59,108 nucleotides of DNA from a virus (Duplodnaviria > Caudoviricetes). The position numbers and the translations under genes were made by a program. Positions 1-59,108 of the stretch are shown piece by piece. Position 1 is the first letter of the stretch. Every line of letters begins with the position of its first letter. The stretch is taken from IMG/VR virus record IMGVR_UViG_3300011187_000010, positions 1 to 59,108 of that record; one strand, 5' to 3'. Under the pieces are notes generated by a model, which worked only from the letters and a program-made list of their open reading frames with translations, was not told the origin of the DNA and made no database searches.

Positions 1-29
1 AATCCTTTTAAGGTGGTTTGCTTATTCAT
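1..29 (-). CDS. 5' end of a gene running off the left edge (MNKQTTLKG...)
   Basis: ATG at 29 on the minus strand, preceded by a TATTTATTA motif at 41-49 like other putative late genes. Confidence 0.45.
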
Positions 30-71
30 ATTAAGTTTTATAATAAATAGTTGTAAATATTAAAAGGTTTC

Positions 72-269
72 TTATAGACCTTCTACTTTTTCAACAACTA
101 GTATTACTTTATCAGTGTCCATGATTGAATGGACCACCTTAAACACCTTATAATAAGATTTTAACCCTTCTATATATATGAACTCACCCTCAATTGGCTT
201 CATATTAGATTTATACTTAAAGACCTCATTCCAATCTTTATCTAATAATATTATTTTAGTTTTAAACAT
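72..269 (-). CDS. hypothetical protein (65 aa)
   Basis: ORF track; ATG start; same strand as neighbours. Confidence 0.7.
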   Translation of the reverse strand: MFKTKIILLDKDWNEVFKYKSNMKPIEGEFIYIEGLKSYYKVFKVVHSIMDTDKVILVVEKVEGL

Positions 270-355
270 GATTAATTTTAGTATTTTTTATTTAAAAAGC
301 AATATTTTATTTATTATTTTACCTTATCCCGTATATTTATAGTAAAACAAAAGAT

Positions 356-478
356 ATGGGATGTGGATGTAAAAAGAAAAAAAGTGGTATAACTACCACA
401 AAAGTAAAGACTAACAAAACTAATAATCGTGTTAAGCCTGCTGTAACAGTTAGGACAATAAGAACAGAGAATCAGTAG
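356..478 (+). CDS. small basic protein with N-terminal MGCGCK motif (40 aa; not in ORF track)
   Basis: Translated by hand: MGCGCKKKKSGITTTKVKTNKTNNRVKPAVTVRTIRTENQ*. TATTTATA motif at 334-341 upstream and hairpin terminator downstream. Confidence 0.7.
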   Translation: MGCGCKKKKSGITTTKVKTNKTNNRVKPAVTVRTIRTENQ

Positions 479-501
479 ATGTTAATTTAATTACTTAAAA
501 C

Positions 502-534
502 AAAAAAGCCATAATTTAAATTATGGCTTTTTTT
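502..534. terminator. bidirectional intrinsic terminator
   Basis: AAAAAAGCCATAATTT-AAATTATGGCTTTTTTT inverted repeat with A/T tails, lying between the convergent small ORF and the tmRNA. Confidence 0.8.
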
Positions 535-539
535 AATTG

Positions 540-908
540 TGGAGGTGGTGGGATTCGAACCCACGTCCCAAAAACGAATCAAAATCCGTCTACATGTTTA
601 GGTATGTTTAATGATTCATCCAAACAGGTTAAGGTTTCTAATCCCTTCCAAAAGTTTTGCACTTTAACGTTAAGTACTATCCGATTATTTTACTGTTTAA
701 TATCAGGTTCTTGGTGGGCTACCACCATTTGCTGTAATTAGGCTACAGCTACCTCTCCAGCAAAGCTCCTAGAAGCTGTTGCAAAGAAATTTTCTTCTAC
801 GTTTAAAATGTCGCCATTTAAAAGTTTTGATAGAGTATTTAAGTGTTTCCAATCTAACACTACATGCTGTATCTCTCAGTCTATCTCTGGTCAAATCCAG
901 TCACCCCC
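540..908 (-). ncRNA. ssrA: tmRNA (transfer-messenger RNA), about 369 nt
   Basis: 5' end GGGGGTGACTGGATTTGAC and 3' end GACGTGGGTTCGAATCCCACCACCTCCA. Acceptor stem GGGGGTG/CACCTCC has the G3:U70 Ala determinant. T-arm GTTCGAATC present. Internal tag ORF at 815..738 has its stop codon in a hairpin. Confidence 0.93.
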
Positions 909-973
909 CATTATGTTAAAGAACTTGTTTATTATAAGTATGTAGAAAAAAATGTAAATACTTTATTAACTTT

Positions 974-996
974 GGCCCTACTAATAACGTAGGGCC
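974..996. terminator. GC-rich hairpin between clpP and tmRNA (terminator or processing stem)
   Basis: GGCCCTAC-N7-GTAGGGCC; no clear U-tract on the minus strand. Confidence 0.35.
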
Positions 997-1009
997 TTAG
1001 TTAAAATTA

Positions 1010-1699
1010 CTACTCTCCTATTATTTCATCCACTAATCCATACTCTTTAGCCTCTTCCGAGTCTAACCATAGGTCTCTGACTGCATCATTTTTAACAATC
1101 TCTTCAGTTTTACCTGAATACTTACCTAATAATTTAAATAACCTATCATTAAGTCTTTGAGATAATTTATATGATATTTCAATATCTTGAATGTTACCTT
1201 GATATCCAGATGATACTTGGTGTATCATAACAAAGCTATTTGGTAAAGCTAGTCTTTTACCCTTAGCCCCAGCGCCTAATAATACTGAACCCATTGAAGC
1301 GCATAAACCGTTGTTAATCGTCTTAATGTCAGGTTTAACAAGCTCTATTGTATCAATCATTGATAGGCCATTTAAGACGGACCCGCCTGGTGAGTCAATG
1401 TACATCGTGATATCTTCTGAGCTTACACTAGCTAAGTAAAGAATTTGTGCTTTAACCACATCACTCATATATTGATTTACTTCACCAGATACCCATAGGA
1501 TTCTTTCTCTCATCATCCTAGAGAATATATCCATTTGAGTTACCCTCATCTCTCTTTCTTCTAAGATGTATGGTGTCATTGAGTCCATTGGTAATCCCTT
1601 TGCTGTAGCATAGCTTTTAAGGTATTCTTCGAACTGGCTAGATGATACGTTGAATTTATCTTTTGCGTACTTTTTAAAATCTTTCGATAGGTTCTCCAT
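1010..1699 (-). CDS. clpP: ATP-dependent Clp protease proteolytic subunit
   Basis: DIFSRMMRERI, YIDSPGGSV, catalytic Ser (CASMGS), His (MIHQ) and Asp (RDLW), EAKEYGLVD. Confidence 0.95.
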   Translation of the reverse strand: MENLSKDFKKYAKDKFNVSSSQFEEYLKSYATAKGLPMDSMTPYILEEREMRVTQMDIFSRMMRERILWVSGEVNQYMSDVVKAQILYLASVSSEDITMYIDSPGGSVLNGLSMIDTIELVKPDIKTINNGLCASMGSVLLGAGAKGKRLALPNSFVMIHQVSSGYQGNIQDIEISYKLSQRLNDRLFKLLGKYSGKTEEIVKNDAVRDLWLDSEEAKEYGLVDEIIGE

Positions 1700-1700
1700 A

Positions 1701-2120
1701 TTATCCCTCTGCGTTTTTCTCGTTCTTTGCTTTGTCGTATAAACTTTTTATAGACTCTTCCAGTACTTCAAAATTATCCCATCCACGCTTATCAATGAAT
1801 GATTTGTACACCTTATCACGAGGGCTAACAACTAACTTGTCATTCTCGTAATCATAATGTACCCCAGCTAATGCTTCTTCAATAGCTAAAGCTCTATGCA
1901 TAGAGTCTAGGCCGTCAAAGATAACTTCATTAACAATTACTTTCATATCGTAACCATAAGCGAACTTGTTAGCGTCAGTTTCTTTTTTGACTGAGAATAA
2001 AGTCTTTTGCTCATCATTAACAATCACTTTGGTATTAATTTGACTATCCAAGTTGTTGCTTATAATGAAATTCATAATCTCATCGTGCGTTTCATTTGAT
2101 GGTTCTGTCCATTTTGCCAT
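1701..2120 (-). CDS. hypothetical protein, possibly a degenerate phage metallopeptidase-like fold
   Basis: YDMKVIVNEVIFDGLD..RALAIEEALAGV resembles putative phage metallopeptidases but lacks HExxH. Confidence 0.6.
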   Translation of the reverse strand: MAKWTEPSNETHDEIMNFIISNNLDSQINTKVIVNDEQKTLFSVKKETDANKFAYGYDMKVIVNEVIFDGLDSMHRALAIEEALAGVHYDYENDKLVVSPRDKVYKSFIDKRGWDNFEVLEESIKSLYDKAKNEKNAEG

Positions 2121-2184
2121 AGTATCTTCTTTTTATTAATTTATTTATAGAACAAATAAACGAGTTATTTAAGTTATAAACAAG

Positions 2185-3225
2185 CTATTGTTCAGGTTTT
2201 TTTAATTCTTCTAATAATTCTCTTTCTTTCTCTGATACTTCAGTAGGCATATACAATTCTACGTTTAAGTATTGGTCACCTCTGATGTTACTATTCTTAT
2301 TCTTTAATCCTTTACCTTTAACTTTTAAAGTTTTGTTTATATCAGTGCTTTCACTTATAGTAACATTTATTTCATTACCCTCAATTGTTTTAAAACTTCT
2401 TTTACCACCTAGAACTAGGGTTGAGTAATCTACTTTGATTGTTGACAATAAATCATAGTGATTTACTATTTTGAAGTTATCCTCTTTTACTCTAATAAGT
2501 AAGACTAAATCACCATGTTTATCTGCACCATCTTCTTTATAATAAGAGCCCATACCCCACATGATTAACTTCTCATTTTCAAAAGTACTATGAGGTATAT
2601 TAATGTCTGCTTTTTCTGACTTTACTACTATACCATCACCTCCACATGCGTTACATGGATTTTTAATAACAAAACCTTTACCACCGCAATCGCTACAATC
2701 AAATGTTTGTTGAAATATACCGAATTGGGTACTTTTAACTGTTGTTTTAACACCTTTACCATCGCAGTTTGTACATTTACTAACATCTTCACCACCTTCA
2801 CCATCACAAGATTTACATTTATCATATCTATCATATCTAAATGATTTTTTGGTTCCATTGAAAACCTCTTCAACCGTTAGTGTAATACGTTTGAAGATGC
2901 TGTATTGTTCCATATTATTTTGCCTCTGTTGCTGACGTCTAACTTGGCTAAAGAACTCTTCAAAATCTTGAAAACCTCTGCTTTTAGGTTGACCACCAGC
3001 GAAGGAAGAATAACCACCAGAGTCGTATTGTCTTTTTTTGTCAGGGTCAGCTAATATTTCATAGGCCTCAGCAACATCCTTAAATTTTACTTCAGCTTCT
3101 TTATCATCAGGGTTTTTATCTGGGTGATATTTCATTGCTAATTTCCTGTAAGCCTTTTTTATCTTACTGGCATCAGCATTTTTATCAACACCTAAAATTT
3201 TATACAAATCTTTTTCCATATGCAA
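2185..3225 (-). CDS. dnaJ: DnaJ chaperone
   Basis: J-domain with HPD motif, four CxxCxGxG repeats, C-terminal substrate-binding domain. Confidence 0.95.
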
Positions 3226-3253
3226 TACTACTATTTATTATAAACATTTAATG

Positions 3254-3285
3254 CAAACATACAACATTTTTTTGTTTATCACAAA
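3254..3285 (-). promoter_or_regulatory. Bacteroidota-type primary sigma promoter for dnaJ
   Basis: TTTG-N20-TATGTTTG matches the -33 TTTG / -7 TAnnTTTG consensus. Confidence 0.75.
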
Positions 3286-3321
3286 TGTTTATTATTTCAA
3301 AAATTTAATTATATTTAACTG

Positions 3322-3981
3322 ATGAATTATCGAATAATATTAACTAAAAACGGGAAGTATAAAAAGACCCTTCACAAATGTAAGAAGGAAACAACTTCAT
3401 ACGCAAATTTCAATAAAATTAAAATCGAAAACAACGTGTATTTTGAGAAGAAGTACATCAACTGTAATTCAATTATACCCGTGGAGTATAAGATATATGT
3501 AGTTAAAGATTATGAAGAGACTGATGAACCTAGACTTGTTAGGAATAAAGTCGGTAAATTGGTTTATGAGAATCCGTTATTTGGTATTTGGACCGTTTTA
3601 CATGACTCTTTGTATAAAGTTGAAGAGACTTTCTGGGTTTACGGTTATGATAAAAGAAATGATAGGAAAACCATAAAAGACATTATAGGTCTTCTAGTTA
3701 AAGGAATGAATAACCCTAAAAAGGTTAAACAGGTTGTTGTCGTTAATAACAAGTTGTTAATTCATGTTGAAGACCAATTCGATATGGTCATTTGTAAATG
3801 TAAATCTGATGCTCAAAGGTTACACCATGCTCTATCTGACGCTGCAAGTAGTAATAAGATTAAAAACTTACTATTTATGGGTACCGCAAATAAAAAGATG
3901 TGTGGTGATTACTATCAAATAATACATAAACACACTGGATGGGATTATACTAAAATTTGGAGAACAACAACTAGACCGTAA
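3322..3981 (+). CDS. hypothetical protein (219 aa)
   Basis: Long ORF divergent from dnaJ; no recognisable motif. Confidence 0.8.
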   Translation: MNYRIILTKNGKYKKTLHKCKKETTSYANFNKIKIENNVYFEKKYINCNSIIPVEYKIYVVKDYEETDEPRLVRNKVGKLVYENPLFGIWTVLHDSLYKVEETFWVYGYDKRNDRKTIKDIIGLLVKGMNNPKKVKQVVVVNNKLLIHVEDQFDMVICKCKSDAQRLHHALSDAASSNKIKNLLFMGTANKKMCGDYYQIIHKHTGWDYTKIWRTTTRP

Positions 3982-4234
3982 ACTCTTTAATTAACTCTAA
4001 TTTATTACCCCTAGTTAATTTCTTAATTCTGTACTCTTCTTTGGCCGCCTCAGACTTATTATTACACTCTTTAAACCACTTTAGAGCCACAGGGAGCTTA
4101 TTTCTAGTATACTTGGCACCTTTACCTGAATTATGCTTTAAAACACGCTTAGAAACGTTATTAGAGATTCCAGTGTATAATGTCTTATCCGAACATTCAA
4201 TAATATAAACGTACCAAGGTTCTTCTTTACTCAT
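3971..4234 (-). CDS. small GIY-YIG nuclease
   Basis: WYVYIIECSDKTLYTGISNNVSKRVLKHNSGKGAKYTR...EYRIKKL. Confidence 0.9.
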   Translation of the reverse strand: MSKEEPWYVYIIECSDKTLYTGISNNVSKRVLKHNSGKGAKYTRNKLPVALKWFKECNNKSEAAKEEYRIKKLTRGNKLELIKEFTV

Positions 4235-4732
4235 TTACTTTAGAATGAAATCGATTAATCCATCAACATCATCAACCATAGGTATATTGTATTTGTTACA
4301 TACAATATCGACATTTCCTTTTCTATAGAATCCTTCTGGGCAACAAACACACATTTTATTTGAGTTGGTATGTAAACCGAGTTCCATTAAAGTTATAGCT
4401 GATTTTGTATCTGGGTCAATATAAACCACTATTTTATCAGCAGCTTCTAGACCATCTAACTCCCACTCTACTTGACCTCTAAAGTTATCATTGTCAATAG
4501 ATTGTTCCCATGATGAGTCCCAATCTTTTCTCCTTGGGTTGAAGATTGTTATCACTTGGTCGTCTTTCATTCTTTTTTCTACTTCTTCTTCAATTTTGAC
4601 TTGCCACTCAGATGCTTTACCCATTTCGATTGAACCTGCTAAGAATACTGTTGTTCCGTTGTGACTTAATTCTTTAGGTGGGTGTATTACGGTAAAATTA
4701 TTTAATTTCAAATCTTTTTTCTTATATTTCAT
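4235..4732 (-). CDS. nucleoside 2-deoxyribosyltransferase-like protein
   Basis: VFLAGSIEMG..WQ, IFNPRRKDWD, QVEWELDGLEAAD, ITLMELGL. Confidence 0.85.
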   Translation of the reverse strand: MKYKKKDLKLNNFTVIHPPKELSHNGTTVFLAGSIEMGKASEWQVKIEEEVEKRMKDDQVITIFNPRRKDWDSSWEQSIDNDNFRGQVEWELDGLEAADKIVVYIDPDTKSAITLMELGLHTNSNKMCVCCPEGFYRKGNVDIVCNKYNIPMVDDVDGLIDFILK

Positions 4733-4734
4733 GA

Positions 4735-5232
4735 TTAATCTTTATGTGGCCTTACAGCGCTGCTTTCGTAATCATCGTTATTCTGACCAACATCAAAATT
4801 ATTAGAAATATCTTTTATCAAGTTATCTATTTTTTCTTTTTGACCCTCACTAGCTATTATAGGGTTAATACATTCAATTCTCTCGTTACCGTCTGTTGGT
4901 AAGAAAAAGGCCATCATGTTAGCTTCTCTTTCTACTATTTTATCATTGATTGCAGTTGATAGTTGTCTCATTACTTCTGCATCGCTCATCGTAAACCTAT
5001 CTATGTAACACACTAACACTAGTGGATGTTCTTTTGTTATTTCACTCATACCTCTATATTCATATTGTTTTCTACTTATTGGTTCGTCATAAATTTCACT
5101 AAATTTATCCACAACTTTATGATATTCCTCGACTTTTGCTATTTCACATTTAACCGATATATCATCTTCAGTTTTTAAATAAACTAAAACTTCATTATCA
5201 CCACCTACCAATTCTTTAATTAATATTTTCAT
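4735..5232 (-). CDS. hypothetical protein (165 aa)
   Basis: ORF track; tightly packed operon. Confidence 0.8.
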   Translation of the reverse strand: MKILIKELVGGDNEVLVYLKTEDDISVKCEIAKVEEYHKVVDKFSEIYDEPISRKQYEYRGMSEITKEHPLVLVCYIDRFTMSDAEVMRQLSTAINDKIVEREANMMAFFLPTDGNERIECINPIIASEGQKEKIDNLIKDISNNFDVGQNNDDYESSAVRPHKD

Positions 5233-5281
5233 CTTATAAATTTTATACTACAAATATACAATAAATAAAATATTTGTAAAT

Positions 5282-5307
5282 AAAAAAACCGCAATGTTGC
5301 GGTTTTT
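5282..5307 (-). terminator. intrinsic terminator
   Basis: AAAAAAACCGCAA-TG-TTGCGGTTTTT downstream of 5316..5546. Confidence 0.75.
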
Positions 5308-5315
5308 ATTTGATT

Positions 5316-5546
5316 TTAGTTTACCTTAGCAATACCTAGTTTAGGTGCGTTAAGTGTAGAACTACCATCTACGGCCCAAGCAAAACCAGTCTCTTTTACA
5401 AGAGCTTCGTACTTAGTTCTGAACTCTTCCAACCTCTTACTTTCTCTTCTTTGAGATTCGATGAACTCTCTTTCTTGTTCACTTAAAACATCTAATTCTT
5501 TAGACTTCACTTGTTTTGTTTTTACTTCGTCTTTTTTTGTTTCCAT
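5316..5546 (-). CDS. hypothetical protein (76 aa)
   Basis: ORF track. Confidence 0.75.
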   Translation of the reverse strand: METKKDEVKTKQVKSKELDVLSEQEREFIESQRRESKRLEEFRTKYEALVKETGFAWAVDGSSTLNAPKLGIAKVN

Positions 5547-5573
5547 TTTTTTTTAATTTTATTATTATTGTTA

Positions 5574-5807
5574 TTATTCACTTATCACGAATTTAATTAG
5601 AATATCAGCAATCTCTACTTCAAATTCTTCTGTATATTCGTAGTCAGCAGCATCTCTATTTCCGTTTATTTTATAAAAGAAATGCTCACTTAAAGTTCGG
5701 TGTAATTTTGGTTCCAATGAGTAAACCATTGTCAACCCTTTTTTATATATATTATCGTTGTTATATATTTCAGTCAACGTCTCCATTAGATTGTCATAAT
5801 TCATCAT
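5574..5807 (-). CDS. hypothetical protein (77 aa)
   Basis: ORF track; overlapping start/stop with neighbour. Confidence 0.75.
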   Translation of the reverse strand: MMNYDNLMETLTEIYNNDNIYKKGLTMVYSLEPKLHRTLSEHFFYKINGNRDAADYEYTEEFEVEIADILIKFVISE

Positions 5808-5998
5808 TTGAAAATGTTTTTGAAAAATCTAATAAAGGCATTATCTTTTTTAGGTTTACCAGCTTCTAAGCTACTTTTTATTTCATCACCTAATCCGTTC
5901 TTCATCTCTTCAATAAATTTATTCTTAACTATTTCAGTGACCTTTTTATCTTTCTGAATATGTTTTATCTCCTTTTCAATTTCTGAATCCTTACCCAT
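5804..5998 (-). CDS. hypothetical protein (64 aa)
   Basis: ORF track; coupled to neighbours. Confidence 0.7.
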   Translation of the reverse strand: MGKDSEIEKEIKHIQKDKKVTEIVKNKFIEEMKNGLGDEIKSSLEAGKPKKDNAFIRFFKNIFK

Positions 5999-6299
5999 CT
6001 TTTTCTAATCTTTCTTGTACGCTATGTATTAACCAAACACCACCAGACGCTAAACAGCCATCTAGGAACCAAGCGAAGTATATAGGTACCTCTTCAAAAT
6101 TATTATGTGTTACTGAAAACACTGTTATCGATAAAAATATACCTATCCAGAAAGGTAAACATATCATGCAATTGAATAACACACCAAAAAAGTTTGGTGA
6201 CACCCTTTCCCAGAAACTTCTCCATCTAGAAAATATGGTTGAGAATATCATTATATTCGCAATTCCATAAACTATTAAGAAAAACACTACCACTTCCAT
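5991..6299 (-). CDS. small membrane protein (about 3 TM segments, CxxC)
   Basis: Hydrophobic segments and FNCMICLPFWIG motif (DUF1360-like). Confidence 0.75.
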   Translation of the reverse strand: MEVVVFFLIVYGIANIMIFSTIFSRWRSFWERVSPNFFGVLFNCMICLPFWIGIFLSITVFSVTHNNFEEVPIYFAWFLDGCLASGGVWLIHSVQERLEKDG

Positions 6300-6300
6300 A

Positions 6301-6987
6301 TTAATATTCTATACAAACTGGGCAAACATCATTTGGGTCGTTCGGGTCGCACTTACACACTACCTGAGGCTCTTCAAAATCTTCTACCATTATTTTATCA
6401 CCCTTTTTAGGTGGTAAGTCAAATGTTTCATTACCGACTTTAGCCGTTTGATTAAACCTCCTAACGTCCTCGTCTGACTTATCGTCTTGTTTCGTTTTAC
6501 TGGGGTTTACCTCTTCGATACCACTACTCTCGTTAATTTCACTGGTTATTTCTTTTTCCTTCTTATCCTCCCCTTCCTTATTTGACATGATTGGTATGTT
6601 GTAATCCTCATCGTCTGAAGTATCATTTAACGTATCAGAAAAATTGAACTTTAGTGTTTTACAAGTTTCTAAAGAATAATTACCAAATATTTCTTTAAGC
6701 TCTCTTATTTTGACTTGTAATAGTTCGATTTTCATTTCTCTTTCTACATTCACTTTAATGACGTAACCTACATAATCTAACATTTCATCAACACCTATGT
6801 CTTCATTATTAGGGTATAACATATAATAGTTAGGTTTACTAGCCATTGTCTCATAACCAATATCATTTGAAGGTGGTAACTCCCACCCTTCCTTAAAATT
6901 GGTATCAACTACGCTAAGAGTGTCCTTAAATCTGATACCTAGTACATAAGGTGTAAGCTCTTTTATTCTTTTGTTTATATTTGACAT
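6301..6987 (-). CDS. hypothetical protein with acidic tail and C-terminal CxC...CxxC
   Basis: ORF track. Confidence 0.8.
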   Translation of the reverse strand: MSNINKRIKELTPYVLGIRFKDTLSVVDTNFKEGWELPPSNDIGYETMASKPNYYMLYPNNEDIGVDEMLDYVGYVIKVNVEREMKIELLQVKIRELKEIFGNYSLETCKTLKFNFSDTLNDTSDDEDYNIPIMSNKEGEDKKEKEITSEINESSGIEEVNPSKTKQDDKSDEDVRRFNQTAKVGNETFDLPPKKGDKIMVEDFEEPQVVCKCDPNDPNDVCPVCIEY

Positions 6988-6988
6988 A

Positions 6989-7183
6989 TTATATGCTTAT
7001 TCCGTTTAAAATGCAAGTTATTATATAAGATATTGACAATCCTAATAAAAACATTTCTTTGTTATTGATTTTATATCTAGTGTTAGTTTTTAAGTATGGT
7101 ACCGCAAAGAAAATGTGTTTAAGTACATTTAAGATAGATAACACTAACACTACAACCAAAATTTTATTTACTAACTCTTCCAT
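6989..7183 (-). CDS. small 2-TM membrane protein
   Basis: Two hydrophobic segments. Confidence 0.7.
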   Translation of the reverse strand: MEELVNKILVVVLVLSILNVLKHIFFAVPYLKTNTRYKINNKEMFLLGLSISYIITCILNGISI

Positions 7184-7188
7184 ATAAT

Positions 7189-7368
7189 CTACTCGTTTTC
7201 ATTTCTTTTTCTAGAAATATCCATTCTCATGTTTTGAGCTTCTGATTTTATTTCTTGGAGTATTTTTCTAGCCCTAACCGAGGCCGTTCTATTTTGTTTA
7301 TTGTAAAACTTTTCAGCATCAACCTCTAGTTCCTCAATTAATCTCTTTAAATTATCTAAATTATTCAT
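7189..7368 (-). CDS. histone H1-like (Hc1-type) nucleoid protein (59 aa; not in ORF track)
   Basis: Translated by hand: MNNLDNLKRLIEELEVDAEKFYNKQNRTASVRARKILQEIKSEAQNMRMDISRKRNENE*, matching the D..KFY.K.N..A..R.RK..Q..K..AQ..R pattern. Confidence 0.8.
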   Translation of the reverse strand: MNNLDNLKRLIEELEVDAEKFYNKQNRTASVRARKILQEIKSEAQNMRMDISRKRNENE

Positions 7369-7406
7369 TTTCTGTTTTTTTATTCATTTTCTGTTTTTTT
7401 ATTCAT
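7361..7406. repeat. 19-bp tandem repeat, about 2.4 copies
   Basis: TTATTCATTTTCTGTTTTT x2 plus TTATTCAT, spanning the stop of one gene and the start of the next. Confidence 0.8.
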
Positions 7407-7616
7407 ACCTGAACCTTCATTACTAGCTTCAGATTCACTAATCGCATGCCATTCGTTAATCATGCCATTTAGTCTGGCAATGTCTTGTAAATGGTTTTTA
7501 ATTTTATTAACTGATTCGTCTATTGGACACTTCTTATTCATGGCACGCTCTAGTTCTTCGTAGACAACTAGTCGTTCTTTCATAAGGTCCATTAACACAA
7601 TATTTTTTAATCTCAT
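7380..7616 (-). CDS. hypothetical protein (78 aa)
   Basis: ORF track. Confidence 0.7.
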   Translation of the reverse strand: MRLKNIVLMDLMKERLVVYEELERAMNKKCPIDESVNKIKNHLQDIARLNGMINEWHAISESEASNEGSGMNKKTENE

Positions 7617-7677
7617 AATACTAATATAATGAAATTATTTAATAAATAAATAGAAAAGTGGTTTTTTTAGAGTAAAA

Positions 7678-8163
7678 TCATATATTTTCTTGGAAAGATG
7701 TTTCGAAAGATTTGTAAAGGTCTATGTATGTGTTTATTTCCATAGTAGATTTATTGACGTTATAATTAAAAATGTATTCCCATAGTTTCTTCATATGGAT
7801 TACCACACTGTTATTGTCATCATAAAACGATTCTAAGTAATTATCAAGTAAATAAACATATACAACATCATTATCTTCAAATTGTATGTTTTCAGTGTTT
7901 ACTAATGAGCAGGTTTTATTATAACACCAGTTGTAGTGATTTATTCTATCCTTGTCACCCATCATATCATGACCTAAGTAAGTTGTTTCAATCAAGTCAT
8001 CTAAAGTTAGTATGAAATCTAGATATAGGTCACTTCTTTCGTAAACAATATTATTACTATTGTAAATTAGCTCTGTCTCAATCTTAGACAGAGGTTTAGG
8101 CATTTTGCTTAATATTTTATCTATCTTGTCTATCATATTAATCAACCAAGTTTTCATTTCCAT
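7678..8163 (-). CDS. hypothetical protein (161 aa)
   Basis: ORF track. Confidence 0.8.
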   Translation of the reverse strand: MEMKTWLINMIDKIDKILSKMPKPLSKIETELIYNSNNIVYERSDLYLDFILTLDDLIETTYLGHDMMGDKDRINHYNWCYNKTCSLVNTENIQFEDNDVVYVYLLDNYLESFYDDNNSVVIHMKKLWEYIFNYNVNKSTMEINTYIDLYKSFETSFQENI

Positions 8164-8743
8164 TATAGTGAAGGTAAGTTGTTTCTACGTTAATCTTTGT
8201 TGCTATAAATACGTTACCTCGGTTATTACCTTCTCTGTAAGATGCGTGTATCCATTGTGGTTCCCCATCTTTAGGAAACTCAGCTATCAATTGGTCAAAT
8301 TCTAAATTATCTTTAATATAATGAAACATCTCAGCGTTAGTTTTATGTTCGTATGTATCATCTATGTCTATAGCAGCACCATCGTTAGCCATGTGTTGTG
8401 AAGTTGAACTCCCACCTAATTCATCATTAAGTTCTTCACTTCTAAATAAAGACGTTACAATGATAGGACCACCTGCCCAAACTCTTAATGGGTCAAATAG
8501 ATTCCTACATAAAACTCTAATACGTTCTAATTGTTCTTCATTAGGTGTATTATCGATATCGTTTATTACGGCCGTTCTACTTTTTATTACTTCTTTATAA
8601 TTAACGTATTTTGATATTTCCATTTTGTTTGCTTTTGGTTCTGACTTTTCTTCTTTTTTATATGAACGTGGCTCTGAATTCAACATCTTTCTTATTACTT
8701 TGTTTTTTATAAAATTATTAATGTAAGGTTTTTTGAAATCCAT
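8138..8743 (-). CDS. peptidase M15A family protein (candidate endolysin)
   Basis: VTSLFRSEELN..LGGSSTSQH...AAIDI...WIHASY zinc-peptidase motifs. Confidence 0.88.
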   Translation of the reverse strand: MDFKKPYINNFIKNKVIRKMLNSEPRSYKKEEKSEPKANKMEISKYVNYKEVIKSRTAVINDIDNTPNEEQLERIRVLCRNLFDPLRVWAGGPIIVTSLFRSEELNDELGGSSTSQHMANDGAAIDIDDTYEHKTNAEMFHYIKDNLEFDQLIAEFPKDGEPQWIHASYREGNNRGNVFIATKINVETTYLHYNGNENLVD

Positions 8744-8773
8744 AGCTCTTTTATTATAAATATAAACTAAAAC

Positions 8774-8801
8774 AAAAAAACCTACTCGTTAAAGTAGGTT
8801 T
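8774..8801 (-). terminator. intrinsic terminator
   Basis: AAAAAAACCTACT-N-AGTAGGTTT. Confidence 0.7.
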
Positions 8802-8821
8802 GTTAGGTACATTTGTTTGAA

Positions 8822-9196
8822 TTATTCTTTTTCGTTTTCTTTTCCAGCGCTCTTAACGTTACTCAATAAACTCTTAAATTGAGTTGTTTCGTCAACTCTG
8901 TTTTTAGCCGTAGGAGTTCCTATCGTGTCTTCAGATTTATAGCCCATTAGTTTTTTCATCTTGGACATGTCTTCGCTGATTAATTTATTATCCGATTCAC
9001 TCAGAGGTATAGCTTCACCTTCTTGTAGTGACCCTTCCCATCTAACTTTAATTGTCTTATTACCGTCGTTTAATTCGAATACTTTATTATCCTCTTTAAG
9101 AACTTCAGGTATTCTAGTTAGAGCTTCATCAATGCTTTTAAATTCTTTTTTGAAGTTAACCCTTTTTGTTGCAGTTTTTTTACTATTTGATTCCAT
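8822..9196 (-). CDS. hypothetical protein, paralogue of the C-terminal domain of 9221..10195
   Basis: Shared KR..FK..F....AL..IPE....D.K.FEL.DGN....W.GS..EG.A...L..ED.SK.K.LMGY. Confidence 0.85.
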   Translation of the reverse strand: MESNSKKTATKRVNFKKEFKSIDEALTRIPEVLKEDNKVFELNDGNKTIKVRWEGSLQEGEAIPLSESDNKLISEDMSKMKKLMGYKSEDTIGTPTAKNRVDETTQFKSLLSNVKSAGKENEKE

Positions 9197-9220
9197 TTAA
9201 TTGTTTTTAATTTAGTCTTA

Positions 9221-10195
9221 TTATGCTGAGCATACTTCACATAAATGTGATTTTGCATATTCTTCTTCTGTCATAACACAATCACAGTTATCGCATTTAC
9301 ATTCTTTATCGTCTTCCTCATTTTTGAATCCGTAGCCCATACCAGCTTTTAATGTGTTGTTTTCGTTCATTCTTTCTTTACCATCTAGGTTACCTAGAGT
9401 AGTTTTAGAATTGTAACCCATTAAGTGTTTTATTTTTGAGAAATCTTCATTCATTAAATCTTTTGAATTAGCTTTAAGTACTACAGCTTTACCCTCATTC
9501 ATTGAACCGACCCATTTGATTTCATAACTTTCATTACCATCAGTTAACTCAAATCTCTTTTCGTCTACCCTAAATGATTCTGGTATTAATTTTAAAGCAT
9601 TACCCACACCATTAAAAGGTGTTTTAAATTTAATTCTTTTCATGCCTTCTGTTGCTATTTTCTTAGGTTTTACTCTTTCACCCTTTCTCGTATCAATTTC
9701 GATATCATCACCCATTGAAGTCGTTGGTGTTGTGGCTTTATGTCTCTTATCTGATGAAGCGTTAGCTCTATCAACTAATTTTTTACCAAACTCAGCGTCT
9801 GACGCACCCCATACAGGTTCAGTATTACCGTTTTCGTCACCAGTATATGTTTTATTACCCATCTTTGTACTACCTTCGATAGCTTCTTTAGCTCTTTCTT
9901 TATAAGTTTCATTAGGCTCTCTATCAAACTCAACCATTTCTTGACCGTTCATGATTTCCATATCTTCATGATACTCCTTCTCATCGTCATTGGTATTGTA
10001 TTTTTTAGCGTCGATTGAATCTTCGTCGTCTTGCTTCAAATTCTTATCATAATCACCCATCTTTTTCTCAGTGTCCTTATAATATGAATTGTTTTGACCT
10101 TTACTGGTATTTTGTGCTTTTTTAGTAACTTTTTCACCTGAAATTGACGCTTCAGAGATTAATTTATCTAGTTCTTTTTTTACTATTTTTTTCAT
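9221..10195 (-). CDS. hypothetical protein, possible internal head protein
   Basis: TATTTATA motif upstream; low-complexity charged sequence; LISE/LMNE motifs. Confidence 0.8.
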   Translation of the reverse strand: MKKIVKKELDKLISEASISGEKVTKKAQNTSKGQNNSYYKDTEKKMGDYDKNLKQDDEDSIDAKKYNTNDDEKEYHEDMEIMNGQEMVEFDREPNETYKERAKEAIEGSTKMGNKTYTGDENGNTEPVWGASDAEFGKKLVDRANASSDKRHKATTPTTSMGDDIEIDTRKGERVKPKKIATEGMKRIKFKTPFNGVGNALKLIPESFRVDEKRFELTDGNESYEIKWVGSMNEGKAVVLKANSKDLMNEDFSKIKHLMGYNSKTTLGNLDGKERMNENNTLKAGMGYGFKNEEDDKECKCDNCDCVMTEEEYAKSHLCEVCSA

Positions 10196-10223
10196 TTTAT
10201 TGGTTTATATATAAATATGTTAT

Positions 10224-10835
10224 TTATTGTATAGAGTTTAACAATCTTGATAAATCTGCAACGTCATCTTTATGAACTACCACAGTCTGTCCGTTATCTT
10301 GTGTTAAAATAATTTTATTGCCGTTATCTTTAACTTCCACTGCATATACTGAACCAGCACCAACATTAGGGCTGAAATCTTCTGATACTACAGAACCTTT
10401 TGTCTTTGTAGTTTTAACGACGTTGTCAATAGCTCCTTGACTACAGCCACCATCTTGAGCTACTTTATTATTATTTAACTTAGTGCAATCATCAAAGTCT
10501 ACCATTTCACCGTTAGGGTAGGCAGTCTTCTCAGTGTTTTCAGATTCCATTATTTTCTTTAGCTGACTCTCGGTTATTTTTAACACTTTATGTTCAGCAA
10601 TTAATTTCCAGTCGCCCCAGTCATCTAAAAAAACTTTCTTAAGTTCATCTTTAACATTAGGCCCCCAGTCAGTTACAGCATAATAAGGTTTTTTAACCTT
10701 TTTACCAGTTTTACCATCAGTAAACTCTAAGTATTTCATATCTGAACGAACCTTTCTTCTAAGTAGTCCATTTTTATATACTTGACCATTTTTTATTTGG
10801 TTCTTACTACCTATGTTTCTTCTAATGATATTCAT
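10224..10835 (-). CDS. hypothetical protein, possible virion protein
   Basis: Contains LKITESQLKKIME motif. Confidence 0.8.
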   Translation of the reverse strand: MNIIRRNIGSKNQIKNGQVYKNGLLRRKVRSDMKYLEFTDGKTGKKVKKPYYAVTDWGPNVKDELKKVFLDDWGDWKLIAEHKVLKITESQLKKIMESENTEKTAYPNGEMVDFDDCTKLNNNKVAQDGGCSQGAIDNVVKTTKTKGSVVSEDFSPNVGAGSVYAVEVKDNGNKIILTQDNGQTVVVHKDDVADLSRLLNSIQ

Positions 10836-12049
10836 TACTTACTCTTTTTAGTTCTGTTCTGTTTATTGCCAGCAGTCCAGAAACTACTATTATCACCTAC
10901 TGGTGCATCGTAAGCAAAAGTACCACTATCACCACCAACACTAACTGTTGTTGTTGATTCTTCTAAGTCTTCGTCAATACCGTATTGTTCCTTTACGTCT
11001 TTAACGCAAGATTCATATTTTTCTTTATCTTCTCTACCCACTGAGGCTGTACATATTGCCCATGGATTGATTTCTTGCTCTTCTGATAAATCTTTAAGAG
11101 CCTCTTCTGGACTATCTCCTGTGTCTTTTCTTATTGGACCGTTAAATGATGCGCCACCTACATAAGCTCCGCTTGAGGCGGCCCCTGTGGACTCTGGTAG
11201 CTGATTTAGTAATGATACTAATTCCTCATCATTACCATAAGTATTTAAAATTTCTTCTTTTGTTTCAGGGGTTATCAGGGCTAAGTCACCCCTATCAAAA
11301 GCTTTAGGGTCTTGATAAGCTTTCATTTCACCTTTAATTAATTTGTCGTTAACAAAATTAGTGTAAGCTTCAGGTTCTGGATTACCAGGTATTTCTTCAT
11401 AAGGTTCAACTACTTCGTTATCAAAAGCACCACCTAATAAGGCGAATAATTTATCTTTGTGTTTGAATATGCATAATGAATCTTCACCATAATACACTAA
11501 ACTCATTATTTCTTTATCGGCCTTTATTGGTTCACGTTCGTTACTTACCTCGTCATCTGATTGATTGTATGGTGCTGTAGGGTCGTTTTCAGCGCCAGCT
11601 GGATAGCCACCGTCTAATTCATTCAGAGCTTCGTTTTTTTCTTTAATCTTTTTGTACACCTCCTTTACTTTCCTTCTAAAACCTGCTTTAGGCGTCATGT
11701 ATTCTTTGATACCTGACTTTTCATCAGCTAACTGAATCAAACCTTCTTTTTTTAGTAGGTTAAATAACTTACCCTTAGTAAAGCCTAACTCTTCCCAATA
11801 AGGAGAAAATGGAATTGGCTTTGGTAATGATAAAACATCCTTAATAAATACAATTAATTCTTCTGCAAATTCAGTTAAATTAATTTCTTTATTCTCACCT
11901 TCATTAAGATTAGTTTTACCACTATTATTGTTACTGAACAACCTATTATATTGGTCCTCATTTATTCTTATAATCTTTTTTGAAGGTTTTTTAATTTCCA
12001 AGTCTTTCAACATTAGAATTTGCCTTTCATTTAATTTTAATCTTTTCAT
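10835..12049 (-). CDS. hypothetical protein, possible internal head protein
   Basis: N-terminal KLNERQ and RINEDQYNRL motifs; ESTGAASSGAY and ESTTTVS repeats; INPWAICTASVG module. Confidence 0.8.
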   Translation of the reverse strand: MKRLKLNERQILMLKDLEIKKPSKKIIRINEDQYNRLFSNNNSGKTNLNEGENKEINLTEFAEELIVFIKDVLSLPKPIPFSPYWEELGFTKGKLFNLLKKEGLIQLADEKSGIKEYMTPKAGFRRKVKEVYKKIKEKNEALNELDGGYPAGAENDPTAPYNQSDDEVSNEREPIKADKEIMSLVYYGEDSLCIFKHKDKLFALLGGAFDNEVVEPYEEIPGNPEPEAYTNFVNDKLIKGEMKAYQDPKAFDRGDLALITPETKEEILNTYGNDEELVSLLNQLPESTGAASSGAYVGGASFNGPIRKDTGDSPEEALKDLSEEQEINPWAICTASVGREDKEKYESCVKDVKEQYGIDEDLEESTTTVSVGGDSGTFAYDAPVGDNSSFWTAGNKQNRTKKSK

Positions 12050-12107
12050 GAATTTAAATTTTCGCTAGTCGTTTATGTGTTTTGTTATAAATAGTGGGAA
12101 TAATGAT

Positions 12108-12130
12108 AAAAACCCTCATTGAGGGCTTTT
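12108..12130 (-). terminator. intrinsic terminator
   Basis: AAAAACCCTCA-T-TGAGGGCTTTT. Confidence 0.6.
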
Positions 12131-12156
12131 AAGTGTGAATAATGTGTTTATTTATG

Positions 12157-12933
12157 TCAAAAAGTTAGACCGAAGCCTATTTGGGGGGCAAAAATGACAT
12201 TATAGTTACTTAAATTTATGGTTGCACCAGCGCCAGTGTAGAAACCAAACCTTAATTTCCTCTTTTTAGTGAATTTTTTAAGTGCTGGGTGAGTTGAAGG
12301 GTCGATTAATACGGAATTTAATTCTTTGACTTCAAAATTAGGGTAATCAGAAGATGCAAACATTTCAACATTACCCTCCTCAGTTGTTCTTAGACCTTGT
12401 ATTATGTTAAACTTAATAATATCTCTAGTTATTTTAGTACCAATAGCCGTCATCGCATTGGTTGTTGTATCTAATTTAAACCTAGTTTCACCTGATATAA
12501 ACCTATAGTTTCGTTCGTCATATACCCTTTCATAATCCCAAACAAACGCTTTAGTGTTATCAGGTAATTCCACTAACTTAGTTTTCTCAACAAAAACGGT
12601 ATCTGATTTAATGTTAGCTATCGTTTCAGTTAGTTGACTTATTTTACCAGTGAACCTACCTTTAACTTCTGCTAACCTATCGTTCAATTTTTTAACATCA
12701 GACTCATTTTTAGCAACTAGTATTTGTTTAGAGTACTCTAATTGACCTATCTTGTTTTTACTAACCCTTACTGAGTCTCTTAACGCTAATTGATTTTGCT
12801 TTGCTATTTCTAAGTCCTGTTCGATTGATTGGTATTTATTATAACCCCAATATGCCACACCGAATATCATTAAAAATATGATAGCAGTAACTGCCACCCT
12901 TGAATTTAATACTTTACTTATAAAACTTTTCAT
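12157..12933 (-). CDS. membrane-anchored coiled-coil protein (spanin-like or secreted; uncertain)
   Basis: N-terminal TM helix, coiled coil, C-terminal amphipathic beta-strands ending in Phe (GFYTGAG...PQIGFGLTF). Confidence 0.7.
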   Translation of the reverse strand: MKSFISKVLNSRVAVTAIIFLMIFGVAYWGYNKYQSIEQDLEIAKQNQLALRDSVRVSKNKIGQLEYSKQILVAKNESDVKKLNDRLAEVKGRFTGKISQLTETIANIKSDTVFVEKTKLVELPDNTKAFVWDYERVYDERNYRFISGETRFKLDTTTNAMTAIGTKITRDIIKFNIIQGLRTTEEGNVEMFASSDYPNFEVKELNSVLIDPSTHPALKKFTKKRKLRFGFYTGAGATINLSNYNVIFAPQIGFGLTF

Positions 12934-12945
12934 TTTTCTTTATTT

Positions 12946-13383
12946 TTAGGCTAAGCCACTTTGTTGTACTTCGTTTTCGTCACCTTCTCTTTCCACTGAA
13001 TATTCTGTGGCCAGTTTCTGGGACCATTGTTCAGCCCAGTTATCATAGAAACCTTTTAATTTTTTAATTGTATTAATTGTTTCATCACTAAAAGAAACAT
13101 TATTACCAGTAAGGTATAGACCGTCAGAGTCTTCTAAAGTAAATTGCCACTCTAAACCATCTAGGGCGTCAAACTTACCAGAGAACACAACATTCTTAGT
13201 TTCTGGATATACTTTAAACCCAGTAAATTCAACTCTAGGTGTTACTGTGTTTCTAAAATTAGCGTGCTCTTCACTTAACTCATTTGAAGATAATCCTTCT
13301 TCGGTAGATTCTTTAATTAGATTATTATTTCTGGTGATAGATAACATTTTTTTAGTTATCTCATTTTCATATATGTTTTCCAT
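12946..13383 (-). CDS. hypothetical protein (145 aa)
   Basis: ORF track; TKKMLSITR...LIKE leader. Confidence 0.8.
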   Translation of the reverse strand: MENIYENEITKKMLSITRNNNLIKESTEEGLSSNELSEEHANFRNTVTPRVEFTGFKVYPETKNVVFSGKFDALDGLEWQFTLEDSDGLYLTGNNVSFSDETINTIKKLKGFYDNWAEQWSQKLATEYSVEREGDENEVQQSGLA

Positions 13384-13990
13384 AGTTCTCTATTTTTTTA
13401 CTGAACTCTTCAATATTAAATGCTGGTGAAATGTCTGTTGCAGTTTTAGAAAAGTTAGCTCTATAATAAATACCTTTCTTTTCACTAAACTCACCTATTT
13501 TTATATTATTAGGTGAAACATTTCTTTCAATGTCAAATTCATTAATTAATATGTTACACAGTTGAGCTAACGCATTTATCTGAGTTTTACTATAAGGGGT
13601 CCATCTATTCTTACCTCTCCAACTTTTCTGGTATAGTTTAGACTCACCTTTATAAACTTCACCACTCCAATTAAAATAACTGCCACTCGTGAAATCTTTG
13701 GCTACCCAGCCTTGGTTTTCTAACACTATTGGTATTACTTGTTTGTTCAAATCCTTACTACCTAAGAAATGTGAGTAATACTTAGGATTAAAGTGTTCGT
13801 ATATTTTACCATTTAATAGTATTGTGTATGCAGCCGTCTTCTTATACTTCCCATTTATCTTGTTTCGCCAAGCTTTAAAATGGTTCATGTCAGTTGTTAA
13901 AGTGCCGCCTACTACTATTTTATCCTTATCATACTCTTCAGGTATATACGAGCTTTCATTCAACCTGTACTCGTCTTTATTAATATCCAC
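13367..13990 (-). CDS. N-acetylmuramoyl-L-alanine amidase-like protein, apparently degenerate
   Basis: YTILLNGKIYEHF, IPIVLEN, YSKTQINALAQLC...F.I, DISPAF. The first Zn-His motif reads IVVGGT instead of IVxHxT. Confidence 0.7.
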   Translation of the reverse strand: MDINKDEYRLNESSYIPEEYDKDKIVVGGTLTTDMNHFKAWRNKINGKYKKTAAYTILLNGKIYEHFNPKYYSHFLGSKDLNKQVIPIVLENQGWVAKDFTSGSYFNWSGEVYKGESKLYQKSWRGKNRWTPYSKTQINALAQLCNILINEFDIERNVSPNNIKIGEFSEKKGIYYRANFSKTATDISPAFNIEEFSKKIENYGKHI

Positions 13991-15284
13991 GGTTAGTAGG
14001 TATTTTTGTAGTGTTATTTCTTGCGTTATGTCTTATTTCTTTAATCTCATCTTCATTAAACCTACTCTTATGTTCTTGTTTAGGTTTTATTTTAGTTTTA
14101 ACACCTTGTGGTTTATCACTCTTTTTTTCTTCACCCTCATTTTCAGTATTACCAGATGCTGAATTTGATATCTTTTTCGTTTCACCACTATAAGGATTGG
14201 TTTTACTTTCAGCTTTTAAAGGTTCTATTTCCTTGTTTAAATTACTTAAATCATTTACATGATTTTTATCTTTAATTACTTTGTTTGGTACATAATCGCT
14301 CTTACCACTTAGTGTTATAGCTTGTTCACGAGTTTTTTTAGTAGCTTCCTTTAAATCCTCAACACTTAAAGATTCAGCTGATACTTTACCATCTAAATCA
14401 GTTTTGGCTTTTTTTTTACCTTTGAAAAACTTTTTAAAAAAACCATTACTACCGTTCTTTACTTTTTTATTTTTTTCTTCCTTATTTTTATTTTCTTCCT
14501 CTTTAAATACCCAGTTTGTTGCTATAACTAAGCTTATAGCCAATGGGTCAAAAACAATAATGAAAACTAAAATAAAGTAGTTTACAACTTCATCCATCCC
14601 TGTATCGGTTAGTTCAGCTATGTATTTTAATGGACCTAACTCACCTGACACTTCGGTGTCATTTTCCTTATTGAGTATAGCCATTTGGTATTTCTGTAAT
14701 GAATCTGAAGCTACACTGCGCTTTACCTCAATCTCTTTTCTATTCACTCCCTCAACAGCAATTCTTTCTTGTGCTAATCTAAGTTCAGCTGTTGATATTG
14801 TATTTCTTATACCTGACTCAGTGTTATTATCTCTAACCTGAATTGATGTTACTTTAGCTTTAGAAAGGCTGTTAATACTTTCTGATATTCTATCTAATTC
14901 TTTGTCATATCTAGCAACATCGTCAGCATAGAAGTCTTCTTTTTGTTTTAAAAATGAGATTTCGTTTTCAGCTATTTTTAGTTTTTGAAATGTTTCTTGA
15001 TAAGCTGATGATAAGAAACCATAAATACCTCCAGAAGTTATTGCCATTAGAAACGCAACGCCTATTATTAGATATATTTTCATCATAAGGTTTATTTTAT
15101 ACCAATATCTTTGTAAGTAACTTGCTGTAACTAATTTACCTAATTCTAACGCAGAGGCCATTATAATTACGGCAATCATAGCGCCAGAAAATAATTGACC
15201 TATACCGTATACAGAAAATACTGCGGCACATCCAGCAATCGTCAGCGCTGAAAAACCTAGTAAATACCCAAAATGTAACTTCAT
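13980..15284 (-). CDS. multi-pass membrane protein with coiled coil
   Basis: Three N-terminal TM segments (AAVFSVYG, LELGKLV, ITSGGIYGFLS), coiled coil, ELGPLKYIA..FDPLAISL. Confidence 0.85.
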   Translation of the reverse strand: MKLHFGYLLGFSALTIAGCAAVFSVYGIGQLFSGAMIAVIIMASALELGKLVTASYLQRYWYKINLMMKIYLIIGVAFLMAITSGGIYGFLSSAYQETFQKLKIAENEISFLKQKEDFYADDVARYDKELDRISESINSLSKAKVTSIQVRDNNTESGIRNTISTAELRLAQERIAVEGVNRKEIEVKRSVASDSLQKYQMAILNKENDTEVSGELGPLKYIAELTDTGMDEVVNYFILVFIIVFDPLAISLVIATNWVFKEEENKNKEEKNKKVKNGSNGFFKKFFKGKKKAKTDLDGKVSAESLSVEDLKEATKKTREQAITLSGKSDYVPNKVIKDKNHVNDLSNLNKEIEPLKAESKTNPYSGETKKISNSASGNTENEGEEKKSDKPQGVKTKIKPKQEHKSRFNEDEIKEIRHNARNNTTKIPTNRGY

Positions 15285-15303
15285 ATCTTTTTTATTATAA
15301 ATA

Positions 15304-16086
15304 TCATGAATTCTTAATTAACTTGTAAAGTCCTAAATTATTATGTCTTAATCTTCTTATCGCTTTTTCTTTTATTTGTCTTATTCTTTCTTTAGTTAAG
15401 TCGTATCTATCACCTATTGCTTCTAGAGTCATCGGCTCAACCTTTGTATTAAGACCATAATAACATTCTATAATACCACGTTCTCTATTAGTTAAACAAT
15501 CCATTGTTTTATTTAATACCTTTTTTAGTCTATCACTTTCATCACTAAATGTATCTGTTAAATCTTCTTCACTTGATATAGTATCTTCTAGTGCGAAGCC
15601 AGTATATTCACCCATCTCCTTATTTAAAGAGACACAGCTTGGGTATTCCTTTGGTATTGATTCTAAATACTCTTCATTTTCTTTCTCTAGCTGACTTATT
15701 TTGTTGATAACACTAGATGGTAATCTTATAACCCTAGAATTATCGTTGAGGCTTTGCATAATTGATTGTCTAATCCAATACACTGCATATGATATAAACC
15801 TAAAACCTCTTGTGGGGTCAAATTTATTGGCCGCTTTAATTAATCCGATATTACCATCATTTATTAAATCACTTAGTGATAAACCTAGGCCTTGATACTC
15901 TTTAGCTACGCTGATTGCAAATTTTAGGTTACCTTCAACTAATTCATTTATCGCCTCTTTATCACCATTAACTATTCTATTGGTTAGTTCGTTTTCTTCT
16001 TCAATACTTAATAGGTCACACTTGTTAACTTCGTTAAAATATCTAGTTATTGTGTCGCTTTTTTCTGCTACTATAAATCTTTTCAT
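15304..16086 (-). CDS. rpoD: phage-encoded RpoD/SigA-family sigma factor lacking region 1.1
   Basis: Region 2 (NLKFAISVAKEYQG..DLINDGNIGLIKAANKFDPTRGFRFISYAVYWIRQSI) and region 4 (TLEAIGDRYDLTKERIRQIKEKA). Confidence 0.93.
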   Translation of the reverse strand: MKRFIVAEKSDTITRYFNEVNKCDLLSIEEENELTNRIVNGDKEAINELVEGNLKFAISVAKEYQGLGLSLSDLINDGNIGLIKAANKFDPTRGFRFISYAVYWIRQSIMQSLNDNSRVIRLPSSVINKISQLEKENEEYLESIPKEYPSCVSLNKEMGEYTGFALEDTISSEEDLTDTFSDESDRLKKVLNKTMDCLTNRERGIIECYYGLNTKVEPMTLEAIGDRYDLTKERIRQIKEKAIRRLRHNNLGLYKLIKNS

Positions 16087-16094
16087 TCATTTTC

Positions 16095-16562
16095 TTATAA
16101 GGTTGCAAGAAAGCTTAAAGCTTCCTTTTGGTTAACTGTAAGTTCATTAATGTTATTTAATAATTTATCCATTAATAAACTCCTTTCTTTATCATCTAAT
16201 GATGATAACTCTTTTTCATCGTAAGAATCTTTTAAAGTTACTTTTTTTTCATTTTCATCTTCGTAACCCTTTTGATTTTCTACGTCCAGTTCGTTGAACA
16301 TTACGTTATGTATTTCTCTATCGTCAATGTGAGCGGTAAAGGTTTTATTATTCATTTCTGATATAAAAAAACTTCTATTACCTATATTTAATATTTCTTT
16401 CACTCTACTAATATCTAACTCAGTTTTAAAGGTCGCTACCAACGCTGTGTCTTTGCGACCCTTTAAAACCTTTACAGGCTCTACTGATATATTATCTAAA
16501 TCATCACTTAAACCTTTAATATTATCCATTGCAATAATACAAAATGTTTTCACATCCATCAT
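16095..16562 (-). CDS. hypothetical protein (155 aa)
   Basis: ORF track. Confidence 0.8.
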   Translation of the reverse strand: MMDVKTFCIIAMDNIKGLSDDLDNISVEPVKVLKGRKDTALVATFKTELDISRVKEILNIGNRSFFISEMNNKTFTAHIDDREIHNVMFNELDVENQKGYEDENEKKVTLKDSYDEKELSSLDDKERSLLMDKLLNNINELTVNQKEALSFLATL

Positions 16563-16577
16563 TTATCTTGTTTTGCA

Positions 16578-16609
16578 CCAAGATACTATATTTTGCTACT
16601 AAAAACAAG
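16578..16609 (-). promoter_or_regulatory. Bacteroidota-type promoter upstream of the hypothetical-sigma factor pair
   Basis: CTTG-N20-TATCTTGG. Confidence 0.6.
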
Positions 16610-16611
16610 TA

Positions 16612-18849
16612 TTATAGTTTTATAGATGATATGTTATCAACCTTTTTAACTGTAATAACTTTATCTGACCAATCCTTAACTAAATCATTGTGGGTTATGA
16701 AGAATACAATATCAAACATACCTTTAATTTTTTCAAACATAGGTCTCACTTTTTCTATGTTATCTGCCGCTAGTTTACCTAGTACCTCATCAAAGGTTAT
16801 GAAGTTAGGCTTTGGTAAATGAGATATTTTACTTAACACACATCTAAGAGCTAAGCTTGATATCGTTCTCTCTAGGCCACTACCAGACTTTAATAACTTA
16901 GTTACATCATTTTTAATGATATGATACTCAACATCATTTTTATTTGTCATAACTAATTCCACCTCAAAGTCACATACATCATCTAACAACCTTTGTATCT
17001 CTGAATTTATTATTGGTAGTACTGACCTCAACACTAACTTACTAATACCCTTTTTACCAACCAACTGAAGATATATTTTGAATATTTTTTCTACTTCCTC
17101 TTCACGTTTTAAGGTCTTAATCATTTTAAGGTTTTTAGTTAACTCCTCCTTAGCTGATTTGATGTTTTGCTTAGTAGTGAATATGTTCTGGTTGATTTCT
17201 GATTTAGTGTTATTTTCAACGACTAAATTAGTTTTTACTGCTGAGACATTAGATTCTATTGTAATGTTAGTTTTAATAGCATCCTCATTACTTTTATATT
17301 TTTTCAAATCTGCTTTTTTAGAAACTATCTTATTTCTTAACGCCCCTATTTCGACTTCAGCTTTGTCGCACTCTAATTCTAACCTGTCTCTTCTATCAAC
17401 GACATCTCTATTCTCCTTAATTTTAGTTATCGATTTCTGAACCCTTGCTAACTTATTTTCTTTTTTAGTTAAATCATTTTTCAATGACTCTATCTTTTCT
17501 TCATATTCCTTTATTGTTTCCGAGTTGTCAACATCATCTAAAGGTCTTTTACACGTCTCACAGATTTCACTGTCTCTAAGGTTATCAATCATCTTGCCAA
17601 ATGACATGATGTCATTCTTGTAAGACCCTATCTTTATTGATATATCTCTATCTTCCTTAGTTAGTTTATCATATTTATATTCGTCGTAATTAACATCTTT
17701 GATTTCAGCAATCTTAGTCTTAAACTCTTCAATTTTATTTTTGTAGGTAACACCTTTCTTAGTTATTGTGTCAATATCACCTTCTAACTTTTCAGGGTTT
17801 AAGTCTGATACTTCAGAATCTATTTTTAATTTACTATTTATTAACCTTTCTTTTTCATCCTCTAACCTTTGTATTGTTTTTTCAGAAGCATCCAGTTTTT
17901 TAGTATACTCTACGACCTCTTTTTCATATAAACCTATATTTTCCTCAAGAGTTTCATTATCGTTAAGTAAAGTAGTTACATCGTAATGATTACCTTTTTT
18001 TAGTTTGTTAAATTCAGAGTTCATATCTTTAGCTATTTGCTCTTTGGCTTCTATAAGCTCTAATCCAATGAATCTAGTCAGTAACCTACCACTCTCAGTT
18101 GGTTTAGCATCGATTAAGTCTTCTAAGTTCCTAGCAGTAGTTAGAATGGTTATATCAAAATCTTTTTCACTACCAATATTATTCTGAATTACCTGTCCAG
18201 TTTTCTTAGCGTCTTCGTCATTCAATAACACCTCCTCACCATCAGGTAGTAATTCGTAGTAATTTACTTTATTTGTTGTGTTCCAACCTTTACCACCTCT
18301 TTTTGGTCGTCTATTTAATTTACGCTCAATAATCATTTCATTACCTTCGACCTCAATCATACCTCTAACAGTTAATTCGTCCTTGTCAGTAAATGTATTG
18401 AATATTTGTTCGTTCTTATCGGTTTTAGTAGTTTTACCAAATAATAAGAATTTAATCGCATCTACAGTGAAAACCGTGTTATGAGATACAATATCATTTG
18501 AGTAATATTGATGAACTTCAGATACTTGTACATCATATAAAGTATCTCGCTCATCTAACAACTTAATTGACTTAACATTTGAAATTCCATCTCTAACTTG
18601 GATAGGAGTTCCTATTTCAATATTCTTTAAAACTGTGAAATCACCATCCTCTTTTTTTAATCTATGATAATCAGCACCTTCAACATACGCACCATTTTCT
18701 AATTCACATTTATATACCTCGGCATTTTCTTCAGTTATACCGCACCATTCAATATCGTGAAAACCATATGGTGTGTCAACTTGAAACCCCAAATCACCAT
18801 ATTTTTCAAAAATATCATTTAATTTACCTATCTCAATTTCTTTAATCAT
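16612..18849 (-). CDS. split-intein C fragment fused to the Rad50/SbcC (gp46-like) C-extein
   Basis: The first 124 aa form a Hint C-part ending IVSHN|T. Then coiled coil, zinc hook CETC, signature SGLE, Walker B FITFDE and H-loop ITHN. Confidence 0.92.
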   Translation of the reverse strand: MIKEIEIGKLNDIFEKYGDLGFQVDTPYGFHDIEWCGITEENAEVYKCELENGAYVEGADYHRLKKEDGDFTVLKNIEIGTPIQVRDGISNVKSIKLLDERDTLYDVQVSEVHQYYSNDIVSHNTVFTVDAIKFLLFGKTTKTDKNEQIFNTFTDKDELTVRGMIEVEGNEMIIERKLNRRPKRGGKGWNTTNKVNYYELLPDGEEVLLNDEDAKKTGQVIQNNIGSEKDFDITILTTARNLEDLIDAKPTESGRLLTRFIGLELIEAKEQIAKDMNSEFNKLKKGNHYDVTTLLNDNETLEENIGLYEKEVVEYTKKLDASEKTIQRLEDEKERLINSKLKIDSEVSDLNPEKLEGDIDTITKKGVTYKNKIEEFKTKIAEIKDVNYDEYKYDKLTKEDRDISIKIGSYKNDIMSFGKMIDNLRDSEICETCKRPLDDVDNSETIKEYEEKIESLKNDLTKKENKLARVQKSITKIKENRDVVDRRDRLELECDKAEVEIGALRNKIVSKKADLKKYKSNEDAIKTNITIESNVSAVKTNLVVENNTKSEINQNIFTTKQNIKSAKEELTKNLKMIKTLKREEEVEKIFKIYLQLVGKKGISKLVLRSVLPIINSEIQRLLDDVCDFEVELVMTNKNDVEYHIIKNDVTKLLKSGSGLERTISSLALRCVLSKISHLPKPNFITFDEVLGKLAADNIEKVRPMFEKIKGMFDIVFFITHNDLVKDWSDKVITVKKVDNISSIKL
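18478..18849 (-). mobile_element. IntC of an atypically split intein (124 aa)
   Basis: Block B (VEGADYHRL), block F (LYDVQV), block G (YYSNDIVSHN), +1 Thr; no block A. Confidence 0.9.
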
Positions 18850-19268
18850 AATATTTCTTGTAATTTAAAAAATTCTTGGATTATGTTTTCACCACCTCTT
18901 TCATTCCAACATTTGATGAAATATTCTGGTGTAACTCCATAATTTTTACTAAAACTTTCAACTGTCCCATTACTACCCCTCAAATGTCTATGGAAAGGTG
19001 TGTTTATATCAATTTTAACCTCTAATCTAGTATTTTTATTTATTTTACTAACTTCATTAAAATTTATCTTTTCTATTGTGAATTTATTACCCCTTAATTT
19101 ATCTTTCGATACTATGCGATTATCTGATAAATTGAAAACATTTTCAATTTGTAAAAACGGTGAACACCCACTTACCATGACTAAATATTTAATATCAGGA
19201 TAACTATCTTGGGTGTATAAATAAATGCCACTTCCCATTTCATTAATTTCAATTTTAGTTTTTTTCAT
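18846..19268 (-). CDS. hypothetical protein inserted between the split-intein halves
   Basis: ORF track; stop overlaps the IntC start; no endonuclease motif recognised. Confidence 0.75.
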   Translation of the reverse strand: MKKTKIEINEMGSGIYLYTQDSYPDIKYLVMVSGCSPFLQIENVFNLSDNRIVSKDKLRGNKFTIEKINFNEVSKINKNTRLEVKIDINTPFHRHLRGSNGTVESFSKNYGVTPEYFIKCWNERGGENIIQEFFKLQEIL

Positions 19269-19271
19269 AAT

Positions 19272-19385
19272 TTAAATTTTTTTACACTTATCTATAACTT
19301 TTTGTTTATTTCCTAATCTATATTCTGACCCCAAAATATATAAAACCCTCTTTATTGGTAATATCTAATTTGTTTTTAATCTTTT
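19272..19385 (-). pseudogene. possible remnant of a Vsr/DUF559-like homing endonuclease C-terminus
   Basis: Two frames give KIKNKLDITNKEGF and LYILGSEYRLGNKQKVIDKCKKI*, resembling the GF.V..IWE.EY....K.I.KC ending of such nucleases. Confidence 0.4.
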
Positions 19386-19407
19386 AATGATTACACTAGG
19401 GTCCACA

Positions 19408-19986
19408 TTATTTTAATTCTTCAGGTATGAAACCCAATTTTTTCTCTATTTCATCTAAATCGTATTTTATAACTATCTTAGAGTCAGCTCTTAAGCATTT
19501 ACCACCTTGATTAGGTGGTTCTGAATTGACAACATTGAGTCCATTCAACCTACTGAATGAAGCAAAGTTCTTATCACCAAAGGATAAGAAGTTATCTATG
19601 TATAACCACTTTAAACTCCATGACCTATGGTTTTCTACAGAGACATCACTATCACCCAAAGATGCATTAACTTTTTTATCTAAATCTAATATTCTTTTGA
19701 AATCAACATCTTTTTCCTCACGCTTACACCATTCTTTCATCAATTCTACTTGGTAATTTCTGTCAAGAATATTATCGACACCAGCGCCACTAATTTCAAT
19801 GACTTCACCACCCTTACCTATTTTAACAGGTCGGTAAATCACATTAATATTGGCTTTAGTGATACCATACTTTTTACTGAAGTAATCTCTTACTTTTAGT
19901 TTATTCTGTCTAGAATAGTTTTCTGGTCTATCATCCCAATATACTTTAACTTTTGCGTACTCTGGTATTATTACATTATCACTCAT
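19408..19986 (-). CDS. Mre11-C-terminal-like domain + Rad50/SbcC N-extein + split-intein N fragment (ORF track start 20025)
   Basis: WSLKWLYIDNFLSFG (SbcC N-terminus) and Walker A ..NQGGK followed directly by CLRADSKI (intein block A) and a stop after 29 aa. Confidence 0.9.
   Translation of the reverse strand: MSDNVIIPEYAKVKVYWDDRPENYSRQNKLKVRDYFSKKYGITKANINVIYRPVKIGKGGEVIEISGAGVDNILDRNYQVELMKEWCKREEKDVDFKRILDLDKKVNASLGDSDVSVENHRSWSLKWLYIDNFLSFGDKNFASFSRLNGLNVVNSEPPNQGGKCLRADSKIVIKYDLDEIEKKLGFIPEELK
19411..19497 (-). mobile_element. IntN of an atypically split intein (29 aa)
   Basis: CLRADSKIVIKYDLDEIEKKLGFIPEELK*, immediately after the Walker A Lys. Confidence 0.88.
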
Positions 19987-19996
19987 TGTATTCTTT

Positions 19997-20512
19997 TTAT
20001 CTTTCACCGTAGATATCATATCCACCTTTATTTTTACACTCTTTTAATTCCTTACTTAATATATCGTTTTTATTCTTACAGGATGACAAACCTTTACTGA
20101 TTTCATCTACCTGAGACTTATAATCGTTTATGAGACTTTCTTTCTTTTTATTCTCAACTTCCAACGTGGCCTTATCGTCACTCAACTTATCTATGTATTC
20201 TAGATAACTCATGTTATTGCCGTCTACATTTATACTAACATTTTTTTCGACAGGCACCTCTACTATTTTTTCTACAGGTACTTCAACCCTTTTCTCAACT
20301 ATTTTTTCTACTGGTACCTCTTTTATAACCTCTACAGTCTTCTCTACTGGCTCTTCTCTTACTTTTGGACCACTAGGTGTCATTCCATATTGTAATATCG
20401 TGAAGCCGCTCTTTAGCGCCTCATTTAGTGTCTTACCCACGTCCTCTTCATTAAGCCTACAGTAGGCCACTATTTCGTCGAATAGCTCTTTATTTATGAG
20501 TCTCTTACCCAT
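19997..20512 (-). CDS. hypothetical protein with (EVPVEKIV) repeats and coiled coil
   Basis: PVEKTVEVIKEVPVEKIVEKRVEVPVEKIVEVPVEK. Confidence 0.85.
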   Translation of the reverse strand: MGKRLINKELFDEIVAYCRLNEEDVGKTLNEALKSGFTILQYGMTPSGPKVREEPVEKTVEVIKEVPVEKIVEKRVEVPVEKIVEVPVEKNVSINVDGNNMSYLEYIDKLSDDKATLEVENKKKESLINDYKSQVDEISKGLSSCKNKNDILSKELKECKNKGGYDIYGER

Positions 20513-20825
20513 TAGTTAATGTTTCAGTACCTTCTTCTAATTCATCAAGTGATTTTATCTTAAATTGATAAAACCCGTATCTATTCTCAACATCTTTCTC
20601 AATGTACGTTCTTGTTTCAACGTCCCATATTAAGTAACCGTGACTTTTAATCGATTCACCAAAATTTTGTTGAATTAATGAACTACTAAAACACATTGGG
20701 ATTATTTTTTTTATTTTAATTTTTTTCATTTTATAGCTATTATATTGACATTCTCTAGTGCAATATTTTTGCACCTTTCGTTTAGCGTTATATTCATTAC
20801 CACACTTTTCACATTTTTTACGCAT
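20505..20825 (-). CDS. Mre11/SbcD (gp47-like) phosphoesterase, second fragment, with an N-terminal Zn-finger remnant (alternative start 20729)
   Basis: SSLIQQNFGE..HGYLIWD continues the SbcD fold. Residues 1-32 are CxxC...YCTREC, typical of homing-endonuclease N-termini. Confidence 0.82.
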   Translation of the reverse strand: MRKKCEKCGNEYNAKRKVQKYCTRECQYNSYKMKKIKIKKIIPMCFSSSLIQQNFGESIKSHGYLIWDVETRTYIEKDVENRYGFYQFKIKSLDELEEGTETLTNG

Positions 20826-20834
20826 ATCTAAAAT

Positions 20835-20869
20835 TTTGTTGTATTATTATTTATTAATAATACAACAAA
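20835..20869. promoter_or_regulatory. perfect 15-bp hairpin between the two Mre11 fragments
   Basis: TTTGTTGTATTATTA-TTTAT-TAATAATACAACAAA. Confidence 0.75.
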
Positions 20870-20881
20870 TTTGAAAAGAAG

Positions 20882-21565
20882 CTATTCATCGATAACCCAA
20901 CCATTTTTTTTATAAATTTCTAATTCTGTTTCATCAATTTCTTTTCTTTCAACGTTATAAAAACAACTTCTTTTGTGTATATCACCAAGTAGTACCATAT
21001 CACAACCATCGAAATGGTTTAATTGGGTGTGATTGTCATCAAATATATATCCTACATCTGTAGATGCCCCAGCTATAGGGGCGTGGTATAATCCAATGTA
21101 AGTTTTATCATCACCATGCTTGGCCCTACCCTCTTCAATATCAGGTCTTTCATTACCCTCAAATATTGAATAATTACACCACACAACATTGTCGTCTAAA
21201 TAACAGGTACTTTCTTGGTAGTATGCTATGTGTGGATTGTCTAACAATTCAATCATAGGTGATATACTATCAACTCTATCTTTATTATTCTCTAGTAAAT
21301 CATGGTTACCAGCTATAATAACAACTTTACCGACCTTTGATAGTTCTCTCAGGAACCACGTGCTAAGTATTAGTTGTTCATTTGATATCGTTATTTTTTG
21401 ATGTACCAAGTCGCCCACTATTGCTATGCGAATTTCTTCGTGTTTATAGTCTTTACAATACTCAGTTATTTCATCAATGAATGTTTGGAATATTTCTTTA
21501 TACTCGTCATGCATCCTATATGTTCTAATATGAACGTCAGCTAAATGTATCACGGATTTAATCAT
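20882..21565 (-). CDS. Mre11/SbcD (gp47-like) phosphoesterase, first fragment
   Basis: HLADVH, VGDLVH, AGNHD, GLYHAP and LGDIHK motifs; stops before the GSLIQQ motif. Confidence 0.92.
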   Translation of the reverse strand: MIKSVIHLADVHIRTYRMHDEYKEIFQTFIDEITEYCKDYKHEEIRIAIVGDLVHQKITISNEQLILSTWFLRELSKVGKVVIIAGNHDLLENNKDRVDSISPMIELLDNPHIAYYQESTCYLDDNVVWCNYSIFEGNERPDIEEGRAKHGDDKTYIGLYHAPIAGASTDVGYIFDDNHTQLNHFDGCDMVLLGDIHKRSCFYNVERKEIDETELEIYKKNGWVIDE

Positions 21566-21581
21566 AAGTTTTATTTTACAT

Positions 21582-21613
21582 CAAATGTACTATTTTTATC
21601 TAACTTTAACAAG
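21582..21613 (-). promoter_or_regulatory. Bacteroidota-type promoter for the Mre11/Rad50 locus
   Basis: CTTG-N20-TACATTTG. Confidence 0.7.
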
Positions 21614-21727
21614 TTTCCTTATATTATTAACATGAATAACATAGAGTGAAGAAAGTATATTAAATATCAATTAATTTTGAATAGTTAAATGTCTTTACAA
21701 TATGTATTATCTTTTTTATCATACTTT

Positions 21728-22042
21728 CTATATTAAATTAATTATAATAGGATTTACGGTAAATTCATCGACTGTAACTGAACCGATAGAATTAATCGTC
21801 ACTTTTTGACCAGTACATCCTATTATATCTGGTAATGTTATTGCATCATATTCTTCATCAATACCTTCAACAAATAAAAAATGTTGTTGCCCAGTACTTT
21901 CATTGATGACCACAACTCTTTCATGGTCAATTAAATTGGCCTCATCCATCAATTCGTAACTTAGGTTTATAACTCCCATGTTATTTAGTGAACTGTTTAA
22001 TACCCTACCTGTAATCTTTGATTTTAAAACTTCTATTTTCAT
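21728..22042 (-). CDS. PanD (aspartate 1-decarboxylase)-like protein lacking the self-cleavage Ser
   Basis: MKIEVLKSKI...MGVINLSYELMDEANLIDHERVVVIN..TG aligns with PanD, but Gly-Ser is Gly-Val. Confidence 0.75.
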   Translation of the reverse strand: MKIEVLKSKITGRVLNSSLNNMGVINLSYELMDEANLIDHERVVVINESTGQQHFLFVEGIDEEYDAITLPDIIGCTGQKVTINSIGSVTVDEFTVNPIIINLI

Positions 22043-22051
22043 ATTTTATCT

Positions 22052-24022
22052 TTAACAATTTAACCACCATGGACCTTCTTTAGGTTTAGGTTCAACGTAA
22101 TTCTCTAAATTATAAACTCTCTTTTCCTCAGCTGCTATATCATCTTCTTTCTTTTTCATAACCTCATCAATTCTAGGTAGAGGTGGCATTGTCATAACAG
22201 TATTAATGAATTTTTTTGGTACTCTAATTTCTTTGTAGGTCCCAAATGCAGTTAAGTGTACAATTATACACCCAAATAGTTTGATATCCTCATATTTAGT
22301 ACCTTTTAACATATCTAAAATTAGTCTAGCATATAAAGGTAATTGTATTTTATAATGGGCTAACGAAGTATCCATTTCATCCTCAAAAGGAGGTAGCATT
22401 GGTGTTGTGTAATGATGTACCTCAAAGTTTTTCTCTTTATTGGTGTTATGAGTTACCAATAAAGATTTCCCACATAAAAATGTGCTACTCGGACTATCTA
22501 CTTCGATACACTTAGTTGGTACTGACTCAACTTCTTCTACTGACACAATAGACCTAAAGGTTCTTCTATCTTTTTTAAGGTTTAAAACTAAATCTTGGTT
22601 TCTAGATAGAAATGGATTAAAATTATCTGTTACAAATGATGCTCTATAACATTTATTTACTTTACCGTTAAACTTCTTATTAAAATTAGATTTAGTTACC
22701 TTAAGACCTAATGAAGATGATATTTCAGTAAAATAATCAACCTGTGTTTCTCTTGTACTTTCCATAACGAAACTTTGTCTAGTTTTATTATATGTACCAT
22801 CACTATCCATTAAACCCCTTAATAAATCTAGTCGCTGATTGTATGAACTAGATAAATAAATTTCTGGTATATGTTTGTTTTGTAACAATAAATTTTTACG
22901 TAATTTATTTTGTAAATCAAATACTGTTCTAGTGGTAGCTTTTCCAGCACCACCTTGCGATAAATCATCACCAATAGTATACCCTCTTTTTATTATCTCT
23001 TCCCATACCTTTTCATTTGCTTCTGTAATTTTAGCATCAACACTATGACCATCACCTAACCAAAGACCTAAAACATAAGGGTCAATCGGTAATTTAATTT
23101 CTGGGTTGTTTAATGGTTTTGCATTTTTAATTTTCAATATATTATATGATTGTCTCTTACTTAAAGAATTATTGTAATCTTTAATTTCTTGAGTTGTCAT
23201 AACCATCTCTTTAATTACCCCAGAATTTTCCCTATAAACTAACCACCTATGTTCAAAATCAGAAATAATTTCTTCATTATTATCAAAAATAATTTTTAAA
23301 CATTTCTTATTTTTAACTTTAGAAATATTCATAATATTAACTAAATTACCATCCTTATCATAAACTTGGTCATTATTTGTTAATGTACCCATAGTCTTCC
23401 ACCCATCACTAGTTAAAATAGGTGTATCTAGTGGTAAACCTTTCCAATCGGTAACTATGAAACCCAGTTCACCTTCTTTATTGTGAATTAACCACACTTT
23501 ATCTGGTTGGCCAGTGTATTTTAATGTGTTACTACCTAACACCATTTCAGTGTCTAATAAAACCGCACCTCTTCTGTGCATAGCGTTGATAAATTTATGA
23601 CCAGCATCAATCATCGCATTTCCATCACTAACCTGCTGCTCATCACAATTATATATCGGTTGTCTAACATCTTTATAACTTCCATATTGAGCTAATAAGT
23701 CTTTTTCTAAAAGATAGTGAACTCTAGAACCTTTGGAGTTGGCGTAATCTGCTGTCGCTCTCCATTCCTTTAATAATTTATCTTGTTCATGTATGTCGTT
23801 TTCACACATCTCTAAAGACTTTTCTAATTCTGGAAAACCTTCATAAAATTGTTTTATAACAGTGGATACTGAAGGAAATTTACTTGTCATTTCACCTTCC
23901 AGTGTCTCTATATAATAGGTGTGAGTGTCTTCAATAAAACTAAGTTTTAACTCTTTTTGTTTAAGACTTATTAAATCTCTTATTTCTTTACCTATTTTAG
24001 TTAGTTCTTCTTTTCTAATCAT
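22052..24022 (-). CDS. PD-(D/E)XK exonuclease-like protein with an intein
   Basis: FIEDTHTY, PSVSTVI, GSRVH, GQPDK..VTDWK|T, HYKIQLPLYA. Confidence 0.9.
   Translation of the reverse strand: MIRKEELTKIGKEIRDLISLKQKELKLSFIEDTHTYYIETLEGEMTSKFPSVSTVIKQFYEGFPELEKSLEMCENDIHEQDKLLKEWRATADYANSKGSRVHYLLEKDLLAQYGSYKDVRQPIYNCDEQQVSDGNAMIDAGHKFINAMHRRGAVLLDTEMVLGSNTLKYTGQPDKVWLIHNKEGELGFIVTDWKGLPLDTPILTSDGWKTMGTLTNNDQVYDKDGNLVNIMNISKVKNKKCLKIIFDNNEEIISDFEHRWLVYRENSGVIKEMVMTTQEIKDYNNSLSKRQSYNILKIKNAKPLNNPEIKLPIDPYVLGLWLGDGHSVDAKITEANEKVWEEIIKRGYTIGDDLSQGGAGKATTRTVFDLQNKLRKNLLLQNKHIPEIYLSSSYNQRLDLLRGLMDSDGTYNKTRQSFVMESTRETQVDYFTEISSSLGLKVTKSNFNKKFNGKVNKCYRASFVTDNFNPFLSRNQDLVLNLKKDRRTFRSIVSVEEVESVPTKCIEVDSPSSTFLCGKSLLVTHNTNKEKNFEVHHYTTPMLPPFEDEMDTSLAHYKIQLPLYARLILDMLKGTKYEDIKLFGCIIVHLTAFGTYKEIRVPKKFINTVMTMPPLPRIDEVMKKKEDDIAAEEKRVYNLENYVEPKPKEGPWWLNC
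22445..23440 (-). mobile_element. class 3 intein (332 aa) with LAGLIDADG endonuclease
   Basis: Starts GLPLDTPI and ends LVTHN|T. WCT triad: HRW, KCIEV, THN. LAGLIDADG motifs PYVLGLWLGDG and LLRGLMDSDG. Confidence 0.92.
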
Positions 24023-24037
24023 TTAACCCATTTCAGC

Positions 24038-24068
24038 CAAATATACTAGATTTTTTCAACAAAGACAA
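24038..24068 (-). promoter_or_regulatory. Bacteroidota-type promoter, back-to-back with a putative late promoter at 24070-24077 (+)
   Basis: TTG-N20-TATATTTG on the minus strand; TATTTATA on the plus strand. Confidence 0.65.
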
Positions 24069-24097
24069 CTATTTATAATGTAAACCGTATTAATAGA

Positions 24098-24676
24098 ATG
24101 AGACTATCTAAATTATATAGTGAAGTTGTAAATGAAAGTTTTAGTTTACAACCTGACCCTTCTTGTGATTGTTGCAAATACTTTGATTTTACTTTCTCTC
24201 AAGCTGGTGGTCAATTCACTGGTTTAGAAAAACCTTTATATCAAGAAATATCTAAAGGTGAAAAGCATGAGTTGCAATATATAAAACCAAAACAATACAT
24301 CTACAATATTGCTAGAGGTTTTGGTGGACTTAGTTATGAAGACGTTGTTGATTCTGGTGCGGTGAGTAAAGAAGCTGTAATTAAGTACGCTAAGGCCATG
24401 AAAAATGGTGAAAAATTTCCAATAGGTTGGTATAAAGTAGATTCTGGTAGTCAAGAAGGTAGACATAGAGCTTTAGCGGCCATTGAATTGGGTTGTAATA
24501 GTATTCCTGTCGTGGTCATAACAACTCTTGATTATGAAGATAGGTTAGATATTGCTGAAAAATATAAAGGTTTATCCAAAGAAGAATTAAATCAAATTTA
24601 CATTAATAAAGGTTATAATGGTATAACTGGTTTAGGTTGGAATGACTTGCAAAGATTTATAAATTATAATATATGA
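24098..24676 (+). CDS. ParB/Srx-like domain protein
   Basis: KYAKAMKNGEKFP...QEGRHRALAAIELGCNSIPV. Confidence 0.8.
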   Translation: MRLSKLYSEVVNESFSLQPDPSCDCCKYFDFTFSQAGGQFTGLEKPLYQEISKGEKHELQYIKPKQYIYNIARGFGGLSYEDVVDSGAVSKEAVIKYAKAMKNGEKFPIGWYKVDSGSQEGRHRALAAIELGCNSIPVVVITTLDYEDRLDIAEKYKGLSKEELNQIYINKGYNGITGLGWNDLQRFINYNI

Positions 24677-25794
24677 AATTAACTAAAATATATGAAGAGG
24701 TTTTAAGAGAATCTATTCAAACTAAAATTATAGCCTATCATGGGACAGACCATAATATAGATAGGTTTTCTGACAGCTTTTTAGTTGGAGATAAAAATAT
24801 TCAACACCATGGAGCTGGTATTTACTTTGCCACTAGTTATGAGAATGCTAGGATGTTTGGTAATAATGTCTATAAAGTAGAATTATCTGGTAATTTTATT
24901 AGTGAAGACAACCCTACAAGTGATGCGGACCCCGACAAATTAATTAACCTTATGAAATTAAGTGATGAGGACGAGTGGGAATTAGAGGCACAAAATTATC
25001 ACCCAGACCCTGAAACAGGACTTATGGTGGCTCTTGAGGATGCTCTTGACCAACCTAATGAAGCTGACGCTTTTATGAGGATTCAAAATGGATGGTACAT
25101 GTACGATGGTTTAGGTTATGTTAGAGGTATGACTAAGGTTGGTATCGATGGTGTTATTGTTAATCCACCTAGTGATTGGGTTGATGAAAAGCACATTATT
25201 ATATTTAATCCAAATGCTATTAAATTCATTGAAAAGGTTAACGTTAAAGAAGACCTTACATACAGACATACCAATACTAATGGTGCTGGTGATGACGAGT
25301 ATGAAGTAGGTATGGTAAAGGAGAATAATAACATTAAAGAATTATTAAAGTACAGTGCTTATGATGATTCTGAAATGAGTGAAATGTATCTTAAAAAACT
25401 AATAGATACTTTAAGAAAATTACCTAGCAACTTAACTTTATACCGTGTAGTATTTTTAGAAAAAAAATCTGATTTAAGAGATAAAGAATTAGGTTCACAT
25501 TATGTTTTAAATAAAAAAGACTTAGATAATTCTCATTACGTGGAAGCCCATTCAAATGCTAAGGGAGAACCTTTTATACTCACAGTTAAAGTTAGCAAGA
25601 ATGAAATCGATGAATTTGCAACCTTAAAACATAACATGCAATATCCACATGAAAAAGAAATCACTTTAAAAAATACTGGTTCTGGTGCCAAGTTAATTGA
25701 CATCAAACCTTTTAAAAATACATCTTATGGTTTTAGTGCTGAATTTAACGATGATGATTTTTATAATGATTTAGGTTATGATGAATTTTCATAG
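24673..25794 (+). CDS. putative tandem ADP-ribosyltransferase-like domain protein
   Basis: Domain 1: AYHGT..GAGIYFATSYENARMFG..YKVEL. Domain 2: LTLYRVV..GSHY..HEKEITL. Confidence 0.65.
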   Translation: MKLTKIYEEVLRESIQTKIIAYHGTDHNIDRFSDSFLVGDKNIQHHGAGIYFATSYENARMFGNNVYKVELSGNFISEDNPTSDADPDKLINLMKLSDEDEWELEAQNYHPDPETGLMVALEDALDQPNEADAFMRIQNGWYMYDGLGYVRGMTKVGIDGVIVNPPSDWVDEKHIIIFNPNAIKFIEKVNVKEDLTYRHTNTNGAGDDEYEVGMVKENNNIKELLKYSAYDDSEMSEMYLKKLIDTLRKLPSNLTLYRVVFLEKKSDLRDKELGSHYVLNKKDLDNSHYVEAHSNAKGEPFILTVKVSKNEIDEFATLKHNMQYPHEKEITLKNTGSGAKLIDIKPFKNTSYGFSAEFNDDDFYNDLGYDEFS

Positions 25795-26754
25795 CCTACT
25801 TTCTCTAATTTTGTGAGCAGTTTTTAATGACTTAATAATACCCATCCTTCCGAATTTTTCATTTATTAAGGATAAATCCATTCCGTTCTTTAAAAACACA
25901 ACTTTAATTCTACCGTATAAATTTATTGTATTCAGTCTATTGTATAAAAATAGCGCATCTTTTTTCTCTTCTTCACCACCATCTAACACAATCACTACAT
26001 CACCTTTGGCCTTAGATTGTAAGCTGTGATATAACTTATCTGAAATAAACTTACCTAGAAGTGGTATAGAGTTAGGTGTTACTATGTGGTCAAATCCACC
26101 CTCAACTAGATATATTGTAGAGTCCCAGTTAATGTGATGTTCGTTGAATATAATCCTTTGCTTTTCTACTTCTGGATTTAAGTACTTAACCTTACTCCAC
26201 TTATCGAATGACCTAGCAACGTAAAAATTTAATTTACCCATAGCATCATATGATGGTATCACAACCCTGTTTTTGTGTTTACCTTCACATGTGTAACCTA
26301 TATCATACTTTTCTAATGTTTCATCTCTAATACCTCTCTTCTTAACATAACTATACGCTTCAGAATAATTTGTATGGTATGGTGATGCTTCACTAAATTT
26401 CTTAAAGCTTTTCGGTAAATTAACAATTATTTTACTATCCTCTTCCGACTTACTTTTAATATTCTTTATTATGTCAGGTGCAACTAACATAAAGTCTTTG
26501 TAGTGTTGCTTATTACCGTATTTTCTTACAAGGTAAGATAAGCTACCGTACATATTGTTTCGTTCCCAACAAGACCAGCATTTATAAACACCCTTTTCAT
26601 AATTGATAGCTAAATTACCTTTTCCATCACCAGTGTTACCTAACCCCTTTTCTTGGGAACATACAGGACAATCAAAACCCACTTGTGATTTGTGTTCATA
26701 GTGGGTTCTAGGTGTTCCTAAGAAATTTTCTAATATATTTACTATAATTGACAT
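25789..26754 (-). CDS. DNA primase (Zn-finger + TOPRIM)
   Basis: CPVC...CWSC zinc finger, KRGI...IGY, RVVIP, KYLNP, IYLVEGGFD, IVLDG. Confidence 0.92.
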   Translation of the reverse strand: MSIIVNILENFLGTPRTHYEHKSQVGFDCPVCSQEKGLGNTGDGKGNLAINYEKGVYKCWSCWERNNMYGSLSYLVRKYGNKQHYKDFMLVAPDIIKNIKSKSEEDSKIIVNLPKSFKKFSEASPYHTNYSEAYSYVKKRGIRDETLEKYDIGYTCEGKHKNRVVIPSYDAMGKLNFYVARSFDKWSKVKYLNPEVEKQRIIFNEHHINWDSTIYLVEGGFDHIVTPNSIPLLGKFISDKLYHSLQSKAKGDVVIVLDGGEEEKKDALFLYNRLNTINLYGRIKVVFLKNGMDLSLINEKFGRMGIIKSLKTAHKIRESRL

Positions 26755-26758
26755 GCCA

Positions 26759-26790
26759 CAAAGATACTTAAAAAAGTATTCATAAACAAA
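26759..26790 (-). promoter_or_regulatory. Bacteroidota-type promoter for primase
   Basis: TTTG-N20-TATCTTTG ending 4 nt before the ATG. Confidence 0.8.
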
Positions 26791-26817
26791 TAATAATTAA
26801 AACGGACATTAATAAAT

Positions 26818-26843
26818 AAAAAAACGGCCATTAATGGCCGTTT
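26818..26843 (-). terminator. intrinsic terminator
   Basis: AAAAAAACGGCCAT-TA-ATGGCCGTTT. Confidence 0.75.
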
Positions 26844-26874
26844 ATAAAAATAGAATTACTAAATGTAAAAAAAC

Positions 26875-27549
26875 TTACCTATCCTCTGGTACCCATCTTT
26901 CTATTTTGTTCATATAACCTAACACACAAGCAGATGCATCGGTCATATCGTAATTTTCTTTGGATAATGCGTGATTTCTATTATAAATCCACTTGACTTG
27001 TGGGTGTAAGTCAGCTACCTTCTCCCATATAATTGTCTTTTTATCAACATACCAGTCGTACCCACCGAAAAGTGTTTTCTTATTGTCTTTAATTTTTTTC
27101 TCTATTTGTTTTTCTGGGTATCTCACACCTTTCTTATTGTGAGTTCTAATCGCCATAAGTTCAGGGAAAGCAAATGCTCTAGCATCAAAAGATGATATAA
27201 AGTCTGGGACTATACCTAACTTTTGATATACTGACCTAGATATCATACCATTAAACCTAAGTAGTTTACCTACTGTGTTTACGTTATTAGACCTTAATAA
27301 AGGTTCTTCAATAATAACTTTTACAATACCTAAATCTTTGTATTTATTTAAAAACTCTTCTTCAAAGATATTACATTTTTCGAATAATTCTTCTGTTTTT
27401 GTTTCAGGTATAGGTTTAATTTTAGGTGTTACATGTGTAAGTAATACCAGTTCACCCTTTTTACCTGCGTCTTTATATAGAGCAATACCTATTGTTTTGG
27501 TACTGACGTCTAAACCAAGAATTAAATCGTCATTTTTATCTATTTCCAT
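26875..27549 (-). CDS. RuvC-like Holliday junction resolvase
   Basis: ILGLDVSTKTIG, VIIEEPL, DMTDASAC acidic motifs. Confidence 0.82.
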   Translation of the reverse strand: MEIDKNDDLILGLDVSTKTIGIALYKDAGKKGELVLLTHVTPKIKPIPETKTEELFEKCNIFEEEFLNKYKDLGIVKVIIEEPLLRSNNVNTVGKLLRFNGMISRSVYQKLGIVPDFISSFDARAFAFPELMAIRTHNKKGVRYPEKQIEKKIKDNKKTLFGGYDWYVDKKTIIWEKVADLHPQVKWIYNRNHALSKENYDMTDASACVLGYMNKIERWVPEDR

Positions 27550-27599
27550 AATTATATTTCTATATCTAATGTATTAAATATAACTTTAAAGTAAATATA

Positions 27600-28820
27600 T
27601 TATACTAAGATTCTAACACCTAATGCAAGATATTGATTGGCCCCTAGTATTAAATGTTCATTGCTTTTGGCATATGCTATAACATTATTAAAGGTGTCAT
27701 ATAAAGCAACTTCACTAACTTTTATTAAGTCATCGTTGTTAAATGTCGAGTTATTTGTATTAGCGAATTCGTCTCTTTCAACAACACATGTTATGTTTTG
27801 TGATATTTCATTCGATAAATGATTATAAGTAACTGCTGCATTGTCAGCTGATGCGTCCTCAGTATCATAATTATTAACGATATCTGGATTTGTAATTACA
27901 ATAAAACCTTTATCTAAATAAGCTACACCAACCGCATTATCTGCTACTTGGTTAACTGAAGATACTGATAATGCATTAAACCTTTCTTTACCATTTATAC
28001 TGAATGGTTTTGATTGACCAAAGCCTGTAGCCCAACTTTTACTTGGATTCTCATTAGGTCTTTCTACTTTATCAGAAAATAAAAAGGCTACATTACTACC
28101 TACAACACTACCTAAGAATGCACTTTCTTTTATTTGAGAATCTAAGCTGGTTGCTGGTGTTAATGTTCTTTGGAAAGTTGAATATATGGTGTATTCAGTC
28201 CCACCTGTCGTTTCTAACTCAATTTTAATTTCTCTACCATCTAGTATCTCACCGTAGGCACATTTATCTATCGCTATTACAAGTACCTTATTTTGATTTA
28301 TATTTCTTATTGCTGTGTCTAAGTACCCGACTGGATTATTAAATGAGCTATATAAGTTCCTTTCATCTTGTGTTAATGGTAAACCAAATGATTTAAACAA
28401 ATTGACATAAGAATCAGTTGTTACATCTCTTCTATCAGTAATAAATTGGGATATTGTATTGCCACTAGTGTCTGAACCTAGTATTGTTGTTTGACCTAAT
28501 TTAGTAGGTTTTATATTTACTGTTGCTGAACCGCTCTCAACTAATTTTCTTATATCACCTGACGAGTTTACAATAATAGGTGATTTTATACTAACACCCT
28601 CATATACACCATTACTAAATATGTTGTCAACACCCACTTCACCTGCTAAAGCTGGTACTTCACCATTATCTAATTGTAAGTCACTCAAATAATTGGCATC
28701 TGAATCACCTAAACCAAAATGTGTTATAACACTACTACTATTTGTCAATAGTTGTCTTCTACCAAATGGTGTTAATTTGGCTGTTACTGTTACTGTATCT
28801 GCGCTTGCTAAAAATCCCAT
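27600..28820 (-). CDS. virion structural protein (baseplate/tail-collar-like)
   Basis: AKLTPFGR..ITHFGLGDSDANY at the N-terminus; SEVALYDTFNNVIAYAK at the C-terminus (tail-collar-like). Confidence 0.75.
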   Translation of the reverse strand: MGFLASADTVTVTAKLTPFGRRQLLTNSSSVITHFGLGDSDANYLSDLQLDNGEVPALAGEVGVDNIFSNGVYEGVSIKSPIIVNSSGDIRKLVESGSATVNIKPTKLGQTTILGSDTSGNTISQFITDRRDVTTDSYVNLFKSFGLPLTQDERNLYSSFNNPVGYLDTAIRNINQNKVLVIAIDKCAYGEILDGREIKIELETTGGTEYTIYSTFQRTLTPATSLDSQIKESAFLGSVVGSNVAFLFSDKVERPNENPSKSWATGFGQSKPFSINGKERFNALSVSSVNQVADNAVGVAYLDKGFIVITNPDIVNNYDTEDASADNAAVTYNHLSNEISQNITCVVERDEFANTNNSTFNNDDLIKVSEVALYDTFNNVIAYAKSNEHLILGANQYLALGVRILV

Positions 28821-28823
28821 ATC

Positions 28824-30848
28824 TTAAAAATCAATACTTAATTCTAGTATAACCGTTTTACCAGAGCTTAATTCAGCTGGTTTACTAAGTTTACCTATTA
28901 TTACTAAATCACCGTTACTATCATAAACACCAACTTCACTAACCATTATGTTAGGTGGGTTAGTTGCTAAGTCATTACTTCTAGTGGCATTAGACGTTCT
29001 ATTAAAATCACTTGCATTAATAGAAATTTTAAAAATTGTTTTAAATATCGTTGCACCAATAAAAGCCTCAACGTTACCATAGAAAAATCTTTCATCACCA
29101 AATTGTAATGTTTCTGGTGAAGTTGATGGTACCATATTTAATTTGTCTATTATCGAGTATGTTGTAGAAGAACTGGTATTTGATTGTGTTAGTTGAAAGC
29201 TAGGTGTTAATGCTAATGGGTTTTGTCTTTCTAAAACGTCAACATCCACAAAACCATCAGAGTTTTCATCAACAGATGAACTAAAATCTACTTCTTGCCA
29301 CGCATCTGTTACGGGTCTAGAGCCATTTGTTACTTGATATAATACTTTAAAAGTATCACCGTAAAAACCTACCGTAGAGTCATCATCTCTCATATAAGGT
29401 AATAACCCCACATCTTCCATGTTGAATTGTATGTCAAAAGAAGAGTTGTTATTATTGGTAATTCTACTATAATTTTGAGCTGGTAATGTTGGTCTTAAAC
29501 CACTACCACTTTCATTATCAATTCTGTAAGTTACGTACATTGTTTGGCCAGCTGGTAATACACCAGTGCCAACCCCACCTGATGGGTTTGTTAGTGTTAA
29601 ATTCAATTTAGGTAAAGTCCAGTTCCTGTTAGATTTATACGACATTGCTGCATTAACCTCAGGGTCAGTCACAACAATAATTTTTAATTGCGTATAAACC
29701 CTACCAACTACCTTAGGTGTACCCTCTACTAAAGAAGGGTCTTCGATTAACTCAACATATGTTAAACCATTAGCTCCAGAGTTTATACTTGGACCGCTTG
29801 CTATAAATGTCATACCCATTTTATCACCAGTACCAGATACGCCATTGAAGTTTCTTCTGTGGTACATTATATTAGGTAAGTGTATTTTAACGTTTTTAGT
29901 GTCGTTATCAATAAATAAATACTCACCGTATAAATTTGATATTGTTTTGTTAGAGTAATGAATTATTGCTGAAGATTTTACATCTAAAGCTTCTGAATTA
30001 TAAAGATAGTTTTTAACTTGGCCTATATAATTGTAAGAACCAAAATTTTCTAATTTCTCGAATTGAGTGGTCCCAGTTATACCTAGTACGTTTTCAGAAA
30101 ACGGGATATTCATATTCCACAACGGAACATCATTTACTGTTATATCACAAGAACTATCAAATGATAACGTTCCAGTGTCCCAGTAACCTATAGAATCTGG
30201 TTCGTTGTTGTAAATATCACCACCTTTATATATAATGTAGGATGCGTTTCCAGAACTTAATGTAGGTAACTCCCTATCCACTGTAATTGTTGAACCTGTT
30301 ACTTGTATTTTATAAAATAGATGTGGCTGTGGTGTTTCATTAGTGAAATCTGAATAACCAATTTTAAGTAATAAAATATCACCCACTTCCGCATTATTAC
30401 CTGTTATATCCAACGTATTACCGCCAGATATTGCACTCGATGAAATGGTCCCTGAACTTCTAGTGTAACCAGACATTTCTTCTGAAGTCTCAGTTAACGT
30501 TTCCCATCCACTTGATAATGAGCCTGTAAAAGGTCCTCTTTGTTCAGCCTCATTGTTTACTCTTAATTTAACACAGCTAATATCACCATCAACAAATGGA
30601 TTTTTATTAGTGTTATTATTTTTACTAATAAAATATTTTAAATCAGGTTGTTTGTCTTTAGGTCTTAATATTGTCGTACTACCCGTCAAAACGTCGTCTT
30701 GCACAAAACCTTCTCTATTGTAATTAATTTCAGAGTCACCAATTGACCAAGAACTGAAATTTAATTCTCCTTTAGCTATTTTCTCTCTACCAACTTCAGT
30801 TAGCTTTACGCTAGTGAAAGGCTGTGCATTTCTAATTATATAACTCAT
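28824..30848 (-). CDS. virion structural protein, paralogous to 27600..28820
   Basis: VKLTEVGREKIA..WSIGDSEINY; SEVGVYDSNGDLVIIGKLS. Confidence 0.75.
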   Translation of the reverse strand: MSYIIRNAQPFTSVKLTEVGREKIAKGELNFSSWSIGDSEINYNREGFVQDDVLTGSTTILRPKDKQPDLKYFISKNNNTNKNPFVDGDISCVKLRVNNEAEQRGPFTGSLSSGWETLTETSEEMSGYTRSSGTISSSAISGGNTLDITGNNAEVGDILLLKIGYSDFTNETPQPHLFYKIQVTGSTITVDRELPTLSSGNASYIIYKGGDIYNNEPDSIGYWDTGTLSFDSSCDITVNDVPLWNMNIPFSENVLGITGTTQFEKLENFGSYNYIGQVKNYLYNSEALDVKSSAIIHYSNKTISNLYGEYLFIDNDTKNVKIHLPNIMYHRRNFNGVSGTGDKMGMTFIASGPSINSGANGLTYVELIEDPSLVEGTPKVVGRVYTQLKIIVVTDPEVNAAMSYKSNRNWTLPKLNLTLTNPSGGVGTGVLPAGQTMYVTYRIDNESGSGLRPTLPAQNYSRITNNNNSSFDIQFNMEDVGLLPYMRDDDSTVGFYGDTFKVLYQVTNGSRPVTDAWQEVDFSSSVDENSDGFVDVDVLERQNPLALTPSFQLTQSNTSSSTTYSIIDKLNMVPSTSPETLQFGDERFFYGNVEAFIGATIFKTIFKISINASDFNRTSNATRSNDLATNPPNIMVSEVGVYDSNGDLVIIGKLSKPAELSSGKTVILELSIDF

Positions 30849-30911
30849 AACGTTTTTATTATATTGTATTTACTTATAAATATGAATAAGTAAAGAAATT
30901 ATCTTATTTTT

Positions 30912-32348
30912 TTATAGTTGTAAGGTTATCGGTACCACTTCACTATCAGTTAATAGTGAAATTGTATCGCCATTTAACAACTCATAATTTTTCTCATTAA
31001 CTACCTTATAAAATACATCAGTTCCACTATAAGAGCTTAAATCAACATTCACCCCATAGGTTGCATTGTTAACAACATAATCAGTGGTTGCTGAGTATAT
31101 TATGGTGTTAGCTGAAAAGGATTCATCATCAGCTGCATATAAAATGAATCTGCCATTGGTATTTATTGGTTGTGGTGATACGGTCCATAACACATCAAAA
31201 TTATCTACGTTAACGGTTCCAACAAATGTTCCAAAAGAATTATATGTTATTGTAATAATGTCCGATTGCTCTAATTCACCGTTTAAGATAACCTTAGTCG
31301 GGTCACTACTTGATTGATTGTAGTCACCTCCATTAGCCAGAGTAATACCGTTTAATGTAATAATTAAGTCGTTAAATTCAACTGGCTCTGTTAGTGTAAA
31401 TATTTCGTATTTGTTAGTGTCAGTGTTAAAATATACTACCTCTGACCCTTCTTCACCTGTTACGCCAGATACAATAGGGTTATTTATTAATTTAGATTCT
31501 GAAACTAGACCATTTGCATTGCCCGAACTCACGTAAGCAATTGTTATTATATCATCAATTTTTATTGAGTCTATACCATTAAATACTATTTTATTTGTAC
31601 CTACTGTTACAAAATCGGCGTCTTCGCCCTCGAATAAGGTAATACCATTTACAGATACGATTGGCCTACCTGACCAGTTAGAAGTTGTGGTTACTTCGTT
31701 GGTAGCACCTTCATCACTTACAAATGATTCAACCCTAAGAGCGCCTAATGCTATGTCTGGATTAGGCGTTAATGTGAAAATAGGTCTAGTTGCGGCATTT
31801 ATAGCTGCAAAGTAATAATCAAAGTCTTCTTCATATAACCCGAATTCATCGCCAACTAATTTAAAAGTGTCATTTCTATCACCTAAAGCTGTTAGTATAT
31901 CTGTACATGTCCCATAATTATAACTACCCTTTATTAGATACTCTCCATCTATGTTTAACTCAGATACAAGTATTGAGTCTGTAAATGCACTAGTACCACT
32001 AAAATCATCCCATTCAATAGGGCCAGAATCAAATACTGGTGGTGAACTAAATGTAGTTGAGTTATTATTGTACTTATAAATCCTATATCTAAAGGTTGTA
32101 TCAACATCAATAAAACTATCAACATTATCTATAAAAGAGAATGACAAATCTAAAGTATTTTCACTATCAATTACATGAATCTCATCATCTGATGTTGTTA
32201 CCCCAGTCATTACCTTATCACCGCCCACCATCTCAAATATAGGTTTTTCGAATTCGCAAAAATCTGAACTCATACTAACGTTCACATTATCCTTGTTTCT
32301 AAGGATATTATGTGGGTTTCGTATTATATTTTTTTCTTGAAATCTCAT
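30912..32348 (-). CDS. putative tail/virion protein with repeated beta modules
   Basis: Two (V/L)NGITL....D(F/Y).....KI/V..NG.....DIITI.Y repeats. Confidence 0.75.
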   Translation of the reverse strand: MRFQEKNIIRNPHNILRNKDNVNVSMSSDFCEFEKPIFEMVGGDKVMTGVTTSDDEIHVIDSENTLDLSFSFIDNVDSFIDVDTTFRYRIYKYNNNSTTFSSPPVFDSGPIEWDDFSGTSAFTDSILVSELNIDGEYLIKGSYNYGTCTDILTALGDRNDTFKLVGDEFGLYEEDFDYYFAAINAATRPIFTLTPNPDIALGALRVESFVSDEGATNEVTTTSNWSGRPIVSVNGITLFEGEDADFVTVGTNKIVFNGIDSIKIDDIITIAYVSSGNANGLVSESKLINNPIVSGVTGEEGSEVVYFNTDTNKYEIFTLTEPVEFNDLIITLNGITLANGGDYNQSSSDPTKVILNGELEQSDIITITYNSFGTFVGTVNVDNFDVLWTVSPQPINTNGRFILYAADDESFSANTIIYSATTDYVVNNATYGVNVDLSSYSGTDVFYKVVNEKNYELLNGDTISLLTDSEVVPITLQL

Positions 32349-32611
32349 TAAAATGATATATTTACATTAGTATAGGTTGAACACGTATTTAAACCGTAAT
32401 TATTTGGTGATGTTTCACAAAATTCAGTTTCAATAACCGAACTGAAATCCTGTGTAAACGCTTCAAAGTTAGGTGGTAATAAAATATAATCTTCAACACC
32501 AGCTTTACCCTCTATTCTTCTAACGAAATGTATTTTTGCTGAGAAATCATTATTACCCCCACCAAAATATGATATTACACCTCCGTTTATTTTTTTTATT
32601 AAAATTGGCAT
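32348..32611 (-). CDS. hypothetical protein (87 aa)
   Basis: ORF track; coupled stop/start. Confidence 0.7.
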   Translation of the reverse strand: MPILIKKINGGVISYFGGGNNDFSAKIHFVRRIEGKAGVEDYILLPPNFEAFTQDFSSVIETEFCETSPNNYGLNTCSTYTNVNISF

Positions 32612-32632
32612 CTTATTCTTTTATATTAAATA

Positions 32633-34390
32633 TTAACAATCCTCGTACTTATCACATTCATCGGTTATTGTTTCAGTTATAGAAATTGTTGAACCTGATA
32701 CTGTATCTTCGTCACCACCTATTGTTGTAACAGTTCCAATAAACTCAGACCCATTATTTGTTTGTATTAACGTTAACCCAGTACAATCGTAGCTGTTATC
32801 TTCTACAGCACCAAACGTTGGTTCACCTGTTGAGTTAGGGTTTATGTTAGTTATATCCTCAACATTAACATCGATTGGTAGCTCGTTAACTACTGAACCT
32901 CCATAATTATAGCTAACCCCAGATACTGGACTTGGCGCCTTAAATGAAGGTCTGGTATTACATGTAAACGTACTGTACTTCCTATATTTAAACTTATTAT
33001 TACCACTACTTAATAGAGCATTATCACTATATATTGATGAACCCCATATTGTTGTAGCTGGAACTACTTGCTCAATTAAATCAATCCAATAATCACCTAT
33101 CAATTTAACAAATTCATCTAGTGAATCACCATCTAATGATTCTGTACTTACACCACAATGCTCCACTGAGTTATTGTAACGATAGTTTATAAGTTCTAAT
33201 GTTGGATATCCGCTGATTGTTTTCCTATTCTTAGCATCAATTAACATATTAAATAACTCACTATCATTAGTTATTTCAGTTAACGGCACTGTTATTAGAT
33301 TACTTATATCAACGCATTGATGTACGTTCTTTAAGTTAGATTCACACTCCGTTGATGCGCTTAATAAACAAGGGTTTTCAGTAATTACAGAAAATATATT
33401 ATCATTAACTGCTTGAGATGGATTTATCGCAATGTCAACTTCTTTTGTGTTGATAGATAGCCTTTCATTATTAATCCTATAATTTGTTTTACGTCTATCT
33501 AAATCAAAGTTTCTATTAATTAATTCATTATTTCTAACCCAAGATTTTTTGTTATCAATAACTCTAGTAATTTCGAAAGTAGGGCAGTCACCATCAACAA
33601 ATCGTGGTGGTGGTGGTGCTATAGAGTCACATACTTTATCCAACTTAACATTATCAATCAACAGAGAAAAATTTCTAAGTGAATTACCTTCTATAGATAT
33701 TTTAACCCTTTCATCTCTAATATCATTGATTAGTGATAAGTCATCGATAACTAGATTGAATTTAGCCCACTCTGAGTTTATTGAATTCTCATCTATATTA
33801 CTACCTAATTCATCTATAAATGTTTGTCTAACGCTGGTGCATTCTCTACTTCCAGCACCTTCCAATAAAATACCAGTTCTTTCATTACCATTAAAGAATT
33901 CTGAAACATCATCAGTAGCAAATAAAGTTTTTGATATTACATTTTCCGTAGTATTAGGTATCGGTAGACTATTATTAGTAATAACTTTTTCTATTTTAAC
34001 AGTCAATTCAATATCTTCTAATAATTCAGATAATGTTAAAGTTCGGTTATCATTAGTATTGTTAGATATTCTAGAACATTCAAACTTTAATAACCAATCA
34101 AAATTTAATTCTAATACACACCTTTCCTCTTCACCTTCATCTAATTGAAATATTGCACCTGTATCACTTTCTGGATTTAAAATAACATTGTACGAACCAC
34201 CATCAATACATGATGGTGACCAATAACATTTTGTGTCGGTTGGGTCAAAGGTCCATCCATTATCAACACAACATTGATAACTTAAATTGGATTCACCGTC
34301 TTCTAAGATGCCTACGACAGTACCATCTACATTAAACGTCACCTCGTTTAAACCAACACCATTTATATCTGTACAATTATTTACTTCCAT
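32633..34390 (-). CDS. putative baseplate/tail protein, Cys-rich
   Basis: Structural cluster; WIDLIEQVVPATTIWG motif. Confidence 0.75.
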   Translation of the reverse strand: MEVNNCTDINGVGLNEVTFNVDGTVVGILEDGESNLSYQCCVDNGWTFDPTDTKCYWSPSCIDGGSYNVILNPESDTGAIFQLDEGEEERCVLELNFDWLLKFECSRISNNTNDNRTLTLSELLEDIELTVKIEKVITNNSLPIPNTTENVISKTLFATDDVSEFFNGNERTGILLEGAGSRECTSVRQTFIDELGSNIDENSINSEWAKFNLVIDDLSLINDIRDERVKISIEGNSLRNFSLLIDNVKLDKVCDSIAPPPPRFVDGDCPTFEITRVIDNKKSWVRNNELINRNFDLDRRKTNYRINNERLSINTKEVDIAINPSQAVNDNIFSVITENPCLLSASTECESNLKNVHQCVDISNLITVPLTEITNDSELFNMLIDAKNRKTISGYPTLELINYRYNNSVEHCGVSTESLDGDSLDEFVKLIGDYWIDLIEQVVPATTIWGSSIYSDNALLSSGNNKFKYRKYSTFTCNTRPSFKAPSPVSGVSYNYGGSVVNELPIDVNVEDITNINPNSTGEPTFGAVEDNSYDCTGLTLIQTNNGSEFIGTVTTIGGDEDTVSGSTISITETITDECDKYEDC

Positions 34391-34421
34391 TACTATTAAA
34401 TATCAAAAAGCTTATTTATTG

Positions 34422-34967
34422 TTAACATGGACCTAACTCTATAAAAAATAAGTCTGGGTTATTTGCCTCTGTTTGCTCCAAGTCTAATTTAGCACATATA
34501 ATTTTTTCTTCACCAACAAAGGTAAATGTTACTGACCCAAGAGGGTTTCTTGAATTACACTCAATGAAATCAAACCTTCTTGTGTTACCACCATCAATAG
34601 GAGCGGTACCGCCATCGACACCACCGCCAAAGCCTGGGTCTGGTTCTACTTCTTGACTAAAATCACCTTCAGGTCTTGATGTTAGCCATTGTACTCTATA
34701 TTCTGTACAAATTGGGTCCCCACCGCAATCTTCACTTACAGTGAAAGTTGAGGTTGCCCAAGCACTTGTTGCACCATCCGAATTAGTTACGTTAACCTCT
34801 AAGTCATATTGACCAACACTTGTTATATTCTCTGTTTTTGGGTCATTCAAATCTATTGAGAAGTTATTCCAAGTATTATTCCCTTGTACCCTATATCTAC
34901 CATTTGCACTAGTTATTGTAGTGCCATCTGGTGTTGTTGTTGATAATCTTATTGGAATTCTACACAT
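34422..34967 (-). CDS. putative virion protein with Ig/FN3-like N-terminal domain
   Basis: RYRVQGNNTW...GQYDLEVNVTNSDGATSAW. Confidence 0.7.
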   Translation of the reverse strand: MCRIPIRLSTTTPDGTTITSANGRYRVQGNNTWNNFSIDLNDPKTENITSVGQYDLEVNVTNSDGATSAWATSTFTVSEDCGGDPICTEYRVQWLTSRPEGDFSQEVEPDPGFGGGVDGGTAPIDGGNTRRFDFIECNSRNPLGSVTFTFVGEEKIICAKLDLEQTEANNPDLFFIELGPC

Positions 34968-34995
34968 ATTATTTATTTTATTACTATTATTATTA

Positions 34996-35952
34996 TTACG
35001 GTTGCACTGGGCTCAGATTTAACCTTGGGTCGCCAGAATCAAAGATACTTCCACTTAATTGACAACACGCATCATTTGTTATTAATACTGTTGGAGGTGG
35101 TCCTACCTCGCAACATAAATCATTTGTAATGCTAACTGTTGGTAGTACTGTCAGTAGTGAATTATAACATATAATTGTTCCATCTGACCTCTCATCAGAA
35201 CTGAATCCATTAACACTACAACACTCCGCAGTAGGTACAGTAGTTGTTGTTTCTTTAGTAACTGGGTTGATGAATGTAATCGCACCAAAATCTTGTGCAG
35301 GTTCTACAACTTCTAAACCTTCACATGGGTTATATTCAACCTCTTCAATACACTTAATTCCATCGTCAGTCATTTCATCAACGAAACCATTATCAAAACA
35401 ACATTGTGCGCTAGGTACTGTGGTTACAGTACTACCTGTCACAAAATCAAATACTACATAGTCGTCTATTCTATTAGATGTTGGTGTGTAATTATCGCAA
35501 TCATTCACATCGATTTCGCCTCTCCACCTACAAACAAAATATCTTTCTGGTCCTATCTCAGGTGTAAATCCTAAAGATTCACAGCACTCTGGGTGTGTAT
35601 TTTTAGAAGCTGAACCATCGTCAAAATAAAACGTAATCAAACCAGTGTCTTGCTCTTTAATAAAATTAGTAAAATCACAAACAACTGGTTTATTAACACC
35701 CTCACTCACTACTATTTCTAAACTAGTATTACACCCTTCACTTGGTGGGATATTACTTGTTTCTACGGCAGTTACTCTAGTTTCAATACCAAAACATTCA
35801 GATACATCAACACCATTACTATCAATTACATCAATAAACGGAACGCTGGCCATGTCACCAGATGTTGGTCTAGTGTCTCCATCTGATGACGTTATCTTAA
35901 AACGCTCATTAATTAATATTTCACTTGTATTTATTGTACCTGTTATTCTCAT
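34996..35952 (-). CDS. Cys-rich repeat protein
   Basis: Three (E/Q)CC...GF repeats and two PTV.ITND.CC repeats. Confidence 0.8.
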   Translation of the reverse strand: MRITGTINTSEILINERFKITSSDGDTRPTSGDMASVPFIDVIDSNGVDVSECFGIETRVTAVETSNIPPSEGCNTSLEIVVSEGVNKPVVCDFTNFIKEQDTGLITFYFDDGSASKNTHPECCESLGFTPEIGPERYFVCRWRGEIDVNDCDNYTPTSNRIDDYVVFDFVTGSTVTTVPSAQCCFDNGFVDEMTDDGIKCIEEVEYNPCEGLEVVEPAQDFGAITFINPVTKETTTTVPTAECCSVNGFSSDERSDGTIICYNSLLTVLPTVSITNDLCCEVGPPPTVLITNDACCQLSGSIFDSGDPRLNLSPVQP

Positions 35953-38891
35953 TATATCACCCCGTTTATTAAAAATTTAGATAATCTAGTTGGCCCATCT
36001 ATACATTCACCACCATCAATTTCTAGAACCTCAAAGAAAATTGAGAATCTTATTCCATCATAAGAACTAGCAAATGACACCTCATCGATGAAATCAAATT
36101 CGTTATCAGAAGGTGTTATATTAACCTCAACTATAGCTTCTGTTATCCTCTCACTTAAGAATACTCTACTATCAGAAGTAGTTACTTTAAGGATTCCGAA
36201 ATCACCTTCTGTTACTATATCACTTATACTATATTTTATCCTAGCAGTTCTAGCACCAGTAACCCCATCTATATAAAAAGAACCTGGTGTATCTGATGTT
36301 GAAGTTCTACCTAAAACAACACATTCTTCCACTTCTTCTTGACACTCTATTTCTACTCTTTCACCGTTACTATCAGTTCTTAGAAAGTTATTAGTGTTGT
36401 TTATGGAAGGACCCATGTATAAGTCACGGTTATCGTTGCTACTATCAGGTGAAACATAGATATTAACACCAAATTCATCAATGTAAACAGTATCACCTAA
36501 TGCTGGTCTAGGTCCGTCACCGTCATGATATAAAGTGTCTGGTGATAGTGGTGATGATAGTGTTTCACATGCATCAATAGGGTTGTCTATATTTGATACA
36601 TTGAATGCTGTTAAGGTGGATTCTGGTGGAATTACACTCTCGTTTTCACAATCATAATCAGTAGAAACATATAAGACTATTTTAAAGAAATCATCTAATA
36701 GTTCACTATCACAACCGTCAGGTGCTAAAATTCTTATCTCATCATTATTTGTTTCAAATGTTACCCCACTTAGCTCAGTTTGACCACTTAATTCGTATAT
36801 CTTATTTGCATACTGAGTATTTGTTATCACATTATCATCTGTAGTTGTATCTATAACACTCTCAAAGAAAGTTTCACCCCTTAGTTGAGCCTCTAAAGTC
36901 CAAGTATTTGTTGTACCAGTACACCCAGCTTCTGATACTGGGAAGTTGTTTAAATATTTATTTTGATTTGTTTCTAATATAGTATTAAAGTTTTGATTTA
37001 GTGGAACTACCACAAATACATTTTCATCACAACATTCGTCAAAAGTACCGTTTTTATAATTAGTAAATAATTCGACATCTTCCACCTCAATTGGGTCTTC
37101 CTCATTACCAGCTTCAAAATTAGGTACTAAACATTCAGTGAATTGATTTATGTATTCTTGACCCCTATCGTAAGGTCCAATGTGTGGGTTATTACCTTCT
37201 AATATATCAATATCTGGGTTTGCGCCACCAGTTTGTCTATACCATAGTCCAGCTTTTTGGAAATACATTTCTGGTGTATTAGGTAATACTCTTGGGTAAC
37301 CGTCAGAATCTAAATTTAAACCACTAATATCCCTAGTATTATTGAAGAATTCCATGATTTCCTCAACCGTTTCGACATTTACTTTGTCTTCAGCAACGTA
37401 CAAATATTCATTAAATGTAATTAACCCTTTTGGTACTCCAATAAATCTAAATAAAAATTCAATTGCTTTTCTAGTACCTTTTGATTTCCATAACCAAGGT
37501 GTATTCATGATTATTCTTCTCCAAAGCTCAACTTCAACTTCAGCATCACTTAATCCTCTAGAATAACCATCGTAATAATTGTTATTTAATGATAAAAAAT
37601 CACCTAACACATCTATATCCGTAATAGATGACGTTAACTGCCACCCTAAAACTCTAGCTAAGTTTTTAATGGCAATATCTGGTGTGTTGTTCTTCTTATC
37701 GTAGGTGACTACATTTGCGAATTTAACTCCGTCTGAGTATTTTTTAACTTCATCAAACTCTCTACCATATATTTTTAACGCACTAGTCATCTTTTGACCA
37801 TTAGTGTCAGGATAACTACCATCTATGTCTGGTACACTGTCAAACTCAGATATAGAGGATGATACTAAAAACCTAACCATTAAGTTAGACCTACTAGAAT
37901 CTGATAATTCTGATATCTCCAATAATTTGTTTACGTACCTACTATATTCAGTTGAATTAAAATCGATGTTATAACCGTCTCTAAGCGGCCAAGTTATTTT
38001 TTTGATAGTTTCTACCGTCGTACCAAATTCAGACTCTGTTTTAACCTTAAATGAACTTGTATAGATAGGTGTAGATAATCTGTTAAGTAATTTATTTTCA
38101 AAATCATTAAGATTATAGAAAAACTCCTCTATTTTTGTTTTGTTAGGCTTTATATGGTAATTTATTATTTCAAGCCCATAATTAGGGAATGGGTCACCTT
38201 CTACTTCAAGAGTTATCTCAGAATTGGTTAAACCAGATGCACCTATAAAACTATTAACTTTAAAATCACCATATTGATTACTTATCACATAATGACTAAA
38301 ATTTGTTTGTAAATTTCTTAGTTTGTTAGTTTCATTAAATGTATTTTCAATAGTACCACCACTTAAAAAATTAACACTAAAAGGGTTTTCTATCCTACTT
38401 ACGTCTATTGTAATATTCGCTTTGTCACTTACACTATCATAATTATACGTTGTTACGGTATTACCTACATTACTAGGGTTGGTAGGGTCTGTTTCGCTTA
38501 CATATAACGATGCTGGCCATTTGATAATTATGTTCTCTAGTGAAACCCTAACAAATTCTTTAAAGGACCCAAAAAAAGCATAACTTAATACATCATCGTA
38601 ATCTAAATTTAGTTTTACATTTTTGGAGTATTTGGTCACAACATCCTCAAATGCTTCATCTACGTTTAGAGTTTCTAATGATATAAATTTAGAGTATCTA
38701 TTGGTTATAAACCTTTTACTCACCCTATCATCTAGATTGGTTGATATATTAAAGTTACCGAATGTAAAACTAGGAGTACCGTCGTTTGAGGTAAGTTGAT
38801 TACCTACAAGGTCAGGTGAAAAATTTCTATATTCAACACCATTACCAAAAAATTCTTTTTTTGCGTACCCAACGACTTTAATTTTACTCAT
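35952..38891 (-). CDS. putative baseplate wedge protein
   Basis: LARVLGW...ELWRRIIMN..LWKSKGTRKAIEFL (P2 gpI / T4 gp7-like KGT motif). Confidence 0.75.
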   Translation of the reverse strand: MSKIKVVGYAKKEFFGNGVEYRNFSPDLVGNQLTSNDGTPSFTFGNFNISTNLDDRVSKRFITNRYSKFISLETLNVDEAFEDVVTKYSKNVKLNLDYDDVLSYAFFGSFKEFVRVSLENIIIKWPASLYVSETDPTNPSNVGNTVTTYNYDSVSDKANITIDVSRIENPFSVNFLSGGTIENTFNETNKLRNLQTNFSHYVISNQYGDFKVNSFIGASGLTNSEITLEVEGDPFPNYGLEIINYHIKPNKTKIEEFFYNLNDFENKLLNRLSTPIYTSSFKVKTESEFGTTVETIKKITWPLRDGYNIDFNSTEYSRYVNKLLEISELSDSSRSNLMVRFLVSSSISEFDSVPDIDGSYPDTNGQKMTSALKIYGREFDEVKKYSDGVKFANVVTYDKKNNTPDIAIKNLARVLGWQLTSSITDIDVLGDFLSLNNNYYDGYSRGLSDAEVEVELWRRIIMNTPWLWKSKGTRKAIEFLFRFIGVPKGLITFNEYLYVAEDKVNVETVEEIMEFFNNTRDISGLNLDSDGYPRVLPNTPEMYFQKAGLWYRQTGGANPDIDILEGNNPHIGPYDRGQEYINQFTECLVPNFEAGNEEDPIEVEDVELFTNYKNGTFDECCDENVFVVVPLNQNFNTILETNQNKYLNNFPVSEAGCTGTTNTWTLEAQLRGETFFESVIDTTTDDNVITNTQYANKIYELSGQTELSGVTFETNNDEIRILAPDGCDSELLDDFFKIVLYVSTDYDCENESVIPPESTLTAFNVSNIDNPIDACETLSSPLSPDTLYHDGDGPRPALGDTVYIDEFGVNIYVSPDSSNDNRDLYMGPSINNTNNFLRTDSNGERVEIECQEEVEECVVLGRTSTSDTPGSFYIDGVTGARTARIKYSISDIVTEGDFGILKVTTSDSRVFLSERITEAIVEVNITPSDNEFDFIDEVSFASSYDGIRFSIFFEVLEIDGGECIDGPTRLSKFLINGVI

Positions 38892-38896
38892 TTATT

Positions 38897-39805
38897 CTAC
38901 GTATTACTTACTTCATCAAAGTTTTTATCAAAATCTATATTATCCCTTGGTTCTTTTACTTCAAATAATGGTTGCCCTGTAAACTCATCTTTAATTTCGA
39001 ATAAGTTGTATTGTTTATAGATTTCATAATCAAAATTATATTGAGTATAAACACCGTCTTCTAATGATTTGCTTTGTGCGCCGTAAAGACCGTAAGCTAT
39101 GGTTTCTAAATCATGCTCAACCATTTCAATTTCGACTGTTACAGGGTTGAAAAATGTGTTTGTTATTATCACTTCTTGATTTGGTTCACCAATGAAAGGT
39201 AAAACGTTAGGTTTAACATTTGATGATGAACTCGGAGTTACCGTACAAAACACTAAAGTTGAATTGTCATTAAAACTATATCTAACTGCTTTTTGATTTG
39301 TATTAGTTAAATTTTGATTCACAACATCAACTCTATTATTAGAAGTTATAACCCTAAAGAAATTTCTTACTTTATTACCACTGCCTTGTGCCAAATATTC
39401 TACACGATAACCCACTAAACCACCGTTTTGAAATCTAGAGGTAAAAGCTGGATTTAAATCTGACGCCACAGTATCAAAAACCAAACCTTTAATATCTGAT
39501 TTGGCAGATAATACACCACAATCTAATATCCTAGTTCTAATTTCAATTGGTTTAATTGTTATTGTGTAAATACCTTTTGTAGAGAATGTAGTGCTAGGTA
39601 GTGTTAAGGTATATAACCCACCAAAAACCTCAATACTATTTGTGTTATTGGGGTTGTTTATTTCCGAAAGAACTTCTCTCGTATTCAATTTTGTTAAAGT
39701 AGTATCACCCACTGAATTTCTAGAAGGTGTGAAGTGTAAAAAAACCTCCACGTCATCTAATGAAACATCAGCTGGTCTTACCGTACCATAATTACCTCTA
39801 GCCAT
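38897..39805 (-). CDS. putative virion structural protein (302 aa)
   Basis: Long ORF in the baseplate cluster. Confidence 0.75.
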   Translation of the reverse strand: MARGNYGTVRPADVSLDDVEVFLHFTPSRNSVGDTTLTKLNTREVLSEINNPNNTNSIEVFGGLYTLTLPSTTFSTKGIYTITIKPIEIRTRILDCGVLSAKSDIKGLVFDTVASDLNPAFTSRFQNGGLVGYRVEYLAQGSGNKVRNFFRVITSNNRVDVVNQNLTNTNQKAVRYSFNDNSTLVFCTVTPSSSSNVKPNVLPFIGEPNQEVIITNTFFNPVTVEIEMVEHDLETIAYGLYGAQSKSLEDGVYTQYNFDYEIYKQYNLFEIKDEFTGQPLFEVKEPRDNIDFDKNFDEVSNT

Positions 39806-39818
39806 ATTTTTTTTTTAT

Positions 39819-40556
39819 TTAATCTCTGTTAATATTATAGAAACCATTACCGTAGTTAACCAATTCCTCTAAATTATTAACTTCAGAAAGTCTTAAATGT
39901 TTATCCATAACACTAAAAGTTGTTCTATCTATAAATATATCACTTTCAACTTCTGGTTTATTTATTATCCCTAGTAAATGTTCTTGTTGTACTTGGGGAC
40001 CTATTGAAGAATTTGTTTCGTTCCATCCTTCACTTTTATATTGTACTTTTGTTGTGGTTTCGCCATTCTCTAATTCCGCAGGTACTGCTACACCACCATC
40101 AGGGTTGTCATTATAAACAAAACCATTTTCTTGGTTGATTGTACCTATATTACTATCTCTATTTGCATCAACAACGTACCTTACTTCATTACCATTTATA
40201 TTTATTACCCTATCAACAGCATTAACAATTACCTCATTTTTGTAATTTCGATACGTCTCTCTATTCACATCAAAACCTTCAATGTAAGGATTATCATTAT
40301 TATATGACCTAACAACCTCTAATTTGGAATCTGAACCATAAGTTACAGTACCACCTTGTTTATAATAATCACTTATGACGCCTTTATCTATAAACTCAGA
40401 AGGTAAACCCAAGAAAAATGGTTCCATGTCGGTCGTTAAACCTAAGTTATTAATTGTTTGATGTAAAGGTATTTTCACGGTAAAAAATGATTCTTCTTCA
40501 CTCTCTTTACCTTTTTTCTTATTTAATAAAAATTTTCTTTTAATAATCTCCATCAT
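39819..40556 (-). CDS. putative virion structural protein (245 aa)
   Basis: Long ORF in the baseplate cluster. Confidence 0.75.
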   Translation of the reverse strand: MMEIIKRKFLLNKKKGKESEEESFFTVKIPLHQTINNLGLTTDMEPFFLGLPSEFIDKGVISDYYKQGGTVTYGSDSKLEVVRSYNNDNPYIEGFDVNRETYRNYKNEVIVNAVDRVININGNEVRYVVDANRDSNIGTINQENGFVYNDNPDGGVAVPAELENGETTTKVQYKSEGWNETNSSIGPQVQQEHLLGIINKPEVESDIFIDRTTFSVMDKHLRLSEVNNLEELVNYGNGFYNINRD

Positions 40557-41398
40557 TGAACTTTAATTTCATATAAATTAACTTCTAGATTACTCCCGTT
40601 TTCAACAATATTTTCAGCATTGTTATAATTTGGGTCTACTGAGTAATAATAACCAGTTTCACCTCTTGTTAATAAATACCTAACATGCATTTTATCAACT
40701 AACTTATTTATTGGTAATGTTTCGGTTGTTGTAATAAATCTGTTGGTTTTACCTGTTGAAGCATTATTATATTCAGCTCTCATATATAACTCTCCAGGTA
40801 TTGCATCGTTTTTAATCAAACCACTCTTACTGTGATAAATGTTGAAACCTTCATTATTACCTTTAGGTTTTAACTCTGGGTCGTCTAAAATAAATCTAAT
40901 TGGTATCGAGTTTGCTGGTTTAGGTATTCCACCTCCTGAAGGTGACGAATCATCAACTAAATCGGTAGCGTATACCTTACTAAATAATGTAATTATAGAT
41001 ACTAAATTTTGATTTGTTAATTTATCTGAGTCATAAAAATTAAGACTTAAAAAAGACTTTTTAAATCTATTTTTTCTGAATTTGATATCGTCATCAATGA
41101 AGCCAATGTCTGAATAAAAAGTTTTAGGTTCTAATAAGGTTTTATCCTCATCTAAAAATATTAGATTATACCTCAAATCATTGATTAATGTTCCGTTACT
41201 TGATTTAGGTTTATATTTAGTTTGCTCATAGTCAATTATTGGGTTAATAGAGTTTTCCACCTCATCTTTAACAAAATTATCATTAACAGCTTCACTTTGA
41301 CCAGCAGAGTTATAGTCTAAATTCAAAGGAATTTTAATGTTCTTAGGACCACTCCCCTTACCAATATTTAATTTGTATTTTCTAACAGACATTATCAC
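40553..41398 (-). CDS. putative virion structural protein (about 280 aa)
   Basis: Long ORF in the baseplate cluster. Confidence 0.75.
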   Translation of the reverse strand: MIMSVRKYKLNIGKGSGPKNIKIPLNLDYNSAGQSEAVNDNFVKDEVENSINPIIDYEQTKYKPKSSNGTLINDLRYNLIFLDEDKTLLEPKTFYSDIGFIDDDIKFRKNRFKKSFLSLNFYDSDKLTNQNLVSIITLFSKVYATDLVDDSSPSGGGIPKPANSIPIRFILDDPELKPKGNNEGFNIYHSKSGLIKNDAIPGELYMRAEYNNASTGKTNRFITTTETLPINKLVDKMHVRYLLTRGETGYYYSVDPNYNNAENIVENGSNLEVNLYEIKVQ

Positions 41399-43103
41399 TT
41401 CTTTTAATTAATATATCATCTTCTAACATTTTACCACCCCTATCACTAGGAAAATTGGTATATTGTAAACCATATAGGTTGAATGGGTCTTGTCTCTCTA
41501 AAGCTATATTTATTGGTGTATCGATATAATGAGCACCATTTAAAAATGGATAATCTAAAAAGTTTTCTTGACCATCGTCGGCGCCTATATCTAACAAGTC
41601 TCTCCAAACAAACCTACCATCACCTAAAGGAAATGCGTAGTCAGGTTTATTTAGTGTAGAAGCACTCCCTTGCTCAATATAATTTGAAAAGTTTTTAATT
41701 TTTATCTTATGATGAGCTTTATACATATACCCTTCATATCTAAGCCCCAAATTTATGTTATTACCGTTAAAATCTACATTAGATACTTGCGTCTCATTTT
41801 CCCTATTTATTGAGTTGAATCTATGGTAAACATCACCTAATACCTTTTCGTTTAACTCTAAAACATTATACTCTACTACATCACCATAGAATTCATTATC
41901 GTTTATAGTAACGTCATCATTTAAAGGTTCGTGTGATAACGTATCATTAGTTATTCTATTAATATCTGGAATATCATTAATGTTAGATACTTCATCAATA
42001 AACCCCATTTTAATACCAGATTTTATTGGAGTGAACGTGTTTTCACTATCGGTCTTTATAACTGTAATATATAGTTCAGATAAAGGCCTATTCAAATTAT
42101 CCCTTAATCCTGATATATCAATTTCTTCATTAAATACGTATTTAGGTATCACATCTTCATAAATATTTTGTGAAAAGGCTAATGGGAATATTTCATAATC
42201 ATCATTTTCAATTGTGCTATTACCTTTAACTTTTATTTTTCTAAATTTTCTAATGTAGTATACGGAGTTTCTACCACCAACTACTCGCACCATTCTACTA
42301 CTTACGTTGTTCTCATTTATAGTAATAGGTCCATTAATGTCTACAGTAAAGTAATAATCTTTATCATCACCGTTACTTTTACCTACTCTAACCACCGTAT
42401 AAAGACCATTATCACTACTCAGACCTTTAAGTTCAACATTATCACCATCTACCAAGCCATGTTTCACTGGTGTTGCAAACATCACCATATTCCTTTCATT
42501 AACGACAACTTGTTCACTTGAGACAATTAACAGACCTCCATTGACTAACTTATCATTAAACTCACCTGGTTGCCTACCAACTTGCACTGGATATGTTATA
42601 GTGATTTCCCAATTTTTTACGTTATTATTAGGAATCATAGAATATCTGTTTCTATTTGGTTCCATTTCAATAAACTTACATAAACTTTCACTAATATTAG
42701 GGTTAGGGTCTTGATATCCGAACCACCCATTATCTTCAATTAGGTATTTATCTATCGATTCACTATAGCTAATGTCTTCACCCTCATCTAGGTCGTTTAT
42801 TGAATCAGCATCAGGTGGGAAGGTTTCATCTCTAAATTTAGGCTGATTTAATGATTTCCAACTATTAGGTCCTGATGTATTAAATAATACGTTGGTGAAT
42901 AATGTGTTAAATTGACCTGTTAATCTGTATTGAGTAGCTTCTTGTCTTTCTTTATTAAACCTATCACCTAAGTTTACTATGTTATTAATACTCTCAATAG
43001 GTAGTAAATTAGTTTTATTTTCTAAATTAATTTTGACAAAAGAATCCTCATTCACAGAATTCTGTGAAGTTTCACTATTTAATCTAATTTTTTTATCACT
43101 CAT
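41382..43103 (-). CDS. putative virion structural protein (likely start MSDKK at 43103)
   Basis: Long ORF containing a KHGLVDGDNVEL..L...NGLYTV beta-barrel module. Confidence 0.75.
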   Translation of the reverse strand: MSDKKIRLNSETSQNSVNEDSFVKINLENKTNLLPIESINNIVNLGDRFNKERQEATQYRLTGQFNTLFTNVLFNTSGPNSWKSLNQPKFRDETFPPDADSINDLDEGEDISYSESIDKYLIEDNGWFGYQDPNPNISESLCKFIEMEPNRNRYSMIPNNNVKNWEITITYPVQVGRQPGEFNDKLVNGGLLIVSSEQVVVNERNMVMFATPVKHGLVDGDNVELKGLSSDNGLYTVVRVGKSNGDDKDYYFTVDINGPITINENNVSSRMVRVVGGRNSVYYIRKFRKIKVKGNSTIENDDYEIFPLAFSQNIYEDVIPKYVFNEEIDISGLRDNLNRPLSELYITVIKTDSENTFTPIKSGIKMGFIDEVSNINDIPDINRITNDTLSHEPLNDDVTINDNEFYGDVVEYNVLELNEKVLGDVYHRFNSINRENETQVSNVDFNGNNINLGLRYEGYMYKAHHKIKIKNFSNYIEQGSASTLNKPDYAFPLGDGRFVWRDLLDIGADDGQENFLDYPFLNGAHYIDTPINIALERQDPFNLYGLQYTNFPSDRGGKMLEDDILIKRSDNVC

Positions 43104-43104
43104 A

Positions 43105-46100
43105 TTATTGAATAAAATCACTACTACACCCTTCACTTGTTATCTGATAAGGTCCATTACCTTCACTGTAACCTGTTAGTGTTTCTGTCGTATTATTAGC
43201 TGTAAAAGTCTCTAACACATTATCATCACCGTCTTCTAAGGTGTATTCATTATCCACTTTTAGCTTACCAGCTTCTAAATCACCACCAGACCTAGTTAAA
43301 GTAGGCCTACTTGTTTCAGTTATAATTATCTCTTCTTGTGTATTTTCTGCACTAGGGAACCTTTGATTTAAATCATCGACTACGTAAAAATCATAACTAC
43401 CTGCCTGTAAATTATTATAACTTATTTGAGCTGTTGCGTTATCACTATAGTTAACATTACGATTAAATACAAATGGATTGTTAGGGTCTGAAATATCTCT
43501 AAAAACAACGTCATAAAAAGGTGTACCTCCAGCTATGTTGATTGTTATAACACCTGAATTAAACCCAACACAATAGCTATCTTCAGCATCAACAGTCACA
43601 GAAAGTGGTGTTGGTACCTCTACTGTTGCTTCGTAAGATACACTATCACTTGGGGTATTACTATCTGTTATTGTTACTGTATAATTACCCTCATCTAAAC
43701 CTGTAAATGACGTACTGAATTGCACATTATTTTTAGTTGCTTGGGATGGTCCTGAAATTTGAACCGTGTAAGGTGGAATACCGCCAGTTAACGAGCTAAC
43801 ATATATAATCCCATTGTTAGATGATGCACTCTCAGTGTTTCTAGTGGAAACTTCACCATTTACCTCCCTTAATCCTCTAACAACAAATGTTTTTTTAGTC
43901 GTAACCCCGTTATCGTCTTCAACCACAACAAAGTAACTACCACTGGCTAAACCATTAATGTCTTTATTGTCACTTAATAATGAATTTGGTTCGTTTGAGT
44001 CGTACCACTTATATGTGTAAGGTTGTGTACCACCGTTAACATTGATACTTATTGTTCCGTCACTACCACCTACAGTTGTTACTTCAGTAACAACCCCAGA
44101 GATATTAATTATATTTTCAACCTCTGTTGTACATTCAGTGAAATATTTACTATTCATTAAATCAATTGCTGTGCTATTAGGTTTAGTTCCAAAGTAAAAG
44201 AAAAATGAGTTTTGGTATTGTGCCATCCCATCTTCACTGAACTGACCCCTATAATCCCCATATTCACTACCATTAAAGTCAGAGTTAATATCAGTTAACC
44301 TACTACTTTCGTACCCATCTACATTTAATTTTATTAATTTTGAGCGAATTAATTTATCATCAATATCTTCCCTGTTTATAAGACCATCCTGTGAATCTCC
44401 TTCATCTAAACCAAGACCTATTTCGCATATACGCCTAATATTGTTGTATTGGTCACGATTTACATCTACACCAGAACAGTCGATATCAAAAAATAATGGG
44501 TCACTACCAGTTGTCTCACCTTCACCTATTAAAGGAGGTCTTTTATAACTACTATTAACTAAATCACCTTGTATTTTAACTTTACCTTGCCAATCACAAT
44601 CAAGTACTGAACCTAACTCATATATGTCAGTATTGTAAAAATTTAATTTTTTGTCAGTTATTGGTTTATAAAATAACTCACCTTCGTAACTCACAGCAAC
44701 ACCCTCACTTAGGTTAGAATCTGAACTGTCGTCACCACTACCACCTTCAAAATAAGTATCCACAATGTTATAATCACCTGTTTCACTACCACAGAATTTC
44801 TCTTCATTAGAAGAGACCTTTTTATATTTTAATAAAAATGGATATAGAGACCCATTAATCCAATCGTTATAAAAGTCAAATTCAAAAACATTTAAAGCCT
44901 CAGCTAGAGCTAAACTAAAACATTTTCTAGCTTGAGACGTACTGCCGTTAGCCCCTCCTCTCTCACAGTCACGACGACAACCAGGTGCATATTCAGTTTC
45001 ATTAATTGGACACGTTAATTTAATACAACCAAAACGACAGAAAGGTGTTATACCTAAAAATTTTTTAGTAACTACTTGGTTTATTATGTCTACTATCGTA
45101 ATAATAAAGTTTACTATTAAACAAAGTACAATAAATAAAGGATTAAAATCTGTATCTAGTTTATTAAAAGGTAATGGGTTCTTCGTACCAACGCAGTCAT
45201 CCACATCTTTAAAACCAATGAAGTTTCTATTCTCTTTACGAGGGTTTCGTTGAAAACGTGTTATGTGGTTTTTAACTGTATATATTTTATTCCAAAACAT
45301 ATCCCTAAAATGTATATCAGAGGTAGATTCATCAAATGAATAATCTATCTCACTAGGTAAATTAGGGTTATGAGGTACTAGATATTTAGCTCTAGTCCTT
45401 ATCCTACCTTCACCGCCAGTTTCATTCATACCTATTTTAAACCTTACGTTGGTTCTAGTAGGTATACCAATATTAGGGTTATCAGTAGGTATTAGGTCAC
45501 CAAATTCATCAGTCACTTTATAATCTAGATTCATTGGTAATTGAAAGGCCCACACTCCATCGTCATTGATTAACTGACCACCCTCTAAATTAAATTTTTC
45601 TGTATCACCTAACCTATTTTTTCTTATTATGTTTATAGTACCTTTACCTTCTCCCATTTCACATACCTTACCTAATTTTTTTCTGGCCCTGCAATTTTTA
45701 TTAACACTATTTTTATCATTATCACTAAAAATAGAACCGATAAAAATAGCTTTAGGTTCAACATTATAATTTAGGTCAACATCAACTCTACTAATACCGA
45801 CTTCATTATTAACTTTATCACCCCAAAAAGGTATAACGTTAACACCTACTTGTCTATTTTTAACCTGAGTTAAATTATTTAAGTTATTATTAGTTTTAAA
45901 CTTAGTTGGTGATTCGAATAGTTTTTCTGGATTACCTTGTTCAATAAAATCATAAGGTCTTTGAGAGAAAATTCCTATATCTGATAAATCAACATCGACA
46001 TTCAGTATGTGATTACCTACTGGTACACCAAATAACATAAAATCACCAGCATCGTTTGTTGTCGTGGTGTATTTGTAATATTTCTTATATACCTTGAATA

Positions 46101-46500
46101 ATTTATCATTATCTATAATCTCTCTTTTTAAGGGAAAAGTACCTATTGGTGCGTGACATTCTTTATCCACATTTTTGGGTAATGTATTATACCTAACACC
46201 GTCATTATTTAAAACTTGTATATCTGAATAAGGGTATATCGTCGATATTTCAGGGTCTTGTGCGTCTTCTTCATCTAAAGGTATAAATATAGAAACTTTG
46301 GCATTTGGTACCCCAACACCACTATTCATTATCACACGCCCTACTACAACACCATAATTAGAATAAAAACTACGGTATGCGTCTTCTTGAGATATTTTTA
46401 ATGATAATATTTCAAGAAAATCAAAATCTTGATTTAATTGAATCTTAACATTTTTATCACCGCCATTTGGTGTTGTCCTTATTCTAATATTTTTCGACAT
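43105..46500 (-). CDS. large virion protein with C-terminal SprB-like repeats
   Basis: YGVVVGRV..GVPNAKVS..TNDAGDFML (carboxypeptidase-regulatory-like). Three G.I.....GG.(Q/P)(P/F)Y...L..G.Y...V.D repeats. Confidence 0.8.
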   Translation of the reverse strand: MSKNIRIRTTPNGGDKNVKIQLNQDFDFLEILSLKISQEDAYRSFYSNYGVVVGRVIMNSGVGVPNAKVSIFIPLDEEDAQDPEISTIYPYSDIQVLNNDGVRYNTLPKNVDKECHAPIGTFPLKREIIDNDKLFKVYKKYYKYTTTTNDAGDFMLFGVPVGNHILNVDVDLSDIGIFSQRPYDFIEQGNPEKLFESPTKFKTNNNLNNLTQVKNRQVGVNVIPFWGDKVNNEVGISRVDVDLNYNVEPKAIFIGSIFSDNDKNSVNKNCRARKKLGKVCEMGEGKGTINIIRKNRLGDTEKFNLEGGQLINDDGVWAFQLPMNLDYKVTDEFGDLIPTDNPNIGIPTRTNVRFKIGMNETGGEGRIRTRAKYLVPHNPNLPSEIDYSFDESTSDIHFRDMFWNKIYTVKNHITRFQRNPRKENRNFIGFKDVDDCVGTKNPLPFNKLDTDFNPLFIVLCLIVNFIITIVDIINQVVTKKFLGITPFCRFGCIKLTCPINETEYAPGCRRDCERGGANGSTSQARKCFSLALAEALNVFEFDFYNDWINGSLYPFLLKYKKVSSNEEKFCGSETGDYNIVDTYFEGGSGDDSSDSNLSEGVAVSYEGELFYKPITDKKLNFYNTDIYELGSVLDCDWQGKVKIQGDLVNSSYKRPPLIGEGETTGSDPLFFDIDCSGVDVNRDQYNNIRRICEIGLGLDEGDSQDGLINREDIDDKLIRSKLIKLNVDGYESSRLTDINSDFNGSEYGDYRGQFSEDGMAQYQNSFFFYFGTKPNSTAIDLMNSKYFTECTTEVENIINISGVVTEVTTVGGSDGTISINVNGGTQPYTYKWYDSNEPNSLLSDNKDINGLASGSYFVVVEDDNGVTTKKTFVVRGLREVNGEVSTRNTESASSNNGIIYVSSLTGGIPPYTVQISGPSQATKNNVQFSTSFTGLDEGNYTVTITDSNTPSDSVSYEATVEVPTPLSVTVDAEDSYCVGFNSGVITINIAGGTPFYDVVFRDISDPNNPFVFNRNVNYSDNATAQISYNNLQAGSYDFYVVDDLNQRFPSAENTQEEIIITETSRPTLTRSGGDLEAGKLKVDNEYTLEDGDDNVLETFTANNTTETLTGYSEGNGPYQITSEGCSSDFIQ

Positions 46501-46826
46501 TACTTAACTTTATCTACATCCATTAACACGTATTCATCAGGGTTAATTTCCTCTGAGTCGTCACCATCATCATTAGTGGTATCATCTTTTTTAAATTTAT
46601 TTAAAAAAGAAAATAATAACATCCTATTTGTGAATATTTGTTCCATGAATAGATACCAAATATAAATCAATAAAATAGGTGATAAAAATAAAAACAGCAT
46701 TGTTAACCCAATGGCAAGTGGTATTTTAAATACCTTACCCTTTAAATTTAATTCACCACCTGAATCTTTTAATCCTAGTTTAGAATTATATTTATCATTA
46801 TTTTTACTTTTACATCCACATCCCAT
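46500..46826 (-). CDS. small membrane protein with N-terminal MGCGCK motif
   Basis: One or two TM segments. Confidence 0.75.
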   Translation of the reverse strand: MGCGCKSKNNDKYNSKLGLKDSGGELNLKGKVFKIPLAIGLTMLFLFLSPILLIYIWYLFMEQIFTNRMLLFSFLNKFKKDDTTNDDGDDSEEINPDEYVLMDVDKVK

Positions 46827-46862
46827 ATTTAATCAACTATTAATATTTTACAACACCGTTTG

Positions 46863-47494
46863 TTATTGTGCTGTTTTAACTCTTACACGAATATCTTTTT
46901 TAGGAAATTTACTTTTATTCACTAACTCGTTTAATGTTATTGAACAATTAACCCCTTTTTTAACATTTTCTTCCCATGGAAGAAATTCTAAATTATTAAT
47001 ACCCCCAATTAATTTAGGGTTTATATTTTGTTTGAACCCTTCATATATTGAGAATTTATGGTCTAATTGGTATGCACCATCAACGCCATTTAAACCTCTA
47101 AACTTATAATAACTCAATAAATCTATTGGTTGTTTATTAGTTTCATTAATCACTAAACGTTTATATTTATTAAATTCATTTAATGTCTTAATATATTTTA
47201 ATATATCACCATCAAAATCCTTATACTTATAATTATATACACCTTCTTTTACACTCCTAGTAACACCTTCATTTTGTAATATTCTTTGAATTACCGTTGA
47301 TGAAACATTCATTAACTTTCCAATTTCAGTTGTTGATAATTTTTATTCTAAATATAATTAGTATCAATCCCGTTCTTTTTTAATATTAATCTAATTGTTT
47401 CAGGGTCACAATCATATTCTTTTGCAATTTTAGTACAACTTAATTTATCTATTATAAATTGTTTAATTATTTTTTCAATTTCTATTTGTTTCAT
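46863..47494 (-). pseudogene. decayed HTH-HTH-HNH-like homing endonuclease
   Basis: Start MKQIEIEK at 47494 with HTH KLSCTKIAKEY. Frameshift and internal stop near 47345 (LYLE*KLSTTEIGKLM). Then YQLDHKFS..NNLEFLPWEENVKK (HNH-like). Confidence 0.75.
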
Positions 47495-47546
47495 ATCAAT
47501 ATATATAATAAAATTCGGTAATAACAAAAATATGTTTGAATTAATT

Positions 47547-49373
47547 TTATTGAGCGGTTTTAACACGTATTTTAATATCTTTTTTAGGATAACGAACCTC
47601 AAACATACTTATCGGATTTCCGAATAAAGTAAATTCATCTGAAATAAATATTTCTCTAGTTTCTTCGTCATTGAATGATTGTTGTATCTCATTCATTGAG
47701 TAGACTCCTTCACCAACTTTGTTAAAAACTTTAGTCTCAATTATATTAATAACACCACCTACATTATTTATAGCTTCAATTAATTTACCTAAATAAATGT
47801 TCTCACCCATATAGTGTTTATTAATATCCATATATTCTTTAACACTATTAATCACATTTAATATAATTTGTGATTGCGGGTAATCTTTTTCTATTAACAA
47901 ATCAAATTCAAATGATAAGTTTATTATTTGACCATCATTTATAACGACGTAATCGTTTAACATTCTATAATCAGATAGATAATTTGATATATTTTGTTTA
48001 AGGGTTGTTGTTGAAGAATTTGTTAATTTACCTAGATTATCTAAACCTAGAATATAAACCATTATTTTATTTTGTTCTTCGAAAACACCAGTTCTAAATG
48101 GCACGCCAAATTCACCTGGCATTAGACTTATTCTAGACTGATAATCCTTAATTGTTACAGCCCTATTTTGTGACGCAAAATTATATTTAACTAGGTTTCT
48201 TATCTCATCTATTGATGGTTTATCTCTACCACCTAAAGCTGGTATCGGATTGTTTACCGTTAATGATTGCCTCACTGAGTTGTTTTGTATCGTATCAGGG
48301 CCATTAACAAACATATCGACTAGATTTACCGATGTTAAGGTATTAGACCCTAAATTTGTATTTGACCCACCACCTACTCTATATTGTACGTATACGGTCG
48401 TGTTAGCTTTTAAAGTTTCACCTAATGATAAATTATTTATAAAATCACCAATTCTATCTGTTAATGGGTTATCAATGTCAAAGTCGTTTATCGCATTGAT
48501 GTCTTCGTTACCACCACCAAACAATAGTTTAACGAATCCATTATCAGTATATTCTTTTAAAAATTTCCTAGTTATTCTAATCCACTTACCTGGTTTTATA
48601 CCTACATTATCAGAAACTTCATTAACGTCTTCTACGAATTTAGTGTCCTCAGCCAATGCATCAACTTCAAACCATCTATTATCAAAATCTAAAAATTCGT
48701 CAATAGTTGGTTCTTCGTTATAATTAGTACCATTTTTTGTGATTACTGAAGTTATGGATAGAATGTCATTATCAGGTAGAATTAATTCATAGAAAGGTAC
48801 GATGTCGGCATTTGATATTGTTTTCTTAAATGTTTTTGTTACACCGTTTAACACTATTTCTCTTTTAGTTAAAGTATAACTAACTATGTTATTATTACTG
48901 TTTAAGTTTGGTATTATTAATCTGTTTGGTATACCACCTGTTGTGAAAGGATTACTAAAGTCTATGTCATCTACAGTTTCGAATATTTTACCACCACCAG
49001 AAACTTGTGTACCTACTCTGATTATTGGCGCATACCTAGAATCAAACGAATCACCTAATACTGGAACAGTAACTGAAAAATCTACAATACTTATAGATGG
49101 TCTCTTTCCTGGTATTTTAAGACCAAAGGTTCTAGCCATAGATAAAACGGAATTTCTTTGCTGAGCATAATCAATTTGAGTTTCTTGGAACGCTCTATCT
49201 GTGTTAACTGATAACATGTCACTAACAGCAGCGTTTAATTCAATTAATAACATACCTATCGAAGCGTCGTTAAAGTCCGATAGTATATCTGGATAATATT
49301 GTTTAACGAAGTCAATTAGTTCTGTTCTGACATCAGCGAAATTTCTGCTAGAATAAGCAATTCCTTTTCCCAT
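47547..49373 (-). CDS. baseplate wedge subunit (T4 gp6 / baseplate J-like)
   Basis: SRNFADVRTEL, DFNDASIG, YRVGGGSNTN, FASQNRAVTIKDY. Confidence 0.9.
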   Translation of the reverse strand: MGKGIAYSSRNFADVRTELIDFVKQYYPDILSDFNDASIGMLLIELNAAVSDMLSVNTDRAFQETQIDYAQQRNSVLSMARTFGLKIPGKRPSISIVDFSVTVPVLGDSFDSRYAPIIRVGTQVSGGGKIFETVDDIDFSNPFTTGGIPNRLIIPNLNSNNNIVSYTLTKREIVLNGVTKTFKKTISNADIVPFYELILPDNDILSITSVITKNGTNYNEEPTIDEFLDFDNRWFEVDALAEDTKFVEDVNEVSDNVGIKPGKWIRITRKFLKEYTDNGFVKLLFGGGNEDINAINDFDIDNPLTDRIGDFINNLSLGETLKANTTVYVQYRVGGGSNTNLGSNTLTSVNLVDMFVNGPDTIQNNSVRQSLTVNNPIPALGGRDKPSIDEIRNLVKYNFASQNRAVTIKDYQSRISLMPGEFGVPFRTGVFEEQNKIMVYILGLDNLGKLTNSSTTTLKQNISNYLSDYRMLNDYVVINDGQIINLSFEFDLLIEKDYPQSQIILNVINSVKEYMDINKHYMGENIYLGKLIEAINNVGGVINIIETKVFNKVGEGVYSMNEIQQSFNDEETREIFISDEFTLFGNPISMFEVRYPKKDIKIRVKTAQ

Positions 49374-49461
49374 AATTCTTTTATTATAAATATAATATAG
49401 TTATTTTTCAAAAAAAATAAATGCATTTCTTTTTTTAAAACGATAAATAAGTAGTATCTGT

Positions 49462-49845
49462 TTAAAGTTGTATGATTACGAAGTCACGGGTTTCAAAAAC
49501 GTCTTCACTAACCGTGTAATCAATTCTGACTACTACACCATATTGGCTTTGAGGTGCCTCATCAAATGTAATTGTGTTAATTTTTAAATTAGGGATGTAT
49601 TTTTTAACGGCTTCACTTATTTCATTTTTTATATCACCCTCAGTAATGCCGTCATATTGGTTGAATAAGTATTTACGTAAATTTGTTCCAAAATCGGGTA
49701 GATATAAACGTTCACCCTTATTGGTTAGTATTAAATGTAATAAATCAGCTTTGATAGCCTTAGAATCTTCAGTATTTAATTCTAGGAAGAAACCCTTGTC
49801 ACTATCTCTAAAAGGAAAGTTTATATTTATTGATTTATTAGCCAT
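49462..49845 (-). CDS. baseplate gp25/GPW-like sheath initiator
   Basis: LILTNKGERLYLPDFGTNLRKYLF...KYIP. Confidence 0.92.
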   Translation of the reverse strand: MANKSININFPFRDSDKGFFLELNTEDSKAIKADLLHLILTNKGERLYLPDFGTNLRKYLFNQYDGITEGDIKNEISEAVKKYIPNLKINTITFDEAPQSQYGVVVRIDYTVSEDVFETRDFVIIQL

Positions 49846-49888
49846 ACTCTATTTTACTAATAAATATTAATAAATAAAGTTTTAAAAG

Positions 49889-49922
49889 AAAAAAGGTGTA
49901 AGAACTTAATCTTACACCTTTT
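49889..49922. terminator. intrinsic terminator after nrdA
   Basis: AAAAAAGGTGTAAGA-N-TCTTACACCTTTT. Confidence 0.8.
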
Positions 49923-49946
49923 ACATATCTATTTTACTATTTTGCT

Positions 49947-52130
49947 TTAAGCTGAACACCCGAAACATTCGAAATCTGAATCCTCTGGTTTTTCAGGAGT
50001 AGTGTCTTTTCTCATGAATAAGTCACTAGTTGTTTCAGCGTCTTTCTTAAGTACTCTAGTGTAATAAACACCAGTCTTATTACCTATCTTCCAACCATGT
50101 ATCAACGCAGCTGATAATTTACTGAAATTGCCGTCTTGGTAATATAAATTAAGTGACGTTGATTGGTCAATATAAGGGAACGCATGATTAATCATATCAA
50201 TTCTCTTCTTTTGAGACACCTCATAAGCTGTTTTATATTTTTCCCTTATATCTTTAGGAATGTCATATAAACCTTGAATTGTTCCACCTGCCATTACTAC
50301 TCTCTTAGCAAGTTCTTCATTCCAAATACCTATCTTTTCTAAATCTTCAACTAGGTTTCTTTGAACTACTACGAATTCACCTTTATCCAGTTTTCTTCTG
50401 TATACCATACCTTGTGGCACCTCAAACATTTCAGTACAACCTAATAGGTTAGATGATGATGCCGTTGGCATAAGAGCTGTAAATAAACTGTTAGCTACAG
50501 GTTTAGTCATGTCAATTTCATGTTCATGAACACCCCATTTCTGAGGGTTAAATACACCTTTAGCGTACAATGAGTTGTCATAATCTCTAAACGTCTTTTT
50601 ATGTTTCTCATAATACTCTTGAGAGCCTTTAACGGCACCTAGGTAAATTTCTCTCATAATGTTTTTGAAAGCTTCTTTACCTTCCTCACTTTCAAATGAC
50701 ATACCTCTAGAATATAGGTACTCAGCTAGACCTGCAACTCCGATACCGATAGTTCTTTGTCCTAGACCTCCTTTTTCGGCTCTCTCAGTCGAATAAACGT
50801 TTCTATCTATTACTAGGTTAATTGAGTAACTTAACACTCTAGAAGCCTCTCTAATGTCCTTACACGTCATAAGTGGAATAGAACCTAGAGCGCATTGACC
50901 TACTTCGTCTTTATCAGCATATAAAAGTGTTTCTACACATAAGTTTGAACTTTTGATATTACCGAAGTGTTCTTGCATGTTCTTCCTATTAATAGAATCG
51001 ATGTAAACCACGTATGGAGTTCCAGTTGAAGCTTGAGACATTAATATTTTATTCCAAATGTCTCTTGGGTTTATCTTTTCACCTAAGCCTAACTCTATAG
51101 CTTCTGCGTATACACTTCTGAATTCATCTGGTGAACACTCATAAAAAGGTTTTAAACCAGCTTTAACTATATCGTTAGGGCAGAATAAATAATAATCCCT
51201 TTCTTCCAATAGAGCTTCCATGAATAAATCATCAACACACACACCGTTGAAAATATCTCTAGTTCTTAATCTTTCATCACCTTCATTAAGTCTTAACTCT
51301 AAATGAGAAATGATATCTTTGTGCCATGTTGGTGCATATAAAGCAAACGCTCCATTTCTTCTACCTCTTTGATTAAAGAATCTAGCAATACCTTGAGCTA
51401 AATCTGCTAATCTAGGTATACCAGCTGCATTACCGTTAAAATCACCTACCTTGCTTTTAGAACTTCTAAGGTTACCAATGTATATTCCAATACCAGAACC
51501 ATCTTTAGATGATTTAGCTAACTCACCTAGTGTATCTACAATACCCTCTAGGCTATCTTCTTTTAGGAAGTTGATATCGCATGAAATAAATCTATTGTTA
51601 TTTGCACCAGTTCCAGCAGTTAAGTTAATTGGTGTTGCAAAGTTTAACTGCTTTGTAGATAACATATCATACAAATACTGTGCATCCTCTTTGCTCTCAG
51701 ATAATTCAGTTGCAATTCTACCGTACATTTCTTGAGGTAATTCATCACCATTCCTGTATGATTTTTTGAATGTGGCCCAAGCTAAGTAATCGTAAGAGTA
51801 ATCTCTAGAGTAATCTAACTCAATATTAAACTCTTTGTATTTGTGCAACTTATGTAAATTATCAATTTCAATAGCTGAAGCCACCATAGAGTAGTCTGGG
51901 TGTAAAAATACCGACCCTAACGATTCAATAACAATTAAGTTGTCAATATCATTAGTGGTCATCCCATCTTGTATTTGTGGAATGACCTTTTGTGATAATT
52001 TATCTGCATCAATTCTTAAATTTAAGTTTCTAGCAGTCCTTTTTATTCTAGTTAAAACCTTATTAGGGTTAAAGTTTTGACTATTACCGTCTTTTTTAAT
52101 TATTTTCATTGAATTGTTTTTAAAAGTCAT
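49947..52130 (-). CDS. nrdA: class Ia ribonucleotide reductase alpha subunit with ATP cone
   Basis: IIKKDG ATP cone, ISC, SNLCVE, CALGS, PTASS, GVYY, C-terminal CFGC. Confidence 0.96.
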   Translation of the reverse strand: MTFKNNSMKIIKKDGNSQNFNPNKVLTRIKRTARNLNLRIDADKLSQKVIPQIQDGMTTNDIDNLIVIESLGSVFLHPDYSMVASAIEIDNLHKLHKYKEFNIELDYSRDYSYDYLAWATFKKSYRNGDELPQEMYGRIATELSESKEDAQYLYDMLSTKQLNFATPINLTAGTGANNNRFISCDINFLKEDSLEGIVDTLGELAKSSKDGSGIGIYIGNLRSSKSKVGDFNGNAAGIPRLADLAQGIARFFNQRGRRNGAFALYAPTWHKDIISHLELRLNEGDERLRTRDIFNGVCVDDLFMEALLEERDYYLFCPNDIVKAGLKPFYECSPDEFRSVYAEAIELGLGEKINPRDIWNKILMSQASTGTPYVVYIDSINRKNMQEHFGNIKSSNLCVETLLYADKDEVGQCALGSIPLMTCKDIREASRVLSYSINLVIDRNVYSTERAEKGGLGQRTIGIGVAGLAEYLYSRGMSFESEEGKEAFKNIMREIYLGAVKGSQEYYEKHKKTFRDYDNSLYAKGVFNPQKWGVHEHEIDMTKPVANSLFTALMPTASSSNLLGCTEMFEVPQGMVYRRKLDKGEFVVVQRNLVEDLEKIGIWNEELAKRVVMAGGTIQGLYDIPKDIREKYKTAYEVSQKKRIDMINHAFPYIDQSTSLNLYYQDGNFSKLSAALIHGWKIGNKTGVYYTRVLKKDAETTSDLFMRKDTTPEKPEDSDFECFGCSA

Positions 52131-53079
52131 CAGTAGTTAAATCACCACCAATATTAGTTAATCTATTATACTCACCACCTTTAGTTTCAAAGAAGTTTTG
52201 ACGCTCTACAATCGAGAATGACGCCATAAAGTCAAATGGTTGTTCAACTCTAAACACTTTATCAATATCGTAGTACATTAATAAACTATCAGTCACATAC
52301 TGAATGTACTGGATTAATTTATCCTTCGGTAGTCCTAGTACATAAGAACCACTGTAAATTGACTCAACAAAAACTTTTTCTGTCTCATAACAACCCATAA
52401 TCATCTCTTTAATTTCTTCAGGTGGTAACCTAAATTCTTTCTTGATGTATTTGTTGTGCATGTTAATACCAAAATGCATGTGCAATACTTCATCTTGTAA
52501 TATTAACTCATTCGCCTGACCTAAACCAGTTAGTTGAGGATATCTTAATCTAAAGAACATTAGTATAGCAAATGTACTAGAGAATCCCATTCCTTCTAAT
52601 AAAGAAAACGCAACCAATCTTTGTATGATATCACCGTTATCTAGCCATTTGTTCGCCCACTTTACTTTAGAAGCTACAACTGGGTTAGTTTGAATGGCTT
52701 GAAACATAGCTTGTTTCTCTTCTTCATTCTCAATCAATTGTTCAATCAATAGAGAATATGTTTCACTATGAACATCTTCAATATAAGCTTGATAAACGTA
52801 ATTTGATTTAATTTCCTCAACACTTGAGAACTCTGATACGATTTCATCAGCTAAGTTATCTTGAACTAGAGTATCTGAAACTCCAAAGAAAGCCAATAGG
52901 TTTTTCAATATAACCACTTCACCTTCTGGTATACCTTCTAAGGTATCATTAGATAGGTTTAACTCTTCTGCGGTCCATATCTTTTGTTGTTGTTTCTTAT
53001 AGAACTTCCATAGTTTATCATGAAGAACTGGGAACTTGGTATCCCTATTACCATTGTCAATGTTTAAATACTTACTCAT
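52120..53079 (-). CDS. nrdB: ribonucleotide reductase beta subunit
   Basis: WTAEE, FFGVSD, EDVHSETY, LLEG, DEVLH, NFFE. Confidence 0.95.
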   Translation of the reverse strand: MSKYLNIDNGNRDTKFPVLHDKLWKFYKKQQQKIWTAEELNLSNDTLEGIPEGEVVILKNLLAFFGVSDTLVQDNLADEIVSEFSSVEEIKSNYVYQAYIEDVHSETYSLLIEQLIENEEEKQAMFQAIQTNPVVASKVKWANKWLDNGDIIQRLVAFSLLEGMGFSSTFAILMFFRLRYPQLTGLGQANELILQDEVLHMHFGINMHNKYIKKEFRLPPEEIKEMIMGCYETEKVFVESIYSGSYVLGLPKDKLIQYIQYVTDSLLMYYDIDKVFRVEQPFDFMASFSIVERQNFFETKGGEYNRLTNIGGDLTTDDF

Positions 53080-53132
53080 GTTTATTGTTTTTTTATTTTA
53101 GTTTATCTGTATTAATAACTATCTATTTTTAT

Positions 53133-54542
53133 TTATAATTGTGATTTTTCTTCCATTTTTTTCTTAAATTTATTTTTCATTAAGTCGCTAACACGTGTTT
53201 TGTTCTGCTCTTCTTGGTAATCACCCATTTCGGATGCTTTCAAATAACCTCCATCATCAATATTAATTTGCATTCTACCATTATCAAACTCGATATCAGT
53301 AAAAACAATACCATCAATACCAAATCTAGATTTCAGTATGGCCATATTAGCACGACCTATTTCCTTTTGGTCTAAGGTTTTAGCAATTGAAACGATAAAG
53401 TGACCAATCTGACCTTTTTTGATAGAACCACCAATCATAGTGGAATCTACTGTGTCAGCATTAATAGAATCTCTATTACCTTGTATTGCAGTCCAGCCGA
53501 CCATATCAAATTCACTCAATAGTGATTCAAACTTCCTCATTATAGGTCCTTCAGCCTCATAACCTTTATCATAACTCTTAGTTGGTGTAACACAGTCAAT
53601 GTAATCGATTAATATCATATCTGGTTTATTACCAGCTGCCGCTAATTTTCTAACATAGTTCTTGATTACAGGTATAGTGGTTCCGTCACTAGGAAACTTC
53701 TTAAGTAACAAGTAACCTTCATTTTCTTTTTCCCTCTGAATAGACTCATCAATAATTGGTCTATTTTCAGGTAAAGATAAGTCGTTTAGGGTTATCTTAG
53801 TTGAACATGATAAATGTTTTCTTTGTATTACCTTAGGGGTATCCTCAAAGAATATCTGTAGAACCTTCTTACCTTCGTTGTAAGCCGTGTTCGCCAGTTT
53901 AGTAATCATAGTTGTCTTACCTACACCAAAAGGCGCTAATATCACACCTAATTCGCCTTTAGATAAACCACCATTCATTTTCTCATCTAATCCGCTTATA
54001 CCTGTTGGTATTGGTTTTCTAAAGTCTTCGCTTAATACTTCATCAATATTATCAAAAACATCAATAGCATCATCTTTGTCTGAACCAACTTCTAAGGCTT
54101 TTTTAAGTATTTCTTCACACGCATCATAATCATCTAAATCACCTTTATCGATTATGTTTAAGATTTCATTAGTGGCTTTTTTAAGTTCCTGTTGCTTACA
54201 GAACTTCATTGCCCTGTCTTGGATAAATTCTGAATCCTTTAATGGTATGTGTTTAATTTCATCCATTTGAGCTTCAGTATACATCTTAACAGTGTCGTTA
54301 TCACCTCTACTGTTAAGTCTATATGATAACCCATCAAAATCTAAGATAACGTCGTCATTCTCATGTGCACCCTTTATCTCAGACACTATTATTCTTAAAT
54401 ATAAATCCGTAAAATAGTTTGCGTCAACTATTTCTAATATATTTGACGCAAACCTATAATCTGTTATTAACTGAGATATTAATCTTTTCTGATACGGAAT
54501 TCCTAAAAATCCAAATCCTTCGTCTTTTTTAATATCTGTCAT
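53133..54542 (-). CDS. dnaB: replicative DNA helicase (DnaB/gp41-like)
   Basis: IPTGISGLD..GGL..GEL, APFGVGKT, ILIDYID, WTAIQGNR, LKSRFG. Confidence 0.93.
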   Translation of the reverse strand: MTDIKKDEGFGFLGIPYQKRLISQLITDYRFASNILEIVDANYFTDLYLRIIVSEIKGAHENDDVILDFDGLSYRLNSRGDNDTVKMYTEAQMDEIKHIPLKDSEFIQDRAMKFCKQQELKKATNEILNIIDKGDLDDYDACEEILKKALEVGSDKDDAIDVFDNIDEVLSEDFRKPIPTGISGLDEKMNGGLSKGELGVILAPFGVGKTTMITKLANTAYNEGKKVLQIFFEDTPKVIQRKHLSCSTKITLNDLSLPENRPIIDESIQREKENEGYLLLKKFPSDGTTIPVIKNYVRKLAAAGNKPDMILIDYIDCVTPTKSYDKGYEAEGPIMRKFESLLSEFDMVGWTAIQGNRDSINADTVDSTMIGGSIKKGQIGHFIVSIAKTLDQKEIGRANMAILKSRFGIDGIVFTDIEFDNGRMQINIDDGGYLKASEMGDYQEEQNKTRVSDLMKNKFKKKMEEKSQL

Positions 54543-54544
54543 AT

Positions 54545-55132
54545 TTAGTATGTAACTAATTTAAGTCTATCTTTTTGTGTTAATCTGTTATTTCTTTTCA
54601 AGGATACGTCACCATATTCTTTGGTATAAGAGCTACTACCTAAGTAGTCTTGAATTACTCCAATAATTTCAGGAATTATACTCCTGATGTCAATTTCATA
54701 CCTAACATTAGGATGAAACATTTTACCATCAAAGGTACCTTCGACTAACTTCTCCTTTTGTAAATCATCTAAGTTGAAATCATTGTTCTTATTACGTAAT
54801 TTATTTACGTTATTTTTTAATACTTCCAAACTAAAGATATCATCTTTATCGTTTAAATAATTGTTTTGGTTGTAATAAGGTTTATAAGAATTAACAACAC
54901 ATCTGTATTTGAAAAAATCGGGTATAACCCCTAATTTAATTTGCTGGTTGACTCCCATGATATCATCCATCATTTCTTTCATCTCTAGAGACTCTCTACA
55001 TTCGTTATTATAACCTTTAATATTAAAATACCTTTGACAAATAATATTGTCATTGATTTTCAATACAAATTCGAATGGTTTAACGATTTGCTTCTCAAAT
55101 TCTAATTGCTTTTCTTCTTTTGTTTTACTCAT
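54545..55132 (-). CDS. hypothetical protein (195 aa)
   Basis: ORF track; within the replication operon. Confidence 0.8.
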   Translation of the reverse strand: MSKTKEEKQLEFEKQIVKPFEFVLKINDNIICQRYFNIKGYNNECRESLEMKEMMDDIMGVNQQIKLGVIPDFFKYRCVVNSYKPYYNQNNYLNDKDDIFSLEVLKNNVNKLRNKNNDFNLDDLQKEKLVEGTFDGKMFHPNVRYEIDIRSIIPEIIGVIQDYLGSSSYTKEYGDVSLKRNNRLTQKDRLKLVTY

Positions 55133-55142
55133 CTTTATTTAT

Positions 55143-56207
55143 TTATTTATTTAGTTCTTTACGTTCTCTCTCTATTAATTTTTTAAAAGGTAGTAGATAA
55201 TTCGTGCTAAATGATTCTATTACTTTATCAACACCGTCACGCTTCATAAAACTATAAACGTTTTTAATACCTCTACTATCTAAATCACCCATGGGCTTCC
55301 TGTAGTATTTTAATAACTCTTTATTCTTTCTGTCAATTAAAGGATTACTTAGGTCAATTATCTTCTCATTTATTTTATAAATGTTTTTACCTTGAACTCC
55401 TTTCGTTTTACTATTAACTAAATTTGTTAATACTTTTAAAGGCTTTTTCTTTTGCTCAACTCTTTCCGTTAATTGTTTTTTAGCTGATTGTAGTATTTCA
55501 GTTAATGAAACTTCACGCTCTTTTAACTCTGGAAAGTATTTGAGTAAACTTGTTTCTTTAACTCCATCAATCCCCTTAATACTGTCTGAGTTATCACCAC
55601 CAATTATTTTAATTAATTTAGAGTTCTTTTGGTGATGTTTAAAATAATTTTGGTAATTATCATAGGTGACGTATTCTTTTTTATCACATAAATAAATTCT
55701 AACATCATCATTTATTAACTGACACAAATCTCTATCAGACGTACATATAGTTATCTTTTCATTAGATTTTCTAGTTAGACAGTAGTAAGCAATAAAGTCA
55801 TCTGCTTCAACACCTACTTTTGAATTATCAACTAATTGTCTAATGCATAATTCCTCTAGATACTGTCTTATTAAGAATATTTCAGTTTTTTCTTGAATAT
55901 CTACTGGGTGAGTCCCATTTTCAAAGTCTTTGCCACGGTCAGATTTATAATCCTTATAAAGTTCCCATCGTTTTCTACCACTAAATTTTCCATCCCAGAA
56001 AACAAAAACCCTATAATATAAATCCTCTTGTAGTAATTTCCTAAGTATTGTAATGAAGATATATAATCCACCTATGTGGTCACCATCTCTAGTGTACATA
56101 TCTTTAGCACCAAAGAAACCTAATTTAAATAATGCATTTCCATCGATAAGTAGGGTATTCCTAGTATTTTTAGAAATACCCACTTTTCTTTTTGGTCTTT
56201 TAGACAT
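55143..56207 (-). CDS. 5'-3' exonuclease / flap endonuclease (T4 RNase H-like)
   Basis: LLIDGN, VFWDG, YKSDR, VEADDFIA, SDRDLCQL, GDNSDSIKGI. Confidence 0.93.
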   Translation of the reverse strand: MSKRPKRKVGISKNTRNTLLIDGNALFKLGFFGAKDMYTRDGDHIGGLYIFITILRKLLQEDLYYRVFVFWDGKFSGRKRWELYKDYKSDRGKDFENGTHPVDIQEKTEIFLIRQYLEELCIRQLVDNSKVGVEADDFIAYYCLTRKSNEKITICTSDRDLCQLINDDVRIYLCDKKEYVTYDNYQNYFKHHQKNSKLIKIIGGDNSDSIKGIDGVKETSLLKYFPELKEREVSLTEILQSAKKQLTERVEQKKKPLKVLTNLVNSKTKGVQGKNIYKINEKIIDLSNPLIDRKNKELLKYYRKPMGDLDSRGIKNVYSFMKRDGVDKVIESFSTNYLLPFKKLIERERKELNK

Positions 56208-56223
56208 CTTTTGTTTTTAAAGT

Positions 56224-57330
56224 TTACATACTATCGTAGTCGTCTTCACCTCTTTCTCCTTTTTCAGTCGAGAACACTACTTCAGCATTGTAATCTACTT
56301 CTAGATTATCATGTATAAAGTCACGGTGTTCTTTCTTGTAAGTATCTAACTCGTCTGGGTTCCAATAACCATGTGGAGTTGATGCTATCTTTCCTTTCTT
56401 TTCAATACCACTAACATGATTCTTCTCGCAAGATATCTTACATTCAGTTCCGTATTGAAAATCCTTACTTAATGATGTTGCTTTTAGTTTGGCCGTACCG
56501 TGAGATACAATACCACCTAAATGTACAATCAATCTAGAGTTAAAGAACATAAACTCACCACAACTATGTTTAATTTTCATGTTCATACTATCGTACCATA
56601 TTTTCTGTACGCAGATAAACGTATTGGTAAATTCATTATCCTCTCTTCTAGAACTAGGTATTCTGAAATTAACAATTGCTTGGAAGCATTTCATTGAACC
56701 TGCGTTCCACATATTGTTGCTTGTTTTAGATATCGCTGATTTAAATCCATTCAGCGTACCTATAGAGTCCCAGCAGAAACATAAATTTTCTTGTAATTTA
56801 CCTTCTTGCTGTAAATCTAATAGTTCAGTCATACTTAGTGAAATGTCTTCAATAACTGGTTCATACCTTAAAGGCTTTGAAGTCATCTTACTATGTTGGT
56901 GGTCATAATTTTGATACTTATCTAATAAGTCTTGATTACTCATGTATAAAAATCTACCACTGTAAGTTATTTCACCAGTTTCTTCATCTACATTCTCATC
57001 GAACTTAACACCACACTTTCTAGCATGTTCCCAATCAAAATTACCTTCAGTTTCAAAGATAACTGGTAAATCACCAATTCTTTGAGCACCTGCTATTGAT
57101 TCATAAAAAGCAGTTGATTTACCCGTATTTGAATATCCTCTAACTGAGTTTACATAACCTCTAGCAAAACCTGGTATTCCGATAGCATCATGCCACGCTT
57201 TAGATAAAGGTATCCAAGATAGCTCTTTATCCTTAACGGTTTTTTCAACCCCCTGAGATTTTTTAAAATCTTCTAAACTATAAGAGGATTTAGAAACAGT
57301 TTTTTTACTCGGTTTTTTACTTTTTGCCAT
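56224..57330 (-). CDS. RecA/UvsX-like recombinase
   Basis: GIPGFARG, Walker A GYSNTGKST, FETEG, Walker B FCWDSIG. Confidence 0.88.
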   Translation of the reverse strand: MAKSKKPSKKTVSKSSYSLEDFKKSQGVEKTVKDKELSWIPLSKAWHDAIGIPGFARGYVNSVRGYSNTGKSTAFYESIAGAQRIGDLPVIFETEGNFDWEHARKCGVKFDENVDEETGEITYSGRFLYMSNQDLLDKYQNYDHQHSKMTSKPLRYEPVIEDISLSMTELLDLQQEGKLQENLCFCWDSIGTLNGFKSAISKTSNNMWNAGSMKCFQAIVNFRIPSSRREDNEFTNTFICVQKIWYDSMNMKIKHSCGEFMFFNSRLIVHLGGIVSHGTAKLKATSLSKDFQYGTECKISCEKNHVSGIEKKGKIASTPHGYWNPDELDTYKKEHRDFIHDNLEVDYNAEVVFSTEKGERGEDDYDSM

Positions 57331-57382
57331 ATATTCTATTTTTACTGCACCCAGAGTTGTTTTATTTTTTCACTATTTTAGG

Positions 57383-57418
57383 AAAAAAAAGGGGGTAGGT
57401 AACCTCACCCCCTTTTTT
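57383..57418. terminator. intrinsic terminator after ssb
   Basis: AAAAAAAAGGGGGT-N-ACCCCCTTTTTT. Confidence 0.8.
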
Positions 57419-57443
57419 ACTATTATATTAAGATGTTACCTAT

Positions 57444-58400
57444 TTAGAATGGTAAATCATCTTCTTCTTCATCTTCATCTTCTTCTTCAGCTACGGTATC
57501 GTAACTATTTTCACTTTCAGTTAACTCTTCTGTTTTAACATCTGAAGTGCTTTTGGTATCAATGTTTTTGCTACCACCTCCCATTGTGATTTGGTCTTCT
57601 AATCCACTGTTAGAGTCTTCTGAATCTTCATTTTCAGCTTCTAAGTCTTCTTTTGCAATAAATTTTTCTTGCTTCTTACTCCACATTGGGATTTTTCCTA
57701 AGACTACAATTTTTAAGTAATCGTAACCTTTTACTGAGTAAACTTCTTTCCAACTCTTATTGTTACTTAACCAGCCTTTAGCCATTATTTTATCCGCACT
57801 TAGAGGCCCTTTATCGAATGCTTGGATTGAGTTAACCATTGGGTAAGTACCACCTCTTGGGTTTTTAACTCTAACTATGTTAAGAATTAAGTCTCTACCT
57901 ACTTCAGGGTCTGTGATATCTTCTTTTAATAATCCAATGGTTGCCATTATTTTATCAAAGATACCTTCTTTTTTGTAGTTAATTGGAAATCTCCAGAATT
58001 TTATACCTTCGTCTTCGTTTTCTCTGTCAATAACTCTTACGATGTACATTAACCTAGCTTTATATTTCTTTGCTAATTCTTCATCACTTTTTTCACCCGT
58101 AGAAAGTAGTTCTTCTCTAGCTTCACAGAAAGGACAATCTTCGTCATTCAGTTCTTTAATACAAGTGAATTTACGGTTTTTACCGTCAACTTTAGCACTG
58201 TGTACGTGAACTTCTTCGAAAGGTGTTTTACCTTCTTCTGGTGGTAAAATTCTAATTTTTTTAACTGCACTTTCAATACCATCTGGTAAATACGTAGTGA
58301 AGTAATTTGTTTTGTCAAATGAGTTGTCACTCGATTTTGAAGTCGCTGTCTCGTACTGAGCTAACATCGCTTCTAACGGATTTTTTTTCTCGTTACTCAT
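57444..58400 (-). CDS. single-stranded DNA-binding protein (T4 gp32-like)
   Basis: IRILPP, H...C......CPFC, VIDR..E.EGIKFW, DITDPEVGRDL, acidic tail ending DDLPF. Confidence 0.9.
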   Translation of the reverse strand: MSNEKKNPLEAMLAQYETATSKSSDNSFDKTNYFTTYLPDGIESAVKKIRILPPEEGKTPFEEVHVHSAKVDGKNRKFTCIKELNDEDCPFCEAREELLSTGEKSDEELAKKYKARLMYIVRVIDRENEDEGIKFWRFPINYKKEGIFDKIMATIGLLKEDITDPEVGRDLILNIVRVKNPRGGTYPMVNSIQAFDKGPLSADKIMAKGWLSNNKSWKEVYSVKGYDYLKIVVLGKIPMWSKKQEKFIAKEDLEAENEDSEDSNSGLEDQITMGGGSKNIDTKSTSDVKTEELTESENSYDTVAEEEDEDEEEDDLPF

Positions 58401-58466
58401 AGTTATAATTTTGTTATTAGTAAATGTCCGACCTTCGTTTTTTATATGTCGGAGTCTTTATTTGTA

Positions 58467-58501
58467 TCACCACCACTTATAATTCACGGGTGGTAATCGT
58501 G
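58467..58501 (-). promoter_or_regulatory. predicted H-type RNA pseudoknot in the ssb 5' leader
   Basis: mRNA CACG-A-UUACCACC-CGUG-AAUUAUAAGU-GGUGGUGA. Confidence 0.65.
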
Positions 58502-58538
58502 TTACGCTACCTAATGATTTACATTAAAATAACTGAGC

Positions 58539-58570
58539 CAAAGATACTAATTAAAATGAGTTATTACAAG
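58539..58570 (-). promoter_or_regulatory. Bacteroidota-type promoter for the ssb/replication operon
   Basis: CTTG-N20-TATCTTTG. Confidence 0.75.
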
Positions 58571-58589
58571 TCTTTTTTAATATTTTTAC

Positions 58590-58624
58590 AAAAAAAAAAG
58601 GTGTAATAATTAAATTACACCTTT
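58590..58624 (-). terminator. intrinsic terminator
   Basis: AAAAAAAAAAGGTGTAAT-N-ATTACACCTTT. Confidence 0.8.
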
Positions 58625-58649
58625 CGTTTTGATATTTAATACTTTAGCT

Positions 58650-59108
58650 TTAAAAGCTTTGATTACTTTGGTAATCTTCGTCTTTAAAAGAGTCTTTAAT
58701 CTCCATTGGATTAAAATCTCTATCCACATCATCTTGAGTTAATACATATTCTTTCTCACCATCCTTATCTTGATTCATAACGTCATAATTACCTTCTTTT
58801 TCAGACCAAAAATCTGTTAATTTTAGGTTATAAGGATAAGAACTTAATGAACGCATTTCTAATTTTTCTTCAGGAGTCGGATTTCTTTTCTCAAATTCAT
58901 TCTCTAAGTCATCTATCTTGTTATTCATAGCCGACATTTTATCTAAAGAATTAGTTAGATTGTCTAATTTACTTAATAACATTTCAGCTTTTTTATTGGC
59001 TTCTTCAGCTGAATTCTGTGCTTCTTCAGTTCCTTGTACCAAATCAGTTACATCTAATTCAACTTCATCATCCATTTCAGGTTCAGGTTCCATTTCAGGT
59101 TCAGGTTC
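58650..59108 (-). CDS. acidic coiled-coil hypothetical protein, 5'-truncated by the window edge
   Basis: The frame is open to the edge with EPEPEM repeats; EVELDVTDLV..TPEEKLEMRSL.SYPY. Confidence 0.8.
   Translation of the reverse strand, partial: EPEPEMEPEPEMDDEVELDVTDLVQGTEEAQNSAEEANKKAEMLLSKLDNLTNSLDKMSAMNNKIDDLENEFEKRNPTPEEKLEMRSLSSYPYNLKLTDFWSEKEGNYDVMNQDKDGEKEYVLTQDDVDRDFNPMEIKDSFKDEDYQSNQSF

Follow-up and report, generated by a model that had tools for sequence, protein, structure and literature searches.

Our sequence comparisons show that the window (the whole 59,108-nt stretch of viral DNA analysed here) carries a fractured Mre11/SbcD gene. Together with structure models they suggest that this gene owes its break to an endonuclease cassette, and that its two polypeptides would fold as one domain held by a clasp of two short extensions, an acidic tail that ends the first product and a basic head that opens the second. 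Fragment A ends in ...GDIHKRSCFYNVERKEIDETELEIYKKNGWVIDE at a TAG stop (20882-20884), the next ATG on the same strand lies at 20823-20825, and the reading frame changes across the 56 nt between them (20826-20881). A second, internal ATG of ORF B (20727-20729) opens a translation that begins MKKIKIKKIIPMCFSSSLIQQNFGE..., and this fragment B is collinear with the C-terminus of unsplit relatives, both ending in ...LTNG (Table 1). Since these relatives (265-278 aa, typically about 270 aa) read straight through the break and share the same end, A and B are two halves of one gene. Judged by its sequence, then, the locus holds the N- and C-parts of a single Mre11/SbcD-type nuclease gene broken without an intein or intron, as the earlier note had proposed, and the layout, the Pfam and Rfam searches and the unsplit relatives all agree with that proposal.

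Table 1. Features of the fractured nuclease locus and its putative partner gene, in window coordinates
Feature	Position	Strand	Description
Fragment A ORF	20882..21565	minus	227 aa, N-terminal part of the Mre11/SbcD-type nuclease
Acidic tail	20885..20953	minus	A residues 205-227, VERKEIDETELEIYKKNGWVIDE, net charge -4
56-nt spacer	20826..20881	minus	retained 5' leader of a homing-endonuclease gene
Leader hairpin	20835..20869	minus	predicted 15-bp stem, 5-nt loop
ORF B, full listed form	20505..20825	minus	106 aa, C-part of the nuclease with extra N-terminal codons
Homing-endonuclease stub	20730..20825	minus	start codon and 32 codons with the first zinc ribbon (CxxC...CxxxC), fused in frame to B
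Fragment B proper	20505..20729	minus	starts at the internal ATG, 74 aa; head followed by IIPMCFSSSLIQQNFGE... up to ...LTNG
Basic head	20706..20729	minus	MKKIKIKK, 8 residues at the start of B
Rad50-like ORFs	19408-20025 and 16612-18849	minus	60-69% identity to Rad50 of L051

A sequencing error joining A and B, which the earlier note had itself named among the outcomes that would refute its reading, was looked for in contigs from other runs and is absent. Two of these contigs cover the junction in full, X2 (20450-21608) with 4 substitutions and X6 (20450-21645) with 5, and neither has an indel or a joint; the contig from a further run, X5, covers 20450-20837 only. Moreover, in the IMG/VR contigs L004 and L005 fragment A is 97% identical to that of the window and has the same stop codon. 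An assembly slip at the A/B joint is ruled out by X2 and X6 together with the stop kept in L004 and L005. The source of the fractured gene is a large freshwater phage. A megablast search of 16000-24500 against phage records gave no match, relatives there being found at the protein level only.

The identity of the nuclease is well marked in its first half. Fragment A matches the Pfam family Metallophos (PF00149) at 32.4 bits against a cut-off of 21.5, and phrog_100, 'SbcD-like', with an E-value of 6e-14. Mre11/SbcD proteins bind their metals through the motifs D-x-H, G-D, G-N-H-D, H and G-x-x-H, and among 25 split homologues D10, H12, G51, D52, G86-N87-H88-D89, H161 and G194-D195-I196-H197 are invariant. 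The earlier reading that A holds the metal-binding motifs up to GDIHK thus stands through GDIH (residues 194-197), after which comes the tail. Foldseek, run with the model of the contiguous relative L045 rather than with the window's two chains, places Mre11/SbcD structures first (3qg5_D at 7e-11, 7dog_B at 1e-10), with 3thn also at the top (E about 1e-10). By these matches the product is an Mre11/SbcD-type nuclease, with a predicted Mn-dependent activity. It shares its fold and metal-binding motifs with the solved Mre11/SbcD structures (PDB 3qg5, 7dog, 4lty), and a gene for the Rad50/SbcC partner lies near it; however, each of the solved proteins is one chain whose last motif is followed by a short hairpin, whereas the family seen here is small (about 270 aa unsplit) and in the window comes in two pieces. 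The window's Rad50 gene, three genes downstream of Mre11, gives a zinc-hook match of 18.7 bits, below the cut-off of 24.3, and carries a split intein, within which a 140-aa ORF has no Pfam or PHROG match. Rad50 here is therefore of the fractured kind that uses a split intein, in contrast to the Mre11 break, which has no intein features. In distant relatives Mre11 and Rad50 are fused.

What broke the gene can still be recognized in the sequence between and within the halves. The earlier note had read the start of B as head and resumed fold; instead, residues 1-32 of ORF B (MRKKCEKCG...YNSYK) are the stub of a homing endonuclease, and the real head is MKKIKIKK. The stub is identical to the 305-aa endonuclease of L034 at 33/46 positions from residue 1 (BLASTP, E 5e-19), it matches the zinc-ribbon part of phrog_1271, and a tblastn-type search of the window with the L034 endonuclease returns one match, at 20691-20825, covering query residues 1-46 only. 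The 56-nt spacer in turn aligns with the sequence between the A stop and the endonuclease ATG in L034 and L049, with a common TCTTTTCA...TTGTTGT...ACAACAAAATTTTAGA..ATG. It is predicted to form a hairpin that starts 12 nt past the fragment A stop (RNA fold of 20810-20900, minus strand: MFE -17.5 kcal/mol, z -2.96, with 1 of 200 shuffles folding as well), and the same stem, in weaker form, is present in L034 and L049. On this sequence evidence both the spacer and the first 32 codons of B derive from a free-standing homing endonuclease, for which cleavage activity is predicted. A group I or II intron was considered and rejected, the gap being 56 nt and having no Rfam intron match at E ≤ 1; over 20300-21800, in fact, no intron or other Rfam family was found at that level except for three sub-threshold chance hits.

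Relatives retain what the window has lost. Intact endonuclease ORFs of 293-309 aa lie between A-like and B-like ORFs in L034, L047, L049, L057, L009, L023, L024 and LR756508/L001, and these, with the leader and 32 codons kept in the window, bear out the earlier idea that an endonuclease invaded the gene. Two endonuclease families, type 1 (as in L034) and type 2 (as in L047), occupy the Mre11 break site in relatives. In type 1 the nuclease domain has no Pfam match above cut-off, and the label 'Vsr-like' rests on Pfam hits below the curated cut-offs and on a 2009 description (Dassa et al.). Other remnants are of a different extent: the 280-nt spacer of L004 and L005, read by eye, encodes a C-terminal part of the endonuclease, and P0122 joins endonuclease residues 200-299 (84% identity) to a B with 99% identity to that of the window. 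In L108-L111, L114, L115 and L117 the 3' end of the endonuclease gene overlaps the downstream half by 7-34 nt, an overlap that is lost in the window.

Sequence comparison establishes the anatomy of the gene and shows that tail, head and split are conserved and occur together. The roughly 23 tail and 8 head residues are absent from unsplit short alleles (P0003, L006-L021). The best 120 hits to A comprise 64 tail-bearing A fragments and 56 unsplit genes, and 59/63 hits to B are free B fragments. Throughout these sets every tail is acidic and every head basic (mean net charge -4.5 for 64 tails and +4.6 for 59 heads), and KIKIK is found in 59/59 free B fragments, at most 5 residues from the listed start in 52/59, which upholds the opposition of acidic tail and basic head in the earlier note as real and conserved. 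Tail residues L215, Y218 and W223 are invariant and E209, I210, E212, E214, K220 and G222 at least 90% conserved in 25 split homologues, while an alignment of 35 B fragments shows no variation at head residues K3, I4, K5, I6 and K7. In 16 split lineages whose cores are on average 37% identical, tail identity is 40%. In a codon alignment of 9 split loci the core has a dN/dS of about 0.13 and the tail one of about 0.45, the latter from only 24 codons and with dS near saturation; by this measure the tail evolves faster than the core, and the constraint on it is moderate.

The loci outside Mre11 speak against the notion that tail and head form a 'portable' adaptor for other genes, as no such pair was found beside the same endonucleases outside Mre11. 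Among 60 loci with relatives of the type-1 endonuclease, tail- or head-like ends occur at the 11 Mre11 loci only, the absence at the other 49 being judged by a crude pattern and by-eye reading of the ends (the pattern alone missed the tails of L114, L115, L117 and L121). Relatives of the type-2 endonuclease outside Mre11 (L025, L026) likewise had no tail- or head-like ends.

Structure models suggest what the two extensions might do. In the AF2 model of the contiguous relative L045 (pLDDT 92.8, pTM 0.89) a strand at 200-211 is followed by a helix (212-220), a strand (224-227), a turn and a strand at 233-244, whereas the model of the unsplit short P0003 (pLDDT 95.1) has only strands 199-203 and 206-210. 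Tail and head are thus modelled as an extended beta-ribbon with a helix, and a lengthened form of Mre11's own beta-hairpin is a better description of them than the 'small docking domain' of the earlier note. A complex model of A with the 74-aa B, a check that the earlier note had suggested, scored 0.91 in three runs, with 0.01 for the best of 3 controls; that mark is reached by 58/80 solved complexes and 2/110 mismatched pairs, rough counts made with custom alignments. The runs share at least 87% of their contacts, with a partner pLDDT of at least 66, and the predicted interface joins A 185-212, 215, 218 and 221-227 to B 1-19, the head contacting A 200-212. Tail and head are therefore in contact in the model, as had been supposed. 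Because Mre11/SbcD structures have been solved and A and B are halves of one domain, the score may reflect known likeness; it is what is expected for two halves of a known fold, and it is silent on the need for tail and head. Taking the models as they are, tail and head probably clip the two halves together, and their role as a re-association module is plausible.

We propose, as the likely course of events, that the gene of a free-standing homing endonuclease, whose product has a Vsr-like nuclease domain and, at its N-terminus, two or three zinc ribbons, was inserted into the beta-hairpin next after the last metal-binding motif (GDIH), at its tight turn. From the cassette would have come the roughly 23 codons and stop that now close A as its tail, the hairpin leader and the endonuclease gene to which it belongs, and the start codon and about 8 codons that open B (the head). 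A later internal deletion in the window's lineage would have removed the endonuclease from codon 33 to its end, leaving the leader in place along with the ATG and a single zinc ribbon in frame with B, whose product may be the 74-aa form, the 106-aa zinc-ribbon fusion, or both. With neither RNA nor protein splicing, A and B would be two polypeptides that co-fold as one phosphoesterase domain, the strands of B slotting into the beta-sandwich of A. The native hairpin of 5+5 residues would thereby become an antiparallel ribbon of some 12+12 residues, in which A 200-211 faces the KIKIKK head and the strand after it, capped by the tail's helix and a short GW strand, and the acidic tail and basic head would bring complementary charges together. 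We infer the non-covalent assembly, the geometry of the clasp and the need for it.

More tentatively, the clasp of tail and KIKIKK head could be a selected, cassette-borne 'split-and-clasp' kit of 23 + 8 residues, which two endonuclease families would have brought to Mre11 alleles about 35% identical, and which would keep the nuclease working after the endonuclease decays; we hold this possible, if somewhat short of probable. The two families in this reading have a zinc-ribbon DNA-binding module in common and unrelated nuclease domains. Under the same reading the gene would even be able to re-fuse through tail and head.

Set against a cassette-borne origin is the view that the insert of tail plus head belongs natively to the Mre11 hairpin, as an elaboration that varies between lineages and was at first one piece, and that endonucleases merely landed in its exposed turn. 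Contiguous genes with both tail and head do exist (L045/L046, P0186, P0247, P0259, P0326 and P0328), and genes with an acidic helix, a G-W/F strand, a short turn and a basic strand are found in several deep lineages, among them P0186 (299 aa) and the fused Mre11-Rad50 proteins P0247, P0259, P0326 and P0328; in the model, the insert of L045/L046 folds well in one chain. From these contiguous forms it follows that the insert could be a native Mre11 feature that predates the split. However, the 44 split sequences among which L045 falls form a clade with 99% support, which makes its contiguous form, at least, a secondary re-fusion, and in the natural re-fusions a linker of just 1-5 residues joins the end of the tail to the start of the head. 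On the gene tree, moreover, split forms are interspersed with short unsplit alleles. For close relatives the tree requires 14 split/unsplit changes, of which well-supported branches force at least 5, and on a tree of 50% representatives the scatter of the split label equals that of random labels, although both are quick-search trees that within-gene recombination could mislead. Together with the 84% identity of the window's A to the unsplit P0003, this scatter is easier to reconcile with a tail-endonuclease-head block that was transferred as a unit to short alleles than with vertical descent, and we consider a native insert unlikely.

The split form is common among relatives and, as far as sequences can tell, looks like a maintained state rather than one of decay. 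That the endonuclease is itself decaying in the window, and that no Shine-Dalgarno-like sequence is evident before either ATG of B (20825 or 20729), could be taken as signs of a pseudogene left by the endonuclease with no functional two-piece nuclease. Yet both halves, with catalytic motifs intact, are found in dozens of lineages, the core is constrained among split loci at the dN/dS given above, the head is invariant, the downstream partner gene Rad50 is maintained, and L051/L052 persist as an endonuclease-free split with a 4-nt spacer, all of which makes decay very improbable.

We give even less weight to the idea that A and B are ligated by protein trans-splicing, with tail and head as the vestige or the minimal form of a split intein, although the window's tail starts with Cys and the neighbouring Rad50 gene does carry a split intein. 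An acidic N-piece and a basic C-piece are also features of split inteins as described by Dassa et al. 2009 (PMC2677866), and Crona et al. 2010 (PMC3045599) raised the idea for NrdA. Across the 64 tails, however, the first-residue Cys is not conserved (SLFLH, QSFNH and GVLNF stand at this position, and KR(S/Q/G) is followed by C, L, S, V, F, K and others), and His-Asn precedes the resumption of Mre11 in 0/59 heads, which run ...KIKIKK(I)IP... into Mre11. Neither A nor B has a Hint or intein Pfam match at E ≤ 0.1, the 23 + 8 (about 31) residues fall far below an intein fold, and the models predict a beta-ribbon continuous with Mre11's own hairpin.

Equally hard to credit is ribosome bypass or recoding over the 56-nt gap, in the manner of T4 gene 60, to yield one polypeptide. 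In gene-60-type bypass, matched take-off and landing codons flank the gap, and the stop and take-off codon lie inside a hairpin. The gap here is of a similar size (about 50 nt), has a stable hairpin inside it and directly follows a stop codon, and gene-60-type elements are described as travelling with a mobile endonuclease (bioRxiv 10.1101/2022.08.31.505936), but the hairpin lies past the stop instead of over the take-off codon and is homologous to the endonuclease leader of relatives with a 1-kb insert, and GAA, the last sense codon, is absent from the 3' end of the gap. In relatives, furthermore, the spacers are 4 nt, 129 nt, 331 nt and about 1 kb with tail and head kept throughout, which a gap-specific signal cannot explain.

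T4 gene 39/60 combines the mobA endonuclease with a 50-nt bypass. There, as we propose for the window, a mobile endonuclease cassette carries an element that neutralises the damage of its insertion, the fix being ribosome hopping in T4 versus one at the protein level here. Nearer at hand, the earlier note's description of the arrangement as 'undescribed' has to be given up, as Dassa et al. 2009 (PMC2677866) describe a fracture of this kind, and Crona et al. 2010 (PMC3045599) the principle. In the GOS metagenome of Lake Gatun, Dassa et al. found an SbcD-like gene that a Vsr-like endonuclease had fractured, no intein being involved; compared with unsplit homologues, its first half is longer by 25 residues at the C-terminus and its second by 9 at the N-terminus. 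Hairpins upstream of such endonuclease genes are described there as well. As in the window, the source is freshwater, and one ORF encodes the N-half and another the C-half of an SbcD-like exonuclease that lacks a split intein; a free-standing Vsr-like endonuclease stands between them, its 3' end overlapping the downstream half, whereas in the window it has decayed to a leader and a 32-codon zinc-ribbon stub fused to B. Compared by description, the two genes very probably belong to the same family. The account given there is of one locus, and its passages on the extra residues assign them no role. The same paper's fractured genes with split inteins follow the same cassette plan of hairpin leader, endonuclease and overlap with the downstream half.

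For the principle, the closest case is Aeh1 NrdA-a/mobE/NrdA-b, where, much as we propose for the window, a free-standing homing endonuclease has split the gene of an essential enzyme, splicing plays no part, and unique C- and N-terminal tails arose with the insertion. It differs in its host protein, a ribonucleotide reductase, and in its endonuclease, which is of the HNH type. As reported by Crona et al. 2010 (PMC3045599), the tails are essential in Aeh1 NrdA, experimentally so for dimerisation and not for formation of the a/b heterodimer, whereas the window's tail and head are modelled as an extended beta-hairpin within one domain; that paper also proposes that the tails pair electrostatically and that the mechanism is general. 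What the present comparisons add is that the first 32 codons of B are, by homology, the zinc-ribbon start of an endonuclease and the spacer hairpin its 5' leader, and that the split form is common, has two endonuclease families at its site and is scattered over the tree. New too are the uniform charges of tail and head, with KIKIK in each of the 59 free B fragments, and the modelled ribbon and helix.

The known principle is unchanged by these findings; it is broadened, and becomes easier to test. For annotation, hundreds of metagenomic 'truncated SbcD' genes and 74-aa 'hypothetical' ORFs would be halves of one working nuclease and not pseudogenes. For the biology of mobile elements, the family offers a large natural series on how an essential gene survives invasion without splicing, a question that Crona et al. 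2010 (PMC3045599) raised for NrdA with the suggestion that such cases had been overlooked elsewhere. Its members range from genes still interrupted by an intact endonuclease, through those with a stub and those cleanly split in two, to re-fused ones, and a single site has been used by two endonuclease families. Should the clasp prove sufficient as well as necessary, split-protein design would gain a compact natural template, a beta-hairpin re-zipped by 23 + 8 residues. And if the clasp is indeed a selected, cassette-borne kit, it would be a minimal natural split-protein adaptor, and the family the best-populated natural case of a mobile element that delivers a protein-level repair for the gene it has broken.

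Our comparisons show that ORFs A and B, the N- and C-parts of an Mre11/SbcD-type nuclease, belong to a single gene and that the break between them is real rather than an error. The gap is 56 nt long and the reading frame shifts across it; contigs from two other runs cross the junction with 4 and 5 substitutions and with no indel and no joint. The earlier note had proposed that the gene is split without an intein or intron, and this held, with Pfam giving no intein family match to A or B and Rfam no intron or other RNA family match at the split locus. The closest unsplit relatives are 265-278 aa long (IMG/VR loci L006-L021 and the protein P0003, which shares 84% core identity with A), read ...GDIHKRQ-VFDYKG-IPIAYPSSLIQQNFGE... 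across the break region and have a C-terminal end like that of B. Measured against them, A, which continues for 30 residues beyond GDIH to a TAG stop, is native up to about residue 204 (CFYN) and B from IIPMCF onward, leaving as extra about 23 residues at the end of A, VERKEIDETELEIYKKNGWVIDE (the tail), and 8 residues opening B proper, MKKIKIKK (the head).

Features of the split nuclease locus and its neighbours in the window
Feature	Position	Strand	Description
ORF A	20882-21565	minus	227 aa; all Mre11/SbcD-type phosphoesterase motifs up to GDIH (residues 194-197)
Spacer hairpin	20835-20869	minus	15-bp stem; z -2.96
ORF B	20505-20825	minus	106 aa; 32-residue CxxC...CxxxC zinc ribbon first, then MKKIKIKKIIPMCFSSSLIQQNFGE..., end ...LTNG
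Rad50-like gene	16612-20025	minus	downstream, fractured; intein in P-loop (...NQGGK/CLRADS...)
Rad50-like N-piece	19408-20025	minus	about 29 intein residues
ORF between Rad50-like pieces	18846-19268		140 aa; no Pfam or PHROG match
Rad50-like C-piece	16612-18849	minus	about 124 intein residues, ending ...VSHN/T
ORF beside Mre11	21728-22042	minus	104 aa; aspartate decarboxylase family PF02261, 31.5 bits vs cut-off 25, limited to first 54 residues
ORF with insert	22052-24022	minus	656 aa; roughly 340-aa insert with LAGLIDADG and weak intein-splicing Pfam matches, starting G-L-P-L-D-T (first position without Cys, Ser or Thr) and ending ...LVTHN/T; intein-free 317-aa homologue at L034 1530-2483

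A has 1073 matches at E <= 1e-5, and the best 120 divide into 64 fragments that bear a tail (210-245 aa) and 56 unsplit sequences. B has 63 matches, 59 of them free fragments and the other 4 parts of unsplit genes. KIKIK is present in all 59 free B fragments, mostly 1-5 residues from the start. The acidic tail and basic head reported in the earlier note are matched across these fragments, tails having a net charge of -2 to -10 (mean -4.5) and heads of +3 to +6 (mean +4.6). L215, Y218 and W223 are invariant across 25 tails and K3 through K7 across 35 heads; the first tail residue, Cys in the window, varies among tails. For nine split loci dN/dS is about 0.13 in the core and about 0.45 in the tail, the latter from 24 codons only and with dS near saturation.

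Judged by sequence likeness, the spacer and the first residues of B are the remains of a defunct homing endonuclease. Relatives have an ORF of 293-309 aa at exactly this place, flanked by an A and a B whose tail and head are homologous to the window's, and residues 1-32 of the window's B match the N-terminus of one such 305-aa endonuclease, at locus L034 (33/46 identical, E 5e-19). The 56-nt spacer with its hairpin is homologous to the endonuclease leader of L034 and L049; a search of the 59-kb window found no further pieces of the L034-type endonuclease. At L004/L005, where A is 97% identical to the window's, the spacer is 280 nt and by our reading by eye encodes the endonuclease C-terminal end, and in P0122 endonuclease residues 200-299 continue in frame into a B that shares 99% identity with that of the window. 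One endonuclease gene has thus been shortened by different deletions in the window and in its nearest kin. In a survey of the best 80 of 183 IMG/VR loci, classified by script and including several duplicates or near-copies, 60 were unsplit, among them L045 and L046, contiguous 304-aa genes holding both tail and head; 16 were split, and 4 were unclassified (L037/L038, evidently unsplit at 271 aa, and L062 and L104, cut by contig ends). Taken as the distance between the stop of A and the SSLIQQ motif, the spacer is about 1 kb in 11 of the 16 split loci, with an endonuclease ORF in each of those inspected, 331 nt in two, 129 nt in one, and 56 nt (just 4 nt from stop to ATG) in two; a source-supplied coordinate pair implies a 10-nt spacer for one further contig.

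Two endonuclease families occupy this position. Type-1 (L034, L049, L057) gives weak, sub-threshold Pfam matches to Vsr, PvuRts1I-like and DUF559 domains, and type-2 has a TnsA-like PD-(D/E)xK domain, scoring 27.2 bits in L001 (cut-off 26.5) and 21.5 bits in L047. Unrelated Vsr-like and TnsA-like nuclease domains are seen at the same Mre11 site, and an N-terminal zinc-ribbon pair is common to both types (34% identity over 89 residues, E 6e-10), as though one DNA-binding module had had its nuclease domain exchanged. The suggestion that tail and head form a portable adaptor was not borne out: type-1 relatives occur at 60 loci, 11 of them Mre11 loci with tail and head, and a crude motif pattern plus visual inspection showed no tail/head-like ends at the 49 others, some of which flank split inteins or structural genes; nor did we see any at L025 and L026, where type-2 relatives lie between intact genes. 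At L126 and L147 type-1 relatives follow an ORF ending ...NHN/T and precede a RecA-like C-part; these are probably further split-intein fractured genes.

Both of our trees are quick searches that intragenic recombination could distort. In the core tree (IQ-TREE, 121 rows, columns after GDIH left out, P0071 dropped for its short core) the split/unsplit label changes 14 times, at least 5 of these forced by branches with at least 95% support, and the window's A groups with unsplit P0003 and P0005. Contiguous L045 falls inside a 99%-support clade with 44 split sequences, which indicates that it is a secondary re-fusion. In a second tree of 50%-identity representatives (126 of 150 rows usable, the rest excluded because they lacked the motif, were truncated or had N-terminal inserts) the 14 split-labelled rows, two of which (P0226, P0279) are truncations and not tail-bearers, give 14 changes, a scatter like that of shuffled labels. 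Across 16 split lineages, including fused Mre11-Rad50 genes (e.g. L001, L114, L117, L121), mean core identity is 37% and tail identity 40%. Since tail, endonuclease and head are all foreign to the short allele (unsplit, lacking tail and head), homing would copy the three as a single unit; the scatter of the split form fits such block homing but is no proof of it.

The predicted structures suggest how tail and head might pair as a clasp. In the AF2 model of the short, unsplit P0003 (pLDDT 95.1) GDIH is followed by a 5+5-residue hairpin (strands 199-203 and 206-210). In that of L045, the natural contiguous long form (pLDDT 92.8), whose fold is similar to Mre11/SbcD structures, we find a strand (200-211), a helix (212-220), a short strand (224-227), a turn and a strand (233-244), the break point of split forms being the turn between the last two strands. 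Modelled as a complex, the window's A and the 74-aa form of B scored 0.91 in three runs vs 0.01 for the best of three controls, a mark reached by 58/80 solved complexes and 2/110 mismatched pairs; at least 87% of contacts were common to the runs, and partner pLDDT was at least 66. The model places A residues 185-212, 215, 218 and 221-227 in contact with B 1-19, and B 32-37 against the first strand of A. This pass may come from likeness to solved structures, because A and B are halves of a fold with many of them, and is no test of clasp need. The in-frame fusions of remnant to B (window, P0122) and the short re-fusion linkers agree with an exposed junction at the ribbon tip.

The window's virus is probably a jumbo phage, because its relatives sit on contigs of up to 380 kb; CheckV completeness of the window contig (59 kb, the entire record) is 17%, and its DNA was detected in lake-water and salt-lake metagenomes. 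The atypically split Rad50-like intein is contiguous in L051, and its site is intein-free in L009, L045 and L068. The insert of the 656-aa ORF may be a non-canonical or inactive intein. In the window's family Mre11 and Rad50 are separate genes that flank one or two small ORFs; they are fused (about 1050-1100 aa) in many distant relatives, such as L001 (LR756508), L002 (LR756501), L003 (Microcystis phage Mel-JY01) and P0204. Three Mre11 homologues of 551-1372 aa (P0283, P0285, P0246) contain, in their N-terminal half, a large insert that may be an intein, and P0283 also ends in a tail.

The split-gene observation of the earlier note was right, and its re-association mechanism, now better grounded, is plausible; the principle, which the note thought might be undescribed, is not new. 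Dassa et al. 2009 (PMC2677866) describe, at a Lake Gatun locus, an SbcD-like gene that a Vsr-like endonuclease has fractured and that has no intein; 25 residues at the C-terminus and 9 at the N-terminus are extra, the endonuclease overlaps the downstream half, and hairpins are found upstream of such endonucleases. Crona et al. 2010 (PMC3045599) showed that Aeh1 NrdA-a/b has mobE-derived tails that are essential, proposed that these pair electrostatically, and suggested that similar tails had been overlooked elsewhere. Our full-text literature search found no later paper on split Mre11/SbcD, fractured SbcD leading to Dassa et al. alone. New are the recognition of the leader and of the zinc-ribbon stub, the size of the split Mre11 family, the two endonuclease families at a single Mre11 site, the series of endonuclease decay and gene re-fusion, and the hairpin-extension model of tail and head.
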